A DNA stretch of 64,000 nucleotides from Bacilli bacterium (GTDB lineage Bacteria > Bacillota_I > Bacilli_A > ML615J-28 > CAG-698): the NCBI GenBank assembly GCA_050953065.1, contig JBMNLZ010000002.1, positions 480,001 to 544,000 on the forward strand. The letters run 5' to 3'. Of the stretch, positions 1-64,000 are shown piece after piece. Both the position numbers and the translations under genes were made by a program. A model generated the notes under the pieces. It searched no databases. It saw only the letters and a program-made list of their open reading frames with translations, and was not told the origin of the DNA. How positions within the stretch are numbered: the stretch's first letter is position 1; every line of letters begins with the position of its first letter.

Positions 1-2156
1 GTGGACCAAATCAAGTAAATATTGCTCAAACTATTGCATTATCTGCTACAGTATTACCAAGTAATGCTTTACAAAATGTTACATGGAGTAGTAGTAATAC
101 AAGCATTGCAACGGTATCTTCAAATGGTTTTGTTACTGGTGTTGCACAAGGCACGGTAATAATTACTGCAAAAACTGTAGCTAATCCGAGTATTTTAAAT
201 ACACATACAGTGACTGTAAATATTCCACAACCAGTTTCCTTAAATATTAGTGGAGCAAATACTGTTGCTATTAATAGTTCAATTGGATTAACCGCAAATA
301 TCTTGCCGAGTGGGGCTAACCAAAATGTTATTTGGGGGACATCAAATGAAAAGATTGCAACAATTAACAGTATTGGAGTTTTACAAGGAGTAGGAATTGG
401 AACAGTAGTTATTACTGCTACATCTGCAATAAGTCCAGGTGTTTATAATACTTATATGGTAACTGTAACTGGGGCTCCTGGAATAAAATATCAAAATGTT
501 GTAATTACATCATCGCCAGGTGGATCTGTTGAGTTAGACCACTATGATACAGCATATGCTAAGAATAATACTATAATATCGACGCCATCGGCTGGTTATA
601 GATTGTTATGCTTAGTTGAAAATGGAAAAATTGTAAGTACGAGTGTCAATTATAATTTTATAACAGTTCATGACAGTACTTTCGAAGCATACTTTGTTCC
701 TACTGATAAATATTATGTTTTATTCTTAGATCAAAGTAGAAAACTAATTGATATTCAAGTAGTTGCACCAAATGCAAATGCTGTTGCACCGAATGCAACA
801 AAAATCCCATCAAAGGCTGGTTATAACTTTATTAATTGGGATAAGTCTTTTACAAATATTACTAGTGATACTTTGGTTTATCCAATCTATCAAAAAAATA
901 TTACTGATAAATATTCAATTACTGTTATTAACGGAAATGCTTCAGCTACGGATGTAGCTTATGACAGCACAGTAACTGTAACAGCGCTTAATCCAGGTAA
1001 TTTCAGTTATTGGTTAAGGAATAATGAAATTGCAAGTTATGATGTTAGTTATACTTTTTCAGTATATGGAGAAGAAGTATTAGAAGCAATAGATGATGAT
1101 GGAGATACAAAGGGAGTAGAAGCAGTATTAAATCCTAATATTGTAGATGTTAACTTAGAAAATGAACAAATTGTTTTTGTTGGCGGGTTTTATTTACCAG
1201 AAGGTTATACACTAGTTGAAGCAGGTATGCTTATTTATCAAGGTAAAGGTGTTACAACTTTAGATTTTAATACAGCAGGAGTGCAAAAAATTAAAGCTAA
1301 TAAAATATCACCTAATAAAGAATTTGGAGTTAACGTTTTTAATGTAGTGCCTGGAACTTCATGGAATGCTTGTACGTATGTTTCTTATCAATATAGTGGA
1401 GTTATTTATCAAAAATATAGTAAACTTGAAACGTATTCTTTAGAATCTCCTGATTTAGATGTTCTACTTTCAATTATTTCAACAATTCCAACTCATATTA
1501 ATACAAATTATACTTTTCCAACAACTTCAGGTGTTACTTGGGCATATCAATCAGGTCAAGATACAAGCTTATTTAACCTAGCAACAGGTACTCATACAGG
1601 TATGACACTTGGTGTTGCAGAAAGAACTTTAGTTGGAACTCTAAATTCGGCTACATCAACATTTGAAATTAACTTTGGTATTCTAGCAGAAGATGAGGTT
1701 GGTAAATTCTATCATAGCGTATCAGCTTATATTGCAGAAAGCGATTGGATAGGAACTACTCTAACAAAAGAATCTGATAATGCAGTTTTATTCTTAGTTA
1801 AAGAACCAGTAACATTTAGTTATTCTACTGCAACTAATATTAGAAGAAAGCAACTTCAAACTGCATGGAATGCAGCAGATCCTCAAGGTTGGACAAATTG
1901 TGGAAACTTAGTTAGAAATACAGGAACTGCTGAGATTACTTTTGGTTTAGTTAATATTGCTCCATCTACTGATGATAAGGGGATTAGAATTGGTGCCGAT
2001 GGCTCAATTGTTCAGGTTTATGACAATGGTGCAAATGTAACATTGCTTGCTGGAGAATCATTGTGGGTAGCAAAACTTTTAGATAGAACTTTAAACTTTG
2101 GTAGTGAAAGTGATTTTACTGTTGGAACTAAGTTAATATACAAGCAAATTAAATAG
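1..2156 (+). CDS. Large surface protein, 5'-truncated by the window; Ig-like (Big_2) repeats plus an InlB-B/Flg_new-like repeat
   Basis: Frame is open from position 3 (GPNQVNIAQTIALSATVLPSNALQNVTWSSSNTSIATVSSNG...) and continuous with ORF 210..2156. Big_2 signature 'VTWSSSNTSIATV..G.VTGV..GTV.ITA'; 'PSKAGYNFINWDKSFTNITSD' is B-repeat-like. Confidence 0.8.
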   Translation, partial: GPNQVNIAQTIALSATVLPSNALQNVTWSSSNTSIATVSSNGFVTGVAQGTVIITAKTVANPSILNTHTVTVNIPQPVSLNISGANTVAINSSIGLTANILPSGANQNVIWGTSNEKIATINSIGVLQGVGIGTVVITATSAISPGVYNTYMVTVTGAPGIKYQNVVITSSPGGSVELDHYDTAYAKNNTIISTPSAGYRLLCLVENGKIVSTSVNYNFITVHDSTFEAYFVPTDKYYVLFLDQSRKLIDIQVVAPNANAVAPNATKIPSKAGYNFINWDKSFTNITSDTLVYPIYQKNITDKYSITVINGNASATDVAYDSTVTVTALNPGNFSYWLRNNEIASYDVSYTFSVYGEEVLEAIDDDGDTKGVEAVLNPNIVDVNLENEQIVFVGGFYLPEGYTLVEAGMLIYQGKGVTTLDFNTAGVQKIKANKISPNKEFGVNVFNVVPGTSWNACTYVSYQYSGVIYQKYSKLETYSLESPDLDVLLSIISTIPTHINTNYTFPTTSGVTWAYQSGQDTSLFNLATGTHTGMTLGVAERTLVGTLNSATSTFEINFGILAEDEVGKFYHSVSAYIAESDWIGTTLTKESDNAVLFLVKEPVTFSYSTATNIRRKQLQTAWNAADPQGWTNCGNLVRNTGTAEITFGLVNIAPSTDDKGIRIGADGSIVQVYDNGANVTLLAGESLWVAKLLDRTLNFGSESDFTVGTKLIYKQIK

Positions 2157-2183
2157 TTTTTAAAATAAAATAACTTAACAGTT

Positions 2184-2216
2184 AAAACAACTCTTTTTTA
2201 AAAAGAGTTGTTTTTT
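2184..2216 (+). terminator. Intrinsic terminator
   Basis: AAAACAACTCTTTT / AAAAGAGTTGTTTT inverted repeat plus T run after the stop codon. Confidence 0.75.
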
Positions 2217-2310
2217 AGTAAATAAAAAAATAAATTAATTTACTAACATTTTTAAAAGATTTATAGTATAATGGTATATGATAAATTATTAGAAAAAGGG
2301 TGAAGTATTT

Positions 2311-2877
2311 ATGTTTTGGGAAAAGGTAGTAGAGGTTTTATTTTCAACTCCGTGGTGGGAATTAGCACTTATATTTTGTTCAAGAATTATTGAAGTTTCA
2401 ATGGGAACCATAAGAGTAATTCTTGTAAACAAAGGTTTTAGAAAACAAGCATCAATTATAGCTTTTGTTGAGGTATTGATGTGGGTGTTTATAGCATCAC
2501 GTGTTATTACTGGAATTTCTCAACAACCAATGAAAGGTGTTATTTATAGTTTAGGTTTTGCAACTGGAGTTTTTGTTGGTTCTAAATTAGAAGCACGCTT
2601 AGCATTTGGAAAAGTCTTAATTCAATCAATTTCTTCAATTGAAAAAGCAGAAGAAATTGTTAAAGTCTTAAGAGAAGATGATATTGGTTGTACTGAACTT
2701 GCAGCTAAAGGAAAAGATAAAGATAGAACACTTTTAATGATTTATGCTAATAGAAAAGGAAAAGATGAAATTGTTGAAAAAATTAGAGAAATAGATGATC
2801 GCGCATTTATTGTTGTACACGATGTTTCTGATTTAACAGGTGGTTATATTACTAACTGGCGTCATTTTATTAAGTAA
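2311..2877 (+). CDS. UPF0316/DUF2179 (YebE-like) membrane protein
   Basis: 'RIIEVSMGTIRVIL..KG', 'GFATGVFVG', C-terminal PII-like 'IREIDDRAFIVVHDV' domain. Confidence 0.8.
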   Translation: MFWEKVVEVLFSTPWWELALIFCSRIIEVSMGTIRVILVNKGFRKQASIIAFVEVLMWVFIASRVITGISQQPMKGVIYSLGFATGVFVGSKLEARLAFGKVLIQSISSIEKAEEIVKVLREDDIGCTELAAKGKDKDRTLLMIYANRKGKDEIVEKIREIDDRAFIVVHDVSDLTGGYITNWRHFIK

Positions 2878-2904
2878 ATAAAAAAATATAAGGAGGATTT
2901 TAGA

Positions 2905-3063
2905 ATGGATAAATATGTATGTGATGTTTGTCAATATGTTTATGATCCAGAATTAGGTGATGATACTCAAGGTATTGCTCCTGGTACTGCTTTTGAAAAT
3001 TTACCAGCTGACTGGACTTGTCCGCTTTGTGGTGTTGATAAAGATAATTTTAGCAAAATGTAA
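2905..3063 (+). CDS. rub: Rubredoxin, 52 aa (absent from the ORF track)
   Basis: AGGAGG RBS at 2891; translates [52 protein letters not shown] with two CxxC motifs. Confidence 0.96.
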
Positions 3064-3079
3064 GAAGAGGTGATTTTTT

Positions 3080-4249
3080 TTGGAAGCAAAAAAAATAAAA
3101 GAAGGAATTTATTGGGTCGGGGTTATTGATTGGAATTTAAGATCTTTTCATGGCTATTCAACTGATAGTGGAACAACTTATAATGCCTATTTAATAATTG
3201 ATGAAAAAATTACTTTAATCGATAATGTGAAAGAAGAATTTACAGATGAAATGCTTAAGAAAATATCTTCTATAGTCGATGTAAGTAAAATTGATATTAT
3301 AATTTCAAATCATAGTGAAGCAGATCATAGTGGAAGTTTAAAACAAGTTATGGAAATTGCTAAAAATGCTACTGTTTATGCAACTGGAGCTGGAGTTAAA
3401 ATTCTTCAAGCAATGTATGGAATTAACGATATAATTCCTGTAAAAACTAATGATGTAATTTCAATAGGTAAAAGAACTTTAAAGTTTTATCAAGCTCCAA
3501 TGGTTCATTGGCCAGATAATATGGTAGTATATTCAGAAAAGGATAAACTTTTATTTAGCAATGATATTTTTGGACAACATTATGCAACAAGCAAAATCTT
3601 AGATGTTGAAAATGATTTAAGTGTTTTGTTGTATGAGGCTAAAAAATATTATGCTAATATAGTTTTACCTTATACATTTCAAGCTTCTAAGATAGCTGAA
3701 GTGATACTTTCAATGGATTTTGATATGGTTGCAACCTCGCATGGAGTTATATGGACTAAACATATAAAAGATATAGTTGCTTTATATAAAAAAATAATTG
3801 CTAATGAAAAGAAAAATAAAGCAATTATTGTTTATGATACTATGTGGGAAAGTACTTTTAAAATTGCTAAAGCAATCTGTAAAGGTTTTATGGCTAATGA
3901 TGTTGAAGTAAGACTATATAATGTTAATGAAACTGAAGCTTCTGATATAATAACCGAAATTATTGATGCTAAGTATTTAGCCGTTGGCTCGCCTACTCAA
4001 AACAATCAAATGTTACCAACAATTGCAGGGTTTTTATGTTATTTGGAATCAATGCATCCAAAAGACTTAACTTGTATTGCTTTTGGAAGTTATGGTTGGG
4101 GTGGTCAAAGTATAGGTTATATTGCTGAAAAGTTAAACAAACTCGGTTATCAAGATTTATTACCTCAAATAAAAATAAATTATGTTCCAACTGAAACTAT
4201 ATTAGAAAACATAACTAATCAAGTAATTGATAAAACAAATAAGGATTAA
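3080..4249 (+). CDS. fprA: Flavodiiron protein (FprA/A-type flavoprotein; O2/NO reductase)
   Basis: 'GTTYNAYLI', 'NHSEADHSG', 'HWPD' MBL diiron motifs plus flavodoxin domain 'FGSYGWGG'; TTG start. Confidence 0.92.
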   Translation: MEAKKIKEGIYWVGVIDWNLRSFHGYSTDSGTTYNAYLIIDEKITLIDNVKEEFTDEMLKKISSIVDVSKIDIIISNHSEADHSGSLKQVMEIAKNATVYATGAGVKILQAMYGINDIIPVKTNDVISIGKRTLKFYQAPMVHWPDNMVVYSEKDKLLFSNDIFGQHYATSKILDVENDLSVLLYEAKKYYANIVLPYTFQASKIAEVILSMDFDMVATSHGVIWTKHIKDIVALYKKIIANEKKNKAIIVYDTMWESTFKIAKAICKGFMANDVEVRLYNVNETEASDIITEIIDAKYLAVGSPTQNNQMLPTIAGFLCYLESMHPKDLTCIAFGSYGWGGQSIGYIAEKLNKLGYQDLLPQIKINYVPTETILENITNQVIDKTNKD

Positions 4250-4268
4250 AAATAATCCTTATTTTTTA
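4237..4268 (+). terminator. Intrinsic terminator
   Basis: AAATAAGGATTA / TAATCCTTATTT plus T run. Confidence 0.7.
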
Positions 4269-4350
4269 TATTAAATAGTAATAACATAAAATTTAATTTA
4301 ATATAAAGCATTAAATGTGTTATAATCTATGTATGAGTAAGGTGGTTAAT

Positions 4351-6744
4351 ATGAAAAGATTTTTATTTTTAATAATGATATTATTTTTATTAAGCGGATG
4401 TATCTTCAAAAAAGAAAAAATGCCTAATATTTATGATGTTAATTTTATAGTAGATGGAGTAGTTGTTCAAACATTACAAATAAAAGAAGGCGAAGATGCA
4501 GTAGCACCAGATGATCCAACTAAAGAAGGGTTTGAATTTGTTGGTTGGGATAAAGCTTTTACAAACATCCAAGCAAATACAGACATCAATGCAATCTTTG
4601 AGATAGCTAAAGTTTCTTACAAGGTTAGGTTTTATAATGAAGGGATTTTAATAAACAGTCAAGATGTTATAGAAGGAGAAAAAGCAATTGCTCCAATTGA
4701 TCCTATTTAAGAAGGTTATTTGTTTGTTGGGTGGAATAAAAACTTTGATGAGATTAAAGAAGATTTAGAGGTAAACGCAATTTTTATGAAAAATACTTTA
4801 GATAATATCGTTAGTTATACAAGTTATGTATCTAGTTTTTCATATAATGAAGCAAGCTCATACGAGTCACTTTTAGAAAATTTTGATTATTATAATAATC
4901 TAAAAGGAACAATTCCTGAAATTGTTTATGGAGGATTTCGTGAAACCAATAAGATTCATTATTATGATAAGACTAATATTAGAGATAGGAATCGTTTTGG
5001 ATTTGAAGTAGCGATTGATGAGAATAACGTTGTAATAGAAAAAGCGGTTTTAGTTAATCTACCTACTAATGGAGCGATTCTTTCAGGACATGGAGAAGGC
5101 GCTACTACTTTAGGAGATTTGATTAAAGTTGGAGATGTTATTATTTATGAGGCTAATAAAGTAGACTATTTCAGACAAAAAGGAGTTAGTGAGGTTTTTG
5201 ATTTATATTTTAAAATTAATAGAATTAAAGAATTAATATTATCTTCTTATGAGGACTTAAAAGCTTTAAACTATCAATTGATGTTAGAAAAAACTAATCA
5301 ATTAATTAATCTTTATAATGGATTGATATCTAGCTATAGTGAGACTGAATATCAAGCGGCTTTAGCACTTTATATGGATGTTTCTTTTTTATCAATTGAA
5401 GAAACATCATCTATGGTTAAAGCATATTGGCATTATCCTACAAGGTGCATAGGTTATATGGAAAACAATGTAGCTTCTATTGCCTCTCTTTTAGATGAAG
5501 TTGCTAGAATGGGATTAAATAGAATTTATCTAAATACCAATTATGGTGGCTATGCTGTTTATAAATCTAGCATCTTAACTCAAAAATTAACTACTTATTA
5601 TAATTATGTAGGATATAAAGATTATCTAGAATGTTTTATTTCTCTAGCTCATGCAAGAGGAATTGAAGTATATGCTTGGACTAATACTTTAATTGCTGGA
5701 GATGGAGAACCTAATCCATATTATAGTGTTAGAAATTGGCTTAATATATTTTATGATGGAAGTAATAATTATTCAGGAATGCACTATATTGATATTGCGA
5801 ATGTTGATGCAAGAGCTCATCTTTTAGATGTTTTTGATGAATTAGCAGGTTATGATTTAGATGGTATAGAATTTGATTTTATTCGTTATGCTAATTCAAA
5901 CATTTTAAATTATACTGGAGTAATAACAAATGACTCTAATCTATCTGATAGTGGATATACTGAAAGTTTCATTCAACCATTTATGGATGAAAATGGTTTA
6001 ACGGGAGATTTTAAAAGTCTCATTAGAAACAATGAAACAATAAGAGTTGCTTGGTATAATTATAAAAGAGAACTTTTGACTGATTTAGTAAAGGATTTAA
6101 GTAGCATTATTAAAGAAAAAAATGCTGATATTAAAATATCAGCTGCGGTCATGCCTAGCATTACTACTGCTAGAAAAGTTTTTAATCAGGATTGGAAAAC
6201 TTGGATTGAAGAGGATTATATTGATGTTTTAGAACCGATGATTTATACAGGTAATATAGATTATTTAACTGAAACACTTAGTGCTATGAAAACAGAAGTA
6301 GCAGATGAGGCTTTAATTGTTGTAGGGATATATCCTGAAGGAAGTAGTCTAGAATCTAGTGAGAATGCTTATCAAATAGCTAGAATTATGGATTATTATG
6401 TTTTTGGATTTTCAAAGTTCTCTAGTAGAAATATTTTTATTAATAAGTCTTTAAGAGATAGTTTAAGTTTAATTAATAAACATTATACTACTGTATCTCT
6501 TGATCCTTTAGATATTAAACGTTCATATGCTTATGACTTGTATGATAAGATAAATAATTTTTATCAATATGTAGATACTGAAACCGATTATGAAGAATTT
6601 TTAGTTAGTGTACTGGCTACAATTGAGGATGAAGATTATGAAGTAGTTGATTTTTATATTACATTATTTATTGACACCATTAAAAATCCAAACGTTAAAG
6701 CCAAACTACAAAGTTATGATTTATATATCAAAAGTCTAAGTTAA
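4351..6744 (+). pseudogene. Lipoprotein with two InlB-B/Flg_new repeats and a GHL10 (DUF187) glycoside hydrolase-like domain, interrupted by an in-frame TAA at 4708-4710
   Basis: Lipobox LSGC. The ORF-track pieces 4315..4710 and 4720..6744 are in the same frame. Repeat 1 reads DPTKEGFEFVGW and repeat 2 reads DPI*EGYLFVGW. GHL10 motifs 'AHARGIEVYAW', 'YDLDGIEFDFIRY', 'QDWKTW', 'PMIY'. Confidence 0.8.
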
Positions 6745-6767
6745 AAAGTAAATACTATTTAAAGTTT

Positions 6768-6808
6768 AATCTAGCATTTTTATCTATACAAAAAAATGCT
6801 AGATTTTA
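6768..6808 (+). terminator. Intrinsic terminator
   Basis: AATCTAGCATTTT / AAAATGCTAGATT inverted repeat. Confidence 0.6.
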
Positions 6809-6866
6809 TTATGTTTATTTGTTATAATATTTTAGGTTGTTTTAAAAAGGAGGTCAGTTAGATATT

Positions 6867-8165
6867 ATGGTTAAAATAGTTGCACTTGTTTTATTTCTTT
6901 TAACGTATGTTTTATTATTAAGCTTACCAAAAATAAGAGCTTGGATTGCTTTAACAACAGCTTGTATTTTCATTTTATTAACATTTATTCCTGATTTCAG
7001 TGTGTTGATGCCAATTACTCAAGTCTTTGGGGCAATAGATTGGAATGTTTTGATGATGATAGCTGGAACAATGATTGTTGTTGATCTATTTATTGATTCA
7101 AAAATGCCATCGGTACTAGCCAATGTCATTATCAAGAAAACGCCTAATGTGAAGTGGGCAGTGATAGCGATGGCAGTTTTTGCTGGAGTTATATCTGCTT
7201 TCATTGATAATGTTGCAACTGTTTTAATAGTAGCACCAATTGCCATTAGTATTTCTAAAAAGTTAGAAATTTCTCCAGTTCCGAGTGTAATTGCGATTGC
7301 AGTTTTCTCTAATCTAGAAGGAGCTGCTACATTAGTTGGTGATACTACTTCAATCATGCTTGGTGGTTATGCTGATTGGAATTTCCTTGATTTCTTCTGG
7401 TTAGAAGGTAGACCAGGACCATTCTTTATTATTCAAGTTGGGTTGGTTGCTGCTACTGTTGTGCTAGCTTTAATATTAAGAAAATTAACTCAACCGATTG
7501 AACTTAATGAAGAGGTGAAAGCTGAATCATATGTTCCAACTATTTTACTATGTGGAATAATAGTTACTTTAATTATTGTCTCATTTATACCGAGTGGGTC
7601 TAAACCTGCTGTTGCTAATGGTATTGTTACAATGACTTATGCAATTATCGGATTAATTTATGTAACAATTAAAAATAAGAGTTTTAAAAATGCTGGAGAA
7701 ATCTTGAAAAACTTTGATTATTTTACACTTGTTTTACTAGCTAGTTTATTTGTTATTATTGCTGGTATTACAAATGTTGGAGTAATTGAAGATATTGCTG
7801 ATTTAATAGTAAAGATTGGTGGTACAAATCCTTTTGTTGTTTATACGATTATTGTCTTTTTCTCAATGCTTGTTTCTGCTTTCATTGATAATATTCCTTA
7901 TGTATTAACAATGTTACCGGTTATGGGAAGCCTTGCAGCTGGTACTGGTGCACCTTTAACTTTATTATTATTAGGTTTAATTATTGGAGCAACACTTGGT
8001 GGTAACTTAACTCCAATTGGAGCATCTGCTAATATTGCAGGAATTGGAATTCTAAGAAAAGAAGGACACGAAGTAAAATTAAAAGAATATTTAAGAATAG
8101 GAGTACCTGTAACACTTGCTGCAGTAGTTGCTGGTTATATAGTTACATGGTTCTTATTTAGTTAA
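6867..8165 (+). CDS. ArsB/NhaD/SLC13-type (IT superfamily) anion permease
   Basis: Twice-repeated 'SAFIDN', 'GAATLVGD', 'GGNLTPIGASAN'; about 12 hydrophobic segments. Confidence 0.82.
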   Translation: MVKIVALVLFLLTYVLLLSLPKIRAWIALTTACIFILLTFIPDFSVLMPITQVFGAIDWNVLMMIAGTMIVVDLFIDSKMPSVLANVIIKKTPNVKWAVIAMAVFAGVISAFIDNVATVLIVAPIAISISKKLEISPVPSVIAIAVFSNLEGAATLVGDTTSIMLGGYADWNFLDFFWLEGRPGPFFIIQVGLVAATVVLALILRKLTQPIELNEEVKAESYVPTILLCGIIVTLIIVSFIPSGSKPAVANGIVTMTYAIIGLIYVTIKNKSFKNAGEILKNFDYFTLVLLASLFVIIAGITNVGVIEDIADLIVKIGGTNPFVVYTIIVFFSMLVSAFIDNIPYVLTMLPVMGSLAAGTGAPLTLLLLGLIIGATLGGNLTPIGASANIAGIGILRKEGHEVKLKEYLRIGVPVTLAAVVAGYIVTWFLFS

Positions 8166-8203
8166 AAAAATAGCGATTTGGATAACCAAATCGCGTTTTT
8201 TTT
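8164..8203. terminator. Bidirectional intrinsic terminator
   Basis: A7-GCGATTTGG ataa CCAAATCGC-T8 between convergent genes. Confidence 0.85.
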
Positions 8204-9848
8204 AAAGATTTGTTTTTGCAAAAGCATAAGCTTCTTCAAATGTATTAAATATTTTATCACTTCCGATAAGATCAATAAATAAAGCTTTAGTAAGTGCTTT
8301 TTTAGGTTGTTCATTTAATTTAGAAATTAAAATAGTAATACCTTTAGATTGACATTTTTGAATAGCTAATTTTAATGATTGCATTGCTGTTGCATCAATT
8401 GCAGGGACATCTTTCATTTCAATTATTAGATATTTAATATTGGGTTGAATTTGTTTTATTGCATTAGTAAATTTATAAGCTGTACCAAAGAAGAAAGGTC
8501 CATTTATTTTATATGTTGCTATATCTTTTAGATCTTTTTCTAAAACTAAAGTTTCACTATTCATATTTTCTGCAAACTCTAGAGATTCAACAGTAGACAC
8601 TTCACTCATTCTCTTCATAAATAGTAACATTGATAAAGCAAGTCCTACTCCAATTGCAGAGATTAAACTAACTCCAATTGCAAAAAAGAAAGTTGCTACT
8701 AAAATTAATGTATCGCTTTTTGGAGCTTTGAATAAACTTACAAACCTTCTCCATTCACTCATATTATAAGCTGCTACAAATAAAATTGCAGCAAAAGCAG
8801 AAAGTGGAACTAGTTGAATTAATGGTGTTAGAGAAACTAAGAAAAGCAATAATACAATAGAATGAATAATTCCTGCGATTGGTGTTCTAGCACCATTTCT
8901 TAAATTAGCTACTGTTCTAGCAAGACCGCCTGTAACAGGAATTCCAGTAAAGACAGCAGAAGTAATATTAGCTGCTCCTTGAGCCATTAATTCTACATTT
9001 GAATTATGTGTATCTTCAATCATTCTATCAGAGACTACTGCAGATAGAAGTGCTACCATTGCACTTAAGAAGGCAATAACAAAGGCATTAGGGATTAATG
9101 CTACAACTCTTTCAAAAGTTACAGCTGGAATTGTAGGAATAGGAATACTTGTAGATAGTTTACCAAAAGTAGAACCGATTGTTGCAACACTATCTAAACT
9201 AAAAAGATTAACAATTAAAGTAGCTACAACAAGTGCAATTAAAGTGGCTGGTATTTTTTTAACATACTTTAGTTTAGGCCAAAAGATAATTATTAAAAGT
9301 GATATTATACCAATTAAAGTTGTAGTAAAATTAATGTTTTTAAAGTTTGTAATATAGGCCCACCATTTTGGAAAAAATTTTGCTGGAATATCAGTCATAC
9401 CTAAACCAAAGAAATCATTGATTTGAGATGAAAAAATAATCATAGCAATTCCACTTGTAAAACCAGTTACTAAAGGAAAGGGGATAAATTTTATAAGGCT
9501 TCCTAGTTTTAGTAAACCAAAACCTATCATTATGATACCTGCCATTATTGTAGCAATTATCAAACCATCAAATCCAAATCCTGCTATGACGCCTAATACT
9601 ACCATCATAAAAGCACCGGTTGGTCCTCCGATTTGGATTCTACTTCCTCCTAATAAAGAAACCATGAACCCACCAAAAATAGCGGTGTATAAACCTTGTT
9701 CAGGTGTAACACCTGATGCAATTCCAAAAGCAATGGATAATGGTAGCGCAATTACTGCTACAATAATTCCAGAGATTAAATCTTTTAGAAATTGTTGCCA
9801 TGTATAATTTTTTAAAACACTAAAAATTCTTGGTTTAAATTCGTTCAT
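8202..9848 (-). CDS. SulP/SLC26 anion (sulfate/bicarbonate) permease with STAS domain
   Basis: 'DLISGIIVAVIALPLSIAFGIASG', 'QIGGPTGA', 'GARTP', STAS 'GPFFFG...IDATA'; start placed at ATG 9848 after AGGGAG. Confidence 0.92.
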   Translation of the reverse strand: MNEFKPRIFSVLKNYTWQQFLKDLISGIIVAVIALPLSIAFGIASGVTPEQGLYTAIFGGFMVSLLGGSRIQIGGPTGAFMMVVLGVIAGFGFDGLIIATIMAGIIMIGFGLLKLGSLIKFIPFPLVTGFTSGIAMIIFSSQINDFFGLGMTDIPAKFFPKWWAYITNFKNINFTTTLIGIISLLIIIFWPKLKYVKKIPATLIALVVATLIVNLFSLDSVATIGSTFGKLSTSIPIPTIPAVTFERVVALIPNAFVIAFLSAMVALLSAVVSDRMIEDTHNSNVELMAQGAANITSAVFTGIPVTGGLARTVANLRNGARTPIAGIIHSIVLLLFLVSLTPLIQLVPLSAFAAILFVAAYNMSEWRRFVSLFKAPKSDTLILVATFFFAIGVSLISAIGVGLALSMLLFMKRMSEVSTVESLEFAENMNSETLVLEKDLKDIATYKINGPFFFGTAYKFTNAIKQIQPNIKYLIIEMKDVPAIDATAMQSLKLAIQKCQSKGITILISKLNEQPKKALTKALFIDLIGSDKIFNTFEEAYAFAKTNL

Positions 9849-9880
9849 AATCATCTCCCTTTTATTTATCAAACTAACTC

Positions 9881-9909
9881 ATTTTAAACTTTTAATCATT
9901 TAAAGTCAA
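9881..9909 (-). promoter_or_regulatory. Sigma-A promoter for sulP
   Basis: Minus strand TTGACT-17 nt-TAAAAT. Confidence 0.55.
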
Positions 9910-10045
9910 GATACTTAAGCAAAGATTATTACACATGTATTTATTTCTTTAAAAACATCAGATTAAATTGAAAAAAGTATTTGGTTGTGTTAGAATGTAC
10001 ATAGGAATTAAGAAAGAATAATTTAAAAATAATCGGAGAAAAATT

Positions 10046-10909
10046 ATGAAAATTAAACAAAACAAAATAATGATAATAATGATATCAGTTAGTGCATTTA
10101 TATTTTTCTTATCACTTATATCTTTGATTTTTGGTGATGAACTTGAAGAAATGTTTAATGTAATTGGAATAAGAATCGCTGTGCTAATTGTAGCATTTGC
10201 TTCTTTTTGCTCGTCTACATTATTTAGTTTACTTATTTTAGTTCATAATAGAACGGTAGTTAAAATTAATGATGACACTAATAAAAGAGCAGAACTTTTT
10301 AGAGAATTACAATTTGCATCTAGTAATTATTCAATCATTGAGTTTATGGATCGTATGTTGATTTATGATGAATCTTCTAGGTATGTTGATAAATTTGTTA
10401 AAAGAAAACTGTTAGATTTTCATATGTTAGATAGTTCAATAAAAGAAGAAGACGTATATGATAACCCAGATTCATTTACTTATTTATCTGTAAAAATACC
10501 TTTTAGAGTAATTGAAGGTAAAATGACTTCTAATATTAGTATTAGAAAATTAAAATTTGAAAGAGATGATCTTAATTTTATTTTTGTTACTCCGCCTTCA
10601 TTAAAGGAAACTACTACTTATTTGTTATATAATGAACATACTAAAAGAAATAATATTATTGTTAACATTATTGTTCATAAGGATTCTGTTTTTTTTGATA
10701 AAAAGAAATTAAATGTTTTTTCAAAAATTAAAATAGATATTACAATAACAAGTCTTTTAGGCGTTAATGTTAAAGGTGTTAGTGAGTTATTCTTTACTAA
10801 CCCAGAACAAATTGAAGGAGATGGAACAAGTACTTATCGAATAAACTCATCTAACTTTTTACTTGTTGCTCCGCCTACTATTAAAAATTTGTTTGAAGAT
10901 GAAGAATAA
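10046..10909 (+). CDS. Hypothetical membrane protein (2 N-terminal TM helices plus soluble domain)
   Basis: 287-aa ORF with GGAG RBS; no family recognised. Confidence 0.7.
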   Translation: MKIKQNKIMIIMISVSAFIFFLSLISLIFGDELEEMFNVIGIRIAVLIVAFASFCSSTLFSLLILVHNRTVVKINDDTNKRAELFRELQFASSNYSIIEFMDRMLIYDESSRYVDKFVKRKLLDFHMLDSSIKEEDVYDNPDSFTYLSVKIPFRVIEGKMTSNISIRKLKFERDDLNFIFVTPPSLKETTTYLLYNEHTKRNNIIVNIIVHKDSVFFDKKKLNVFSKIKIDITITSLLGVNVKGVSELFFTNPEQIEGDGTSTYRINSSNFLLVAPPTIKNLFEDEE

Positions 10910-10927
10910 ATAAAAGAAGAGGTCAAG

Positions 10928-11794
10928 ATGTTACTTAATCTTGTTGCAAATTATGATTTAAAAAGTATTCTTTTTGCTTTTGGATTAACTTTAATTGCAG
11001 GACTATCAACTGGAATTGGTAGTTTATTAGCAATGTTTACTAAAACTACTAGTAAGAAGTTTTTATCAATTAGTTTAGGAATGTCAGCTGGAGTTATGAT
11101 TTATATCTCTTTTGTTGAGTTGCTTAATGAATCTTTTGAAGCTTTAAAGACTGAACTTGGTGAATCGTTAGGTCCTTGGATAACTATTATATCGTTTTTT
11201 GTTGGGATGGGGATTATAGCGATAATTGATAAGGTAATACCTGAGGCTAAAAATCCACATGAAGCTTTAAAGATAGAAGAAATAGATGATGAAAAATGTG
11301 TTACGGTTGAATGTAGTGATGAGAAAGAAAAAAAGCTAAAACAAAGGCAATTATTAAAAACAGGGATTCTAACAGCTGTAGTAATTGGTATTCATAACTT
11401 TCCTGAAGGAATTGCAACATTTATTTCAGCTTTAACTAATCCAACACTTGCAATTGGTGTAACAATTGCGATTGCGCTTCATAACATTCCAGAAGGAATT
11501 TCAGTTTATGTTCCGATATATTATGCAACTGGTGATAAGAAAAAAGCCTTTCTATTATCTTTTTTATCAGGACTAGCTGAACCGATTGGAGCGTTATTTG
11601 GATTTTTAATTTTAATGCCATTTTTGTCTATGACAATGTTTGGAATTTTATATGCTGCAGTTGCTGGGATAATGGTCTTTATTTCACTTGATGAACTATT
11701 ACCAGCAGCAAGAGAATACGGAGAACCACACTTAGCAATCTATGGGATGGTTTTTGGAATGATTATAATGGCGGTTAGTTTATTATTATTTTAA
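10928..11794 (+). CDS. zupT: ZIP-family zinc transporter ZupT
   Basis: 'HNFPEG', 'HNIPEGISV', 'SGLAEP', 'ISLDELLP'. Confidence 0.93.
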   Translation: MLLNLVANYDLKSILFAFGLTLIAGLSTGIGSLLAMFTKTTSKKFLSISLGMSAGVMIYISFVELLNESFEALKTELGESLGPWITIISFFVGMGIIAIIDKVIPEAKNPHEALKIEEIDDEKCVTVECSDEKEKKLKQRQLLKTGILTAVVIGIHNFPEGIATFISALTNPTLAIGVTIAIALHNIPEGISVYVPIYYATGDKKKAFLLSFLSGLAEPIGALFGFLILMPFLSMTMFGILYAAVAGIMVFISLDELLPAAREYGEPHLAIYGMVFGMIIMAVSLLLF

Positions 11795-11805
11795 GGGGGT
11801 GTAAG

Positions 11806-12579
11806 ATGAAAGAAGTTTTAAAAGTAGAAGGCGTTACTAAAACCTTTAAGCTTTCAAAAAAACAACAAAAAATCGAAAAAACAAATGAAAAAGTTAAAGT
11901 TGCTGTCAATGATTTATCGTTTGTTGCTTATGAAAATGAAATTTTTGGATTGTTAGGTCCAAATGGAGCAGGGAAAACGACAACTTTAAGAATGATTTCA
12001 ACATTGATTAAACCAGATAGTGGAGATATTTATGTCAATGGAAGAAGTGTTGTAAAAGAGCCTTCAAAAGCAAGAGGAGAGTTAGGTTTTTTAACTAGTG
12101 AGTTAAAGTTAGAAGATTTCTTTACTCCAAACTATTTATTTGACTTTTTTTCTAAACTTCATAATGTAGATGAAAATGCAAGAAATGAAAGAAAAGAAAG
12201 ACTTTTTAAAAAGTTTGGAATAGATGAGTTTGCTGAGGTTAAGATTGGAGAGTTATCTTCTGGAATGAAACAAAAAATATCATTGGTTATTTCAATGGTT
12301 CATGATCCTAAAATTATTATTTTTGATGAGCCTACTAACGGACTTGATGTTTTAACAGCAAAAACTGTAACTGATTTTTTGGTAGATTTAAAAAAACAAG
12401 GGAAAACTATTATTCTTTCTACACATATTTTTAGTTTAGCAGAAAAACTTTGTGATAGAGTAGGAATTATTTTTGATGGGAAAATGGTTGTTTGCGATAC
12501 TCTTGTTAAGATTACGGAAAAAGAAAACTTAGAAGATTTATTCTTCACGTTATATAAAAGAAAAGCAGGTGAGGAATAA
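11806..12579 (+). CDS. natA: ABC transporter ATP-binding subunit (NatA-like Na+ export)
   Basis: Walker A GPNGAGKTT, LSSGMKQK, 'FDEPTNGLDV'; paired with a NatB-like permease. Confidence 0.8.
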   Translation: MKEVLKVEGVTKTFKLSKKQQKIEKTNEKVKVAVNDLSFVAYENEIFGLLGPNGAGKTTTLRMISTLIKPDSGDIYVNGRSVVKEPSKARGELGFLTSELKLEDFFTPNYLFDFFSKLHNVDENARNERKERLFKKFGIDEFAEVKIGELSSGMKQKISLVISMVHDPKIIIFDEPTNGLDVLTAKTVTDFLVDLKKQGKTIILSTHIFSLAEKLCDRVGIIFDGKMVVCDTLVKITEKENLEDLFFTLYKRKAGEE

Positions 12580-13760
12580 TGAAAAATATCAAAACTATAA
12601 TTTCAAAAGAATTATTTAGATTTTTTAAGGATATTCGAATTGTCATTACAACTTTAATACTTCCTGGGTTGTTGATTTTTACTTTATATAGTTTAATGGG
12701 ACCAGCTATTACTTCTAGTTTTACACCAGATAAAGAATATGTTGGAACGGTATACGTTGCAAATTATCCTGAAAGTGTAGAAGCAGTTTTTGAAGCAGGG
12801 GAGTTAAATGTTAACATAACTGAAATAGAAAACAGTGAAATAGATGCTAAAAAAGAATTGGTGGTTGCTGGAGAGGCTGAGTTAGTAGTGGTATTTCCTA
12901 ATGATTTTGATACAGATGTTATAGGTTATGATCCATCAAGTGGATTGGCTGCTCCTCATATTGAAATGTATTATAATTCTTCAAAAACTGAATCAATGAA
13001 TTTATATAATATCTTTCTATCTATTTTAGATGTTTATGAAAGTTCAATGGCTAATAAGTTTGATGTTAATTTACCAGGTGGAGATTTTGATTTAGCTGAT
13101 GAAAAAGATGTTATGGGTATGGTTCTTTCAATGTTATTACCTTTCTTGATTATTACATTCTTATTTAGTGGTTGTATGGCTGTTGCACCTGAATCTATAG
13201 CTGGTGAAAAAGAAAGAGGTACTATTGCAACATTGCTTGTTACTACGATTAAGAGAAGTGAACTTGCAATTGGAAAGATAATTAGTTTAAGCATTATCGC
13301 AACTTTAAGTGCTTTGAGTAGTTTTTTAGGAACGATGTTATCATTTCCTAAAATGATGGGGCCTGAAATGGATGGTGTAAATGCTATAGCATATGGAGTT
13401 TTAGATTATGTGGCTTTACTTTTTGTAATTATGTCAACAGTTTTAGTTTTGATAACTTTAGTATCAATAATTTCAGCTTTTGCAAAGACTGTAAAAGAAG
13501 CAACGACTTTAGTAATGCCTTTAATGATCGCAATCTTTTTAGTAGGCCTTACAGCAATGTTTGCTGGAGCTAGCAGTCAAGCAATCCTATATTTAATTCC
13601 AATTTATAATAGTGTTCATGTTATGGCTAATATATTCAGTTATAATTTTAATTTACTACATTTCCTTATCACTATTATTAGTAATATTATGTGGACCGGA
13701 TTATTAGTATTTTTATTAACTAAAATGTTTAATAGTGAAAAGATTATGTTTTCTAAATAA
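12579..13760 (+). CDS. natB: ABC-2 permease (NatB-like)
   Basis: 'ESIAGEKERGTIATLLVT', 'AKTVKEA'; translationally coupled to the upstream ATPase. Confidence 0.8.
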   Translation: MKNIKTIISKELFRFFKDIRIVITTLILPGLLIFTLYSLMGPAITSSFTPDKEYVGTVYVANYPESVEAVFEAGELNVNITEIENSEIDAKKELVVAGEAELVVVFPNDFDTDVIGYDPSSGLAAPHIEMYYNSSKTESMNLYNIFLSILDVYESSMANKFDVNLPGGDFDLADEKDVMGMVLSMLLPFLIITFLFSGCMAVAPESIAGEKERGTIATLLVTTIKRSELAIGKIISLSIIATLSALSSFLGTMLSFPKMMGPEMDGVNAIAYGVLDYVALLFVIMSTVLVLITLVSIISAFAKTVKEATTLVMPLMIAIFLVGLTAMFAGASSQAILYLIPIYNSVHVMANIFSYNFNLLHFLITIISNIMWTGLLVFLLTKMFNSEKIMFSK

Positions 13761-13762
13761 AC

Positions 13763-13795
13763 AAAAGACCTTAAGTTTTTTCTTAAGGTCTTAAT
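13763..13795. terminator. Terminator hairpin between convergent genes
   Basis: AAGACCTTAAG / CTTAAGGTCTT. Confidence 0.7.
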
Positions 13796-14273
13796 AAATT
13801 TTTTTATTACTTTCTTTGTATTCTTTAAATAATTCAAGACATTTTTCTTGATCTTGGATTGAGAGTTTTAAAATATTAATGTTTTTGCAGTCGCTCTTTA
13901 AAAAATCATAAATTTTTTCATCTCTAAAACCTATTTCATTGGTTTGTTTGACATCACAACCATAATAAACAGTTTTAATATTTGACCAAATAATTGCACC
14001 AAGACACATCGGGCAAGGGAAAGCAGTAGTGAAAAGTATACAGTTGCTTAAGTCATAAGTTTTCATTTTTGTTGTGGCTTGTCTAATTGCATTGATTTCT
14101 GCATGGGCAGTAGGATCGTTATCTTTTAGAACGGTATTAGAACTTATAGCAACAACTTTTCCCTTTTCATCAATGATAGCGGCTCCAAAAGGACCACCAT
14201 AATTTTTGTTCATAGTTTTCCTTGCTTGTTTAATTGCCATTTCCATTAATTCTTCATTCGCTTTTTTTGCCAT
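13791..14273 (-). CDS. guaD: Guanine/nucleoside deaminase (CDA fold, GuaD-like)
   Basis: 'GGPFGA', 'DPTAHAE', 'PCPMCLGAIIW', 'GFRD'. Confidence 0.8.
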   Translation of the reverse strand: MAKKANEELMEMAIKQARKTMNKNYGGPFGAAIIDEKGKVVAISSNTVLKDNDPTAHAEINAIRQATTKMKTYDLSNCILFTTAFPCPMCLGAIIWSNIKTVYYGCDVKQTNEIGFRDEKIYDFLKSDCKNINILKLSIQDQEKCLELFKEYKESNKKIY

Positions 14274-14296
14274 TTTCTCCCCTAACTTATATTTAA

Positions 14297-14325
14297 ATTA
14301 TACATAGTTTGAAATTTCTTGTCAA
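14297..14325 (-). promoter_or_regulatory. Consensus sigma-A promoter for guaD
   Basis: Minus strand TTGACA-17 nt-TATAAT. Confidence 0.8.
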
Positions 14326-14394
14326 ATAGTTTTTAAAATAAGGCTTTATTAAAATAAAAAATATGATATAATTAAAAAAGTATATGGAGGACAT

Positions 14395-15519
14395 ATGAAA
14401 AAAACAGTTAAAAGCATTTTAATTATATTGTTAAGTTTTATAATTTTTTTAGTAGTTGTTGTAGGTGGATATATAGGATATATTAGCATTCAATATTATA
14501 GAATAAAAGATTTAAAAGACTTAACTGAAGATATTGAAGAGAATGCTTTGCCAGTTGCACTTGTTAATCAAGAATATAGCGCAGTTGCTTATAATATTGG
14601 TTTTGGGGCATATGATAGAGAGTACTCATTCTTTATGGATAAAGGAACAATGCAAGATGGCACTAAAACTGTTGGTAAATACGGTAAAGCTGTCTCTAAA
14701 GCAAGAGCCTTAATTAATACTAATGGTGCTATTGATTTAGCAAAAGCTTTAGATGCTAATTTTTATTTATTCCAAGAAGTAGATGTTCAGTCAAATAGAT
14801 GTCATGGAATTAATCAATACCAAAAATTAAAAGAAAAATTTGAAGACTATATTACAACTTTTGGTTATAATTTTCATACAGCGTATTTGTTTTATCCATT
14901 TCATGATCCGCATGGTATAACAAAAAGTGGACTTGCAACATTTTCAAACCTTAAAATTACAAGTTCTATTAGACATCAACTTCCGGTTGATTTGTCTTTT
15001 CCAAATAAGTTTTTTGATTTAGATAGATGTTTTGTTGTAAATAGAATTCCAACCTCAAATGCTAAAGAACTAGTGATGATAAATGTTCATTTATCTGCAT
15101 ATGATGAGGGTGGAATTATTAGAGCTAAACAATTAGAAGTTTTAAAAAGTCTTTTAGAAAAAGAATATCAATTAGGAAATTATGTAATCGCAGGTGGAGA
15201 TTTTAATCATGATATTGCATCAACTCTAAATTTATTTCCAACAACACAAAAATTACCAGAATGGATTTTTGTTTTAGAAGAATCTCAACTTCCAACTGGT
15301 TTTAGATTTGGAAGTTCATCGCTTGCTCCAACATGTAGAGCATCAGATATTCCTTGGGAAGAAGGAGTTAATTATACTGTTACGATAGATGGCTTTGTAG
15401 TATCGGATAATGTTGAAATTATAGCAGTTGAAAATATTGTAAACTTAAATGGTCAGGATGTAAACTTTATATATAGTGACCACAATCCTGTAAAATTGTC
15501 TTTTAAATTAATAGATTAA
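14395..15519 (+). CDS. Membrane-anchored endonuclease/exonuclease/phosphatase (EEP) family protein
   Basis: N-terminal TM; 'YNIGFG', 'FQEVD', 'NVHLSAYD', 'GGDFN', 'SDHNPV'. Confidence 0.88.
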   Translation: MKKTVKSILIILLSFIIFLVVVVGGYIGYISIQYYRIKDLKDLTEDIEENALPVALVNQEYSAVAYNIGFGAYDREYSFFMDKGTMQDGTKTVGKYGKAVSKARALINTNGAIDLAKALDANFYLFQEVDVQSNRCHGINQYQKLKEKFEDYITTFGYNFHTAYLFYPFHDPHGITKSGLATFSNLKITSSIRHQLPVDLSFPNKFFDLDRCFVVNRIPTSNAKELVMINVHLSAYDEGGIIRAKQLEVLKSLLEKEYQLGNYVIAGGDFNHDIASTLNLFPTTQKLPEWIFVLEESQLPTGFRFGSSSLAPTCRASDIPWEEGVNYTVTIDGFVVSDNVEIIAVENIVNLNGQDVNFIYSDHNPVKLSFKLID

Positions 15520-15540
15520 TATTTAAAACGAGGTAAGTAT

Positions 15541-16278
15541 ATGAGAGATTATTCAAGCGAATTAGAAAAAAGAATTGCTTTTATTAAGGAAGCACTTAAA
15601 AATGCTAACGCTAAAGGTTTGATTTTTGGTAATAGTGGCGGAAAAGACAGTGCACTAGTTGCCATACTTTGTAAAGCTGCATGTGAAAATACGTTAGGAG
15701 TTATTATGCCTTGTGAATCAAAACAAAATTATAATCAAGATACAATAGATGCTTTAGAAATAGCTAAAAAGTTTAATATTGAAACAAGAACAATTGATTT
15801 AACTAAAACAAAAAAAACTTTAGTTGAAAGTATAAATAAAAGTAAAAGAATAGAAGGTTCAGGTATAACAAATATTGCTCCTCGTCTAAGAATGACAACT
15901 CTATATACAATTGCAGCTTTTGAAAATAGATTAGTAGTTGGAACTGGAAATAAAAGTGAAATTTTTATGGGATATTTTACTAAATGGGGTGATGGTGCTT
16001 TTGATATAAATCCGATTGCTGATTTATCGGTTTCAGAAGTATATGAATTTCTTGCTTATTTAAATGCTCCAAAAAGCATTTTAGAAAAGGTTCCTTCAGC
16101 AGGCTTGTTTGAAGGCCAAACTGATGAACTTGAAATGGGTGTAAGTTATAAAGCGATTGAAGCTTATATGAAGGGGCTAGAAGTTTCTAAAGAAGAAAAA
16201 GAAATTATTGAAAGATACCATAGAAATACAGAACATAAAAGAGTTAAACCTAAAATATATGGTGATAATAATAAATAG
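15541..16278 (+). CDS. nadE: NH3-dependent NAD+ synthetase (single domain, no glutaminase)
   Basis: 'SGGKDS', 'NIAPRLRM', 'GTGNKSE', 'FTKWGDG', 'PSAGL'; 245 aa with no nitrilase domain. Confidence 0.95.
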   Translation: MRDYSSELEKRIAFIKEALKNANAKGLIFGNSGGKDSALVAILCKAACENTLGVIMPCESKQNYNQDTIDALEIAKKFNIETRTIDLTKTKKTLVESINKSKRIEGSGITNIAPRLRMTTLYTIAAFENRLVVGTGNKSEIFMGYFTKWGDGAFDINPIADLSVSEVYEFLAYLNAPKSILEKVPSAGLFEGQTDELEMGVSYKAIEAYMKGLEVSKEEKEIIERYHRNTEHKRVKPKIYGDNNK

Positions 16279-16299
16279 AGTTTTAAAACTCTATTTTTC
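16273..16299 (+). terminator. Intrinsic terminator
   Basis: AAATAGAGTTTT / AAAACTCTATTT palindrome plus T run. Confidence 0.7.
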
Positions 16300-16325
16300 T
16301 ATTGTTTAATTTAGGAGGTAACACA

Positions 16326-16427
16326 ATGGATGTTGAATATATTAGTTTGATTTTATATTTTGTATTAGTAATAGTTGGATTAGCATTTGCTAATCTAAAA
16401 TTTAAAAAGCGAGAGTTTATAGTTTAA
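16326..16427 (+). CDS. 33-aa single-TM small protein (absent from the ORF track)
   Basis: AGGAGGT RBS; MDVEYISLILYFVLVIVGLAFANLKFKKREFIV; its TAA overlaps the next ATG (TAATG). Confidence 0.6.
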   Translation: MDVEYISLILYFVLVIVGLAFANLKFKKREFIV

Positions 16428-16927
16428 TGAGAATTTTTTATGCAATTAACTTTTCTGATGATGTTAAGGAAAAACTTTATCAATATATTATAAAAAATAA
16501 AGGGCTGAAAGCATCTTTTACAAGAAAAGAAAATATTCATTTAACAATTTATTTTGTTGGAGAAATTAATTATGTTGATTTAGACTTCTATATTGGAGTA
16601 TTAGACAAAGTAAAGTTTAATAATTTTGAAATAGAAGTAGAAGGGTTTGATTTCTTTCATAAAAAAGATGGAAGTATTTGGCATTTAAAAATTAGGAATA
16701 ATCTATCTTTAGATAATCTATTCAAACAAATTGCAAGCAGCATGAATTTAAATAAAATGAATTTTACTCCACACATTACTCTTGCTAGAAGAGTAACAGA
16801 TCCTAAAGAAATCATTAAGAACGATATAGAAATTGATAAAATTAAAGTTGATTCTATATCATTAATGGAGTCAAAATTTGTTGACAACAAACTAGTTTAT
16901 ACTGAAATCATTAAAAAACAAATTTAA
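16427..16927 (+). CDS. thpR: RNA 2',3'-cyclic phosphodiesterase (2H phosphoesterase)
   Basis: 'MRIFYAI', two HxT motifs (HLTI, PHITLAR), 'LMESK'. Confidence 0.88.
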   Translation: MRIFYAINFSDDVKEKLYQYIIKNKGLKASFTRKENIHLTIYFVGEINYVDLDFYIGVLDKVKFNNFEIEVEGFDFFHKKDGSIWHLKIRNNLSLDNLFKQIASSMNLNKMNFTPHITLARRVTDPKEIIKNDIEIDKIKVDSISLMESKFVDNKLVYTEIIKKQI

Positions 16928-17054
16928 TCTTAAAACAATCATAAAATAAAGCAATTTTGAAAGTGCTTTCTTGAAGAAACATTATCTCTATGTTATAATT
17001 TAATTAGGAAGATATTGAATAAAAGGAGTGCGCATTTTTAGCGCAAAAGATGAA

Positions 17055-20000
17055 ATGAAAAAAACAATTTTATTATTTTTATTAGCATTAATGTTTGTTT
17101 TAACAGGCTGTTTATCTACTGTTGAAGAAAGTAAAATTACTTTTGATTTTCAAGATAAAAATGTCACTGTTGAAGTCGGTGACACATTTGCATTACAGCC
17201 AGTAATTATTGGTTTTCATGGTAATACGGTTATATATACATCAAGTGCTGATCCTTTTGATCCTTGTATATCGGTTAGCAATACAGGGGTAATTACTGCT
17301 ATAAAGGAAGGTAGTGCTTCAATTATTGCAAAATTAGATGGTGCTGCTGGAGTAGCTACAGTACAAATTAGTGTAACTGTTGTTCCTAAAACTGAAAATC
17401 CTAATGGTGGTAATGATAATACATCATTAACAGTAACAATTACAGGTGGAGTGCAAAATAATAAGATTATTTCTGCATTTGTAGGTGATGTTATTCAATT
17501 GGGAATTTTTGCTAATAAAACTTATACTGAAACTCCAGTTTGGAAATCAAGCGATATATCTAAAGGTTTTATTAGTAGTAGTGGATTGTTTACAGCATTA
17601 GATTCTGGTACTACTAAAATTGAATTGACAGTAGGTACTGCTACGGATTTTGTTTTTGTTACTATATTAGCTAAAAATCAAGATCCAGAAATTGTTACTC
17701 CTCAAATTACTTCAATATTAATCTCTGGTCCAAGGGTCTTAACAGTTGGTAATAATACTAATTTAACTGTTACACCTGATAAAGATGTTCTTTTCACAGT
17801 TTTATGGACAAGTAATAATAATGGTATTGCTACGATTGATGCTAGTGGAAAAGTTACAGCTAATTCAGCTGGTGTTGTAGTTTTTACAGCAACACTATCA
17901 TCTAATGCTTCAATAAAAAATACATGGACAATGATGATTCAAGACAATACACCAACTAATACAATAACAGGCATTAGTCTTTCAGGTGATTCAAATTTAT
18001 TTGTTGGAAATAAGATGCTGTTAACTGTTAATTTTACGCCAGCTGGTGAAACAGGTAATGTTACTTGGTCAACAAGTAATGCTGCGATTGCAAGTGTAGC
18101 TGCATCTGGATTAATTACTGGTGTTGCTCAAGGTAGTGTAACAATCACAGCAACTTTGAATGCTGATACATCAATAACTGGTTCTAAAACTATTACAGTT
18201 GTTCCAAAACCTAGTAGTATTACAGTAAGTGGAGCTACTAGTATGAATGTTGGGTCTACAACGTCTTTAACAGCTACAATATTACCAGCAGATACAGTTA
18301 AAACTGTTATTTGGTCTAGTAATAATACAAATGTTGCAACAGTGTCAAATACTGGAGTAGTTACAGCGTTGTCTGCTGGAGTTGCTTCAATCGTAGTAAC
18401 TTCAACTGTTGATTCAACAATTTTTGGTAAACTTGATATAATGGTTAATGCAACTCAAACACCTACGTTGAGTTTAAGCATTTCATCTTCAAATATTAAT
18501 GTAGGTAGTACTGCACAAATTACAGCTACAGTTGGTAATACAAGTAATACTGCTGTTACATATTCATCAAGTAATACAAGTGTAGCAACAGTTGATGCAA
18601 CTGGTAAGGTAACAGGTGTTGCAGCAGGGTCTGCAACAATTACAGGTAGGTTAGTGGTTGATAATTCAGTAACTTCATCAGTAGCTGTAACAATTGCATC
18701 AGCAACTCCAACGGTTAGTGTTTCTCCTACATCTACAACAGTATATGTTGGTTCAACAAAACAATTAACTGCAACAGTAACTAACACAAGTAATACAAGC
18801 GTTACATGGAGCAGTAGTAATACAAGTGTTGCAACAGTATCTTCAAGTGGTGTTGTTACAGCTGTTGCAGCAGGTAGTGCAACTATTACAGCAACATCAG
18901 TTGCTAATACATCAGCAAAAGCAACATGTGCAGTAACAGTATCAAATCCTCCAGCAGGAACTCTAACAATTACAGCTGATCCTAGTGCAAGTGTTCCAGT
19001 GGGTGGATCTGGATATCAATTATATGTAAAAGATTCAAATGGAACAAGTGTATCTCGTCTTGAGTGTACATTTACATCAAGTGATTCAAGTGTTGCAACA
19101 GTTTCAAGTTATGGAACAATTTCAGCTTTAAAAGATGGAAGTGCAACAATTACAGTAACTCATTCAACAAAAGGAACTGGAACAATTACTTTAACAATTG
19201 GATCTGGTGGTGGTGGAACGCCTCCTGTAAATCCTCCAGCAGGTACTTTAACAGTTACAGCTGATCCAAGTGCAACAGTTCCAATAGGAGCAAGTGGCTA
19301 TCAATTATATGTAAAAGATTCAAATGGAACTAGTTTATCTAGACAAGAATGTACTTTTACATCAAGTAATTCGAGTGTTGCAACTGTTTCAGTATATGGA
19401 ACAATTTCAGCTTTAGCGGCTGGTACTGCAATAATTAATGTAACTCATCCAACAGGTGGTTCAGGTGCAATTACATTGACTGTTGGATCTTCAGGAGCAG
19501 ATCCTTTTGATAGAATTATTACATTTGGAAGTAATCCGACATATAGTAGTAATGCAACTCAAGCAATGACAAATCCATTCTATTGGTTAAGAATGGCTCA
19601 AAATAATGGAGTTGATATTAATGCAACACTATTAACAACAACTGAAATTACTGCTCAAAATAACATTATGATCCAACAAGGTAATATGAGATTGGTTAAT
19701 CCAAGTACTTTAGCTAATAAGACTTCAGTTACTTCAAGCGAAGTTGAATCATTAAGAAGTACTTTTGGTTATTCTTTACCATCAGGATGGACTTTACAAT
19801 CAACTGTACAACATGCTGTTGTAACATCATTTGCTCAAATGAAAAGTTATCCTACAACATCAACAGATAAATCATACATGGAAACAGGTCTAGAAGTTGG
19901 AGAAGGTGTAGCGATTTATGGAAAATACAGTAGTGGTTCGTGGTTACTTGTAAGAAGCCAAAACTATTTTGGTTGGATTCAAGCATCAACTGTTGGAACA

Positions 20001-20657
20001 TGTTCAGGATCTGATATGGCTACATTTGCTAATCCAAGTAGTTTTGCTATAATTACAGCTGAAAGAATTAAAACAACTCAAATATCAGGACTTCCTACAA
20101 TGCTTAGAATGGGAACTAAACTTCCTTTAATTTCAAGTAATGCAACTTCAGCAACAGTAAGAGTTCCTACAAGAAATTCTAATGGTACTCTTAATACTAC
20201 TGGTGCTAGTGTTACTATTCCAATTGATAGTAATGAATATGTTCATGTAGGATATCTACCGTATTCAACTAAAAATATTATTAAACAGATGTTTAAAATG
20301 TTAGGTCAAGTTTATGGTTGGGGAGATATAAATTCTGATAGAGACTGTTCTTCTACAGTTTGGACAGCTTATAAATGTAGTGGGTTCTTACTACCTAGAA
20401 ATACATCGCAACAAGAACTTATTTCAAATAGTACTTATGCAAAGGTTTATCCAAGTGGAAATATTGGAACAAGTTATAGTACATATTTACCAAATGTTAG
20501 ATTAGGAGCTATTCTATTAATGAAAGGCCACGTAATGCTTTATTTAGGAAAAGTTGATTCAAGATATTATATAATTCACCAATATGGTAGTTTATATTGT
20601 CAAGTAACTGATACAAGAGGCTATTCATTATATAATACAAAGACATTTATTAAGTAA
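17055..20657 (+). CDS. Lipoprotein with a long Big_2 Ig-repeat stalk and C-terminal SH3-like + NlpC/P60 cysteine peptidase
   Basis: Lipobox LTGC after MKKTILL; about 8 Ig repeats; 'YGWG....RDCSS....YK..G..LPRNTSQQ' and 'GHVMLYLG...IIH' (Cys-His-His triad). Confidence 0.85.
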   Translation: MKKTILLFLLALMFVLTGCLSTVEESKITFDFQDKNVTVEVGDTFALQPVIIGFHGNTVIYTSSADPFDPCISVSNTGVITAIKEGSASIIAKLDGAAGVATVQISVTVVPKTENPNGGNDNTSLTVTITGGVQNNKIISAFVGDVIQLGIFANKTYTETPVWKSSDISKGFISSSGLFTALDSGTTKIELTVGTATDFVFVTILAKNQDPEIVTPQITSILISGPRVLTVGNNTNLTVTPDKDVLFTVLWTSNNNGIATIDASGKVTANSAGVVVFTATLSSNASIKNTWTMMIQDNTPTNTITGISLSGDSNLFVGNKMLLTVNFTPAGETGNVTWSTSNAAIASVAASGLITGVAQGSVTITATLNADTSITGSKTITVVPKPSSITVSGATSMNVGSTTSLTATILPADTVKTVIWSSNNTNVATVSNTGVVTALSAGVASIVVTSTVDSTIFGKLDIMVNATQTPTLSLSISSSNINVGSTAQITATVGNTSNTAVTYSSSNTSVATVDATGKVTGVAAGSATITGRLVVDNSVTSSVAVTIASATPTVSVSPTSTTVYVGSTKQLTATVTNTSNTSVTWSSSNTSVATVSSSGVVTAVAAGSATITATSVANTSAKATCAVTVSNPPAGTLTITADPSASVPVGGSGYQLYVKDSNGTSVSRLECTFTSSDSSVATVSSYGTISALKDGSATITVTHSTKGTGTITLTIGSGGGGTPPVNPPAGTLTVTADPSATVPIGASGYQLYVKDSNGTSLSRQECTFTSSNSSVATVSVYGTISALAAGTAIINVTHPTGGSGAITLTVGSSGADPFDRIITFGSNPTYSSNATQAMTNPFYWLRMAQNNGVDINATLLTTTEITAQNNIMIQQGNMRLVNPSTLANKTSVTSSEVESLRSTFGYSLPSGWTLQSTVQHAVVTSFAQMKSYPTTSTDKSYMETGLEVGEGVAIYGKYSSGSWLLVRSQNYFGWIQASTVGTCSGSDMATFANPSSFAIITAERIKTTQISGLPTMLRMGTKLPLISSNATSATVRVPTRNSNGTLNTTGASVTIPIDSNEYVHVGYLPYSTKNIIKQMFKMLGQVYGWGDINSDRDCSSTVWTAYKCSGFLLPRNTSQQELISNSTYAKVYPSGNIGTSYSTYLPNVRLGAILLMKGHVMLYLGKVDSRYYIIHQYGSLYCQVTDTRGYSLYNTKTFIK
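18945..19491 (+). repeat. Intragenic tandem duplication of an Ig domain (285-nt period)
   Basis: AATCCTCCAGCAGG..., TATCAATTATATGTAAAAGATTCAAATGGAAC and TATGGAACAATTTCAGCTTTA occur in both copies (18945 and 19230). Confidence 0.85.
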
Positions 20658-20672
20658 TAAATAATAAAAACA

Positions 20673-20704
20673 TAAAAACCAGTTCATTTGAGCTGGTTTT
20701 TTTA
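20673..20704 (+). terminator. Intrinsic terminator
   Basis: AAAAACCAGTTCA ttt GAGCTGGTTTTTTT. Confidence 0.8.
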
Positions 20705-20767
20705 TATTAAATTGAAATTAACATATTTATATGATAAAATAATACATATACATTTAGGGGAATATTT

Positions 20768-21976
20768 ATGTGGACTAAAAGAAGACATAAAATTATTGTA
20801 GCTTTGGTTAAACCGTTATTTAAAATAATTGGTTTTTTTAAGTTCGGATATCGTTATAAAAAATACAAACTTAATAAAAAGGAAGCTTATATTATTGTTT
20901 CTAATCATCAGACTGTTTTTGATCATTTTATGTATGGTTTGGCCTTTAATAGAAATTTATATTATATAGCAACTGAAGATATTTTTTCAATGGGGTTTTT
21001 ATCAAAATTGTTGAAGTTTGCAGTTGCGCCAATTCCAAAAAGTAAATCAATGAGAGATTCTCAAACTGTAAGGATATCAATGCAAGTTGTTAAAGAAAAA
21101 GGTGTAATTATGGTTTCACCAGAAGGAAACAGAACCTATAGTGGTGAAACAGCCTATATAGATCCTGCAATTGCTAAGTTTGTTAAATTGTTAAAAGTTA
21201 CTTTGATTATATTTAATATTACTGGTGGATATGGTGTACATCCACGTTGGGCTAATAAATCAAGGAAAGGTAAGACTTTTGGAGAAGTTGTTAAAATTCT
21301 AACATATGATGAATATAAGGATTTATCAAATGAAGAATTATATGATATTATTAAAACAAATTTATATGTAGATGATACTACAACTAAAAATACATATAAA
21401 TCTAAAAAATCTGCTGAATATTGCGAGAGATTTTTGTATGTTTGTCCTAATTGTGGCATTACTAAAATATATTCTAAGGGTGAATATATATATTGTCCTG
21501 AATGTGAATTAAAAGTTAAATATAATGAAAATTTAGAGTTTGAAGTTGTTGAAGGAAAATTTAATTTTCTTAATATGAAAGAATGGTATCATTATCAAGA
21601 AGATTTTGTTTCAAAGTTAAACTTTGAAAAGTTTAAAGAAGAGGAAGTTATATTTAGTGATGAAGGAGTTTTTTTATTAAAACAAGAAAAGAATGTTAAA
21701 AAAATTAATATTTTAGAAGGTCAAATTGTCTTATATAAAAATAGAATAACAATAAATAATAATAAAAAAGACTATACCTTTTATTTTGATGACATAGATG
21801 CAATGACAGCTTTAGGGAAGAATAAATTGGGTTTTTATCTTAATGATGAAACTTTTCAAGTGAAGTCTAATGTAAGATTTAACCCTGTTAAATATATGCA
21901 TTTATTTTATCATTACAAAAACACACAAAAAGGAGAAAAAGATGATTTTAGAAGTAGTGAATTTTTGGGATTATAA
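20768..21976 (+). CDS. PlsC-family lysophospholipid acyltransferase with C-terminal zinc-ribbon extension
   Basis: 'NHQTVFD' (HX4D), 'PEGNRT', CPNC...CPEC. Confidence 0.85.
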   Translation: MWTKRRHKIIVALVKPLFKIIGFFKFGYRYKKYKLNKKEAYIIVSNHQTVFDHFMYGLAFNRNLYYIATEDIFSMGFLSKLLKFAVAPIPKSKSMRDSQTVRISMQVVKEKGVIMVSPEGNRTYSGETAYIDPAIAKFVKLLKVTLIIFNITGGYGVHPRWANKSRKGKTFGEVVKILTYDEYKDLSNEELYDIIKTNLYVDDTTTKNTYKSKKSAEYCERFLYVCPNCGITKIYSKGEYIYCPECELKVKYNENLEFEVVEGKFNFLNMKEWYHYQEDFVSKLNFEKFKEEEVIFSDEGVFLLKQEKNVKKINILEGQIVLYKNRITINNNKKDYTFYFDDIDAMTALGKNKLGFYLNDETFQVKSNVRFNPVKYMHLFYHYKNTQKGEKDDFRSSEFLGL

Positions 21977-23387
21977 AATTTGGGAATTGCTTATTCAATT
22001 AACAGTTTTAATGTTAGGTATGCTTTATGCTCACATGCTAATTAGGCTGATTAAACCTTTAAGACATGCACTTATTCCAAGTTCTGTTTTAGGTGGCTTT
22101 ATTTTATTAGCGTTTAATGTAATTGTAAAAAGAGCAACAGGAACTCCTTTTTTTGACCAAACAGTTTTAGAATCTTTAACATTTCACTGTTTAGGGCTTG
22201 GGTTTGTAGCGATGGCTTTAAAAACTAATGTTAAAAAAAGTGGTAAAAAAGAGAAACGGGAAATATTTGATTCAGGTATTACGGTAGTTAGTTCATATTT
22301 AATGCAAGCAATTATAGGGTTAGCTATTACGATAACATTGGGGTATACTTTATTTCCAAATCTATTTAAAGCAGGAGGAATTCTACTTGCTTTAGGTTAT
22401 GGTCAAGGCCCAGGACAAGCACTTAACTTTGGTAAAACATATGAAGATACATATGGTTTTGTAAGTGGAGGGTCGTTTGGTTTGACTATTGCATCAATGG
22501 GCTTTATTGCAGCTAGTATTGGTGGTGTTATTTATTTAAATATATTAAAGAAAAAAGGTAGAATTATAATACAAGATGATTTTATTTCTGAGAACTTATC
22601 AGCAATTGAAGTTTCTAGTGAAAATGAAATTCCAATGACTGAATCAATGGATAAGCTTACTGTTCAAATAGGTTTAGTGATGTTTAGTTATTTTTTAGCT
22701 TTTTTAGCAATGTTTGGAATTTCAACTTTAATGGATACAAACATTTTAGGTAATTTTGGAACTAAGACTATTAAACCACTTATTTGGGGATTCAACTTTT
22801 TGATTGGAACAATATTTGCGATTATAGTAAAAGTTGTTTTAAACAAATTAAAAGATAAACAAATAATTAATAGAGAATATAGAAACAATTTTATGTTAAG
22901 TAGAATTGGAGGATTCTTATTTGATGTAATGGTTGTTGCTAGTATTGCTGCTATTCAAATAGAATTCTTAGAACATTATATTTTACCGATGGTATTAATT
23001 TGTGTAATCGGTGGAGTTGCAACTTATTTCCAAATTGCGTTTATCACAAAAAGAATTTTTCCAGATTATCCGGATGAAGCTTTCTTATCATTATATGGTA
23101 ATTTGACTGGAACTGCTAGTACAGGGATTATTTTGTTGAGAGAACTAGATACTGAGTTTGAAACTCCAGCTGCAACTAACCTTGTGTATTTAACTTTGCC
23201 TGCGATTGTTTTTGGCTTTCCAATGATGTTATTACTTGGGTATGCACCACAAAATGATACAGCAACAGTTATTACTTTATTCATTTTAATTGTTTTATTT
23301 ATAGCAATGAATTTAATATTATTTAGAAGAAGTATTTTTAAGAAAAATAAAAAAGAAGAAGTCATAGAAAAAGTTAATGAGGAATAA
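21942..23387 (+). CDS. GltS-like sodium/glutamate symporter family protein
   Basis: 'IPSSVLGG', 'GYGQGPGQA', 'YGNLTGTASTG..LL'. Confidence 0.72.
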   Translation: MILEVVNFWDYKIWELLIQLTVLMLGMLYAHMLIRLIKPLRHALIPSSVLGGFILLAFNVIVKRATGTPFFDQTVLESLTFHCLGLGFVAMALKTNVKKSGKKEKREIFDSGITVVSSYLMQAIIGLAITITLGYTLFPNLFKAGGILLALGYGQGPGQALNFGKTYEDTYGFVSGGSFGLTIASMGFIAASIGGVIYLNILKKKGRIIIQDDFISENLSAIEVSSENEIPMTESMDKLTVQIGLVMFSYFLAFLAMFGISTLMDTNILGNFGTKTIKPLIWGFNFLIGTIFAIIVKVVLNKLKDKQIINREYRNNFMLSRIGGFLFDVMVVASIAAIQIEFLEHYILPMVLICVIGGVATYFQIAFITKRIFPDYPDEAFLSLYGNLTGTASTGIILLRELDTEFETPAATNLVYLTLPAIVFGFPMMLLLGYAPQNDTATVITLFILIVLFIAMNLILFRRSIFKKNKKEEVIEKVNEE

Positions 23388-23390
23388 AGT

Positions 23391-24413
23391 ATGACATATG
23401 TTTTAGTAGGGATTGGAATTTTAACAGTTATTTATATGTTTATTTCTATTGCAATATATAGAGCTATCTTTAGTAATAGAAATAACGGAAATCCAAAATT
23501 AAAATTTTTTACAGAAGAAGATTTTAAAGGTTTAAAATCTAAAGATATTTCTTTTAAATCAAATAAAAAACAAACCTTAAAAGGTAAGGTTTATTATTAC
23601 GAAAAGGAAGAATATTTAGGTTTGCTAATTTTTGTACATGGAATTGGTGCAGGGCATTTAGCTTATACTACTGAGATAAATCATTTTGCAGAACAAGGTT
23701 TTTTAGTATTAAGTTATGATAATACTGGAAGTGGTATTTCAGAAGGGAAAAACATCGTAGGTTTTTCACAAAGAGTAATCGATTTAAAATATTGTTTAGA
23801 CTTTGTTTTAGAAAATAAAGAATTAAATAAATATAAAATTGTACTTTGTGGACACTCTTGGGGAGCATTTGCTGTGATGAATATTTTAAATTACGATTAT
23901 GATATTAAAGCAGTAGTATCACTTGCAGGTTTTCCAAAAGCATCAACTGCTTATACTAAAGTTATTTCAAGACTAGTTAATCCGTTTTTAGGTATCTTTG
24001 GCTTTGGATTATCATTAATTGAAACAATAAAATTTGGTAAATTAGCAAGTTTTAGTGCTTTTAAAGCTTTTAAAAAGACTAAAGCTAAGGTATTATTTAT
24101 TTATGGAAAAAAAGATAATATGTTAGATTTTAAAGGGTTTGAAAATGATAGGTTTGATAATCTTAAAGTAATCGCTCTTGAATCAAAGGGACATAGAGTT
24201 AATATTACTGATGAAGCAGTAGCATATGATATAAAAAGGGATGAAGACTTAAAAGCTTTATATAAAAAATACAACAATCAAATTCCTGAAAGTGTTGAAA
24301 AAGAATATTATGCTAATTTAGATTATGATTTGTTAGTAGAGTTAGATAAAAATGTTATGAAGAAAATTGATGATTTTTTTATTAATGAAATTAAAAATAG
24401 AGTTGCAAATTAA
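23391..24413 (+). CDS. Membrane-anchored alpha/beta hydrolase
   Basis: 'FVHGIG', 'YDNTGSGIS', nucleophile elbow GHSWG. Confidence 0.88.
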   Translation: MTYVLVGIGILTVIYMFISIAIYRAIFSNRNNGNPKLKFFTEEDFKGLKSKDISFKSNKKQTLKGKVYYYEKEEYLGLLIFVHGIGAGHLAYTTEINHFAEQGFLVLSYDNTGSGISEGKNIVGFSQRVIDLKYCLDFVLENKELNKYKIVLCGHSWGAFAVMNILNYDYDIKAVVSLAGFPKASTAYTKVISRLVNPFLGIFGFGLSLIETIKFGKLASFSAFKAFKKTKAKVLFIYGKKDNMLDFKGFENDRFDNLKVIALESKGHRVNITDEAVAYDIKRDEDLKALYKKYNNQIPESVEKEYYANLDYDLLVELDKNVMKKIDDFFINEIKNRVAN

Positions 24414-24428
24414 TGCAACTCTATTTTT
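24393..24428. terminator. Bidirectional terminator
   Basis: AAAAATAGAGTTGCA / TGCAACTCTATTTTT between convergent genes. Confidence 0.8.
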
Positions 24429-24480
24429 TAGTTTTATAATGTTAAAATATCTTAATTAAGTTGTTATCAGTGTTAAATTA

Positions 24481-25995
24481 TTATTCAGTAAATGGTGGAT
24501 ATTGTGGAGTGCCATATCCTGAAATTGTACTATGTTGCAATGGATAACTTCTATATGCAACCGTATTACTAGTATTACCTTCAATTGTATATACTCTAGT
24601 AGCATCAGTTGAGATTACAATTCCAGTATGGTCTGCATCATCACCATCATAAGTAAAGAATATAATATCTCCTTTTTTTGGTGTGTAGGTTTCTTTGTAT
24701 TGGATTAAATCACGTTCTATAAACCATTCACGACCTAAAGTACAGCTAGCATATTTTGGAATTATTTCTGTTGAAATTCCAGATTGATAAGCACACCATG
24801 AAACAAACATCGCACACCAAGCACCTGTAGGATATTCTCCGCCACCATACCAAGCACCAAATTTTGTCCATCCGTTAGCTGCCTCTTGATAGCCTAATTC
24901 TTCAGCTGCAATAGCAAGAAGTCTACTTACATAATCGACATTTGGTACACCATAAACTGTAATAGTAATAGTAGTATAAGTTTTAGGGTTTGTTTTTAAT
25001 CTTGCGGCTAGAGTTCCACTTCCAGCCAATAAAGTAGTAACACGTCCATTTTCATTTACTGAAAGGATTGAAGGAGATAGTGAAAACCAATCAAACAATG
25101 TATTATCATTAACTCCATCAACTTTTGCATAAGCAAATTCACCAGCTTGTACTGCGAATCCAGGATTGTTTGGTGATTCAAGATATAGTGTTGCGATTCC
25201 ATCTTCAACTGAGCCACCAACTGTAATTTCAATAGAACCATCAATTCCAGATTTTGCAGTATAACTAGCTCTTAGTATAGTAGTACCTGCAGAAAGTCCT
25301 GTAACATTACAATCATCATCTATAGAAAGAATGTTAGGATTATCTACAGTCCAAGTAAAATCTAAAGGAGTATTAGCGTCAGTTAAATCAATGTTTGTAA
25401 TTGTAACTGCGATAGGCTTATTAATTGGGATTTTAGTAGTTGGCATTGAAAGATTAAGCGGAATTATTAATTTCCAAGTGCCACTGATAGTAGTATCAAA
25501 CTTATTTGTAACAGTTACAGTAGTAGTACCAGGTTTTAAAGCTTTAATATTATAGTTTGCATCAATTGTTGCGATGTTAGTATCTTCTAATACCCAATCA
25601 AAATCAGCTCTATTTGAGAAGTCTTGAATTGTTAGTCTAACCATTGAGTCTACATCTACAACTTCTTTTGGGCTAGTAAGAACTAAAGGAATTTTTATAC
25701 TGATAGATGCTTTTATATCTGAATTTGCTTTTGAAGAAACGGTTAAAGTTGTTTCACCATAATCTATCGCTTGCAAGTTCCCACTTTCTAGTTGTGCAAT
25801 GCCTGGAGTAGAAAAAGTAAAAACAAGTTCATTTAAAGTGGCATTAGAAACTTCTAAAGGTAGTGGGATTTGTTCTCCAATTAATAATTCAATAGATTCA
25901 GTTACAAAGTCTAAAGTAACATTACTTACCTTATTACAACCACTAAATATAAATAATAAACAACAAAAAGATATTAAAAATAAAAGTTTTCTCAT
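24481..25995 (-). CDS. Lipoprotein with Ig-like repeats and a C-terminal CHAP amidase/peptidase domain
   Basis: Lipobox FSGC; 'TKFGAWY....AWCAMFVSWC', 'PKKGDIIFF', 'DHTGIV', 'YTIEGNT'; ATG 25995 with GAGGTG RBS. Confidence 0.87.
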   Translation of the reverse strand: MRKLLFLISFCCLLFIFSGCNKVSNVTLDFVTESIELLIGEQIPLPLEVSNATLNELVFTFSTPGIAQLESGNLQAIDYGETTLTVSSKANSDIKASISIKIPLVLTSPKEVVDVDSMVRLTIQDFSNRADFDWVLEDTNIATIDANYNIKALKPGTTTVTVTNKFDTTISGTWKLIIPLNLSMPTTKIPINKPIAVTITNIDLTDANTPLDFTWTVDNPNILSIDDDCNVTGLSAGTTILRASYTAKSGIDGSIEITVGGSVEDGIATLYLESPNNPGFAVQAGEFAYAKVDGVNDNTLFDWFSLSPSILSVNENGRVTTLLAGSGTLAARLKTNPKTYTTITITVYGVPNVDYVSRLLAIAAEELGYQEAANGWTKFGAWYGGGEYPTGAWCAMFVSWCAYQSGISTEIIPKYASCTLGREWFIERDLIQYKETYTPKKGDIIFFTYDGDDADHTGIVISTDATRVYTIEGNTSNTVAYRSYPLQHSTISGYGTPQYPPFTE

Positions 25996-26261
25996 TTTGT
26001 GCACCTCATTTTCATTATATCAAAAGTTAGAATAATTATCAATAAAAGAGCTTTTAAAAGTTGAAGATGTTTTCTATGTACATGAATAAAGAGGAGCTCT
26101 TTTTCGCTAATTGGTTTGGTTGACATATATTTATTAAAGTAGTAGCATAAAATCTTGATAAAACTATCTAAAAGTGATAAAATAAAAGAAGTGTTTAGTA
26201 TAAAGATTTAACGTAATTTATAAAAATGCTTTTATCCTTTTTTAAAGTTTTGGAGGAATAT

Positions 26262-28871
26262 ATGGATGTTAAAAAAAGTATTAATGAAGTAATCAAAGAA
26301 CTTGAAACTGATGTAGTTAAGGGCTTAAGTAGTAGCGAAGTAGAAGAAAGACTAGCTAAATTTGGTAAAAATCAATTGCTAGAAAAAAAGAAAAAACCTT
26401 GGATTATCAGATTTTTTGAGCAGTTTAAAGATTTTCTAGTTATCATTCTTTTGATTGCAGCGGTAGTTTCAATTTTAGTGGACCCACATGAATGGATAGA
26501 AAGTTTGATTATTTTTATTGTAGTTTTATTAAATGCTATTTTAGGGTTAGTTCAGGAAAGTAAAGCAGAAAAATCATTAGAAGCTTTAAAGAAATTAAGC
26601 ACTCCTTTTGTTAAGGTTATAAGAAATACTGAAATGTTAAGTATTTCTTCAACTGATTTAGTTAAAGGAGATATTATAATAGTAGAAGCTGGTAACTTTA
26701 TTCCAGCTGATTGTAGATTAATAGAAGCAGTTAACCTTTCAGTTGATGAAAGTGCTTTGACTGGAGAAAGTGTTCCAGTCCACAAAATTATTGAACCAAT
26801 TGATAAAGAAAGTATTTCAATTGGTGATATGAAGAATAGTTTGTTTTCATCAACTTATGCAACTTATGGTCATGGTAAAGCAGTTGTAGTAAAAACAGGG
26901 ATGGAAACTGAAATTGGTAAAATTGCATCTTCTTTAATGGATTTTAAAGAAACTAAAACTCCACTTCAAGAAAAATTAGATCAAATAGGCAAAGTTATTG
27001 GAATTTTATGTGTTGCTATTTGTATAGTTGTTTTTGCTTTGGAAATGATAGTACAACCTAATTTTATTGAGGCCTTTAAAATGGCAGTCGCTTTAGCAGT
27101 AGCAGCAGTACCAGAAGGCTTAGCTGCGATTGTTACAGTTATTCTAGCGATTGGTGTTGAGAAGATGGTTAGACAAAAAGCGATTGTTAAAAAACTTCCT
27201 GCTGTTGAAACATTAGGTGCTGCATCTGTTATTTGTTCTGATAAAACAGGAACTCTAACTCAAAACAAAATGACTGTTTTAAAAATCTTTCATAATGAAT
27301 TAAAAGATATAGATAACTCTTTAACAAAAGAAGAGTTAGAAATGTTAGAACTTTTTGCAATGTGTACTGATGCAATTGTAGAAGAAACAGAAGATGGTAT
27401 AAAAGAAATAGGAGATCCTACTGAAACAGCATTAGTCTCAGCAAAACAAAAATACGTTAAAAAACCTACTTTTAAAGGCTTAAAAAGAGTTTATGACTTA
27501 TCTTTTGATTCAGCAAGAAAAATGATGAGTGTAGTTTTTGAAAAAAAGGATGGAAAATATTTAGTAATTACTAAAGGTGCTGTTGATGTTTTAATGAATA
27601 GATCTTTAAATGTTGATAAAATGAAGATTCTAAAAGCAACGGATGAAATGGCTAGTAAAGCTTTAAGAGTTTTAGCGGTCGCTTATAAAGAAATGGATTT
27701 TATTCCTAAAGATTTAGATTTTAGTGAAGTTGAAAAAGATTTGAATTTTGTAGGGCTTGTTGGTATGATTGACCCTGCTAGACCTGAGGTTAAAGATTCA
27801 GTTGCTCTTGCAAGTAAAGCTGGTATCAGAACAATTATGATAACAGGGGATTATGTTGCTACAGCTAAAGCCATAGCAAGTGAACTTAATATCTTAAGAG
27901 AAGGAGATATTGCATTATCTTCTCAAGAATTAAATGCATTAAGTGATGAAGAACTTTCAAATAATATTGAAAAGTATTCTGTTTATGCAAGAGTTGCACC
28001 TAGTGATAAGGTAAGAATTGTTAAGGCTTGGCAAGAAAATGGTCAGGTTGTAGCAATGACTGGAGATGGGGTTAATGATTCTCCTGCTCTAAAACAAGCA
28101 GACATTGGTTGTGCTATGGGGATTACAGGGACTGATGTTGCCAAAGAAGCAGCTGATGTTGTTTTAGTTGATGATAACTTTAAAACAATAGTTACAGCAG
28201 TTTATTATGGTAGAGGGATTTATGCTAATATAAAGAAGGTTGTTAGATATTTATTATCTAGTAATATTGGTGAGGTTTTTACAATCTTTGTAGCATCACT
28301 ATTATCAGTAATTTTAGCTGGGGTTGATTTTGGAATTCCACTATTAGCAATTCATTTATTATGGGTTAACTTGATAACTGATAGTTTGCCTGCCTTTGCT
28401 TTAGGAGCAGAAGATCCAGAACCAGATGTAATGGAACATAAACCACGTAGTAAAAATGAGAGTTTTTTTGCTCACGGTTTAGGTTTTTCAATAGTTTGGC
28501 AAGGAATTGTAATTGGTTCATTAACACTAATTGCTTATATGATTGGTCATTTTACAAGTCCTGAGACTTATTTAGGTCAAACAATGGCTTTTATGACTCT
28601 ATCAAGCATTCAATTATTCCATTCATTTAATATGAAGAGCGAACATAGTTTATTTAAAACAAATATTTTAAAAAATAAATATTTAGTAGGAGCATTCATT
28701 GTAGGAATGGCTTTACAATTTGGAATTTGTTATATACCTTTCTTAAACGATATTTTTAAAATGGTTCCTTTAAATTTTGGACAATTGATGATTGTTATGG
28801 GATTATCTTTTTCAATAATAGTAATTGTTGAAATTATAAAAGCTATTAAATCAAAAATAGTCAAAGAATGA
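26262..28871 (+). CDS. P-type IIA cation (Ca2+)-transporting ATPase
   Basis: TGES, VPEGL, DKTGTLT, KGA, GDGVNDSPAL; GGAGG RBS before ATG 26262. Confidence 0.93.
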   Translation: MDVKKSINEVIKELETDVVKGLSSSEVEERLAKFGKNQLLEKKKKPWIIRFFEQFKDFLVIILLIAAVVSILVDPHEWIESLIIFIVVLLNAILGLVQESKAEKSLEALKKLSTPFVKVIRNTEMLSISSTDLVKGDIIIVEAGNFIPADCRLIEAVNLSVDESALTGESVPVHKIIEPIDKESISIGDMKNSLFSSTYATYGHGKAVVVKTGMETEIGKIASSLMDFKETKTPLQEKLDQIGKVIGILCVAICIVVFALEMIVQPNFIEAFKMAVALAVAAVPEGLAAIVTVILAIGVEKMVRQKAIVKKLPAVETLGAASVICSDKTGTLTQNKMTVLKIFHNELKDIDNSLTKEELEMLELFAMCTDAIVEETEDGIKEIGDPTETALVSAKQKYVKKPTFKGLKRVYDLSFDSARKMMSVVFEKKDGKYLVITKGAVDVLMNRSLNVDKMKILKATDEMASKALRVLAVAYKEMDFIPKDLDFSEVEKDLNFVGLVGMIDPARPEVKDSVALASKAGIRTIMITGDYVATAKAIASELNILREGDIALSSQELNALSDEELSNNIEKYSVYARVAPSDKVRIVKAWQENGQVVAMTGDGVNDSPALKQADIGCAMGITGTDVAKEAADVVLVDDNFKTIVTAVYYGRGIYANIKKVVRYLLSSNIGEVFTIFVASLLSVILAGVDFGIPLLAIHLLWVNLITDSLPAFALGAEDPEPDVMEHKPRSKNESFFAHGLGFSIVWQGIVIGSLTLIAYMIGHFTSPETYLGQTMAFMTLSSIQLFHSFNMKSEHSLFKTNILKNKYLVGAFIVGMALQFGICYIPFLNDIFKMVPLNFGQLMIVMGLSFSIIVIVEIIKAIKSKIVKE

Positions 28872-28927
28872 TTGTATATTTTTAGTATTTGTGTTAAAAT
28901 ATACAAGTCTTAATAAGGAGGAGTAGT

Positions 28928-30106
28928 ATGAGTAATGTAGGCACAGTTGCAAGAGGAATTAAAGCACCGATTATTAAAAAGGGCGATAATTTAGTGGATA
29001 CAGTTTTTGATTCAATTGTTAAGGCATCAGAAAGTGACAACTTTAAAATTGAAGATAGAGATGTTGTTTGTATAACTGAGGCTATAGTAGCAAGAGCTCA
29101 AAATAACTATGCAAATGTTAATCAAATTGCTAAAGATGTTAAAAGTAAATTTGATGGTGAAATAGTTGGCCTTATTTTACCGATACTAAGCCGTAATAGA
29201 TTTTCGATAATATTAAAAGCTATTAGTATGGGATGCAAAAAATTAGTTATTCAACTTAGTTATCCAGGAGATGAAGTTGGAAATAAATTAGTTTCTTTAG
29301 AAGACTTAGATAAGTATGGTATAAATCCTTACAGTGATTCTTTTACTGAAGAACAATTTAGAAAGTATTTTCCAGAAACTATTCATGCTTTTACTGGGGT
29401 TGATTATATTGAATACTATAAAGAAATTGCTGGTAATAATGCTGAAGTTGTATTATCAAATAACCCTAGATTTATTTTAAATTATACAGATCAAGTTCTA
29501 GTTGCAAATACTCATGAAAGAGTAAGAACTAAACAAATGCTAATTGAAGCAGGGGCTAAAAAGGTTTATTCGCTAGATGAGATTTTAAGTAAAAGTGTGG
29601 ATAATTCAGGTTATCATCCAACGTATGGAGTTTTAGGAAGTAACCTTGCTACTGAAGATTCAGTGAAACTTTTTCCGCGTGATGCTCAAGATATAGTTGA
29701 TGGAATTCAAAAGAAGTTTTTTGATAAATATGGTAAAACAGTTGAAGTTATGATTTATGGAGATGGAGCTTTTAAAGACCCAGTTGGTGGGATTTGGGAA
29801 TTAGCTGATCCTGTTGTTTCACCTTTCTTTACTAAGGGATTAGTTGGAACTCCACATGAAATAAAATTAAAATATTTAGCTGATACTAAATTAAAAGATT
29901 TGAGTGGTGAAGCTTTACAAGAAGCTATGAAAAAACTTATTTTTGAAAAAGAAAATGCTTCATTTGATGTTAATGATACATTAGGAACTACACCAAGAAG
30001 ACTGACTGATTTGTTAGGTAGTCTTGCAGATTTAACTAGTGGAAGTGGAGATAAAGGGACTCCTATCGTATACATTAAGGGGTATTTTGATAATTACGCA
30101 AGTTAA
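28928..30106 (+). CDS. CofE-like (F420-0:gamma-glutamyl ligase family) protein
   Basis: 'GTVARGIKAPII', 'TEAIVARAQ', 'IYGDGAFKDP', 'DLTSGSGDKGTPIVYI'. Confidence 0.75.
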   Translation: MSNVGTVARGIKAPIIKKGDNLVDTVFDSIVKASESDNFKIEDRDVVCITEAIVARAQNNYANVNQIAKDVKSKFDGEIVGLILPILSRNRFSIILKAISMGCKKLVIQLSYPGDEVGNKLVSLEDLDKYGINPYSDSFTEEQFRKYFPETIHAFTGVDYIEYYKEIAGNNAEVVLSNNPRFILNYTDQVLVANTHERVRTKQMLIEAGAKKVYSLDEILSKSVDNSGYHPTYGVLGSNLATEDSVKLFPRDAQDIVDGIQKKFFDKYGKTVEVMIYGDGAFKDPVGGIWELADPVVSPFFTKGLVGTPHEIKLKYLADTKLKDLSGEALQEAMKKLIFEKENASFDVNDTLGTTPRRLTDLLGSLADLTSGSGDKGTPIVYIKGYFDNYAS

Positions 30107-30111
30107 AACTT

Positions 30112-30142
30112 AAAAAAAGAAAACATAAGTTTTCTTTTTTTT
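30112..30142 (+). terminator. Intrinsic terminator
   Basis: AAAAAAAGAAAAC ataa GTTTTCTTTTTTT. Confidence 0.65.
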
Positions 30143-30287
30143 AGGTAATTATATCTGTGTTTTAGTAGGAAGAAATTATTAAATAAAAACAAAGTAAATT
30201 TTATAAAAAACAAAGATAATATTTTGGTAGAAAAAATAGATAAAAAAGTGTATAATGATTAATATACAAGAAAGTTATGGTGATATT

Positions 30288-31721
30288 ATGAATAACAAGT
30301 TAGTAAGAGCAATTACAAGTAGAGATGAAGATTTTGCAAAATGGTATACTGATTTATGTTTAAAAGCTGAGTTAATGGATTATTCTCTAGCAAAAGGCTT
30401 TATTATCTATAGACCATATGGTTATGCTTTATGGGAGGGGATTCAAAGTTATTTAGATAAAAGATTTAAAGATACAGGACATGAAAATGTTTATATGCCT
30501 TTGCTTATTCCACAATCTTTATTTCAAAAAGAAGCAGATCATGTTGAAGGTTTTGCTCCTGAGTGTGCTATAGTAACAGTTGGTGGAAAAGAAGAGTTAG
30601 CAGAAGAGTTAATTATTAGACCTACATCAGAGGTTTTATTTTGTGATCATTATAGCAAGGTAGTTTCTAATCATAGAGATTTACCAAAATTATATAATCA
30701 ATGGTGTTCTGTTGTAAGATGGGAAAAAACAACTAGACCTTTTTTAAGAGGAAAAGAATTCTTATGGCAAGAAGGTCATACAATTCATGCAACTGAAGAA
30801 GAAGCAAGAGAAGAAACTCTAAGAATGTTAGAGATTTATAAAGAAGTTGGAAAAGAGTTGCTAGCAATTCCTTTTATTACAGGAAGAAAAACTGAAAAGG
30901 AAAAGTTTGCTGGAGCATTAGAAACTTATACAATTGAGGCTTTAATGCATGATGGTAAAGCTTTACAATCAGGAACTACTCATTATTTTGGTGATGGTTT
31001 TGCTAAAGCTTTTGATATTAAATTCCAAGATAAAGATAATACATTAAAATATGTTCATCAAACTTCTTGGGGAGTATCTACTAGATTAATTGGTGCGATG
31101 ATTATGGTTCATGGAGATGATGAAGGATTAGTAATCCCGCCATATCTTGCTCCAACTCAAGTTGTTATCATTCCAATTCAATCTCAAGTTCCAATTGTTT
31201 TAGAAACTTGTAATAAAGTTTTAGAAAAATTAAAAGCTAAAGGAATTAGAGTAAAACTAGATGATAGTGATAGGACACCTGGCTGGAAATTTGCTGAATA
31301 TGAAATGAAAGGAATTCCAGTTAGAATTGAAATTGGCCCAAGAGATATTGAAAAAAATCAAGCAACTATTGTTTATAGACACACAAGAAAAAAAGAGTTT
31401 ATTTCTCTTGATGCTTTAGAAGAGCAATTACCAATAATTTTCAAAAAAATGCATCAAGAATTATATGATAATGCTTTAGAAAATGTTAAATCTAATACAA
31501 GAATTGCTAAAACATATGATGAATTTAAAAAAATCATTAATGAGTTTGGTGGTTATGTAAAGATGATGTGGTGTGAAGATGAAGCATGTGAGTTAAAGGT
31601 TAAAGAAGATACGACTGCAACTGCAAGGTGTATTCCTTTTGAACAAGAAAAAATAGGAGATGTTTGTCCTGTTTGTGGTAAGAAAGCTACTAAGATGGTT
31701 TTATTTGCAAAAGCATATTAA
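30288..31721 (+). CDS. proS: Proline--tRNA ligase, archaeal/eukaryotic type
   Basis: 'RPTSE', 'RPFLRGKEFLWQEGHT', 'QTSWGVSTR', C-terminal Zn site and '...AKAY' end. Confidence 0.97.
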   Translation: MNNKLVRAITSRDEDFAKWYTDLCLKAELMDYSLAKGFIIYRPYGYALWEGIQSYLDKRFKDTGHENVYMPLLIPQSLFQKEADHVEGFAPECAIVTVGGKEELAEELIIRPTSEVLFCDHYSKVVSNHRDLPKLYNQWCSVVRWEKTTRPFLRGKEFLWQEGHTIHATEEEAREETLRMLEIYKEVGKELLAIPFITGRKTEKEKFAGALETYTIEALMHDGKALQSGTTHYFGDGFAKAFDIKFQDKDNTLKYVHQTSWGVSTRLIGAMIMVHGDDEGLVIPPYLAPTQVVIIPIQSQVPIVLETCNKVLEKLKAKGIRVKLDDSDRTPGWKFAEYEMKGIPVRIEIGPRDIEKNQATIVYRHTRKKEFISLDALEEQLPIIFKKMHQELYDNALENVKSNTRIAKTYDEFKKIINEFGGYVKMMWCEDEACELKVKEDTTATARCIPFEQEKIGDVCPVCGKKATKMVLFAKAY

Positions 31722-31793
31722 TTTTAGATATATTTAATTTAAATGTGTTATAATAAGTTATAAGAAGTCCTAGATGAAAAGAAGGTGATGAAA

Positions 31794-33209
31794 ATGAGAA
31801 AAAATAGATTATTAATTTTTATATTAACCTTAATATTAGGACTTTTTTTGACGGGTTGTGACTTTATAGATTATATTAGTAATCTCAATAATGCTCCTGA
31901 AATTGTAGATTCTATTGAAGAAGCAGATGATGCTGAAGCTTTGGCTCAGTTATTAGCTGAAAAGGATTTATTAGAAGCAGAAATTGCACAACTTCAAAGT
32001 GATAAAACGACTCTAACAACTGAAGTTGCAACTTTAGGAATTCAAAAGAATAACTTAGAAACTGAAATTACTAATTTAGAAGGAGTTGTAGATTCGCTAG
32101 AAGCTTCAGTTGAATCTAAAAATGCAACTATTACTTCCCTAGATAATCAAATTAGTGAAAAGAATAATACTATTATATCTTTAGATAATGAAATTGCTAG
32201 TAAGAATGCTTTAATAACTAATTTGCAAGCTCAAATTACTGAATATGAAGAAGATGTTTTATTAGTTGAAGATTTAACTGAAGAGATTGCTCAACTTGAA
32301 TTAGATGTAGCTGCTTTAGAGGCTAATAAGACAAGTTTGCAAACTGATGTTACAGCACTAGAGTCTACTAAAGCAACTCTAACTACTGATATAGCAAATT
32401 TAAATCAACAAAAAACAATTCTAACAAATACAATAAATTCTCTTAATTCTCAAGTAACTATTTTACAAGGTGATAAAGCAACTTTAGAAACAGAGATTGC
32501 TGCTTTAAATCAAGAGTTATTAGAATTAGAACAAGAAGCTGAAGAGTATCATTTATATTTATTTAATTTATTTAATGAGATTTCACTTGATATAATGAAA
32601 GCAAATATTGTTGTTAAAACATATAAATTTAGTAATTGCCTTGGAACTGGTAGTGGAATTATTATAAAAGAAGATACAACATATTATTATTTATTAACTA
32701 ATAATCACGTTGTTTATATTGAAAATCAAACAAATCTATCTTATAAAGCAATTGATTTTAGAGGAAACGAGTATATTGCCAGTTTACAATTTAGAGATCC
32801 TAACCATGATCTAGCATTGTTAAGAATTACTAAGGATTCAGAATTGCCAGTTTTAAGAGTTATAACATTAGAAACAACTAATCCTCTTTCTCAAGATAGA
32901 ATAATTGCGATTGGTCAACCTTTAAGACAAACAAATACAGTTACTTTTGGTAAAATTACAACTTATACGACTATGACTTTAGGTGATACTCCGCCATCAG
33001 TTTCAAATGTAACATATAGTGTTATAATGCATGATGCAACGATTTTACCAGGAAGTAGTGGAGGAGTCTTACTTAATATGAGTTTAGTTGCAGTTGGTAT
33101 AAATTATGCTGGAAGTTATGATCCTGAAACTGAAGAGTTTGTAATTGGTGCAGCTATTCCAATAGAAAAGGTTCGTTTGTTTTTAACTGAAAATAGTTTT
33201 ACTTTATAG
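31794..33209 (+). CDS. Lipoprotein: long coiled coil plus trypsin-like (S1C) serine protease, no PDZ
   Basis: Lipobox LTGC; about 200 aa of heptads; GSG, TNNHVV, DLALL, PGSSGG. Confidence 0.85.
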   Translation: MRKNRLLIFILTLILGLFLTGCDFIDYISNLNNAPEIVDSIEEADDAEALAQLLAEKDLLEAEIAQLQSDKTTLTTEVATLGIQKNNLETEITNLEGVVDSLEASVESKNATITSLDNQISEKNNTIISLDNEIASKNALITNLQAQITEYEEDVLLVEDLTEEIAQLELDVAALEANKTSLQTDVTALESTKATLTTDIANLNQQKTILTNTINSLNSQVTILQGDKATLETEIAALNQELLELEQEAEEYHLYLFNLFNEISLDIMKANIVVKTYKFSNCLGTGSGIIIKEDTTYYYLLTNNHVVYIENQTNLSYKAIDFRGNEYIASLQFRDPNHDLALLRITKDSELPVLRVITLETTNPLSQDRIIAIGQPLRQTNTVTFGKITTYTTMTLGDTPPSVSNVTYSVIMHDATILPGSSGGVLLNMSLVAVGINYAGSYDPETEEFVIGAAIPIEKVRLFLTENSFTL

Positions 33210-33221
33210 AGGTAAATAGAT

Positions 33222-34151
33222 ATGAAAAGAAAAATATTTTTTATATTCTTATTAATTTTAAGTGTTTCATTATTAGTGGGTTGTGATTTTTTAGATTTTT
33301 CAAACTACGATAATAGTAGTAGCACTAATAGTGATTTAACAGCATTACAAGCTGAAAAGGCTAGATTGCAATTAGAGATCGATCGCCTTGAAGCAAGAAT
33401 TGCTGAAATTAAAGAAGAAAACGGTATTGTAAGTGAATTTAATAGTGATGCTGAACTTTACGATATAATCAATGAAATTTCCTTAGAGGTTGTTAAGGCT
33501 AATGTTATCGTATATGCAAAAACTTATAGAGTATCAATGTGGGGTGGAAGTTCTTTAGTTGCAACTGGTCAAGGAAGTGGAGTTATTTTTAGTCAATCAA
33601 GCAATGAATTATATTACTATGTTTTAAGCAATCATCATGTTGTTGCTCCTGATTCAAAGTATACTTCTTCATCATATTCTATGAATTATACAATCAAAGA
33701 CTATAAAGCTAATGAATATACAGCAGATTTGTTATTTAGTTCAGCGGATTATGATTTAGCAGTTTTAAGATTTAGAAAAAATTCTGAACATCCATTAAAA
33801 TCACTTCAAATTGAAACAGTCAATCCTGATCCTGGAAATGTTGTTGTAGCGATTGGTCAACCAGAAGGCCAAAGCAATACAATTACATTTGGTCAAATAA
33901 TAACATATAGTAAAGTTACTTTAAGTGATACACCTATTAGTGAATCAAATGTCAAGTTTGATGTAATAAGTCATGATGCTCCGATAAATTCAGGCAGTAG
34001 TGGTGGAGTGTTGCTTAATTCAAGTTTACATATAGTAGGTATTAATTATGCAGGTAGTCATGATGATTATGGTAATTTTGTTAGAGCATATGCAATACCA
34101 ATTGAAAAAGTAATTGAATATTTAACTGACAATGGATTTTCATTAAAATAA
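33222..34151 (+). CDS. Lipoprotein: short coiled coil plus trypsin-like (S1C) serine protease, paralog of the upstream gene
   Basis: Lipobox LVGC; SNHHVV, DLAVL, SGSSGG; shares AIGQP, INYAGS and AIPIEKV with the upstream gene. Confidence 0.87.
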   Translation: MKRKIFFIFLLILSVSLLVGCDFLDFSNYDNSSSTNSDLTALQAEKARLQLEIDRLEARIAEIKEENGIVSEFNSDAELYDIINEISLEVVKANVIVYAKTYRVSMWGGSSLVATGQGSGVIFSQSSNELYYYVLSNHHVVAPDSKYTSSSYSMNYTIKDYKANEYTADLLFSSADYDLAVLRFRKNSEHPLKSLQIETVNPDPGNVVVAIGQPEGQSNTITFGQIITYSKVTLSDTPISESNVKFDVISHDAPINSGSSGGVLLNSSLHIVGINYAGSHDDYGNFVRAYAIPIEKVIEYLTDNGFSLK

Positions 34152-34174
34152 AAAAAGGCCTTGAGGCCTTTTTT
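34151..34174. terminator. Bidirectional terminator
   Basis: AAAAAAGGCCT tg AGGCCTTTTTT. Confidence 0.85.
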
Positions 34175-35042
34175 AAATTCCAAAAATTATATTTATTAAG
34201 TATCCAATTCCAAAAGATATTGCAGCAACAGTTAAACTAATTGCAGTCATTTGGAAAAATCTTTTCTTAAATGGTAAGTCTTTAGCAACAGAGATATAGT
34301 AGTTAAAGACTAAAATAATTAATACAACTGAAGTTAACATAATTCCTAGTGCTAAGAATTTATTGTTTCCAAGTAATAAGTAAGGTAGTATTAGAATTGC
34401 TACTGTGATAATATATGCTATTCCTGTGTAAAGTGCAGATTTTAAAGCATCTGGTTTTCCTTCTGTTTTAGCACTTAAGTATTCACTTGATGCCATTGAA
34501 AGACTTGCAGCAATTCCAGTTATCAAGCCACTGACAACAATAATTGTTGGATCTGTCATAGCTAGAGTTAGTCCAGCTAGAGCTCCAGATAACTCTACAA
34601 GTGCATCGTTTAATCCTAAAACAATAGAACCTACATAATTTAGGCTTTCTTCATTTAAAAGAGAAAGTAGTTTTTGTTCGTGCTCATCTTCCTCAGCTGC
34701 AATTTTTAAAGCCTCAGGAATATATTCAGCTAATTTTTGATATGTCTTATTAGCATGGTTTTCACCTTTTTCCATTAATTTTAAAGTGAAAGTATAACCA
34801 AAAAGCCTGCTCATCAAAGTATAGATGAAGATTTTAAACCTATTAGGTTTAATTTTTTCTTTTGTGTGTGATTCCCAAAAAGCATTATGAGCTTTTTCTT
34901 GTTTAGCAATTTTTTCTAATATCTTTTTATTTTCTTCGTTTTTGATTCTTTTAGCAATATTTAAATAAACATAGTATTCAGTAATCTCACCTTTTTGCAT
35001 TTTCCTGATCAGTTTTCTTATTTCTTTAGGATATGTTTTCAT
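34173..35042 (-). CDS. Ferritin-like (erythrin) + VIT1/CCC1 iron transporter
   Basis: N-terminal ExxH pairs (EKAH, EDEH); 'VLGLNDALVE', 'AASLSMASSEYLS'. Confidence 0.88.
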   Translation of the reverse strand: MKTYPKEIRKLIRKMQKGEITEYYVYLNIAKRIKNEENKKILEKIAKQEKAHNAFWESHTKEKIKPNRFKIFIYTLMSRLFGYTFTLKLMEKGENHANKTYQKLAEYIPEALKIAAEEDEHEQKLLSLLNEESLNYVGSIVLGLNDALVELSGALAGLTLAMTDPTIIVVSGLITGIAASLSMASSEYLSAKTEGKPDALKSALYTGIAYIITVAILILPYLLLGNNKFLALGIMLTSVVLIILVFNYYISVAKDLPFKKRFFQMTAISLTVAAISFGIGYLINIIFGI

Positions 35043-35350
35043 TTTACTTCTCCTAATAAAGATAGTATTTTTTGTTTTGATAGAAATCCTGCAGTTCGAT
35101 TTATTTCTTTACCATCATTAAAAACTACTAAAGCAGGAATTGTCCAAACATTATAACTGTCCGATAATTCTTCATCTTTATCAACGTTTACTTTAAATAT
35201 TTTAACCTTACCGGCAAGTTCTTTTGCAAGTTCTTCTAGGATTGGAGATATCATTTTACAAGGACCACACCAGTCTGCGTAAAAATCTACTAATACTTTG
35301 CCTTTTGAATTTAAGACTTCCTGGTTGAAATTTTCTTTAGTTAAGATCAT
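35039..35350 (-). CDS. trxA: Thioredoxin
   Basis: DFYADWCGPC; 103 aa. Confidence 0.95.
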   Translation of the reverse strand: MILTKENFNQEVLNSKGKVLVDFYADWCGPCKMISPILEELAKELAGKVKIFKVNVDKDEELSDSYNVWTIPALVVFNDGKEINRTAGFLSKQKILSLLGEVK

Positions 35351-35496
35351 AAATATCCTCCTATTAATTTGATTATATATTATTTTTTAGAAATCTCAAG
35401 TAATTTGCTTTAAAACAAGTAAGAATCTATTAAAATAAATTGAGATTTATTTAAATTTGTGATATGATATATTATAATTAAGAGTAGAGGTAAAAT

Positions 35497-36294
35497 ATGA
35501 AGTATGTTTTAGTAACTGGTGCTGCAGGTGGACTTGGTAGTGCTGTTGTTAATAGTTTAGCTGAAAAAGATTTTTTTATCTTTGCAACTGATGTAAAAGA
35601 TACAAAGTTTGAAGCAAGAAATGTTAAATTTTTTCAATCAGATATTACATCAAACGAAAGTATAGAAGAGTTAAAAAGAAAGATAAAAAAACATACTGAT
35701 ACTTTATTTGGTATAGTTAATACTGCTGGGATTTTCTTCTTAGATTCTTTTGTGGAAGGAGAAGAAGAAAAACTAAGAAAGATTATTGAAATTAATTTCT
35801 TTGGAACCTATAGAGTTAATAAAATATTCTTTGAAATGTTAAAACCAAAATACAGCAAAATTATAAATGTTGCAAGTGAGGTAAGTAGATATACTCCTCA
35901 ACCATTTAATGGTTTTTATACTTTAAGTAAACAAATGGTTGATACATATACTCATGCTTTAAGAAGGGAATTAAATTATTTAGATATTAAAGTAATTAAA
36001 ATAGAACCAGGCAGTTTTAAAACCAAAATGCTTAATGCTGCAGATGATGAGTTTCACATTTTGGTTGATAAAACTGCATATTATAAAAACAACTTGCTTA
36101 AACTAAAAAAACTTATGGATGCTGAACTTTCAAAAGAAAATAATCCTAAAAAGTTTGGTAAACTAGTTTTAAAGATTCTAAAAAGAAAGAAGAATAAACT
36201 AAATTATAGAATCTGTAATAGTTATAAATTAGCATTATTAGGAATGCTTCCTGCTAGAATGCAGGATAGACTACTTAAAAGAATAATTAGGTAA
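35497..36294 (+). CDS. Short-chain dehydrogenase/reductase
   Basis: TGAAGGLG, NTAG, YxxSK. Confidence 0.9.
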   Translation: MKYVLVTGAAGGLGSAVVNSLAEKDFFIFATDVKDTKFEARNVKFFQSDITSNESIEELKRKIKKHTDTLFGIVNTAGIFFLDSFVEGEEEKLRKIIEINFFGTYRVNKIFFEMLKPKYSKIINVASEVSRYTPQPFNGFYTLSKQMVDTYTHALRRELNYLDIKVIKIEPGSFKTKMLNAADDEFHILVDKTAYYKNNLLKLKKLMDAELSKENNPKKFGKLVLKILKRKKNKLNYRICNSYKLALLGMLPARMQDRLLKRIIR

Positions 36295-36305
36295 GAGGGA
36301 TAAAA

Positions 36306-37154
36306 ATGTATAAGGTATTAGAAAAAAGAAATTTAAATCCAAGTGTAGGTTTTTTAAAAATTGAAGCGCCGTTAGTTTCAAGAAGGGCTGAACCTGGGCA
36401 ATTTATTATCCTAAGAGCAAACGAAGAAGGCGAAAGAACACCTTTTACTATTTATGATTATGATAGAGAAAAAGGTACTATTAGTATAATCTTTCAAATT
36501 GTTGGCGCTACTACTAGAAGATTAGATGCATTAAAAGTAGGAGATTATATTTTAGATGTTGTAGGTCCTTTAGGAAAAGCGGTAGAATTTGATAATGTTA
36601 AAGATGCAATCGTAGTAGGTGGTGGAGTGGGATGTGCGATAGCATTTCCAATTGTTAAAAAACTTCATAATCTAGGAATAAATGTTACTTCAATCATTGG
36701 CTTTAGAAATAAAGATTTAGTAATTTTAGAAGATGAGTTTAAAAAAGTGAGCAATGACTTTTATCTTATGACAGATGATGGGTCACATGGTGAAAAAGGA
36801 ATGGTAACTGATGCTTTAAGAAGATTACTTGAAAAGAAAAAATATGATAAAGTATATGTTATTGGACCTTTGATAATGATGAAGTTTGTATCTTTACTAA
36901 CAAAAGAATTTAATACTTCAACTGTTGTTAGTATGAATTCAATTATGGTTGATGGAACTGGAATGTGTGGAGGCTGTAGAGTAACAGTTGGTGGAGAAGT
37001 AAAGTTTGCATGTGTTGATGGACCTGATTTTGATGGACACTTAGTTGATTTTGATGAAGCAATTCAAAGAAGCAGAATTTATGCTGATGTTGAGAAAAAG
37101 CGGGATGAGGCTACGTGCAATTTGTTTAAGGTGAAAAAAGATGAACTTAAGTAA
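36306..37154 (+). CDS. nfnA: NfnA (small subunit of the electron-bifurcating transhydrogenase; FAD, 2Fe-2S)
   Basis: 'PGQFIIL', 'GER.P.T', 'MVDGTGMCGGCRV', 'FACVDGPDFD'; adjacent to a GltD-like subunit. Confidence 0.85.
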   Translation: MYKVLEKRNLNPSVGFLKIEAPLVSRRAEPGQFIILRANEEGERTPFTIYDYDREKGTISIIFQIVGATTRRLDALKVGDYILDVVGPLGKAVEFDNVKDAIVVGGGVGCAIAFPIVKKLHNLGINVTSIIGFRNKDLVILEDEFKKVSNDFYLMTDDGSHGEKGMVTDALRRLLEKKKYDKVYVIGPLIMMKFVSLLTKEFNTSTVVSMNSIMVDGTGMCGGCRVTVGGEVKFACVDGPDFDGHLVDFDEAIQRSRIYADVEKKRDEATCNLFKVKKDELK

Positions 37155-38526
37155 GAAAAAAAATGAAATGCCTTCTCAAGCACCTTTTGAAAGGATAAAA
37201 AACTTTGATGAGGTTGCTTTAGGTTACACTTTTGAGATGGCGCTAGATGAAGCGTCTAGATGTTTAAATTGTAAGAATCCACCTTGTGTTAAGGGTTGTC
37301 CTGTAAATATTAATATTCCAAGGTTTATTTCAAAAATAAAAGAAAAAGAAATTAAAGAAGCATATGATGTAATTAGTGAATATAGTCTTTTTCCAAGTAT
37401 TTGTGGTAGAGTTTGTCCTCAAGAAACTCAATGTGAAGCACAATGCGTTAGAGGAAAAGCAGGAGAGCCTGTTGGAATTGGTTATTTAGAAAGATTTGTA
37501 GCTGATTATGTTTATGAAAACAAAAGTAAAAGAAGTATTATTAAAGAAAAAGATAATAATATTAAAGTTGCAGTAGTTGGTTCTGGTCCTGCAGGCTTAA
37601 CTTGCGCATCAGAACTTGCAAGAAGAGGATATAGGGTAACTATCTTTGAAGCATTACATGCTGCAGGTGGAGTTTTAGCATATGGAATTCCTGAGTTCAG
37701 ATTACCTAAAAAAATCTTAGCAGATGAAATAGAAAGACTAAAAAGTTTAGGTGTAGAAATTCTAACAAATGTTATTATTGGTAAATCTTTAACAATTGAA
37801 GATATTTTTAGTGATGGTTATAAGGCAGTTTATCTTGGTACTGGAGCTGGTCTTCCTAAATTTATGAAGATTCCTGGAGAAAATGCTAATGGTGTCTTTT
37901 CTGCTAATGAATTCTTGACAAGAATTAATTTAATGAAAGCATATAAGGAAGGTTATGAAACACCAATTTATAGAGCTAACAAGGTTGCAGTTGTAGGTGG
38001 TGGAAATGTTGCAATGGATGCTGCAAGATGTGCTAAAAGGCTAGGAGCAAATGAGGTTTATATAATTTATAGACGTAGTGAAAAGGAAATGCCTGCAAGA
38101 CTTGAAGAAGTACATCATGCAAAAGAAGAAGGAATTAAATTTATGTTACTAAGCAATCCAACTGAAATTGTTGCTGAAAACGGTAAAGTAGTTGGAATTA
38201 AATGTGTTAAAATGGAATTAAAAGAAACTGATTCAAAGGGTAGAATGACTCCAGTTGAAATTAAAGATAGTGAATTCTTTACCAAAGTTGATGCTGTAAT
38301 TATGGCTTTAGGAAATCATCCAAATCCTGTATTAACAAAAACAACAGATAATTTAGAAGTTGACTCTAGAGGTTGTTTAATAGTTGATGAAAACTATCAA
38401 ACTTCTAGAAAGGGTATTTTTGCAGGTGGTGATGCTGTAACAGGAGCTGCAACAGTAATCTCTGCGATGGGAGCAGGGAAGGTTGCTGCTAAAAACATTG
38501 ATGAATATTTAAAAAATTCTAAATAA
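37141..38526 (+). CDS. nfnB: NfnB (GltD-like large subunit; two 4Fe-4S clusters, FAD, NADPH)
   Basis: CLNC..PPCVKGCP, CGRVCPQETQCE, GSGPAG, GGGNVAMD, YRRS; no GltB nearby. Confidence 0.85.
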   Translation: MNLSKKKNEMPSQAPFERIKNFDEVALGYTFEMALDEASRCLNCKNPPCVKGCPVNINIPRFISKIKEKEIKEAYDVISEYSLFPSICGRVCPQETQCEAQCVRGKAGEPVGIGYLERFVADYVYENKSKRSIIKEKDNNIKVAVVGSGPAGLTCASELARRGYRVTIFEALHAAGGVLAYGIPEFRLPKKILADEIERLKSLGVEILTNVIIGKSLTIEDIFSDGYKAVYLGTGAGLPKFMKIPGENANGVFSANEFLTRINLMKAYKEGYETPIYRANKVAVVGGGNVAMDAARCAKRLGANEVYIIYRRSEKEMPARLEEVHHAKEEGIKFMLLSNPTEIVAENGKVVGIKCVKMELKETDSKGRMTPVEIKDSEFFTKVDAVIMALGNHPNPVLTKTTDNLEVDSRGCLIVDENYQTSRKGIFAGGDAVTGAATVISAMGAGKVAAKNIDEYLKNSK

Positions 38527-38562
38527 AATTTATAAAAAACAATGAAAAAGTTTTATTTTGAA

Positions 38563-38591
38563 TTGACTTTAGTGAATTTAATTGATAAAAT
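38563..38591 (+). promoter_or_regulatory. Sigma-A promoter with extended -10
   Basis: TTGACT-17 nt-TAAAAT, preceded by TGn. Confidence 0.65.
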
Positions 38592-38657
38592 AATAATGGT
38601 TTTTAAAAAAAAGCAATTAAAGTAATTATTGCTTAAAAAAAGAAAAAGGAGAGTATT

Positions 38658-40295
38658 ATGGAAAAAGAAAACAAAAAAGATTCTGCAACTAAAAAAACTT
38701 CTACAACTAAAAAAGAAGAAGTTGTAGAAAAAGAAGAAGTTGTTGAAGAAGAAGCAGTTGAAGAAGAAGCAGTTGAAGAAAAAGTAGAAAAGAAAGAAAA
38801 GCCAGTTAAAGCAGAAAAAGAAAAAACTGAAAATGCTTTTGCTGAAAAACTAGACAAATTCTTCGGAATTACTGCAAAGGGTTCTACTATTAGGACTGAG
38901 ATTATTGCTGGTTTAACTACATTCTTTGCAATGTGTTATATTTTGTTAGTTAACCCAGATCAAATGACTGGATTTACTCGTTTTACATTTGCTTTCGCAC
39001 CTGAAGTTATGCAAGTTTATTATGCAATCTTTATTGCTACTGCTATTGGTGCAATTATTGGTACGTTGTTAATGGGCTTATATGCAAAGATGCCTTTTGC
39101 TCAAGCTCCTGGTATGGGCTTAAATAGTTTCTTTGCTACAGCATTTATTTTTGGTGCATTTACAGCATTAGAATTAGCTCCTGCAAATATTCCTGAAATG
39201 TATAAAGCAGGTCTTTCAATTATTCTGGTAGCTGGATTCTTATTCTTAATTATTTCAATTACTGGACTTAGAAAAGCAATAATAAAGGGAATGCCTATTG
39301 TTTTGAAAAAAGCAATTCCTGCTGGAATTGGTTTATTTATTGCATATATTGCTTTCCAAAATGCTGGAATCATTCAAGCTAATCCTTTTGTTCAAGTTCA
39401 ATTAGTTGACTTAACTGCAGGATGGTATGAAATTGCTGGTCCTATAGCAGCTTTACTTGGATTTTTCTTAATTGCTGCACTTTCAAAAACTAAACTTAAG
39501 GGTGGTTCAATTATAATTGGTATTTTAGGAACTACTGTTTTATATTACTTGTTTAATATTGGAAACGCAGATGCTTATGTTGCATTTACTGATCCATTAG
39601 TTAATCCTTTTACAGCTTTTAAAAATTTTGGTGAAGTAGGATTATTTGGTGCTTTCCAAGGATTTAAATATTGGACTGCTGAAAATGTATTTTCAGTAAT
39701 TATGCTAGTAATTACATTCTGTTTAGTTGATATGTTTGATACTTTAGGAACACTTCAAGGAACTTGTGCTGAAGCTGATATGTTAGATGAAGAAGGAAAT
39801 CCTCAAAGATTAAATCAAGCTATGGCAAGTGATGCTATTGCAACTGTTACAGGTGCTTTAGCTGGTACATCAACTGTTACTACATATGTTGAGTCTGCTT
39901 CTGGTATATCAGTAGGTGGAAGAACTGGTCTTACTTCAGTTGTTGTTGCTGCTTTGTTCTTCTTAGCAATGTTCTTATCACCAATTGCTACTATTATTCC
40001 GGGTGTTGCTACTGCTCCAGCTTTAATGTTTGTTGGGGTATTAATGTTAAAGAATATTAAAGATGTTGATTTTTCAGATATTACAAATGCAGTTCCTGCA
40101 TTTATGACATTAGTTATGATGCCACTTACTTATTCAATTTCAAATGGTATTGCTTTAGGTATGATTTCATATGTAATCTTAAAAGCTGCATCGATTCGTT
40201 CAGCAAGTGATACTAAAGAATTCTTCAAAAATAATTATATCTTAATAATTTTGTCGATTCTATTCTTGCTTCGTTTCTTCTTAGTTAAAATGTAA
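38658..40295 (+). CDS. NCS2/AzgA family purine (guanine/hypoxanthine/adenine) permease with E/K-rich N-terminal extension
   Basis: 'TEIIAGLTTF', 'QAPGMGLN', 'DMFDTLGT', 'TTYVESASG..GGRTGLT', 'PLTYSISNG'. Confidence 0.92.
   Translation: MEKENKKDSATKKTSTTKKEEVVEKEEVVEEEAVEEEAVEEKVEKKEKPVKAEKEKTENAFAEKLDKFFGITAKGSTIRTEIIAGLTTFFAMCYILLVNPDQMTGFTRFTFAFAPEVMQVYYAIFIATAIGAIIGTLLMGLYAKMPFAQAPGMGLNSFFATAFIFGAFTALELAPANIPEMYKAGLSIILVAGFLFLIISITGLRKAIIKGMPIVLKKAIPAGIGLFIAYIAFQNAGIIQANPFVQVQLVDLTAGWYEIAGPIAALLGFFLIAALSKTKLKGGSIIIGILGTTVLYYLFNIGNADAYVAFTDPLVNPFTAFKNFGEVGLFGAFQGFKYWTAENVFSVIMLVITFCLVDMFDTLGTLQGTCAEADMLDEEGNPQRLNQAMASDAIATVTGALAGTSTVTTYVESASGISVGGRTGLTSVVVAALFFLAMFLSPIATIIPGVATAPALMFVGVLMLKNIKDVDFSDITNAVPAFMTLVMMPLTYSISNGIALGMISYVILKAASIRSASDTKEFFKNNYILIILSILFLLRFFLVKM
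38712..38790 (+). repeat. Coding minisatellite (GAAGAAG(T/C)(T/A)GT(A/T)GAA units)
   Basis: Encodes KEEVVE KEEVVE EEAVE EEAVE EKVE. Confidence 0.7.
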
Positions 40296-40305
40296 GTAAA
40301 AATAT

Positions 40306-40347
40306 AAGCTAAAATATTTATGAAAATAGATATTTTAGCTTTTTTTT
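40306..40347 (+). terminator. Intrinsic terminator
   Basis: AAGCTAAAATAT / ATATTTTAGCTT plus T run. Confidence 0.75.
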
Positions 40348-40384
40348 AAGTAAAAAAATTTATTGTGTAAATGTTTACATATGT

Positions 40385-40413
40385 TTGTAAAAAAAGGGAG
40401 TTAATGGTATAAT
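40385..40413 (+). promoter_or_regulatory. Promoter of the pur/pyr operon
   Basis: TTGTAA-17 nt-TATAAT with TGn extension, about 12 nt before the riboswitch. Confidence 0.75.
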
Positions 40414-40424
40414 AAGACATAATA

Positions 40425-40500
40425 AGAGGTTTGTATAATCGCTTGAATATGGAAAGCAAGTTTCTACCTTAAGACCGTAAATCTTAAGACTACAAATTTT
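40425..40500 (+). promoter_or_regulatory. Purine riboswitch, guanine-specific
   Basis: P1 AGGTTTGTA/TACAAATTT; TATAAT..., loop AATATGG, AAGTTTCTAC, P3 CTTAAGA-CCGTAAA-TCTTAAG, then A-C-TA. The discriminator position is C (40490), as in the B. subtilis xpt aptamer. Confidence 0.96.
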
Positions 40501-40561
40501 AGAACATAAGCGAATAATACCCTCTATACATTTTAAAAAATTGGTAAAAGGAGGTACAAAT

Positions 40562-40639
40562 ATGAGAAATTTAATTTTTGCGAATTTAACAACTGTTTGT
40601 AACACTTCTTTTATTTTTGGTGTGTTTTTAAACAACTAA
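40562..40639 (+). CDS. Putative 25-aa leader peptide in the riboswitch expression platform
   Basis: AAGGAGGT RBS 6 nt before ATG; MRNLIFANLTTVCNTSFIFGVFLNN*; the stop overlaps the terminator. Confidence 0.55.
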   Translation: MRNLIFANLTTVCNTSFIFGVFLNN

Positions 40640-40666
40640 ACATTAACTATTTGTTAATGTTTTTTT
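40638..40666 (+). terminator. Attenuator terminator of the pur leader
   Basis: AAACATTAAC tattt GTTAATGTTT plus T run, just before the purE RBS. Confidence 0.8.
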
Positions 40667-40690
40667 ATTAATATATTAGGAGGGAATATT

Positions 40691-41170
40691 ATGAAACCGG
40701 TTGTTAGTGTTATTATGGGCTCAATTAGTGATAAAGAGGTAATGAGTAAAGCTTTTGAAATTTTAGATAGTTTTAATGTGGCTTATGAGAAAAAGGTTAT
40801 GAGCGCTCATAGGACACCAGAAGAAGTGGCAAGTTTTTCTAAGAATGCAATTAATAATGGAATTAAAGTAATAATTGCTGGAGCTGGAGGGGCTGCACAT
40901 TTACCTGGTGTTATTGCTTCTATGACAGTCCTGCCTGTAATTGGTGTGCCTATTTTAGGTAAGTCAACAGCTGGTTTGGATTCACTTTTGTCAATTGTCC
41001 AAATGCCAAGTGGAATCCCTGTTGCAACAGTTGGAATAAATGGAAGTGCAAATGCTGCTTTATTAGCAGTTGAAGTATTAGCAGTAAATGATATTTCTTT
41101 ACAAAAAAGGTTAGTTGAATATAGAGAAAAAATAAAAAAATTATCATTAGAAAGCAATAAGGGATTATAA
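40691..41170 (+). CDS. purE: Class I PurE (N5-CAIR mutase)
   Basis: MGSISD, SAHRTP, AGGAAHLPG, SIVQMPSG. Confidence 0.96.
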   Translation: MKPVVSVIMGSISDKEVMSKAFEILDSFNVAYEKKVMSAHRTPEEVASFSKNAINNGIKVIIAGAGGAAHLPGVIASMTVLPVIGVPILGKSTAGLDSLLSIVQMPSGIPVATVGINGSANAALLAVEVLAVNDISLQKRLVEYREKIKKLSLESNKGL

Positions 41171-41173
41171 AGT

Positions 41174-44100
41174 ATGAATAAATATAGAATCTTTGTTGAA
41201 AAAAAAGAAGGCTTTCAAATAGAAGCTAAAGCATTAGCAAATGAATTTAATAGTAATTTAAATCAAAAAATAAGAAATGTAAGATTTATCAATATATATG
41301 ATGTTTTCAATATCTCAAAAGAATTATTAGAAAAAGCTAAAAGTTTAGTTTTTGCTGATAAAGTTCAAGATGTAATATATGATGATATTAAAGATTTAAA
41401 AATTGGAAATAATCAATTTTTTGCAATTGAATTTTTACCAGGTCAATTTGATCAAAGAGCAGATAGTACAAAACAACTAATTGCATTTATTGATCCAAAA
41501 GCTGAAGTTTTTGTAAAGACTGGTAAGTTAATTGTTTTAGAAGGCGAAGTTGATTTAGAAAAAGTAAAAGGATATTATATCAATAAAATTGAAACTAGAG
41601 AAAAAGATTTAAATGTTTTAAATTATAGTGATAATGATTTGCCAAAACCAGTTGGTTTTGTTGAAGATTTTTTTGATTTATCTTCAAAAGAATTAGTTGA
41701 TAAATTTCAACTAGCAATGTCAGTTAAAGACATGGATATGATAAAAGAACATTATACGAGTGAGGCAAGAAAACCAACTGTAACTGAAATTAAAATGTTA
41801 GATACTTATTGGTCAGATCATTGTCGTCATACAACATTTGAAACAGAACTTGATATTGAAATTAAGGATAAAAGAATAAAACAAGCTTTCGAAAAATATT
41901 TATCAATGAGAAACGTTTTAAAGCGTGAAGCTAAGCCTGTTACATTAATGGATATGGCTAAGATAAACATGCTTTATGAAAAAAATCAAAATAATTTAAA
42001 AGATTTAGAAATTTCAGAAGAAACTAATGCATGTAGTATTTATATAGATGTTGATGTAGATGGAAAAATAGAAAAATGGTTATTGATGTTTAAAAATGAA
42101 ACTCATAATCATCCTACTGAAGTAGAACCTTTTGGTGGGGCTTCAACTTGTGTGGGTGGTGCTATTAGAGACCCATTAAGTGGAAGAAGCTATGTATATC
42201 AAGCACTTCGTGTAACTGGAGCAGCTGATATTACAAAACCAATCTCTGAAACTTTAGAAGGAAAACTACCTCAAAGAGTGATTTCTAAAAAAGCTGCTTT
42301 AGGTTATTCTTCTTATGGAAATCAAATTGGTTTACCTGCAAGTTATATTAAAGAGATTTTTCATGAGGGATATTTAGCTAAAAGAATGGAATTAGGAGCT
42401 GTAATTGCTGCTTGCCCTGTTGAAAATGTTATTAGAAAAACTCCACAAGAAGGAGATGTTGTAATCTTACTTGGTGGAAGAACTGGAAGAGATGGGATTG
42501 GTGGAGCAACAAGTTCATCTAAACAACACACTGATACATCTTTAGAACAATCAGCAGCTGAAGTGCAAAAAGGTAATGCTCCTGAAGAACGTAAAATTCA
42601 AAGATTGTTTAGAAAAGCAGAAGTAACTACGTTAATTAAAAAAGCTAATGATTTTGGTGCAGGTGGAGTTAGTGTTGCAATTGGTGAATTAGCAGATGGT
42701 TTAGAGATCTATTTAGATAAAGTTCCAGTTAAATATAAAGGTTTAAATGAAACTGAACTTGCTATATCAGAGTCTCAAGAAAGAATGGCAGTTGTAGTTA
42801 GTAAAAAAGATGTAGAAAAGTTTATTAAACTATCAAGTGAAGAAAACTTAGAAGCAACAGTTGTTGCTAAGGTAACTTCAAATAATCGTTTAATAATGAA
42901 ATATAATGATAAAGTAGTAGTTAATTTAAGTAGAGATTTTATCAATACAAATGGTGCAAGACAGAATGCTAAAGTTGTTATTGCTGAAGCAAATTATGCA
43001 GAACTTGCTAAAACTTGTAAAACTACTAATTTAAAAGAAGATATAGTTACTAATTTAAGTGATTTAAATGTTTGTAGTCAAAAAGGATTAATCGAAATGT
43101 TTGACTCAACAATTGGTGCATCTACAGTTTTGATGCCTTATGGTGGAAAATATCAAGAAACTCCAACTCAAGGTTCAGTTGGATTAATCCCAGTATTGGA
43201 AGGTAATACTAAAACATGTTCTATAATGACTGTTGGATATAATCCTGTTTTATCAAGTATTAGTCCATATCATGGAGCTAAATATGCGATTGTTGAATCA
43301 ATGGCAAAACTAGTTGCTATGGGTGGAGAGTATGAAAAAGTGAGATTTACTTTCCAAGAGTATTTTGAAAAATTAGGTAAAGATAGTTCTAAATGGGCTA
43401 AACCTACTGCAAGCCTATTAGGAGCAGTTGAAATATTAAATGAATTTAATTTAGCATCAATTGGTGGTAAAGATTCAATGAGTGGAACATTTAATGATTT
43501 AAATGTACCTCCTGCTTTAATATCTTTTGCTGTTACAACAGCAAATAGTGATAATATTGTATCACCTGAATTAAAATCATCAGGAAACTATTTGTATTTA
43601 GTAAAAGCAAATTATGATAAAGACTATTTACCAAATGCTTCTTTATTAAAGAAAAACTTTAAATTAGTAGAAAAGTTAATTAAAGAAAAGACTATTGTTT
43701 CAAGTTATGCTTTAGAGTTTGGTGGACTATCAGCAGCTTTAATTAAAATGTCTTTAGGAAATAAATTAGGTTTAGATGTTTCAACTAAAGAAAATCTATT
43801 TGATATAACTTATGGAAATATAGTAATTGAGTCTACAAAAGAACTAACTCTAGATAATTTTATTAAATTAGGTAAAGTAACAGATGGAACTATTATAATA
43901 AATGGCTGTACTTTAACTCATGAAGAAGCACTTAAAGCTTTAAAAGCACCTCTTGAAAAGATTTATCCAGAATATGGTAGAAGTGTAAATAGTAATTTAA
44001 GTATTTCTAAAGATTGTTATGATAAAGTTAGTCCTAAATTTAATAAAACTAAAGTTAATGTATTAATTCCAGTCTTTCCTGGAAGTAATAATGAATATGA

Positions 44101-44848
44101 TATTTATAAAGCGTTTCTTGAAGAAAAAGCTAATCCGAAAATGTTAGTATTTAAGAATCTAACATTTAAAGATATTAGCAATTCGATTATTGAATTAAAA
44201 GAAGCAATTGATAAAACAGATATTCTTGTTATTGGTGGAGCTTTGCCAGCTGGAGATGGAAGTGATGGTTCTGGAAAATATCTTGCATGTATTTTAAATA
44301 ATCAAGAAATAAAAGAAGCAATAGAAAAATTAATTGCTAGAAAAGGACTAATTTTAGGAATTAGTAGTGGTTTCCAAGCTTTAGTAAAAGCGGGATTATT
44401 GCCATATGGAGACTTTAAAACAAAAGAGTCTTCACCTACTTTAGTAAAAAATGAAATCAACAGATATGTTTCTAAGTTTGTAAAAACAAGAGTTACGAGC
44501 CTAAAATCTCCTTGGCTTTCTTCGTTTGAAGTAGGAGAAGTTCATGAAGTTGCTATTAGCCAAGGTGAGGGTGGTTTTGTAGTAGATTTAGAAATGGCTA
44601 AAAATTTATTTGATAATGGGCAAGTTGCTTTTCAATATTGTGATTTTGAAGGGAAAGTAACGAATGATCCAAAATATAATCCAAATGGAAGTTTATATGC
44701 CATTGAAGGGATTATTTCAAAAGATGGATTGATTTTAGGAAAAATGGGACATTCTGAAAGAAAAGATGAAAATGCTTTTAAAAATATTTATGGAAATAAA
44801 GTTCAAAATATCTTTGCTAATGCAGTGAATTATTTTAAAGGCATTTAA
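41174..44848 (+). CDS. purL: FGAM synthase, fused large form (PurL + PurQ domain); glutaminase Cys replaced by Ser
   Basis: 'YWSDHCRHTTF', 'ETHNHPTE.EPFGGA', 'DFGAGG', 'SESQERM', 'GGKDSM'; C-terminal 'ILGISSGFQAL', 'MGHSER'. Confidence 0.95.
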   Translation: MNKYRIFVEKKEGFQIEAKALANEFNSNLNQKIRNVRFINIYDVFNISKELLEKAKSLVFADKVQDVIYDDIKDLKIGNNQFFAIEFLPGQFDQRADSTKQLIAFIDPKAEVFVKTGKLIVLEGEVDLEKVKGYYINKIETREKDLNVLNYSDNDLPKPVGFVEDFFDLSSKELVDKFQLAMSVKDMDMIKEHYTSEARKPTVTEIKMLDTYWSDHCRHTTFETELDIEIKDKRIKQAFEKYLSMRNVLKREAKPVTLMDMAKINMLYEKNQNNLKDLEISEETNACSIYIDVDVDGKIEKWLLMFKNETHNHPTEVEPFGGASTCVGGAIRDPLSGRSYVYQALRVTGAADITKPISETLEGKLPQRVISKKAALGYSSYGNQIGLPASYIKEIFHEGYLAKRMELGAVIAACPVENVIRKTPQEGDVVILLGGRTGRDGIGGATSSSKQHTDTSLEQSAAEVQKGNAPEERKIQRLFRKAEVTTLIKKANDFGAGGVSVAIGELADGLEIYLDKVPVKYKGLNETELAISESQERMAVVVSKKDVEKFIKLSSEENLEATVVAKVTSNNRLIMKYNDKVVVNLSRDFINTNGARQNAKVVIAEANYAELAKTCKTTNLKEDIVTNLSDLNVCSQKGLIEMFDSTIGASTVLMPYGGKYQETPTQGSVGLIPVLEGNTKTCSIMTVGYNPVLSSISPYHGAKYAIVESMAKLVAMGGEYEKVRFTFQEYFEKLGKDSSKWAKPTASLLGAVEILNEFNLASIGGKDSMSGTFNDLNVPPALISFAVTTANSDNIVSPELKSSGNYLYLVKANYDKDYLPNASLLKKNFKLVEKLIKEKTIVSSYALEFGGLSAALIKMSLGNKLGLDVSTKENLFDITYGNIVIESTKELTLDNFIKLGKVTDGTIIINGCTLTHEEALKALKAPLEKIYPEYGRSVNSNLSISKDCYDKVSPKFNKTKVNVLIPVFPGSNNEYDIYKAFLEEKANPKMLVFKNLTFKDISNSIIELKEAIDKTDILVIGGALPAGDGSDGSGKYLACILNNQEIKEAIEKLIARKGLILGISSGFQALVKAGLLPYGDFKTKESSPTLVKNEINRYVSKFVKTRVTSLKSPWLSSFEVGEVHEVAISQGEGGFVVDLEMAKNLFDNGQVAFQYCDFEGKVTNDPKYNPNGSLYAIEGIISKDGLILGKMGHSERKDENAFKNIYGNKVQNIFANAVNYFKGI

Positions 44849-44897
44849 ATAAATTTGAAAAATAAGATTTAGGTAAGATGAATCCTAAATAGAATGG

Positions 44898-46280
44898 ATG
44901 GATATGGAAAAGGTATTCAAAAATAAAATTAATGAAGAATGTGGTGTTGTAGCAGTATTTAATTGCCATGATGCCTCAGAAATTGTATTTTATGCTTTGC
45001 ATGCTTTACAACATCGTGGTCAAGAAGGTTGCGGAATGGTATGTGCTAATAATGGTGATTTTAAATTAATTAAAGGTCCAGGATTAGTTCATGAAAACTT
45101 TCATGATAATACTTTAAAAAAGCTAGTTGGCGATATGGGAATAGGACATGTGAATTATCCAAGCATTAGAAGCGGTAATGATGTTTCGATGTTACAACCA
45201 TATTTGTTTAGACATTGTGACGGAGACTTTGCCATCGCTAATAATGGTAGTATGACTAATTATCAAGAAATTAGACTTTTTCTTGAGCATAATGGTAGTA
45301 TATTTCAATCAAACTCTGATGCTGAAATGATTGCTCATTTAATCAAGAAAGAACAAAATGCCAACATGTTAGAATCTATAAAAGGAGCATTAAATAAAAT
45401 AGAAGGTAGTTTTTCATGTGTTATTATGACTGAAGATAAAATTTATGCATGTCGTGATAAACATGGTTTTAAACCTTTAGCACTTGGAAAATTAAATGGT
45501 GGTTATATCGTTGTTTCTGAAACATGTGCTTTTGAACTTTGTGTAGCCGATTATATTAGAGATATAGAACCAGGTGAAATCTTAGTGATTTCTAAGGATG
45601 GTTTACATAGTGAAAAATACAGTAAAGATATTAATCATCATATGTGTGCTATGGAATATATTTATTTTGCAAGACCAGATAGCGAGATTGAAGGAATTAA
45701 TGTTCATTTATTCCGCCGTGAAACTGGAAGACTATTAGCTAAAGAAAGCCCAGTTGAGGCTGATGTTGTTGTAGGGGTTCCTGATTCATCACTTTCTGCT
45801 GCTATGGGATATGCTGAGGAAAGTAAGATTCCAAATGAAACTGGATTGATTAAAAATAAATATGTTGGAAGAACTTTTATTCAAGTTGCCCAAAGATTAA
45901 GAGAAAGAACAGTTCGTATGAAACTATCTACTGTTTCAGCGGTTGTAAAGGGCAAAAGAGTTGTTTTAGTAGATGATTCAATTGTTAGAGGAACAACATC
46001 TAAAAGAATTGTTACACTTTTAAGAGAAAGTGGAGCAAAAGAAGTGCATGTTAGAATTTCTTCTCCTCAAATGCAACATTCTTGTTATTATGGAGTTGAT
46101 ACTTCTACAGAAGAAGAATTAATTGGAGCTAATAAAACACTTGAAGAAATTAAAGAAGCAATTGGAGCAGATACTCTTGCATTCTTATCAGTTGATTCTT
46201 TATATAAAGCTAGTAAGAGAGCACAGTTATGTACTGCATGTTTTAATGGAGTATATCCAACAAAAATTAGAAAGAAATAA
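44898..46280 (+). CDS. purF: Amidophosphoribosyltransferase (propeptide, Fe-S type)
   Basis: 'NEECGV', 'LQHRGQE', 'YFARPDS', '[10 protein letters not shown]', Fe-S Cys residues in CAME, CYYG and CTAC. Confidence 0.95.
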
Positions 46281-46303
46281 ATGTAAAGGATTTTTTAAAA
46301 AAT

Positions 46304-47323
46304 ATGAGTAAAATATATAAAAGTGCTGGCGTTGATTTAGAAGCAGGATATGAAGGTGTACGTTTAATTAAAGAACACGTTCTAAAAACAAAAAGATTAG
46401 GGATGATGGGCGGAATTGGTTCTTTTGGTGGGATGTTTGATTTATCTATTTTAAAGTATAAAGAACCGGTTTTAGTAAGTGGAACTGATGGAGTTGGAAC
46501 AAAATTAATGATTGCTCAACTTTTAGATATTCATGATACGATTGGACAAGATGTTGTAGCGATGTGTGTTAATGATGTTTTAGCACAAGGAGCAGAACCA
46601 ATATTCTTTTTAGATTATATTGCAATTGGAAAAAATGATCCTTTAAAAGTTTCAGAGATTGTTAAAGGAGTAAGTGATGGGTGTATAAAAGCAGGCGCTG
46701 CTTTAGTTGGAGGGGAAACTGCTGAGATGCCTGATATGTATCAAAAAGATGAATATGACATTGCAGGGTTTACTGTAGGAGTTGTTGAAAAAAGTAAGAT
46801 AATAGATGGCTCTAAGGTAAGCGCTGGGGATGTTTTAATTGGAATTAAATCTTCTGGAATTCATTCAAATGGTTATTCTTTAGTTAGAAAGATAGTTTTT
46901 AAAGACCAAAAACTTAATTTAGAAGAACAAGTAGGACCTAAAAAATTAAAAGAATGGTTAATTGAACCTACTAGAATCTATGTAAAGAGTGTTTTAGAAG
47001 TTATTAAAAATGTTGACGTTCATGCGATTGCTCATATAACAGGTGGTGGATTTGATGAAAATATTCCAAGAGCCTTAAATAAAAATCAAGGAGCAACAAT
47101 CTTTGAAGAAAAACTTCCTAAATTAGAAATTTTTAAATATTTAGAAGAAAAAGGTGGAGTTAATCACCGTGAAATGTATAATGTTTTTAATATGGGAGTT
47201 GGAATGATTATTATCGTTAAAAAAAATGATGCTAAAAAAGTAATTGAAATTTTAAATAAAAATGGTGAAGAAGCATTTGAAATTGGAGTAGTTACTACTA
47301 AAGAAGGAATTGAAATATTATGA
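46304..47323 (+). CDS. purM: AIR synthetase
   Basis: 'GTDGVGTK', 'GGETAEMP', 'SSGIHSNG', 'HITGGG', 'FNMG'. Confidence 0.97.
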
Positions 47324-47871
47324 ATATAGCAGTTTTTGCTTCTGGGAATGGTAGTAATTTTGAAGCCATTGCTAAAACAAAATTTAAAAAAATAAAAATA
47401 AAACTTTTAATAACTGATAAAGAGAATGCATATTGTATTGAAAGAAGTAAAAGGTTAAATATTCCTTATTTTGTTTTTCCGTATAAAAAGTTTAAATCAA
47501 AAAAAGAATATGAAGAAAACATTTTAAAAAAATTAAAAGAAGAAAAAATTGATGTTATAGTTTTAGCTGGTTATATGAGAATTTTAGAAGATACTATTCT
47601 AAATGCTTATGAAAATAAAATTATTAACATTCATCCTTCGCTATTACCTGCTTTTAAGGGAATGAATGCAATTGAAGAAGCCTATAAAGCAGGGGTAAAA
47701 ATTATTGGTATAACAGTTCATTATGTTAATAAAGAATTAGATGGTGGCGAAATAATCGCTCAAGAATGTTTTAAAATTAAGAATTTAACATTAAAAGAAA
47801 CGGAAGCTAAAATACATAAGCTAGAACATAAACTTTATCCGAAAGTGTTAAAAGAATTATTTGATAGGTGA
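47320..47871 (+). CDS. purN: GAR formyltransferase
   Basis: 'ASGNGSN', 'LAGYMRIL', 'NIHPSLLP', 'LDGG.II.Q'. Confidence 0.96.
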
Positions 47872-47875
47872 TATT

Positions 47876-49111
47876 ATGAAAGTTTTAATAATAGGAAGTG
47901 GGGGACGCGAACACGCAATTGCCTCTTACATTGCAGCATCAAAACATAAACCACAAGTTTTTGTAGCAAAAGGAAATGCTGGGATGACTTGTGCAACGCT
48001 TGTTAATATTAATGAAGATGATAATAAAGCATTAGTTAGATTTGCTTTAAAGGAAAAAATTGATTTAACAATCGTTGGGCCTGAAGCTGCTTTAAATAAT
48101 GGGCTAGTTGATGACTTTAGAAAAAATAATTTACTAATCTTTGGACCAACAAAAGATGCGGCTAGAATTGAAAGCAGTAAAAAGTTTGCTAAAGAATTAA
48201 TGGAAAAATATGATATTCCAACCGCTAAATATAAAGCTTTTTCTAATTATGAAGACGCAATTGAATATATACAAAAAAACACCCTTCCTATGGTTATAAA
48301 ATATGATGGGCTTGCTGCTGGGAAAGGTGTTGTAATTGCTAACCTTTTTGAAGAAGCAGAAGAATTTTTAAAAGAAATCTTTTTAAAAGGTAAGTATGAC
48401 ACTAAAGAAGTTATTATTGAAGAATACTTAGAAGGTCCAGAATTTTCTTTAATGGCTTTTGTTAATAAAGATAAAGTTTATCCTATGGAAATAGCACAAG
48501 ACCATAAAAGAGCTTATGATTATGATATGGGGCCTAATACTGGTGGAATGGGTGCATATAGTCCTGTTAATATTATTTCTAAAGAAGATATTGACTATGC
48601 AGTAAAGAATATTATGGAAAAAACTGCCAAAGCATTAGTTAGTGAAGGAATCTGTTATTTAGGGGTTTTATATGGTGGTTTGATGAAAACCAAAGATGGA
48701 ATTAAAGTCATTGAGTTTAACGCAAGATTTGGAGACCCAGAAACTGAAGTAGTTTTACCTAGACTTAAGAATGATTTACTAGATGTAATATTAAATGTTA
48801 TTGCTAAAAAAGATTTTAAACTTAATTGGACAAATGATATATGTTTAGGTGTAGTAATGGCTTCAATTGGATACCCAGGAAATTACAAGAAAAATTGTGA
48901 AATAAGTAATATTCCAGAAGAAGATGTTTTTCATATGGGAACTAAAATAGAAGATGGCAAAATAGTAAATAATGGTGGTAGAGTTTTAATAGTTTTAGGA
49001 AAAGGTAAAACTTTTCTAGAAGCTAGAGAAAATGCATATAAGAAGGTAGCAGAAGTTCAATCTAAGAATTTATTTTTTAGAAAAGATATAGGCTATCAAA
49101 TGATTAAATAA
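47876..49111 (+). CDS. purD: GAR synthetase
   Basis: 'GSGGREHA', 'DGLAAGKGV', 'QDHKR', 'GPNTGGMG', 'EFNARFGDPE'; ATG 47876 after AGGTGA. Confidence 0.97.
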   Translation: MKVLIIGSGGREHAIASYIAASKHKPQVFVAKGNAGMTCATLVNINEDDNKALVRFALKEKIDLTIVGPEAALNNGLVDDFRKNNLLIFGPTKDAARIESSKKFAKELMEKYDIPTAKYKAFSNYEDAIEYIQKNTLPMVIKYDGLAAGKGVVIANLFEEAEEFLKEIFLKGKYDTKEVIIEEYLEGPEFSLMAFVNKDKVYPMEIAQDHKRAYDYDMGPNTGGMGAYSPVNIISKEDIDYAVKNIMEKTAKALVSEGICYLGVLYGGLMKTKDGIKVIEFNARFGDPETEVVLPRLKNDLLDVILNVIAKKDFKLNWTNDICLGVVMASIGYPGNYKKNCEISNIPEEDVFHMGTKIEDGKIVNNGGRVLIVLGKGKTFLEARENAYKKVAEVQSKNLFFRKDIGYQMIK

Positions 49112-52127
<3,016 letters not shown>

Positions 52128-52135
52128 GAGAAGAA

Positions 52136-53689
52136 ATGAAAGCATTAATAAGTGTTTTTTATAAAGATGGAATAGTTGATTTTGCAAAAAGATTAAATAA
52201 ATTAGGTGTAGAGATTGTTTCAACTGGTGGGACTTATAAAACGTTAAAACAAAACGATGTTCCTGTTTTAGAAGTTTCTGATTTAACAGGATTTAGGGAA
52301 TGTTTAGAAGGAAGAGTTAAAACTCTTCATCCTGTGATTCATGCAGGAATTTTAGCCAAAAGATCATCTGATGAACATATGAAACATTTAAAAGAACTAA
52401 AAATTGATACAATTGATTTTGTTGTAGTAAATCTTTATCCTTTTAAAGAGGTAATCTTAAAAGAGGATACGACATTTGATTTAGCAGTTGAAAACATAGA
52501 TATCGGTGGACCGACAATGTTAAGAGCTGCTGCTAAGAATTACCAAGATGTGGTAGTGATAGTTGACCCTAAAGATTATGAAAAAGTTTTAGATGAATTA
52601 GAAAAGACGAAAAATGTATCAATGGAAACAAGACTTTATTTAATGCAAAAAGTATTTGCTCATACAGCTGCATATGATGCATTAATAGCAAAATATTTAT
52701 CAAATAAAAGAGAAGATTATTCATTCCCAGAAAATTTAACTTTAGTATATGAAAAAGTTCAAGATATGAGATATGGAGAAAACCCTCATCAAAAAGCAAG
52801 CTTTTATAAAGATGTGTTAGATAATCGTGGCAATTTGCCAAGTGCAATTCAATTAAATGGTAAAGAATTATCTTTTAATAATATTAATGATACTAATGGT
52901 GCTTTAGAATTATTAAAAGAATTTGAAGAACCAACTGTTGTTGCATGCAAACATGGCAATCCATGTGGTGTTGGAAGTGCTGATAGTATATATGAGGCTT
53001 GGAGTAAAGCATTTAATGCAGACAAAGTTTCTATTTTTGGTGGAATTGTAGTTTTAAATAGAGAAGTTACTTTAGAAATAGCTTTAGAAATGAATAAAAT
53101 ATTTTTAGAAGTGATAGTTGCACCAAGCTATGAAAAAGAAGCTTTAGAAGTTTTACAATCAAAGAAGAACTTAAGAATCTTACAAATAAAAGAAGATATT
53201 ATGTTAAAACAATCAGAACATGCATATGATTTAAAGAAAATCAATGGCGGATTGATTGTTCAAACGGTAGATAGTATTATTTTAGGAGATTCTTTAAATA
53301 ATGTTACTAAGAAAAAACCAACAAAAGAAGAGATGGAAGATTTAATCTTTGCAATGAAGGTTGTTAAGTTTGCAAAATCAAATGGTATTGTAATTGCAAA
53401 AAATAAGCAAACTATTGGAATTGGTCCAGGTCAAGTTAATAGAATTTGGGCTGCTAAACAATCAATTGAACATGCTGGTGAGTTAATTGGTGAAGGAGTA
53501 ACAAAAGGAGCAGTTTTAGCTTCAGATGCATTCTTTCCATTTGATGATGTTGTAAGAGTTGCTAATGATGCAGGAATTACTGCGATTATTCAACCAGGAG
53601 GATCTATAAAAGATCAAGATAGTATTGATAGATGTAATGAATTTAATATCGCAATGGTATTTACAGGAGTTAGACATTTTAAACATTAA
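52136..53689 (+). CDS. purH: Bifunctional AICAR transformylase/IMP cyclohydrolase
   Basis: 'GRVKTLHP', 'IDIGGP', 'RYGENPHQ', 'SDAFFPF', 'QPGGS', 'RHFKH'. Confidence 0.98.
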
Positions 53690-53710
53690 AAAAATAGAAT
53701 GGAGTATCTT

Positions 53711-54574
53711 ATGAAAAATCTAAAAACATTAAAAGAATTAGAAATTAGCGAAATTTTAGAAATACTTAAAGATGCAAAAGAATTTAAAAACGGTATGGTT
53801 TATAAATTAAGCGATAAAGTTATAGCTAATTTATTCTTTGAACCATCTACAAGAACCCAAAACTCATTTAATATGGCAGCATTGAAACTTGATATGAAAG
53901 TAATCAATTTCAATGCTAATATGTCATCACTACAAAAAGGTGAATCTTTTTATGATACAGTTAGAACATTTGAAGCTTTGGGGGTAGATGCTTTAGTTAT
54001 TAGACATTCACAAGATAGATACTATGATGAATTAAAAAATATAAAAGTTCCGATAATCAATGCAGGGGATGGAGTTGTAAGCCATCCCAGTCAAACGTTA
54101 TTAGACCTTTTTACTATTTATGAAGAGTTTGGTAAGTTTGAAGGCTTAAATGTAATGATAGTAGGAGACATTAAACATTCAAGAGTAGCTCACGAAAATA
54201 TTGATATTATGAAACGCCTTGGAATGAATTGTTTTGTTTCGGGAGCTTTAGAGTTTAAGGAAGATGGTTTTGATTGGGATGATTTTGATGAAGGTTTAAA
54301 GAAAGCTGACATTGTAATGATGTTGAGAATTCAACATGAACGTCATCAAGAAAGGCTACAAATGTCTATTACTGAATATCTAGAAAAATATGGACTAACT
54401 CTTTATAGAGTAAATCAAATGAAGCCAAATGCAATAATCATGCATCCTGCTCCATTTAATAGAGGTGTTGAAATAGAAGGAGCAGTAGCTGAATGTGAAA
54501 AGTCTAGAATTTTTAAACAAATTGAAAATGGGGTTTATGTAAGACAAGCCATCATTAAAAGGAGTTTCTCATGA
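53711..54574 (+). CDS. pyrB: Aspartate carbamoyltransferase
   Basis: 'FFEPSTRT', 'HPSQTLLD', 'HSRVA', 'MHPAP'; ATG 53711 after GGAG. Confidence 0.96.
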   Translation: MKNLKTLKELEISEILEILKDAKEFKNGMVYKLSDKVIANLFFEPSTRTQNSFNMAALKLDMKVINFNANMSSLQKGESFYDTVRTFEALGVDALVIRHSQDRYYDELKNIKVPIINAGDGVVSHPSQTLLDLFTIYEEFGKFEGLNVMIVGDIKHSRVAHENIDIMKRLGMNCFVSGALEFKEDGFDWDDFDEGLKKADIVMMLRIQHERHQERLQMSITEYLEKYGLTLYRVNQMKPNAIIMHPAPFNRGVEIEGAVAECEKSRIFKQIENGVYVRQAIIKRSFS

Positions 54575-55833
54575 TATTTACTTTAAAAAATGCTAGAATT
54601 TATATGAATAATAAATTCTTACAAAAAGATATTTTGGTATCAGATGGTAGGATATCTGAAATTGATACAGATATTGAAGAAGGAAGAATAATAGATTGTA
54701 AGAATAAGTTAGTTGCACCTGCTTTTATTGACCCGCATGTTCATGGTAGACAACCAGGATATGAATATAAAGAAACTATTGCAACAGTTACTAAAGCTGC
54801 TGCAAAAGGTGGCTATACTAAAATCTTTTTGATGCCTAATTTAAAACCTGTTCCAAGCAATTTGGAAAATCTGAACTTGATTTTTAATATTATAAAAAAA
54901 GATGCTTTAATTGATTGTTATCAATTAGCATCAATTACTAAAAATCAATCAGGAAAAGATGGATTAAGTGATATTGAAAGGTTAGCTCCTTATGTTGTTG
55001 GATTTTCTGATGATGGGAAGGGCGTAGTTGATAGCGGAACAATGTATGAGGCAATGTTGAAAGCTAAGAAATATAATAGAGCAATTCTAGCTCATGCTGA
55101 AGATGAATCGCTTCTTTATGGTGGGGTAATTCATAAAGGGCAAATTAGTGAGGAACAAAACATACCAGGCATTCTTTCGGCTAGTGAAACTGTACAAGTA
55201 GCAAGAGATTTAGTGCTAGCAGAAGCAACAAAAGTTCATTATCATTTATGTCATGTATCAGCTAAAGAAACTCTTTCTTTAGTTAAATATTTTAAAGATA
55301 GAGGCGTTAATGTAACGGTTGAGGCTACACCTCATCATATTTTGTTAAATGAAACAGATTTAAAAGATGATGGAATTTATAAGGTTAATCCACCGCTTCG
55401 TAGTAAAGAAGATCAAGAAGCAATTATTAAGGCTCTTCAAAATGGTGTGATTGATATGATTGCAACAGATCATGCTCCACATAGTGAAGAAGAAAAAAAT
55501 AAAGGGTTATTAAACTCTTCCTTTGGTATGGTTGGAATTGAAACTTCTTTTGGATTATTGTATACTTATTTGGTTAAACAAAAGAAGATAAGTTTAGAAA
55601 AACTTTTAGATATGATGAGTCTAAATGTAAGCAAAGCATTTGGAATTGAGAGTAATCAAATAAAAGTTGGAAATAGTGCTAATTTAGTCGTTATTGATTT
55701 AGAGAAAGAGTTTATTATAGATAAGAATAAATTTGTAAGTAAAGGGAAAAACACTCCTTTTAATGGATATAAATGTTTTGGACAAATTATAATGACGGTT
55801 TCAAAAGGGGAAATAGTATATGAATTACAGTAA
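54571..55833 (+). CDS. pyrC: Dihydroorotase (type I)
   Basis: 'DPHVH.R.PG', 'MPN..P', 'TPHH', 'KVNPPLR', 'ATDHAPH'. Confidence 0.96.
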   Translation: MIFTLKNARIYMNNKFLQKDILVSDGRISEIDTDIEEGRIIDCKNKLVAPAFIDPHVHGRQPGYEYKETIATVTKAAAKGGYTKIFLMPNLKPVPSNLENLNLIFNIIKKDALIDCYQLASITKNQSGKDGLSDIERLAPYVVGFSDDGKGVVDSGTMYEAMLKAKKYNRAILAHAEDESLLYGGVIHKGQISEEQNIPGILSASETVQVARDLVLAEATKVHYHLCHVSAKETLSLVKYFKDRGVNVTVEATPHHILLNETDLKDDGIYKVNPPLRSKEDQEAIIKALQNGVIDMIATDHAPHSEEEKNKGLLNSSFGMVGIETSFGLLYTYLVKQKKISLEKLLDMMSLNVSKAFGIESNQIKVGNSANLVVIDLEKEFIIDKNKFVSKGKNTPFNGYKCFGQIIMTVSKGEIVYELQ

Positions 55834-56893
55834 AAAGATAGTTTTAGAAAATGGAATAGTTTTTGAAGGAATTGGATATGGTGCTGATGCTGAAGTGATT
55901 GGTGAAATATTGATAAATACTTCAATGGTAGGATATCAAGAAGTTTCTGCTGATTCGGTTTATCTAGACAAAATTGTAGTTATGACATATCCTTTAATTG
56001 GAAATTATGGAATCAATTCTGATTATGATAAAACTAAAAAAATGAAGCCTTCAGCGTTAGTTGTTAGGGATTATAATGATAAACCATCTAACTTTAGATC
56101 AATTAAATCTTTAGCAGAACTTGCTGAGGAAAATGGGGCTGTAATTTTATCAGATATAGATACAAGATATTTAACGAATATCTTAAGAAAAGAAGGTTCG
56201 ATGATTGGTATTATTACTGATACTTCTAATTCGTTAGAATATTGTATAGAAAAAATTAAAGCATATAAAGAAAAACCTAAAACAACTTCAAAAGTTAGTG
56301 TTAAGAAGAAATGGGTTTCAAAAACTGAAAATCCGAATTATGATGTTGTTGTAGTGGATTTAGGAACAACTGTTGAGCTAGTTAATGCATTAAATCAAAA
56401 TAGATGTAATGTAACTGTTGTTCCAATTACTGTCAAAGCAGAAGATATAAAAGAATTACATCCAGATGGAGTAATTTTATCAAATGGACCAGGTAATCCT
56501 GAAGATTATACGGAAGTAATAGATTTAGTTAAAAAGATTCAAGGTAAATTACCTTTGAATGGAATTTCTCTTGGAATGCAAATTATAGCTTTAGCAAACA
56601 ACGCTAAAACTAGAAAATTAGAATTAGGACATTTCGGTTGTAATATTCCTGTAAGAGAAATTGAAAGTGGTAAAATAAGAATTACTACACAAAATAGTGC
56701 ATATGAAGTAATTGAGGACTCTTTAGAAAAAACTGATTTTGAAATTGTTTTTAAAAATGTTTTGGATAATACTATTCAAGGTATCAAAGATAATAAAAAG
56801 TTAATTTATGCAATTCAATATTATCCTGATGAATCAACTGATTTTTATGGCATCTTTATTGAAAATATCAAAATACAGAAGCAGGGGGCCTAA
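55820..56893 (+). CDS. carA: Carbamoyl-phosphate synthase small subunit; catalytically degenerate (Cys to Ser, His to Tyr)
   Basis: 'NTSMVGYQE', 'YPLIGNYG', 'LSNGPGNP', 'GISLGMQ', 'IQYYPD'. Confidence 0.93.
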   Translation: MNYSKKIVLENGIVFEGIGYGADAEVIGEILINTSMVGYQEVSADSVYLDKIVVMTYPLIGNYGINSDYDKTKKMKPSALVVRDYNDKPSNFRSIKSLAELAEENGAVILSDIDTRYLTNILRKEGSMIGIITDTSNSLEYCIEKIKAYKEKPKTTSKVSVKKKWVSKTENPNYDVVVVDLGTTVELVNALNQNRCNVTVVPITVKAEDIKELHPDGVILSNGPGNPEDYTEVIDLVKKIQGKLPLNGISLGMQIIALANNAKTRKLELGHFGCNIPVREIESGKIRITTQNSAYEVIEDSLEKTDFEIVFKNVLDNTIQGIKDNKKLIYAIQYYPDESTDFYGIFIENIKIQKQGA

Positions 56894-56896
56894 ATT

Positions 56897-59800
56897 ATGC
56901 CAAAAAGAACAGATATAAAGAAAATCTTAGTTATAGGATCTGGACCAATTGTAATTGGTCAAGCGGCTGAATTTGACTATGCAGGAACCCAAGCTTGTCT
57001 TGCTTTAAAAGAAGAAGGATATAAAGTAGTTTTGATAAACTCAAATCCAGCTACAATTATGACAGATACAATCATTGCAGATAAAGTATATATGGAACCA
57101 CTTAATTTAGAGTTTGTATCTAGAATTATCAGAATGGAACGCCCTGATGCATTATTACCAACTTTAGGCGGTCAAACTGCTTTAAATTTAGCTGTTCAGT
57201 TATATGAAAAAGGAATTTTAGCTGAATGTAGAGTAGAAGTAATTGGAACTTCAATTGATTCTATTGAGCATGGAGAAGATAGAGATTTATTCAAAAAACT
57301 ATGTGAAAGAATTTCACAACCTGTTTTGGAAAGTTTTATTGCAACAAACAAAAAAGAAGCTATTCAATATGCTAATCAAATAGGTTATCCTATTATTGTT
57401 AGACCTGGATATACTTTAGGAGGAACTGGTGGAGGCTTTGCAGATAACGATGCTCAATTATTATATTTAGTTGATAATGCTTTAAGTTTATCTTCAAATA
57501 ATACTGTTTTGATTGAAAAATCAATTAAGGGTTATAAAGAAATAGAATTTGAATGTATGAGAGATCATAAGGGGACAACTATTACTATTTGTTGTATGGA
57601 AAATATTGATCCAGTAGGTGTACATACTGGAGATTCAATGGTAGTTTGTCCGAGTCAAACTCTTGCAAGCAAAGAATATAATATGTTAAAACAAGCAAGC
57701 ATAAAAATTATTCAAGCTTTAGACATTATAGGTGGTTGTAATATTCAGTTTGCACTAGACCCTAATAGTTTTGATTATTATGTGATTGAGGTTAATCCTC
57801 GAGTTTCAAGATCATCAGCTCTTGCTAGTAAAGCAAGTGGTTATCCAATTGCTAGAGTAAGTTCAAAAATTGCAGTTGGTTTAAATTTAGATGAAATCGA
57901 TCTTTCATGTACAAAAGCATGCTTTGAACCTTCTTTAGATTACATTGTTGTAAAATTGCCAAGATTTCCATTTGATAAGTTTGTAAAAGCTAACAGAAAT
58001 TTATCTACTCAAATGAAAGCAACTGGCGAGGTTATGAGTGTTGGTAGAACATTTGAAGAAGCTTTTTTAAAGGGGATTAGATCTTTAGAGATTGGTGTTA
58101 ATCATATTTATCTTAAAAAGATGGCTGATAAATCAACTGAAGATTTACTTAAAAAAATAGAAAAACCTACTGATGAGGGGATTTTTGTTATTGCTGAGTT
58201 GTTAAGAAGAGATATTTCTGTTAGACAAATAAATTCTGTTACTAAAATAGATGCATATTTTTTAGATAAAATTAAATTAATAATTGATTTTGAAAAAGTA
58301 TTTAAAGCAGATCCTAGTTTAGATAATATTAAAAAGGCTAAACGTATGGGCTTTTCTGATGCATATCTAGCAGAAGTTATGGGAATGGATGAAATTGAAT
58401 TTTTCTTATTAAGAAAAGAAAATAATATTTTTCCAGTTTACCATATGATAGACACTTGCGCAGGTGAGTTTGATAGTTATGTGCCTTATTTATATTCAAC
58501 ATATGAATCATTTAATGAATCAATTGTGACTGAAAAAGAAAAAGTAATAGTTCTAGGGTCTGGTCCTATTAGAATAGGTCAAGGAGTTGAGTTTGACTAT
58601 TCAACAGTGCATGCCATTTGGGGTATTAAAGAAATGGGGTATGAGGCTATTGTAATTAATAATAACCCTGAAACTGTTTCAACGGATTATTTAATTTCTG
58701 ATAAATTATATTTTGAAGCTCTAACAATTGAAGATGTAATGAATATTATTACATTAGAAAAACCAAAAGGAGTGATTGTAGAACTTGGTGGTCAAACTGC
58801 TATTAATTTAGCAGAAAGACTTGATAGATTAAATATTCCAATTATTGGTAGTGATCCTAAAGCAATTGAAAGAGCAGAAAATAGAAAAAGCTTTGAAGCT
58901 TTAGTAAGAGAATTAAAAATTCCTCAACCAAAAGGGAAAACTGTTAATAATATGGCTGATGGAATAAAGACAGCAGAAGAGATAGGTTATCCTGTTTTAG
59001 TTCGTCCATCTTATGTTTTAGGTGGAAGAGCTATGCAAATTGTTTATGAAAATGAAGGATTAGTTAGATATTTAAACGAAGCCTTCTTAGTAGACAGCAA
59101 ACAACCTGTTTTAATTGATAAATATGTAAGTGGAAAAGAAGCTGAAGTAGATGCAGTATGTGATGGGGTTGATGTTTTTATTCCTGGTATAATGGAACAT
59201 ATTGAAAGAACAGGAGTTCATTCAGGAGATTCAATTAGTGTGTATCCACCAGTATCTTTAAGTGATAAAGTAAAAGAAAAGATTTGTGAGTATACAATAA
59301 AATTAGGCCTTGAAATAGGGATTGTTGGTTTGTTTAATATCCAGTTTATTGTTGAAAAGAATGATCAAGTATCTGTAATTGAGGTAAATCCTCGTTCAAG
59401 TAGAACAGTACCTTTTATTTCCAAAGCAACAAAAGTTAATCTTGCCAACATTGCAACAAAAGTTATGCTTGGTAAAAGTTTGAAAGAACAAGGCTTTACA
59501 ACTTGTTTGCTTGAAAAAGAATCAATTTATTATGTAAAAGCTCCGACATTTTCTTATTCTAAAATTGGTGGGTTAGATGCTGTTTTAAGTCCTGAAATGA
59601 AATCAACAGGAGAAGCAATAGGATATGATTCTTCTTTAAATAGGGCATTATATAAAGCATTAAAAGCAAGTAATCAAAAAGTTATTAATTATGGAACAGT
59701 TTTTGTAACGGTATCTGATAAAACAAAAGAAGAAGCATTGCCACTGGTTAGAAGATTTTATGAATTAGGTTTTAATATTGTAGCAACAAGAGGAACGGGT

Positions 59801-60067
59801 ATGTTTTTAAAAGAACATGGTATTAAAACTAGAGTTATGAAAAAAATTAGTGAGAATTCTGAAGAAATATTAGAAGAAATTAGAAAAGGATATATTTCTT
59901 ATATTATAAATACAGTAAGCAGTTATGATGACAGTGGTACTAGGGATGGGGCTATTATTAGAAAAGTTGCAGTTGAAAATAATATTACACCATTTACATC
60001 TCTTGATACTGTAAGAGTTTTATTAGATGTCCTTGATGAAATTACTATGAAGGTGAGAACAATTTAG
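56897..60067 (+). CDS. carB: Carbamoyl-phosphate synthase large subunit
   Basis: 'MPKRTDIKKILVIGSGPIVIGQAAEFDY', 'GVHTGDS', 'EVNPRVSRSS', duplicated ATP-grasp domains, MGS-like tail. Confidence 0.98.
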   Translation: MPKRTDIKKILVIGSGPIVIGQAAEFDYAGTQACLALKEEGYKVVLINSNPATIMTDTIIADKVYMEPLNLEFVSRIIRMERPDALLPTLGGQTALNLAVQLYEKGILAECRVEVIGTSIDSIEHGEDRDLFKKLCERISQPVLESFIATNKKEAIQYANQIGYPIIVRPGYTLGGTGGGFADNDAQLLYLVDNALSLSSNNTVLIEKSIKGYKEIEFECMRDHKGTTITICCMENIDPVGVHTGDSMVVCPSQTLASKEYNMLKQASIKIIQALDIIGGCNIQFALDPNSFDYYVIEVNPRVSRSSALASKASGYPIARVSSKIAVGLNLDEIDLSCTKACFEPSLDYIVVKLPRFPFDKFVKANRNLSTQMKATGEVMSVGRTFEEAFLKGIRSLEIGVNHIYLKKMADKSTEDLLKKIEKPTDEGIFVIAELLRRDISVRQINSVTKIDAYFLDKIKLIIDFEKVFKADPSLDNIKKAKRMGFSDAYLAEVMGMDEIEFFLLRKENNIFPVYHMIDTCAGEFDSYVPYLYSTYESFNESIVTEKEKVIVLGSGPIRIGQGVEFDYSTVHAIWGIKEMGYEAIVINNNPETVSTDYLISDKLYFEALTIEDVMNIITLEKPKGVIVELGGQTAINLAERLDRLNIPIIGSDPKAIERAENRKSFEALVRELKIPQPKGKTVNNMADGIKTAEEIGYPVLVRPSYVLGGRAMQIVYENEGLVRYLNEAFLVDSKQPVLIDKYVSGKEAEVDAVCDGVDVFIPGIMEHIERTGVHSGDSISVYPPVSLSDKVKEKICEYTIKLGLEIGIVGLFNIQFIVEKNDQVSVIEVNPRSSRTVPFISKATKVNLANIATKVMLGKSLKEQGFTTCLLEKESIYYVKAPTFSYSKIGGLDAVLSPEMKSTGEAIGYDSSLNRALYKALKASNQKVINYGTVFVTVSDKTKEEALPLVRRFYELGFNIVATRGTGMFLKEHGIKTRVMKKISENSEEILEEIRKGYISYIINTVSSYDDSGTRDGAIIRKVAVENNITPFTSLDTVRVLLDVLDEITMKVRTI

Positions 60068-61715
<1,648 letters not shown>

Positions 61716-61716
61716 T

Positions 61717-62400
61717 ATGGTAATTATTGCATTAGATTTTGAAAATAGAGAAAAAACTTTTGAGTTTTTAAAGAAGTTTAATGAACAGTTATATGTAAAG
61801 GTTGGGATGGAATTGTTTTATGCAGAAGGTCCATCTATTATAAAAGATATAAAAGCCTTAGGTCATAAGATTTTTCTTGATTTAAAATGTCATGATATTC
61901 CTAATACTGTAAAAAAAGCAATGGGAAGTCTTGCAAAACTAGATGTTGATATAATTAACATTCATGCAGCTGGTGGAATTAAAATGATGAGCGAAGCTTT
62001 AGATGGTTTAAGAGAAAATGGTTCAAAAGCCTTATTAATTGGAGTTACTCAATTAACTTCAACTGATAAAGAAACAATGAATAATGAAATTATGATTCCA
62101 GGTGAAGTAATTGAAGCAGTTAAGAAGTATGCTTTAAATGCAAAAAAAGCTGGTTTAAATGGTGTGGTTTGTTCACCTTTAGAAGTAGAAGCAATTAAAG
62201 AGGTTTGCGGGAAAAGTTTTATTACTGTAACTCCGGGAATTAGACCAAAAGAAGCATCTATTGATGATCAAAAAAGAATCACAACTCCAAAAGATGCAAA
62301 AAGAATTGGATGTGATTTTATAGTTGTAGGACGTCCAATAACTAAAGCTGATAATCCAGTTGAAGCATATAGAAAAATAAGAGAGGATTTTACAAACTAA
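61717..62400 (+). CDS. pyrF: Orotidine-5'-phosphate decarboxylase
   Basis: 'IIALD', 'KVG.ELF', '[10 protein letters not shown]', 'TPGIR', 'VVGRPIT'; ATG 61717 after AAGGAG. Confidence 0.97.
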
Positions 62401-63026
62401 TGAAAGAAGTAGCAAAAGCCTTATTAGAAATAAAAGCTGTATTTTTATCACCAGATAAACCATTTACTTGGGCAAGTGGAATTAAATCACCGATTTATTG
62501 TGATAATAGATTAATATTATCATACCCAAAAGTGAGAAAAATGATTGAAAATAAATTTGCTATGATGGTAAAAAATGAATTTCCGGATTGTGAGTTATTA
62601 ATGGGAACTGCAACTGCTGGAATTCCTCATGCAGCATACATTAGTGAAATCTTAAATTTGCCGATGGGCTATGTTAGAAGTAGTAGTAAAGATCATGGAA
62701 GAAATAATCAAATTGAAGGGAAGTATGAAAAAGGCCAAAAGGTTGTAGTTATTGAAGACTTAATTTCAACTGGAAAATCTTCAATTGAAGTTGTTAATTC
62801 ATTAATTGAAGCAGGAGTAGAAGTTTTAGGAATCGCATCAATTTTTACTTATGAATTAGAAAAAGCAAAACAAAACTTTGAAAGCATGAAGATAAAAACT
62901 ATCTCACTTACTAACTATTCAACTTTAATTGAAGTTGCCATTGAAGAAAAATATATTGCTAGTGATTCAATGGATAAATTAATTAAGTGGAAAAAAGATC
63001 CAAGCGATGAAAGTTGGATGCTTTAA
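62400..63026 (+). CDS. pyrE: Orotate phosphoribosyltransferase
   Basis: 'FTWASGIKSPIYCDNR', 'VIEDLISTG.S'. Confidence 0.97.
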   Translation: MKEVAKALLEIKAVFLSPDKPFTWASGIKSPIYCDNRLILSYPKVRKMIENKFAMMVKNEFPDCELLMGTATAGIPHAAYISEILNLPMGYVRSSSKDHGRNNQIEGKYEKGQKVVVIEDLISTGKSSIEVVNSLIEAGVEVLGIASIFTYELEKAKQNFESMKIKTISLTNYSTLIEVAIEEKYIASDSMDKLIKWKKDPSDESWML

Positions 63027-63039
63027 TACATAAATTGTC

Positions 63040-63069
63040 TTGACAAAACACTTAAAAGTGTAGTATAAT
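63040..63069 (+). promoter_or_regulatory. Sigma-A promoter of the T-box leader
   Basis: TTGACA-18 nt-TATAAT. Confidence 0.75.
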
Positions 63070-63091
63070 CTTTTATAGATTGATTAATATA

Positions 63092-63301
63092 GGCGTAGAA
63101 GAAATCGGAGTAGTTTTTAATAACTTACTAATAGAGAGTGTTTGGTTGGTGGAAAAACATGGAGTTTTAAAGACGAATTACAATTTTGGAGCTTATCGTA
63201 TGCTTTGCGTTAAAAAGTATAAAGAGCATCTGTTAAAGATGAAGTAAAGGTGGTACCGCGGAAAAGTTTTCGTCCTTGAATTAATTCAAGGACCTTTTTT
63301 T
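63092..63301 (+). promoter_or_regulatory. T-box riboswitch, Tyr (UAC) specifier
   Basis: GA motif GCGTAGA...GGAGC, AGTA loop-E, AGAGAG and GGTGGAA distal motifs, specifier loop GAA-T-TAC-A (63175-63182), T-box AAGG-TGGTACC-GCG (bulge 63251-63257), antiterminator partner CGT-CCTT. Confidence 0.93.
63272..63301 (+). terminator. T-box terminator
   Basis: GTCCTTGAA ttaa TTCAAGGAC plus T7; overlaps the antiterminator 3' strand. Confidence 0.9.
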
Positions 63302-63333
63302 ATAAAAATAAATTAATAGGAGAAGTAAAAAAA

Positions 63334-64000
63334 ATGAAAATTAAAATGTTTAACGGTGAAAATTTACCTTTAGAAATGCATAAGGTAAAAATTGTTCAAA
63401 AATTAAATTTAATCCCAATCGATCAAAGAAAAAAGGCAATTGAAGAAGCAGGCTTTAACACATTCTTACTTAAAAATAGAGATGTATTTTTAGACATGCT
63501 TACAGATAGTGGTGTTAATGCAATGAGCGATAATCAATTAGCAGCTATGATGGTAGCAGATGATGCTTATGCAGGGAGTGAAACATATTATAGATTTGAA
63601 GAAAAATTAAGAGAAATTATAACTTTGCCTTATATTTTACCAGCTCATCAAGGAAGAGCTTGTGAGAATATTATTAGTCATGCATATGTAAAAAAAGGTG
63701 ATATTGTACCGATGAACTTTCATTTTACTACTACAAAATCTCATATTACTCTTAATGGTGGAACAGTTATTGAGTTATTAATTGATGAAGGATTAAATGT
63801 GAATAGTAATTATCCTTTTAAAGGGAATATGGATTTAGTAAAATTAGAAAACTTCTTTAAAACAAATGGAACTGAAAATGTACCGTTTGTAAGAATAGAA
63901 GCTGGAACGAACCTAATTGGTGGTCAACCAATTTCACTAGAAAACTTCAAAGCAACTACTGCTTTATGTAAAAAATATAAAGTTAGAACAGTATTAGATG
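63334..64000 (+). CDS. PLP-dependent beta-eliminating lyase of the tyrosine phenol-lyase/tryptophanase family, 3'-truncated by the window (absent from the ORF track)
   Basis: AGGAG RBS; 'EAGFNTFLL....FLDMLTDSGVNAMSD', 'DAYAGS', 'HQGRACE', 'NFHFTTT', 'FKGNMD', 'NLIGGQP.S'. Confidence 0.92.
   Translation, partial: MKIKMFNGENLPLEMHKVKIVQKLNLIPIDQRKKAIEEAGFNTFLLKNRDVFLDMLTDSGVNAMSDNQLAAMMVADDAYAGSETYYRFEEKLREIITLPYILPAHQGRACENIISHAYVKKGDIVPMNFHFTTTKSHITLNGGTVIELLIDEGLNVNSNYPFKGNMDLVKLENFFKTNGTENVPFVRIEAGTNLIGGQPISLENFKATTALCKKYKVRTVLD

Follow-up and report, generated by a model that had tools for sequence, protein, structure and literature searches.

Glutamine amidotransferases are the textbook case of a glutaminase and a synthase that are obligatorily coupled by an ammonia channel. 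The same chemistry is carried out with NH3 as the donor by single-domain NadE, which is the ammonia-dependent form, by AsnA and by the archaeal-type GuaA ATP-pyrophosphatase subunit; in the lineages concerned, these families never had a glutaminase or are not known for its loss. The catalytic Cys column has also been changed in the laboratory, and the engineered E. coli CarA C269S (PDB 1c30/1c3o) was presumably deposited as a glutamine-bound, non-hydrolysing form. Work by Richts from 2021 is said to describe suppressors of a pdxT deletion in B. subtilis, in which PdxS acts without PdxT. The P. falciparum GMPS mutant C89A lost Gln-dependent activity and kept NH4Cl-dependent activity (PMC9312489, excerpt). 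At high NH3 and pH>8, E. coli HisF was described as active in the absence of HisH, and C. glutamicum as able to grow after deletion of hisH (PMC3896937, excerpt). PdxS uses ammonia directly according to an excerpt of PMC11708016, and PdxS-only genomes were rare in one survey, with 8 cases (PMC9997740, excerpt). In nature, vertebrate CPS I carries a folded glutaminase domain without the catalytic Cys and uses ammonia only (PMC7657897, excerpt), and the PurL-like herpesvirus vGAT, a pseudo-amidotransferase and FGAM synthase homologue, has no glutaminase catalysis (PMC7605207, excerpt). For GMP synthase, a recent review (PMC10526850, excerpt) calls the triad 'invariant across GMPS sequences'.

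The window analysed here, a stretch of 64,000 nt from a Bacilli bacterium (source genome G000; 1.55 Mb, 94% complete), differs from each of these systems. The glutamine-splitting parts of five biosynthetic enzymes have probably been disabled or deleted, the synthase parts kept, and nucleotides, histidine and vitamin B6 would come largely from free ammonia. CarA resembles CPS I in its Cys-less glutaminase domain; however, CPS I is a single fused urea-cycle polypeptide with an allosteric domain that depends on N-acetylglutamate, whereas carA and carB are separate ORFs in a pyrimidine operon. The engineered mutants are changed at the same column, but the present proteins are natural, inherit the substitution and show further erosion, including a change of the MGD loop in the synthase half of GuaA. 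HisF without HisH and PdxS without PdxT are known as mutants or in vitro, while the operons of G000 are complete but for the glutaminase genes, which are naturally missing. In contrast to the families that use NH3 by design, of which G000 has NadE and AsnA, the loss in this lineage can be traced stepwise between sister species. vGAT left purine synthesis for signalling, whereas the present PurL lies in a purine operon with an apparently intact synthetase part. No published description of such a set of glutaminase-dead amidotransferases was found in the literature searched. The features are listed in Table 1.

Table 1. Features of the amidotransferase genes; positions are those of the window unless a genome contig is named
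Feature	Position	Strand	Basis or remark
nadE, single-domain NAD+ synthase, 245 aa, no glutaminase domain	15541..16278	+	TIGR00552 235 bits (cut-off 63.65)
purL, large single-chain FGAM synthase, 1224 aa	41174..44848	+	TIGR01857 1691.6 bits (cut-off 1057); Pfam AIRS_C, FGAR-AT_linker, GATase_5
PurL glutaminase domain (GATase_5, residues 960-1221), predicted catalytically dead	44051..44836	+	15 vs 1 unique changes
Ser1064, AGT, nucleophile column of PurL	44363..44365	+	Structure alignment
Gln1130, CAA, in SQGEG of PurL	44561..44563	+	His in 115/120 relatives
purF, class II (Ntn) amidotransferase, Cys15 kept after 14-residue propeptide	44898..46280	+	TIGR01134 471.9 bits
guaA, two-domain GMP synthase, 517 aa	50574..52127	+	NF000848 747.7 bits (cut-off 400); P-loop SGGVDSS, IKSHHN, KPPGTIEFE present
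Ser91, AGT, nucleophile column of GuaA	50844..50846	+	Cys in 118/121 relatives
Gly139-Glu140, GGA GAA, in WMGEGD of GuaA, glutamine-binding loop	50988..50993	+	WMSHGD in 117/121
Lys452-Glu453, AAA GAG, ATP-pyrophosphatase domain of GuaA	51927..51932	+	'GVMGD' loop reads 'GVKED'
carA, CPS small subunit, 357 aa, glutaminase domain predicted dead	55820..56893	+	NF009475/TIGR01368; triad replaced
CarA glutaminase domain, residues 177-339	56348..56836	+	62 vs 9 lineage-specific changes
Ser250, TCT, nucleophile column of CarA	56567..56569	+	Structure alignment
carB, CPS large subunit, intact, presumed ammonia-using synthetase	56897..60067	+	NF003671 1464.6 bits, TIGR01369 1450.5 bits
C26-like class I GATase-fold protein, 218 aa, Cys kept	G000:C1:243083-243739		Outside the window

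Substitution of the catalytic cysteine

The first-pass annotation had reported Ser in place of Cys at the nucleophile elbow of PurL (GISSGFQ), GuaA (GISYGMQ) and CarA (GISLGMQ), and both motifs and codons could be confirmed. The Pfam GATase_5 and GATase profiles matched the three proteins over almost their full length (PurL to PF13507, 208.7 bits; GuaA and CarA to PF00117, 152.1 and 110 bits), placing them by sequence and fold among the class I (triad) amidotransferases, of which they lack the Cys of competent members. Alignment to solved structures put each Ser in the catalytic Cys column: Ser1064 of PurL against Cys in the 'VCNGCQ' motif of the Salmonella enzyme (1t3t), Ser91 of GuaA against the Cys of 5tw7 and 7sbc, and Ser250 of CarA against residue 269 of E. 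coli CarA. The best PDB match of CarA was the C269S mutant chain itself (1c30_B/1c3o), and human CPS1 chains were matched at E=1e-37.

The same annotation had taken the changed loops SQGEG, WMGEGD and QNSA to mean loss of a conserved His. The changes are present, but the His residues concerned belong to the glutamine-binding loop and not to the triad. The triad His and Glu are present in PurL (GHSER) and GuaA (FHPE) and gone only from CarA (YPD). PurL and GuaA may therefore still be weak glutaminases with a Ser-His-Glu triad. The glutamine-binding loop or oxyanion strand is altered in all three proteins (PurL, SHGEG to SQGEG and GGFS to GALP; GuaA, WMSHGD to WMGEGD; CarA, QNHG to QNSA).

Among relatives, Cys was present in 118 of 121 GuaA, 118 of 120 PurL and 117 of 120 CarA proteins, and Ser occurred solely in proteins of the source genus; judged from these sequences, the pattern in three proteins is far from chance. 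The three Ser-bearing GuaAs are the G000 protein and those of a sister lineage. In that lineage, whose proteins are 93-96% identical, Ser likewise stands in PurL (GISNGFQ, SQSEG), GuaA (GISYGMQ, WMGEGD, KED) and CarA. The nucleophile codon is AGT in PurL and GuaA, each TGT in both G001 and G004, and TCT in CarA (TCA in G001, TGT in G004). The loss had been called lineage-wide, which applies to CarA, where it is common to the sister species G001 (a fragmented genome, 86% complete, 4% contamination), but not to PurL and GuaA. Since G001 keeps Cys in both, these two losses are younger than that in CarA. Strain polymorphism in the operon amounted to 15 synonymous and 10 non-synonymous sites, too few for measuring selection.

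Divergence of glutaminase and synthase parts

The constraint on the glutaminase parts has been relaxed or redirected. At PurL glutaminase-domain columns invariant in 4 outgroups, the changes unique to G000 outnumbered those unique to G001 (p=5e-4) and included GGFS to GALP, NCEYD to NNEYD, C1064S, N1065S and H1130Q. The domain scored 211 bits against PF13507, compared to 249-285 bits in Cys-bearing relatives, and in the sister lineage it erodes further on its own (SQGEG to SQSEG). The synthetase part looks intact, with 5 (G000) versus 2 (G001) lineage-specific changes, all conservative.

CarA carries the equivalents of C269S, H312S, H353Y and E355D and a 6-residue deletion after the triad. The excess of lineage-specific changes in its glutaminase domain was counted relative to G004 (p=7e-11), and the domain is 77% identical to that of G001, equal to the N-domain. 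CarA scored 340 (cut-off 221) and 336.5 (cut-off 307.35) against NF009475 and TIGR01368. Judging by its residues, CarA would work like CPS I yet lies outside the CPS I clade. Triad or glutamine-binding residues were missing in 7 of 10 CarAs of relatives, and this one bacterial order has seen several independent losses in CarA.

In GuaA, WMxxGD has kept its Asp and GxSxGxQ its Gln; a role of the WMSHGD loop in glutamine binding is described in an excerpt of PMC10526850. The GuaA glutaminase domain was not accelerated overall, with 18 unique changes against 11 (p=0.27). Close pairs of Cys-bearing proteins have GATase/ATPPase divergence ratios of 2.1-3.7, a range that includes the value of about 2.1 seen here. 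This lack of acceleration indicates that the domain is still under purifying selection for some function. The synthetase half, with 5 versus 0 unique changes at invariant columns, contains the altered loop. MGD was found in 117 of 118 Cys-bearing GuaAs and KED in all three Ser-bearing ones, while the glutaminase-less GuaAs of relatives (13 genomes) had MGD in none of 13 and K at the first place in 8. By this comparison, the loop has moved toward the state of the glutaminase-less GuaAs, and the GVMGD loop is a candidate element in glutaminase-synthase coupling.

The synthase halves scored far above curated cut-offs. Because the scores of PurL, GuaA and CarA exceed NCBIfam equivalog cut-offs, annotation pipelines would label PurL, GuaA and CarA 'glutamine-hydrolyzing'.

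Glutaminase genes elsewhere in the genome

Outside the window, hisH and pdxT have been cleanly deleted from G000 and their partners hisF and pdxS retained, leaving the HisFH and PdxST holoenzymes with one subunit each. A 21-nt spacer stands for hisH between hisB and hisA, where the order in G001 and G004 is hisB-hisH-hisA-hisF, and pdxT was removed between the stop codon of pdxS and the shared terminator. Neither HisH nor PdxT was found in the 94% of the genome that is covered; the missing part could hold relocated copies. HisF scored 350 bits, above its cut-off, with 27 versus 13 unique changes, and reads FGKPS in place of FGNQC; PdxS is 89% identical to that of G001.

No substitute, trans-acting glutaminase was found in the genome, in which profile searches gave a single match to PF13507, three to PF00117 and none to PF07685, PF01174 or PF04960. 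The first-pass wording, 'All three class I glutamine amidotransferases', holds for the three named proteins, but a fourth class I GATase-fold protein keeps its Cys. The further suggestion of glutamine-independent nucleotide synthesis was contradicted by PurF and glnA. In PurF, the TIGR01134 profile begins at residue 15 (EECGVVAVF), which makes Cys15 the N-terminal nucleophile, and the glutaminase domain was not accelerated (4 unique changes against 2, no significant excess), the behaviour expected of a control. As this class II enzyme retains Cys and glnA is present at full length, glutamine has not been wholly abandoned.

The genome also holds GDH, GS, AsnA and single-domain NadE. A search of the same 94% complete genome did not find Amt, a GOGAT-type domain (PF00310), GlmS, PyrG or GatA. 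Relatives likewise have AsnA, and Amt, a GOGAT-type domain and GlmS were not found in them. Run labels, the sole habitat information, name a digester, bioreactor or sludge as the origin of the DNA.

Alternative explanations

A sequencing, assembly or binning artefact is of negligible probability, and nothing was found in its favour. Logan contigs of X1 (the possible source) and X3 (another study) span all three codons with 0 differing letters; from two further studies, a contig of X4 spans the PurL codon and one of X5 the GuaA codon, and no deviating letter was seen at any of the nine bases, which rules out assembly error for the Ser codons. The same residues occur in sequences of other sources, and several of the codon changes need two base substitutions. 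It would also be improbable that PurL and GuaA have exchanged their nucleophile and are still glutaminases, with a Ser-His-Glu triad and glutamine as the donor. The retained triad His and Glu, the kept Asp and Gln of the GuaA motifs and the normal relative rate of the GuaA glutaminase domain in the Ser clade would suit such an exchange; however, adjacent glutamine-binding or oxyanion residues changed alongside Cys (SH to GE in GuaA; GGFS to GALP, N1065S and H1130Q in PurL), the PurL domain is accelerated and erodes independently in the sister lineage, and hisH and pdxT were deleted outright from the same genome. CarA, without its His and Glu, cannot fit the exchange, and its match to the presumably non-hydrolysing C269S mutant, a match of sequence only, also speaks against it.

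Quite improbable, too, is decay of the pathways themselves, in which nucleobases, histidine and B6 would be salvaged and the genes would be early pseudogenes. The small genome, the failure to find PyrG, GlmS and peptidoglycan ligases in it, and the changes in the GuaA synthetase half and HisF would agree with decay, but the stretch from purE to carB consists of 13 intact, closely spaced ORFs, the synthase halves exceed their cut-offs by far, and neither PurF nor the synthetase part of PurL shows acceleration. Moreover, changes cluster in the glutaminase modules, the deletions took exactly hisH and pdxT and left the operon junctions and terminator usable, and the dead CarA domain is conserved between two species. 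The glutaminases could be dead for another cause, namely resistance to Cys-alkylating glutamine-analogue antimetabolites or chronically low glutamine. Only reactive Cys modules are affected, but such a cause is very improbable, as PurF, whose Cys is a classical target of such antimetabolites, is untouched, and the relatives show a broader ammonia-based pattern. The likely explanation is that, in the source species and a close sister lineage, every class I (triad) biosynthetic amidotransferase has lost the function of its glutaminase half and the enzymes now depend on ammonia.

Proposed mechanism and significance

Two routes of loss may be distinguished in this explanation. In the fused or obligate-subunit glutaminases (PurL, GuaA, CarA), Cys and nearby glutamine-binding or oxyanion residues were replaced and the folded domain kept, presumably in a structural role, while the separate, dispensable subunits HisH and PdxT were lost by gene deletion. 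In vivo, the remaining synthases (the synthetase part of PurL, the ATP-pyrophosphatase of GuaA, CarB, HisF and PdxS) would then take cytoplasmic NH3 directly. This would be feasible at abundant ammonia and would spare the ATP spent by glutamine synthetase per amide nitrogen; high ammonia may have been the selective cause. PurF would stay glutamine-dependent, with glutamine still being made. The Km of GMP synthases for NH4+ was given as 10-174 mM (PMC10526850, excerpt), and direct NH3 use therefore needs very high ammonia or adapted enzymes.

A wider proposal, for which we would give even chances, is an obligate ammonia-economy lineage, where NH3 replaces glutamine in every retained class I reaction (purine N3, guanine 2-amino, carbamoyl phosphate, histidine ring, PLP nitrogen). 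The dead domains would serve as structural or ammonia-admitting modules, the synthase halves would be adapting to solvent NH3 (GuaA, MGD to KED; HisF, FGNQC to FGKPS), and growth should need tens of mM ammonium. If true, the surrounding order would offer a graded natural series of intact, dead and deleted glutaminases for the study of ammonia-channel dismantling.

The coupling appears to have been dismantled naturally in five enzymes, and close relatives hold earlier states. Should the enzymes prove active with NH3, enzymology and biocatalysis would gain natural ammonia-specialised forms of PurL, GuaA and CPS, and glutaminase loss would become a genomic marker of high-ammonia life, of interest for biogas reactors that suffer ammonia inhibition. 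The profile annotation 'glutamine-hydrolyzing', and metabolic models dependent on it, would in that case be wrong for such genomes. Among the relatives, the PurL of G007 was also judged to be dead.

Genome and operon organization

The genome studied here, G000, consisted of 1.55 Mb with 30% G+C content on 3 contigs and was 94% complete. Within the window, which spans G000:C2:480001-544000, a single close-packed gene run extended from purE to carB in the order purE, purL, purF, purM, purN, purD, guaB, guaA, purH, pyrB, pyrC, carA, and carB. The start of guaA overlapped the end of guaB, and overlaps of 4–14 bases were observed at several other junctions; these overlapping junctions suggest translational coupling along a joint purine and pyrimidine operon.

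Coordinates of the features described (bases without prefix are window positions; C1–C3 are G000 contigs; G001 is a sister species of the same genus)
Feature	Position	Strand	Locus
purE to carB gene run	40691-60067	+	
guaA start/guaB end overlap, 29 bases	50574-50602		
his operon	G000:C3:171916-178829		
pdxS	G000:C2:152771-153649		
C26-like protein	G000:C1:243083-243739		L003:1237-1893
G001 his operon genes			L272
G001 second HisH/HisF-like pair			L273
G001 pdxS-pdxT			L290
GuaA without glutaminase domain, 13 genomes			L015-L027

Serine at the catalytic cysteine of PurL, GuaA, and CarA

The three class I (triad) glutamine amidotransferases of the operon carried Ser at the catalytic Cys column, in the motifs GISSGFQ (PurL), GISYGMQ (GuaA), and GISLGMQ (CarA). 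The first-pass annotation had placed the three Ser codons exactly, and its column assignment was confirmed by alignment to solved structures, in which the PurL residue fell on the catalytic Cys of Salmonella PurL and the GuaA residue on that of bacterial GMP synthases. The CarA Ser corresponded to residue 269 of E. coli CarA in the structure alignment, and the top PDB match was an engineered C269S chain. The same annotation reported the loss of a conserved His from each protein; the residues are indeed changed, but the sites belong to the glutamine-binding loop, while PurL and GuaA keep the His and Glu of the triad. CarA has Tyr and Asp at these two positions, adjoining a 6-residue deletion. 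TGT is one base from every Ser and Gly codon, and two-base changes (for example, CAC to GAA, ATG to AAA, and GGT to GAG) were found among the accompanying substitutions.

Logan contigs from four sequencing runs, the only runs used as evidence, were aligned on 41174–56893. Contigs of X1, the possible source of the assembly, and of X3, from another study, each covered all three Ser codons with 0 other letters, while the PurL codon was covered by one X4 contig and the GuaA codon by one X5 contig. The possibility of a sequence error at these codons, raised in the first-pass annotation, thus found no support, as no differing letter occurred at the nine bases in the Logan contigs. Ser was also present in PurL, GuaA, and CarA of a sister lineage obtained from other sources (exact-sequence clusters, 93–96% protein identity to G000). 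The labels of runs containing the stretch were digester, bioreactor, sludge, and biogas fermenter. Strain SNPs occurred at 25 sites (15 synonymous and 10 non-synonymous), with 1 in a glutaminase domain, too few for use.

Among the GuaA query and its 120 best hits, Cys was present in 118/121, the 3 Ser belonging to G000 and the sister lineage. Cys-Asn was found in 118/120 PurL sequences, with Ser-Ser in 1 (G000) and 1 missed by the pattern, and Cys in 117/120 CarA sequences, with Ser-Ser-Tyr in 3, all from the genus of G000. A contig scan with the CarA alignment returned, among the matches listed, relatives of at most 52% identity from many phyla; an ORF was found at 72 of at least 80 CarA loci, with Cys in 69, and the other 3 may be pattern misses.

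Order of loss and erosion beyond the cysteine

G001, available as a fragmented assembly, had Cys in GuaA (83% identical to that of G000) and PurL, and Ser in CarA. CarA is predicted to have lost its activity before the G000/G001 split, because Ser is common to both CarAs. The changes in PurL and GuaA followed this split and preceded the branching of the sister lineage. From then on PurL eroded separately in the two: the Cys-Asn pair reads SS in G000 but SN in the sister lineage, and the former SHGEG reads SQGEG and SQSEG, respectively.

Changes unique to G000 or to the comparison genome were counted at columns of outgroup agreement. The rate tests treat G000 and G001 as a sister pair with respect to the outgroups, and they compare genomes that share ancestry and are not independent. 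Scanning metagenomes with the sister GuaA revealed nothing closer than 81% identity among the records available; sister-lineage DNA was not recovered, so the two Ser lineages were compared by protein-level rates only.

Unique changes in G000 and comparison genomes (G004 is a relative)
Region	G000	Comparison	p
PurL glutaminase domain	15	1 (G001)	5e-4
PurL synthetase part (all conservative)	5	2 (G001)	0.45
CarA glutaminase domain	62	9 (G004)	7e-11
CarA N-domain	25	12 (G004)	0.047
PurF glutaminase domain (control)	4	2 (G001)	0.69

Among the sites uniquely changed in the PurL glutaminase domain were the GGFS strand, the NCEYD motif, the Cys-Asn pair, and two His. PurF retained Cys15 and was not accelerated. 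The dead domain of CarA remained 77% identical between G000 and G001, equal to the N-domain, and is therefore probably kept for a non-catalytic role. Invariant columns of the GuaA glutaminase domain were changed only at C91S, Y113F, S139G, and H140E; whole-domain acceleration was not found and drift is not claimed.

The GuaA synthetase half contained a GVMGD loop in 117/118 Cys-bearing proteins, which read GVKED in the Ser clade. MGD was present in 0/13 glutaminase-less GuaAs of related genomes, most of which had Lys first. A review describes one GMP synthase loop as invariant (PMC10526850); judging by the motif and a retained Arg, rather than by an alignment, GVMGD is probably this loop.

Other amidotransferases and nitrogen genes

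The his operon of G000 consisted of hisB, a 21-nt spacer, hisA, hisF, and hisIE, complete except for hisH. G001 had hisB-hisH-hisA-hisF with overlapping ATGA junctions, and G004 likewise had hisH at this place. True HisF was limited to three of the 41 genomes, G000, G001, and G004, and HisH to the last two of these. In HisF of G000, 27 unique changes were counted against 13 in the comparison, FGNQC to FGKPS among them; HisF Gln123 is a candidate interface residue. The pdxS gene (89% identical to that of G001) was located directly before a terminator hairpin, pdxT being cleanly excised, while G001 had pdxS-pdxT-terminator with the same hairpin. G000 encoded glnA, GDH, AsnA, and a single-domain NadE; Amt, PF00310, GlmS, PyrG, GatA, and chorismate-binding synthases were not found in its genome.

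CTP synthase could not be found in G000, G001, or G025, another relative, by PF06418 or by tblastn with PyrG of relatives. The UMP pathway was complete in G000 despite this absence, and CTP is presumably obtained by cytidine salvage or another route. Next to sugar-modifying genes, G001 had a further pair resembling HisH and HisF, 210 and 263 aa long, with the Cys intact; no counterpart was found in G000.

Proposed use of ammonia by the synthases

The simplest account of these losses is that class I glutaminase function was given up and that the synthases would use NH3. Fused or structurally required glutaminase domains would have been disabled in place, and the genes of free glutaminase subunits deleted. 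A glutaminase acting in trans could instead supply the synthases, as the first-pass annotation had allowed; no second PurQ, CobQ-type, PdxT-type, or free glutaminase was found in the G000 genome, where PF00117 matched only GuaA, CarA, and a Cys-bearing 218-aa C26-like protein. This protein (LLGICRGIQ) was the only class I GATase-fold protein of G000 with intact Cys. It scored under all NCBIfam cut-offs (best, gamma-glutamyl-GABA hydrolase, 67 vs 266 bits), and its homologues were present in most genomes of the order, GATases intact or not, and absent from G007 and G017. By these scores and this distribution it was rejected as a specific partner only.

Relinquishment of class I glutaminases is narrower than the glutamine-independent nucleotide synthesis first proposed, which is an overstatement because glutamine is still made and still used by PurF. 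Use of NH3 would also need very high ammonia or adapted enzymes, since the Km for NH4+ of GMP synthases is given as 10–174 mM in a review (PMC10526850). Precedents include ammonia-using CPS I (PMC7657897), PfGMPS C89A (PMC9312489), HisF at high NH3 (PMC3896937), PdxS with ammonia (PMC11708016), and a B. subtilis pdxT deletion mutant (via PMC9997740). Each concerns one individual enzyme, whereas several enzymes are involved in G000. In the main texts of openly accessible articles, no natural bacterium with joint multi-enzyme loss of catalytic Cys or glutaminase was found.

Relatives in the order

Among the 10 CarAs of the 41 genomes, the active site was intact only in G004, G027, and G035. Cys was replaced by Gly or Ser in G025, G036, G030, and G040, while G039 kept Cys and lost Gln273 and His353. 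PurL of G007 was also predicted to be dead, with a match of 148 bits only. Thirteen genomes had a GuaA of approximately 310–350 aa without glutaminase domain and with an altered GVMGD loop, and two of them, G007 and G017, had no small class I GATase available as a separate subunit. These proteins may represent a bacterial family of ammonia-only GMP synthases. GuaA of G008 was split across two contig ends and left out of Cys scoring. From these sequences, the tendency to glutaminase loss predates the G000 species.

A NagB-like gene, which might run in reverse with ammonia, was present in G004 and G025. G004, G007, and G025 had 6–8 Mur-ligase matches, implying peptidoglycan, and no GlmS. G000 and G001 had one Mur-ligase-like match each and are probably wall-less.

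Follow-up and report, generated by a model that had tools for sequence, protein, structure and literature searches.

At the end of the window, by which we mean the whole stretch of 64,000 nucleotides analysed here, a complete T-box predicted to respond to tyrosine precedes a gene for an enzyme resembling tyrosine phenol-lyase (TPL). T-boxes switch genes on when the cognate amino acid is scarce, and the enzyme, assigned by sequence comparison to a third clade (B3) of the TPL/tryptophanase family, probably raises the tyrosine supply.

The T-box leader and its transcription unit

A cmscan search of window positions 55000-64000 yielded a single match to the Rfam T-box family RF00230, covering the complete model (1-219) on the forward strand with 105.6 bits against a gathering score of 93 (E 3.9e-23). 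The complete T-box described in an earlier note on this DNA is thereby borne out, and the positions given there for the UAC codon, the UGGUACC bulge and its variable U were exact (Table 1). All functional parts are present and the T-box is genuine: the UGGNACC bulge is part of an antiterminator, and the competing intrinsic terminator has a 5' arm that shares sequence with the 3' strand of this antiterminator. The fold containing the terminator has an energy of -20.1 kcal/mol and the antiterminator stretch by itself one of -10.1 kcal/mol; in the minimum-free-energy fold GAAAU is paired with AUUUU. The Stem II region of the leader is reduced, seen as gaps in the RF00230 alignment. Within the 2.2 kb scanned for further signals (L003 400-2600), the T-box terminator was the only terminator-like site, and the sigma-70-like promoter site, agreeing with the consensus at 12 of 12 positions, was the sole perfect one among 11. 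Between its TATAAT and the first nucleotide of the T-box match lie 17 nt, an arrangement kept in the closest relative (L086).

Table 1. Positions of the leader elements and of the lyase gene in the window.
Feature	Position	Strand	Details
Promoter-like site	63040..63069	+	TTGACA 63040-63045, 18-nt spacer, TATAAT 63064-63069
T-box leader (RF00230)	63087..63280	+	Stem I with specifier loop, reduced Stem II region, Stem III, antiterminator
Predicted specifier codon UAC (Tyr)	63179..63181	+	followed by purine A63182; A63183 pairs with U63105, extending the closing helix
T-box bulge UGGUACC, pairing with the tRNA 3' end	63251..63257	+	variable U63254 opposite discriminator A73
Intrinsic terminator	63272..63302	+	9-bp stem 63272-63293 and T run
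Ribosome-binding site AGGAGAAG	63318..63325	+	ATG 8 nt further on; direct reading of the sequence
B3 TPL-like beta-eliminating lyase gene, 5' part	63334..64000	+	222 of 481 codons; full gene G000:C2:543334-544779

The lyase gene is the sole gene directly behind the leader; a conserved hairpin and a conserved promoter-like element come next, ahead of thrC. We therefore predict that the unit is monocistronic and that the switch controls the lyase gene only; the possibility raised earlier, that a downstream tyrS or transporter gene accounts for the T-box, is not borne out by this gene order. Neighbours of the lyase gene vary between genera, and no neighbour genes conserved across lineages were found near the B3 loci, which gives no pointer to a pathway. 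The neighbours comprise lineage-specific housekeeping genes (valS, polyprenyl synthetase, a biotin ligase-like gene) and, at one locus, Liv-type ABC ATPases. The tRNA genes beside B3 in Oxalobacter and Bacteroidales, considered as a link to tyrosine, are those of tRNA-Pro and tRNA-Val.

Specifier codon of the leader

Taken from this leader by itself, the specifier is ambiguous: its loop reads UUACAA, in which both UAC (Tyr) and ACA (Thr) fit, and in the 3' strand of the loop, GAAUUACAAUUUUG, UAC-A and ACA-A each give a purine after the codon. Since a thr operon lies downstream, we considered whether the T-box could be threonine-specific or dual, with thrC-thrB-ACT-hom-asd as its target and the lyase as a passenger. 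ACA-A does fit the loop if the closing helix has 4 bp, an identical UU spacer stands ahead of the codon in the thrS leader of this genome (UAAUUACUA, read as ACU-A), and the sole tRNA-Thr found carries the anticodon UGU, which matches ACA. Moreover, the next genes on the lyase strand are thrC, thrB, one for an ACT-domain protein, hom and asd, with no second T-box ahead of thrC.

Codons were assigned as the triplet just before the purine adjoining the closing helix, a rule calibrated on the nine other T-boxes of the genome, which precede valS, argG, alaS, the O-acetylhomoserine sulfhydrylase gene, serS, trpB, asnS, pheS and thrS. At the leaders of arg and pheS the codon taken from the cmscan column was displaced by one position, and helix geometry and comparison were used for that reason. 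In all 11 related leaders UAC-A lies directly against the closing helix (CUUU or CUUC), so that ACA would precede a paired C. The two nearest relatives (L086 and L103), whose lyases are 88% and 86% identical and which share the gene order including the thr synteny, read UAU-A, a synonymous change for tyrosine that in the threonine register would give AUA. Furthermore, the hairpin between the lyase gene and thrC has conserved stems and a differing loop, the promoter-like element there (TTGTAT-17-TATAAT) is fully conserved, and the linkage to thrC is limited to the own genus. A threonine or dual specifier serving the thr operon is contradicted by the related leaders, the UAU variants and the intervening hairpin and promoter-like element, and is hardly credible. 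The switch is thus predicted to be tyrosine-specific, with a register fixed solely by comparison with relatives; the earlier reading of UAC as a tyrosine specifier holds on these grounds and not from the single sequence, and the homologue survey proposed with it returned tyrosine T-boxes.

The match between the bulge and the discriminator base had also been put forward as a sign of tyrosine specificity. U63254 does match A73 of tRNA-Tyr(GUA) (G000:C3:445896-445980), but the match is not diagnostic because tRNA-Thr(UGU) also has A73, and the variable position is U in 8 of the 10 T-boxes of the genome. The lyase leader is the only tyrosine T-box among these ten, and no T-box was found at the tyrS of the genome.

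The lyase belongs to a third clade of its family

The full lyase gene would end at the window-equivalent position 64779. The 222 residues encoded in the window score 123.8 bits, above the cut-off, with the beta-eliminating lyase superfamily model PF01212. The NCBIfam subfamily model NF009709 is also exceeded (585.7 bits against 285); the score falls short of the TPL equivalog TIGR02618 (435.9 bits against 720.7; orthologues 448-464) and of the tryptophanase models TIGR02617 (351 against 825.8) and NF053783 (397.8 against 750). The best PDB match was the Citrobacter freundii TPL 2ez1, with 376.8 bits over residues 10-459. B3 forms a single clade with 100% SH-like support (25 rows of 87). By these comparisons the lyase is neither a canonical TPL nor a tryptophanase, and we assign it to B3 as a third clade of the family.

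The lyase is identical to 2ez1 at Phe36, Thr49, Tyr71, Arg100, Phe123, Thr124, Asn185, Asp214, Ser254, Lys257, Met379, Arg381, Arg404, Phe448 and Phe449. The TPL-type threonine seen earlier at codon 63727-63729 is confirmed as Thr132, aligned to Thr124 of the C. freundii enzyme, and is joined by the equivalents of Phe36, Met379 and Arg381; past the end of the window, the position that is Phe448 in TPL and His463 in tryptophanase is likewise Phe. The TPL-type residues Thr124, Met379, Arg381, Phe448 and Phe449, together with Tyr71, Lys257 and Arg404, are present in 23 of 23 B3 sequences, drawn from Bacillota, Bacteroidota, Oxalobacter and one archaeal genome bin. At four of the TPL-type positions B3 differs from tryptophanase-type sequences, with Thr in place of Asp, Met in place of Val/Cys, Arg in place of Ile/Val and Phe in place of His. 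We take Lys257 to be the Schiff-base lysine and Thr124, Arg381, Phe448 and Phe449 to form the phenol pocket of TPL; these four and Tyr71 presumably act in breaking and making the bond that links the phenol ring.

Two further positions set the clade apart. Leu replaces Arg217 and Arg replaces Lys256 in all 23 B3 sequences, whereas Arg217 and Lys256 are kept in 8 of 8 tryptophanase-type paralogues, in C. freundii TPL and in three TPL-type representatives. Numbered along the lyase of the window itself, the two residues are Leu225 and Arg264. The Asp binding the pyridine nitrogen is located three residues ahead of position 217, and position 256 adjoins the Schiff-base lysine; in fold-type I enzymes position 217 presumably hydrogen-bonds O3' of the cofactor. 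B3 thus appears to retain the TPL catalytic core and p-hydroxyphenyl pocket and to differ invariantly at two cofactor-adjacent residues. The earlier label of a TPL-like enzyme is apt as regards the pocket; as a strict TPL the lyase does not qualify, given its TIGR02618 score, its separate clade and Leu217/Arg256. It shares fold and family (PF01212) with the TPLs of C. freundii and Erwinia herbicola (TIGR02618; PDB 2ez1, 1tpl, 1c7g), relative to which its C-terminus is longer by about 20 residues (481 against 456 aa), and shares family and the NF009709 subfamily model with tryptophanase TnaA (TIGR02617, NF053783; PDB 1ax4, 2oqx). The accessible parts of the literature searched do not mention Arg217, and those of PMC10170061 mention neither Arg217 nor Lys256; the searches returned no paper on the B3 clade and no assayed member of it.

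Distribution of T-box control and of tyrosine pathway genes

In the family, a T-box at gathering score stands ahead of 11 of 12 orthologous B3 loci and ahead of none of the eight loci of the tryptophanase-type paralogue. In the sister family, tyrosine T-boxes precede B3 in two genomes, with 80.9 and 69.7 bits (below gathering), and the same pairing occurs in an Oscillospiraceae MAG, a Peptoniphilaceae MAG and one more metagenome contig. Cultured species that carry B3 orthologues include Sporanaerobacter acetigenes, Miniphocaeibacter massiliensis and Oxalobacter formigenes. These counts were taken from cmscan, since a regular-expression scan for the T-box bulge missed one locus (L041). No T-box was found even at E <= 0.001 at 13 of the 27 B3 loci of the order, nor at the B3 genes of Bacteroidales, Oxalobacter and the archaeal genome bin; the starvation wiring is therefore lineage-restricted. 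A literature search, with the 2008 comparative T-box survey (RNA) and supplements in general outside its scope, returned no paper that connects TPL or tryptophanase with a T-box.

In the order as a whole, B3 genes under T-box control tend to occur in genomes without tyrA. Among the 27 B3-bearing genomes, tyrA (PF02153) is missing from 13 of the 14 with the T-box and from 3 of the 13 without it; Fisher's test gives p = 3.4e-4 when genomes are counted, 0.04 when only those with a completeness of 90% or more are kept and 0.10 when genera are counted, values to be read with the related genomes being non-independent and many of them incomplete bins (60-97% complete). The one exception is the genome of the window (G000) itself, which has aroC, a DAHP synthase-prephenate dehydrogenase (tyrA) pair and prephenate dehydratase (pheA). 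The idea that this genome lacks tyrA and aro genes, a check suggested earlier, is therefore false. De novo tyrosine synthesis looks possible in G000 and the B3 enzyme would be unneeded there for prototrophy; it would supplement that synthesis and not replace it.

Three related ideas were rejected. An anticorrelation between B3 itself and tyrA is not seen in the family, where tyrA is present in 3 of 14 genomes with B3 and 9 of 43 without. A swap of regulon, with tyrA behind a tyrosine T-box where B3 has none, was not seen, as no T-box lay near tyrA on its contig in any of the five genomes checked. Endogenous phenol, formed from chorismate via 4-hydroxybenzoate and a UbiD-type decarboxylase, found no footing, with UbiD present in 0 of 57 family genomes; phenol would thus need to come from outside the cell. 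In addition, G000 carries a canonical orphan trpB (G000:C2:593007-594269; 539 bits) alone behind a tryptophan T-box, and neither trpA nor trpC was found in this genome.

Proposed function and alternative explanations

We propose that, as long as tRNA-Tyr is mostly charged, the terminator would form and transcription would stop. When uncharged tRNA-Tyr accumulates, its anticodon would pair with UAC and its free 3' end with the bulge, the antiterminator would thereby be stabilised and the lyase gene transcribed. The B3 enzyme may then run TPL chemistry toward carbon-carbon bond formation from phenol, pyruvate and ammonium or, by an alternative route, from phenol and serine by beta-replacement, in parallel to the orphan TrpB of G000 behind its tryptophan T-box. 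On balance we lean towards such a joining of phenol to a three-carbon unit as the way in which the enzyme would raise the tyrosine supply. More tentatively, B3 might be a dedicated tyrosine synthase biased to carbon-carbon bond formation, with Leu217 and Arg256 as candidate adaptations, and the sole tyrosine-forming enzyme in the 13 T-box-bearing genomes that lack tyrA. The catalytic direction, the use of phenol and the meaning of Leu217/Arg256 are points that we infer.

Phenol is toxic; this toxicity, the need for an external source and the high Km values of canonical TPL speak against the synthesis reading. In the synthetic direction these values are 1.1 mM for phenol, 12 mM for pyruvate and 20 mM for NH3, and canonical TPL performs both the reverse and the beta-replacement reactions (PMC10170061, in part).

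The starvation wiring says only that the product aids tyrosine supply, and L-tyrosine could also arise by other PLP chemistry, such as transamination of 4-hydroxyphenylpyruvate or conversion of D-tyrosine, with Leu217/Arg256 reflecting an altered specificity. Both invariant changes adjoin the cofactor, and canonical TPL racemises alanine as a side reaction (PMC10170061, in part). Nevertheless, the invariance in B3 of Tyr71, Arg381, Thr124, Phe448 and Phe449 would be hard to explain for a transaminase or racemase, and prephenate dehydrogenase is missing in 13 of the 14 T-box-bearing genomes, so that these would have no 4-hydroxyphenylpyruvate to transaminate. We consider this route unlikely.

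An ordinary catabolic TPL, with the T-box incidental or serving another end such as scavenging of carbon and nitrogen in general amino-acid starvation, would agree with the TPLs being the closest solved structures, the TPL-like pocket and catalytic residues, the lack of a T-box at half of the clade's genes and the apparent ability of G000 to make tyrosine de novo. However, a tyrosine T-box would turn such an enzyme on when tyrosine is scarce, with the least substrate present and the most harm from its destruction. Canonical tpl responds in the reverse sense, with TyrR and L-tyrosine activating it (PMC10170061, in part), in line with what the earlier note had stated on TPL induction; the B3 gene would answer to uncharged tRNA-Tyr. 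The TPLs of phenol-producing gut strains are 70-99% identical to the C. freundii enzyme (PMC6424909, in part) and are not B3, which aligns to that enzyme far less closely (376.8 bits). Moreover, the pairing with the T-box recurs in several lineages, with a synonymous codon change, T-box control goes with tyrA absence, and Leu217/Arg256 separate B3 from every TPL- or tryptophanase-type sequence compared. Taken with these points, a catabolic role seems quite improbable.

Similarly low in our estimate is a role in destroying tyrosine analogues, for example ring-substituted ones, that compete for tyrosyl-tRNA synthetase, with the T-box sensing the drop in charging; we know of no such role in the family. 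An analogue-caused charging defect would indeed turn on the T-box, and the retention of the gene in the tyrA-bearing G000 would be accounted for, but the link with tyrA absence would be left without a reason and the pocket residues are those of a tyrosine-specific TPL with no visible adaptation. Canonical TPL takes many ring-substituted phenols and tyrosines (PMC10170061, in part), which would suit this role.

Comparison with known systems and implications

The leader resembles that of Bacillus subtilis tyrS, the founding RF00230 member of the tyrosine class, in RNA family, UAC specifier and terminator/antiterminator logic. It differs in controlling a gene of the lyase family instead of tyrosyl-tRNA synthetase and in its reduced Stem II region. 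As for the enzyme, tyrosine synthesis by B3 would resemble indole salvage by orphan TrpB, a PLP enzyme that joins an external aromatic ring to a three-carbon amino-acid unit and is encoded alone behind a T-box for its product. TrpB differs in fold and family (fold type II), and synthesis is the established role of its family; for B3 it is a prediction.

Thousands of such proteins are named 'tryptophanase' or 'tyrosine phenol-lyase' in public records, the former name because B3 falls under the same NF009709 subfamily model. Metagenome surveys that count these names as indole or phenol producers may thus include a clade with a different, possibly opposite, role. If the proposed function is true, tyrosine would gain a salvage route parallel to that of indole by TrpB, the tyrosine source of small-genome anaerobes without tyrA would be explained, and a biological sink would be identified for phenol, from which the uraemic toxin phenyl sulfate derives. 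Should B3 be a dedicated synthase, it would represent a third natural tyrosine route beside prephenate/arogenate dehydrogenase and phenylalanine hydroxylase, fed by environmental phenol, and these anaerobes would consume and not produce phenol in guts and digesters. Furthermore, Leu217/Arg256 provide enzymology with a concrete starting point for experiments on how the balance of a reversible lyase could be shifted to synthesis.

The T-box leader and its specifier codon

The T-box that the earlier note had placed upstream of a gene of the tyrosine phenol-lyase (TPL)/tryptophanase family was recovered as a full-length leader in genome G000 (1.55 Mb, about 29.5% G+C, 3 contigs, 93.9% complete), where the window spans C2:480001-544000, and the positions given there for the specifier codon, the bulge and the Thr codon of the lyase proved exact on direct reading of the sequence.

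Features around the lyase leader, in window positions
Feature	Position	Strand	Remarks
Pyrimidine biosynthesis operon	56897-63026		before leader; order: 1056-aa carB-like, pyrK-, pyrD-, pyrF-, pyrE-like (last gene, end at 63026); names from translations read, not family search
Promoter-like site, perfect, TTGACA-18-TATAAT	63040-63069	+	
T-box leader, full-length	63087-63280	+	RF00230 cmscan, 105.6 bits vs gathering score 93, E 3.9e-23
T-box terminator	63272-63302	+	terminator scan and fold
Ribosome-binding site	between terminator and lyase start	+	
Lyase gene	63334 to past window end	+	481 codons in genome

In the 3' strand of the specifier loop, GAAUUACAAUUUUG, both UAC-A (Tyr) and ACA-A (Thr) satisfy the usual rule, so that the tyrosine codon proposed earlier, ambiguous from the window alone, was borne out through comparison with relatives. 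The one-base-shifted codon ACA was worth weighing because thrC, thrB, an ACT-domain gene, hom and asd lie downstream of the lyase gene in the same orientation, the thrS leader of G000, UAAUUACUA, has an identical UU spacer and the sole tRNA-Thr found in G000 bears anticodon UGU. The codon column of cmscan was unreliable, being off by one at the arginine-operon and pheS leaders. Among the ten G000 T-boxes found by cmscan, the cognate codon is the triplet immediately 5' of the purine beside the closing helix in all nine others (upstream of valS, argG, alaS, O-acetylhomoserine sulfhydrylase, serS, trpB, asnS, pheS and thrS). A lyase orthologue is encoded in 14 of the 57 family genomes, 13 at 62-68% identity, that of a same-genus genome being a fragment only (89% identity). 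Upstream sequence is available for 12 orthologous loci, 11 of which carry a T-box at gathering score, and none was found before a tryptophanase-type paralogue (34-40% identical; 0/8 loci). UAC-A abuts the helix strand CUUU or CUUC in all 11 related leaders, where ACA would precede a paired C; the extra A63183 of the window leader can pair with the inserted U63105, a pair formed in the minimum-free-energy fold. Moreover, the near relatives L086 and L103 from the metagenome scan (lyases 88% and 86% identical, leaders 106.4 bits), the former with the gene order of the window (pyrD-pyrF-pyrE / leader / lyase / thrC / thrB), have UAU in place of UAC, a synonymous change for Tyr, whereas the Thr register there gives AUA (Ile). 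The shared geometry and the UAU variant settle the predicted specifier as Tyr and make a Thr specifier highly improbable. The discriminator argument of the earlier note added little: the bulge U does face A73 correctly, but tRNA-Tyr and tRNA-Thr both have A73, and U is found in the bulge of 8/10 G000 T-boxes.

The specifier of the thrS leader (L013, G000:C2:360103-360311) is ACU, yet the only tRNA-Thr found is the UGU one; with 31 tRNA genes in the assembly, tRNA-Thr(GGU) may be absent as unassembled.

Extent and distribution of the switch

Past the lyase stop codon lies a 13-bp hairpin (-11.3 kcal/mol), whose stems are kept in L086 with a different loop, and a TTGTAT-17-TATAAT element ahead of thrC is identical in both genomes. 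The lyase appears to be the sole gene under the switch. Outside its own genus the neighbours vary: in one genus the leader is preceded by asd, and in another the lyase is followed by an unrelated 398-aa protein. Neither tyrS nor a transporter, considered earlier as the possible true target, follows the lyase, and cmscan found no T-box at G000 tyrS (G000:C2:221533-222786); the lyase is therefore the only gene of the genome predicted to be under Tyr T-box control. In the full texts searched, a coverage without supplements and the 2008 comparative T-box survey, no paper linking a T-box with TPL or tryptophanase was found.

The lyase gene is present in 27 of 106 genomes of the order. A T-box precedes it at 12 of 13 assessable loci of the own family, at two of 14 scanned in the sister family (80.9 and 69.7 bits, below gathering score), at two of the 15 scanned among 33 loci of wider reference genomes (Oscillospiraceae and Peptoniphilaceae genome bins) and at three of the 19 scanned among 25 metagenome loci, so the pairing is recurrent, not universal. 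At the remaining 12 sister-family loci and own-family L024 no T-box was found even at E <= 0.001; here the upstream regions are short, AT-rich and furnished with promoter-like sites. Of 19 leaders read, 17 have UAC and two UAU, and in two (L072, L101) the codon is followed by C instead of a purine.

In L025 (G028:C152) the orthologue has one in-frame TAG but retains its T-box; the stop reflects either an error of sequencing or recent pseudogene formation. On metagenome contig L101 (1993-2520), whose lyase shows 57% identity, a tRNA-like element of 73 nt (2311-2383) stands between the Tyr T-box and terminator (from 1993-2276 on) and the lyase start at 2501. It scores 54.1 bits with the Rfam tRNA model and is not found by ARAGORN. 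Its fold is a cloverleaf (z = -4.1) in which the anticodon loop is CCGUAAA, giving anticodon GUA (Tyr), the variable arm is short and position 33 is C.

The enzyme and its clade

The lyase passes Pfam PF01212 and the NCBIfam 'tryptophanase' subfamily model NF009709 (585.7 vs 285) and fails the equivalog models for TPL (TIGR02618, 435.9 bits, cut-off 720.7) and TnaA (TIGR02617, 351 bits, cut-off 825.8; NF053783, 397.8 bits, cut-off 750). Among solved structures, TPLs match best (2ez1, 376.8 bits), followed by tryptophanases at 280-319 bits. The earlier description as TPL-like thus holds for the closest structures and the pocket, but the TPL equivalog cut-off is not reached.

Residues were compared by alignment to Citrobacter freundii TPL, whose numbering is used, and by an alignment of 23 members of the lyase's clade (B3) with eight tryptophanase-type paralogues. 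All 23 have the TPL-type Thr124, Met379, Arg381, Phe448 and Phe449, positions occupied in the paralogues by Asp, Val/Cys, Ile/Val, His and Phe; the Phe448/His position had been singled out earlier as a check, and it is Phe throughout the clade. Tyr71, Lys257, Arg404, Asn185 and Asp214 are likewise kept in 23/23, and the clade thus aligned appears to retain every residue required for phenol-ring handling. Unlike TPL and all eight paralogues, which have Arg217 and Lys256, every member has Leu217 and Arg256. We take Lys257 to be the Schiff-base lysine and Tyr71 the general acid, while Arg381 and Thr124 presumably bind the phenol hydroxyl and residue 217 presumably faces the cofactor O3'. Of these, the review consulted names Lys257 alone (PMC10170061), and no mention of Arg217 was found in the literature searched. 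Among 70 full-length wider-family representatives, the only rows to combine Leu or Met217, Arg256 and the TPL pocket are those of the clade.

After 14 rows that were fragmentary or chimeric had been dropped, a FastTree was built on 87 rows; the 25 from the clade form a single branch with 100% SH-like support, and three canonical TPL-type representatives are placed elsewhere, on a weak backbone. The TPLs of phenol producers share 70-99% identity with that of C. freundii (PMC6424909) and are not of this clade. The best 120 of >7,999 matches are 65-99% identical, mostly 482 aa, and clade proteins among them are named 'tryptophanase' or 'tyrosine phenol-lyase' at source; the clade is both large and highly conserved. 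Its members come from Clostridia, Bacteroidales, Oxalobacter and a Methanosarcinales genome bin. On Oxalobacter-type contigs (L049, L052, L054, L057, L096-L098, L105, L107) tRNA-Pro(CGG) precedes the gene by roughly 100 nt to 1.8 kb, and on Bacteroidales contigs (L038, L039, L087) the gene lies between valS and tRNA-Val(UAC). Such neighbours, together with a tree that within the clade departs from taxonomy, hint at horizontal transfer.

The nearest outgroup of the clade, P0148, combines the tryptophanase-type Asp124 with Leu217 and Arg256 and may be its indole-handling counterpart. Several proteins of about 850-930 aa (P0122-P0125, P0129, P0131-P0133 and others) contain two tryptophanase/TPL-like stretches each, 32-37% identical to the query, and resemble family members joined by tandem duplication or fusion.

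Tyrosine pathway and predicted function

The idea that the genome might lack tyrA and aro genes was not upheld: G000 encodes chorismate synthase (378.9 bits), prephenate dehydratase, and DAHP synthase and prephenate dehydrogenase (tyrA) genes that overlap by 4 nt (C2:566833-568694; L071 334-2195). The overlapping pair begins 53 nt past the last gene of an arginine operon behind a CGC (Arg) T-box (C2:558822-559030), and no separate leader was found for it. Thus, G000 does not obviously need the lyase for tyrosine. Within the family, clade presence showed no anticorrelation with tyrA (3/14 carriers vs 9/43 non-carriers). Among the 27 carriers of the order, tyrA (PF02153) is present in one of the 14 genomes with a T-box, G000 itself (13 without), and in 10 of the 13 with no T-box (3 without). 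By Fisher's test, p is 3.4e-4 when genomes are counted, 0.04 when only those of at least 90% completeness are kept ([[1,6],[6,2]]) and 0.10 when genera are counted ([[1,5],[6,2]]). Since related genomes are non-independent and many bins incomplete, it is suggestive, not proof, that T-box control of the lyase tracks tyrA absence in the order. In five tyrA-bearing carriers no T-box was found near tyrA or the lyase gene.

T-boxes turn on once the cognate tRNA is uncharged. This is the opposite logic to that of canonical tpl, which is activated by TyrR with tyrosine (PMC10170061). The same review gives canonical TPL a reverse reaction and beta-replacement, with Km values of 1.1 mM (phenol), 12 mM (pyruvate) and 20 mM (NH3) and a reverse kcat 1.5-fold that of elimination (PMC10170061). 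The clade enzyme would join phenol to pyruvate and ammonia, or to serine, supplying tyrosine; this is the most economical reading of the sequence evidence, and we consider the predicted direction somewhat probable. No UbiD-type decarboxylase was found in the 57 family genomes, and the phenol would therefore be exogenous.

G000 offers a parallel outside the window. At locus L009 (G000:C2:593007-594607) a canonical trpB (TIGR00263, 539 bits) stands alone behind a UGG (Trp) T-box, and a search of the 94%-complete assembly found neither trpA (PF00290) nor trpC (PF00218). Such an arrangement is the classic one for making tryptophan out of scavenged indole, which G000 looks set to do.
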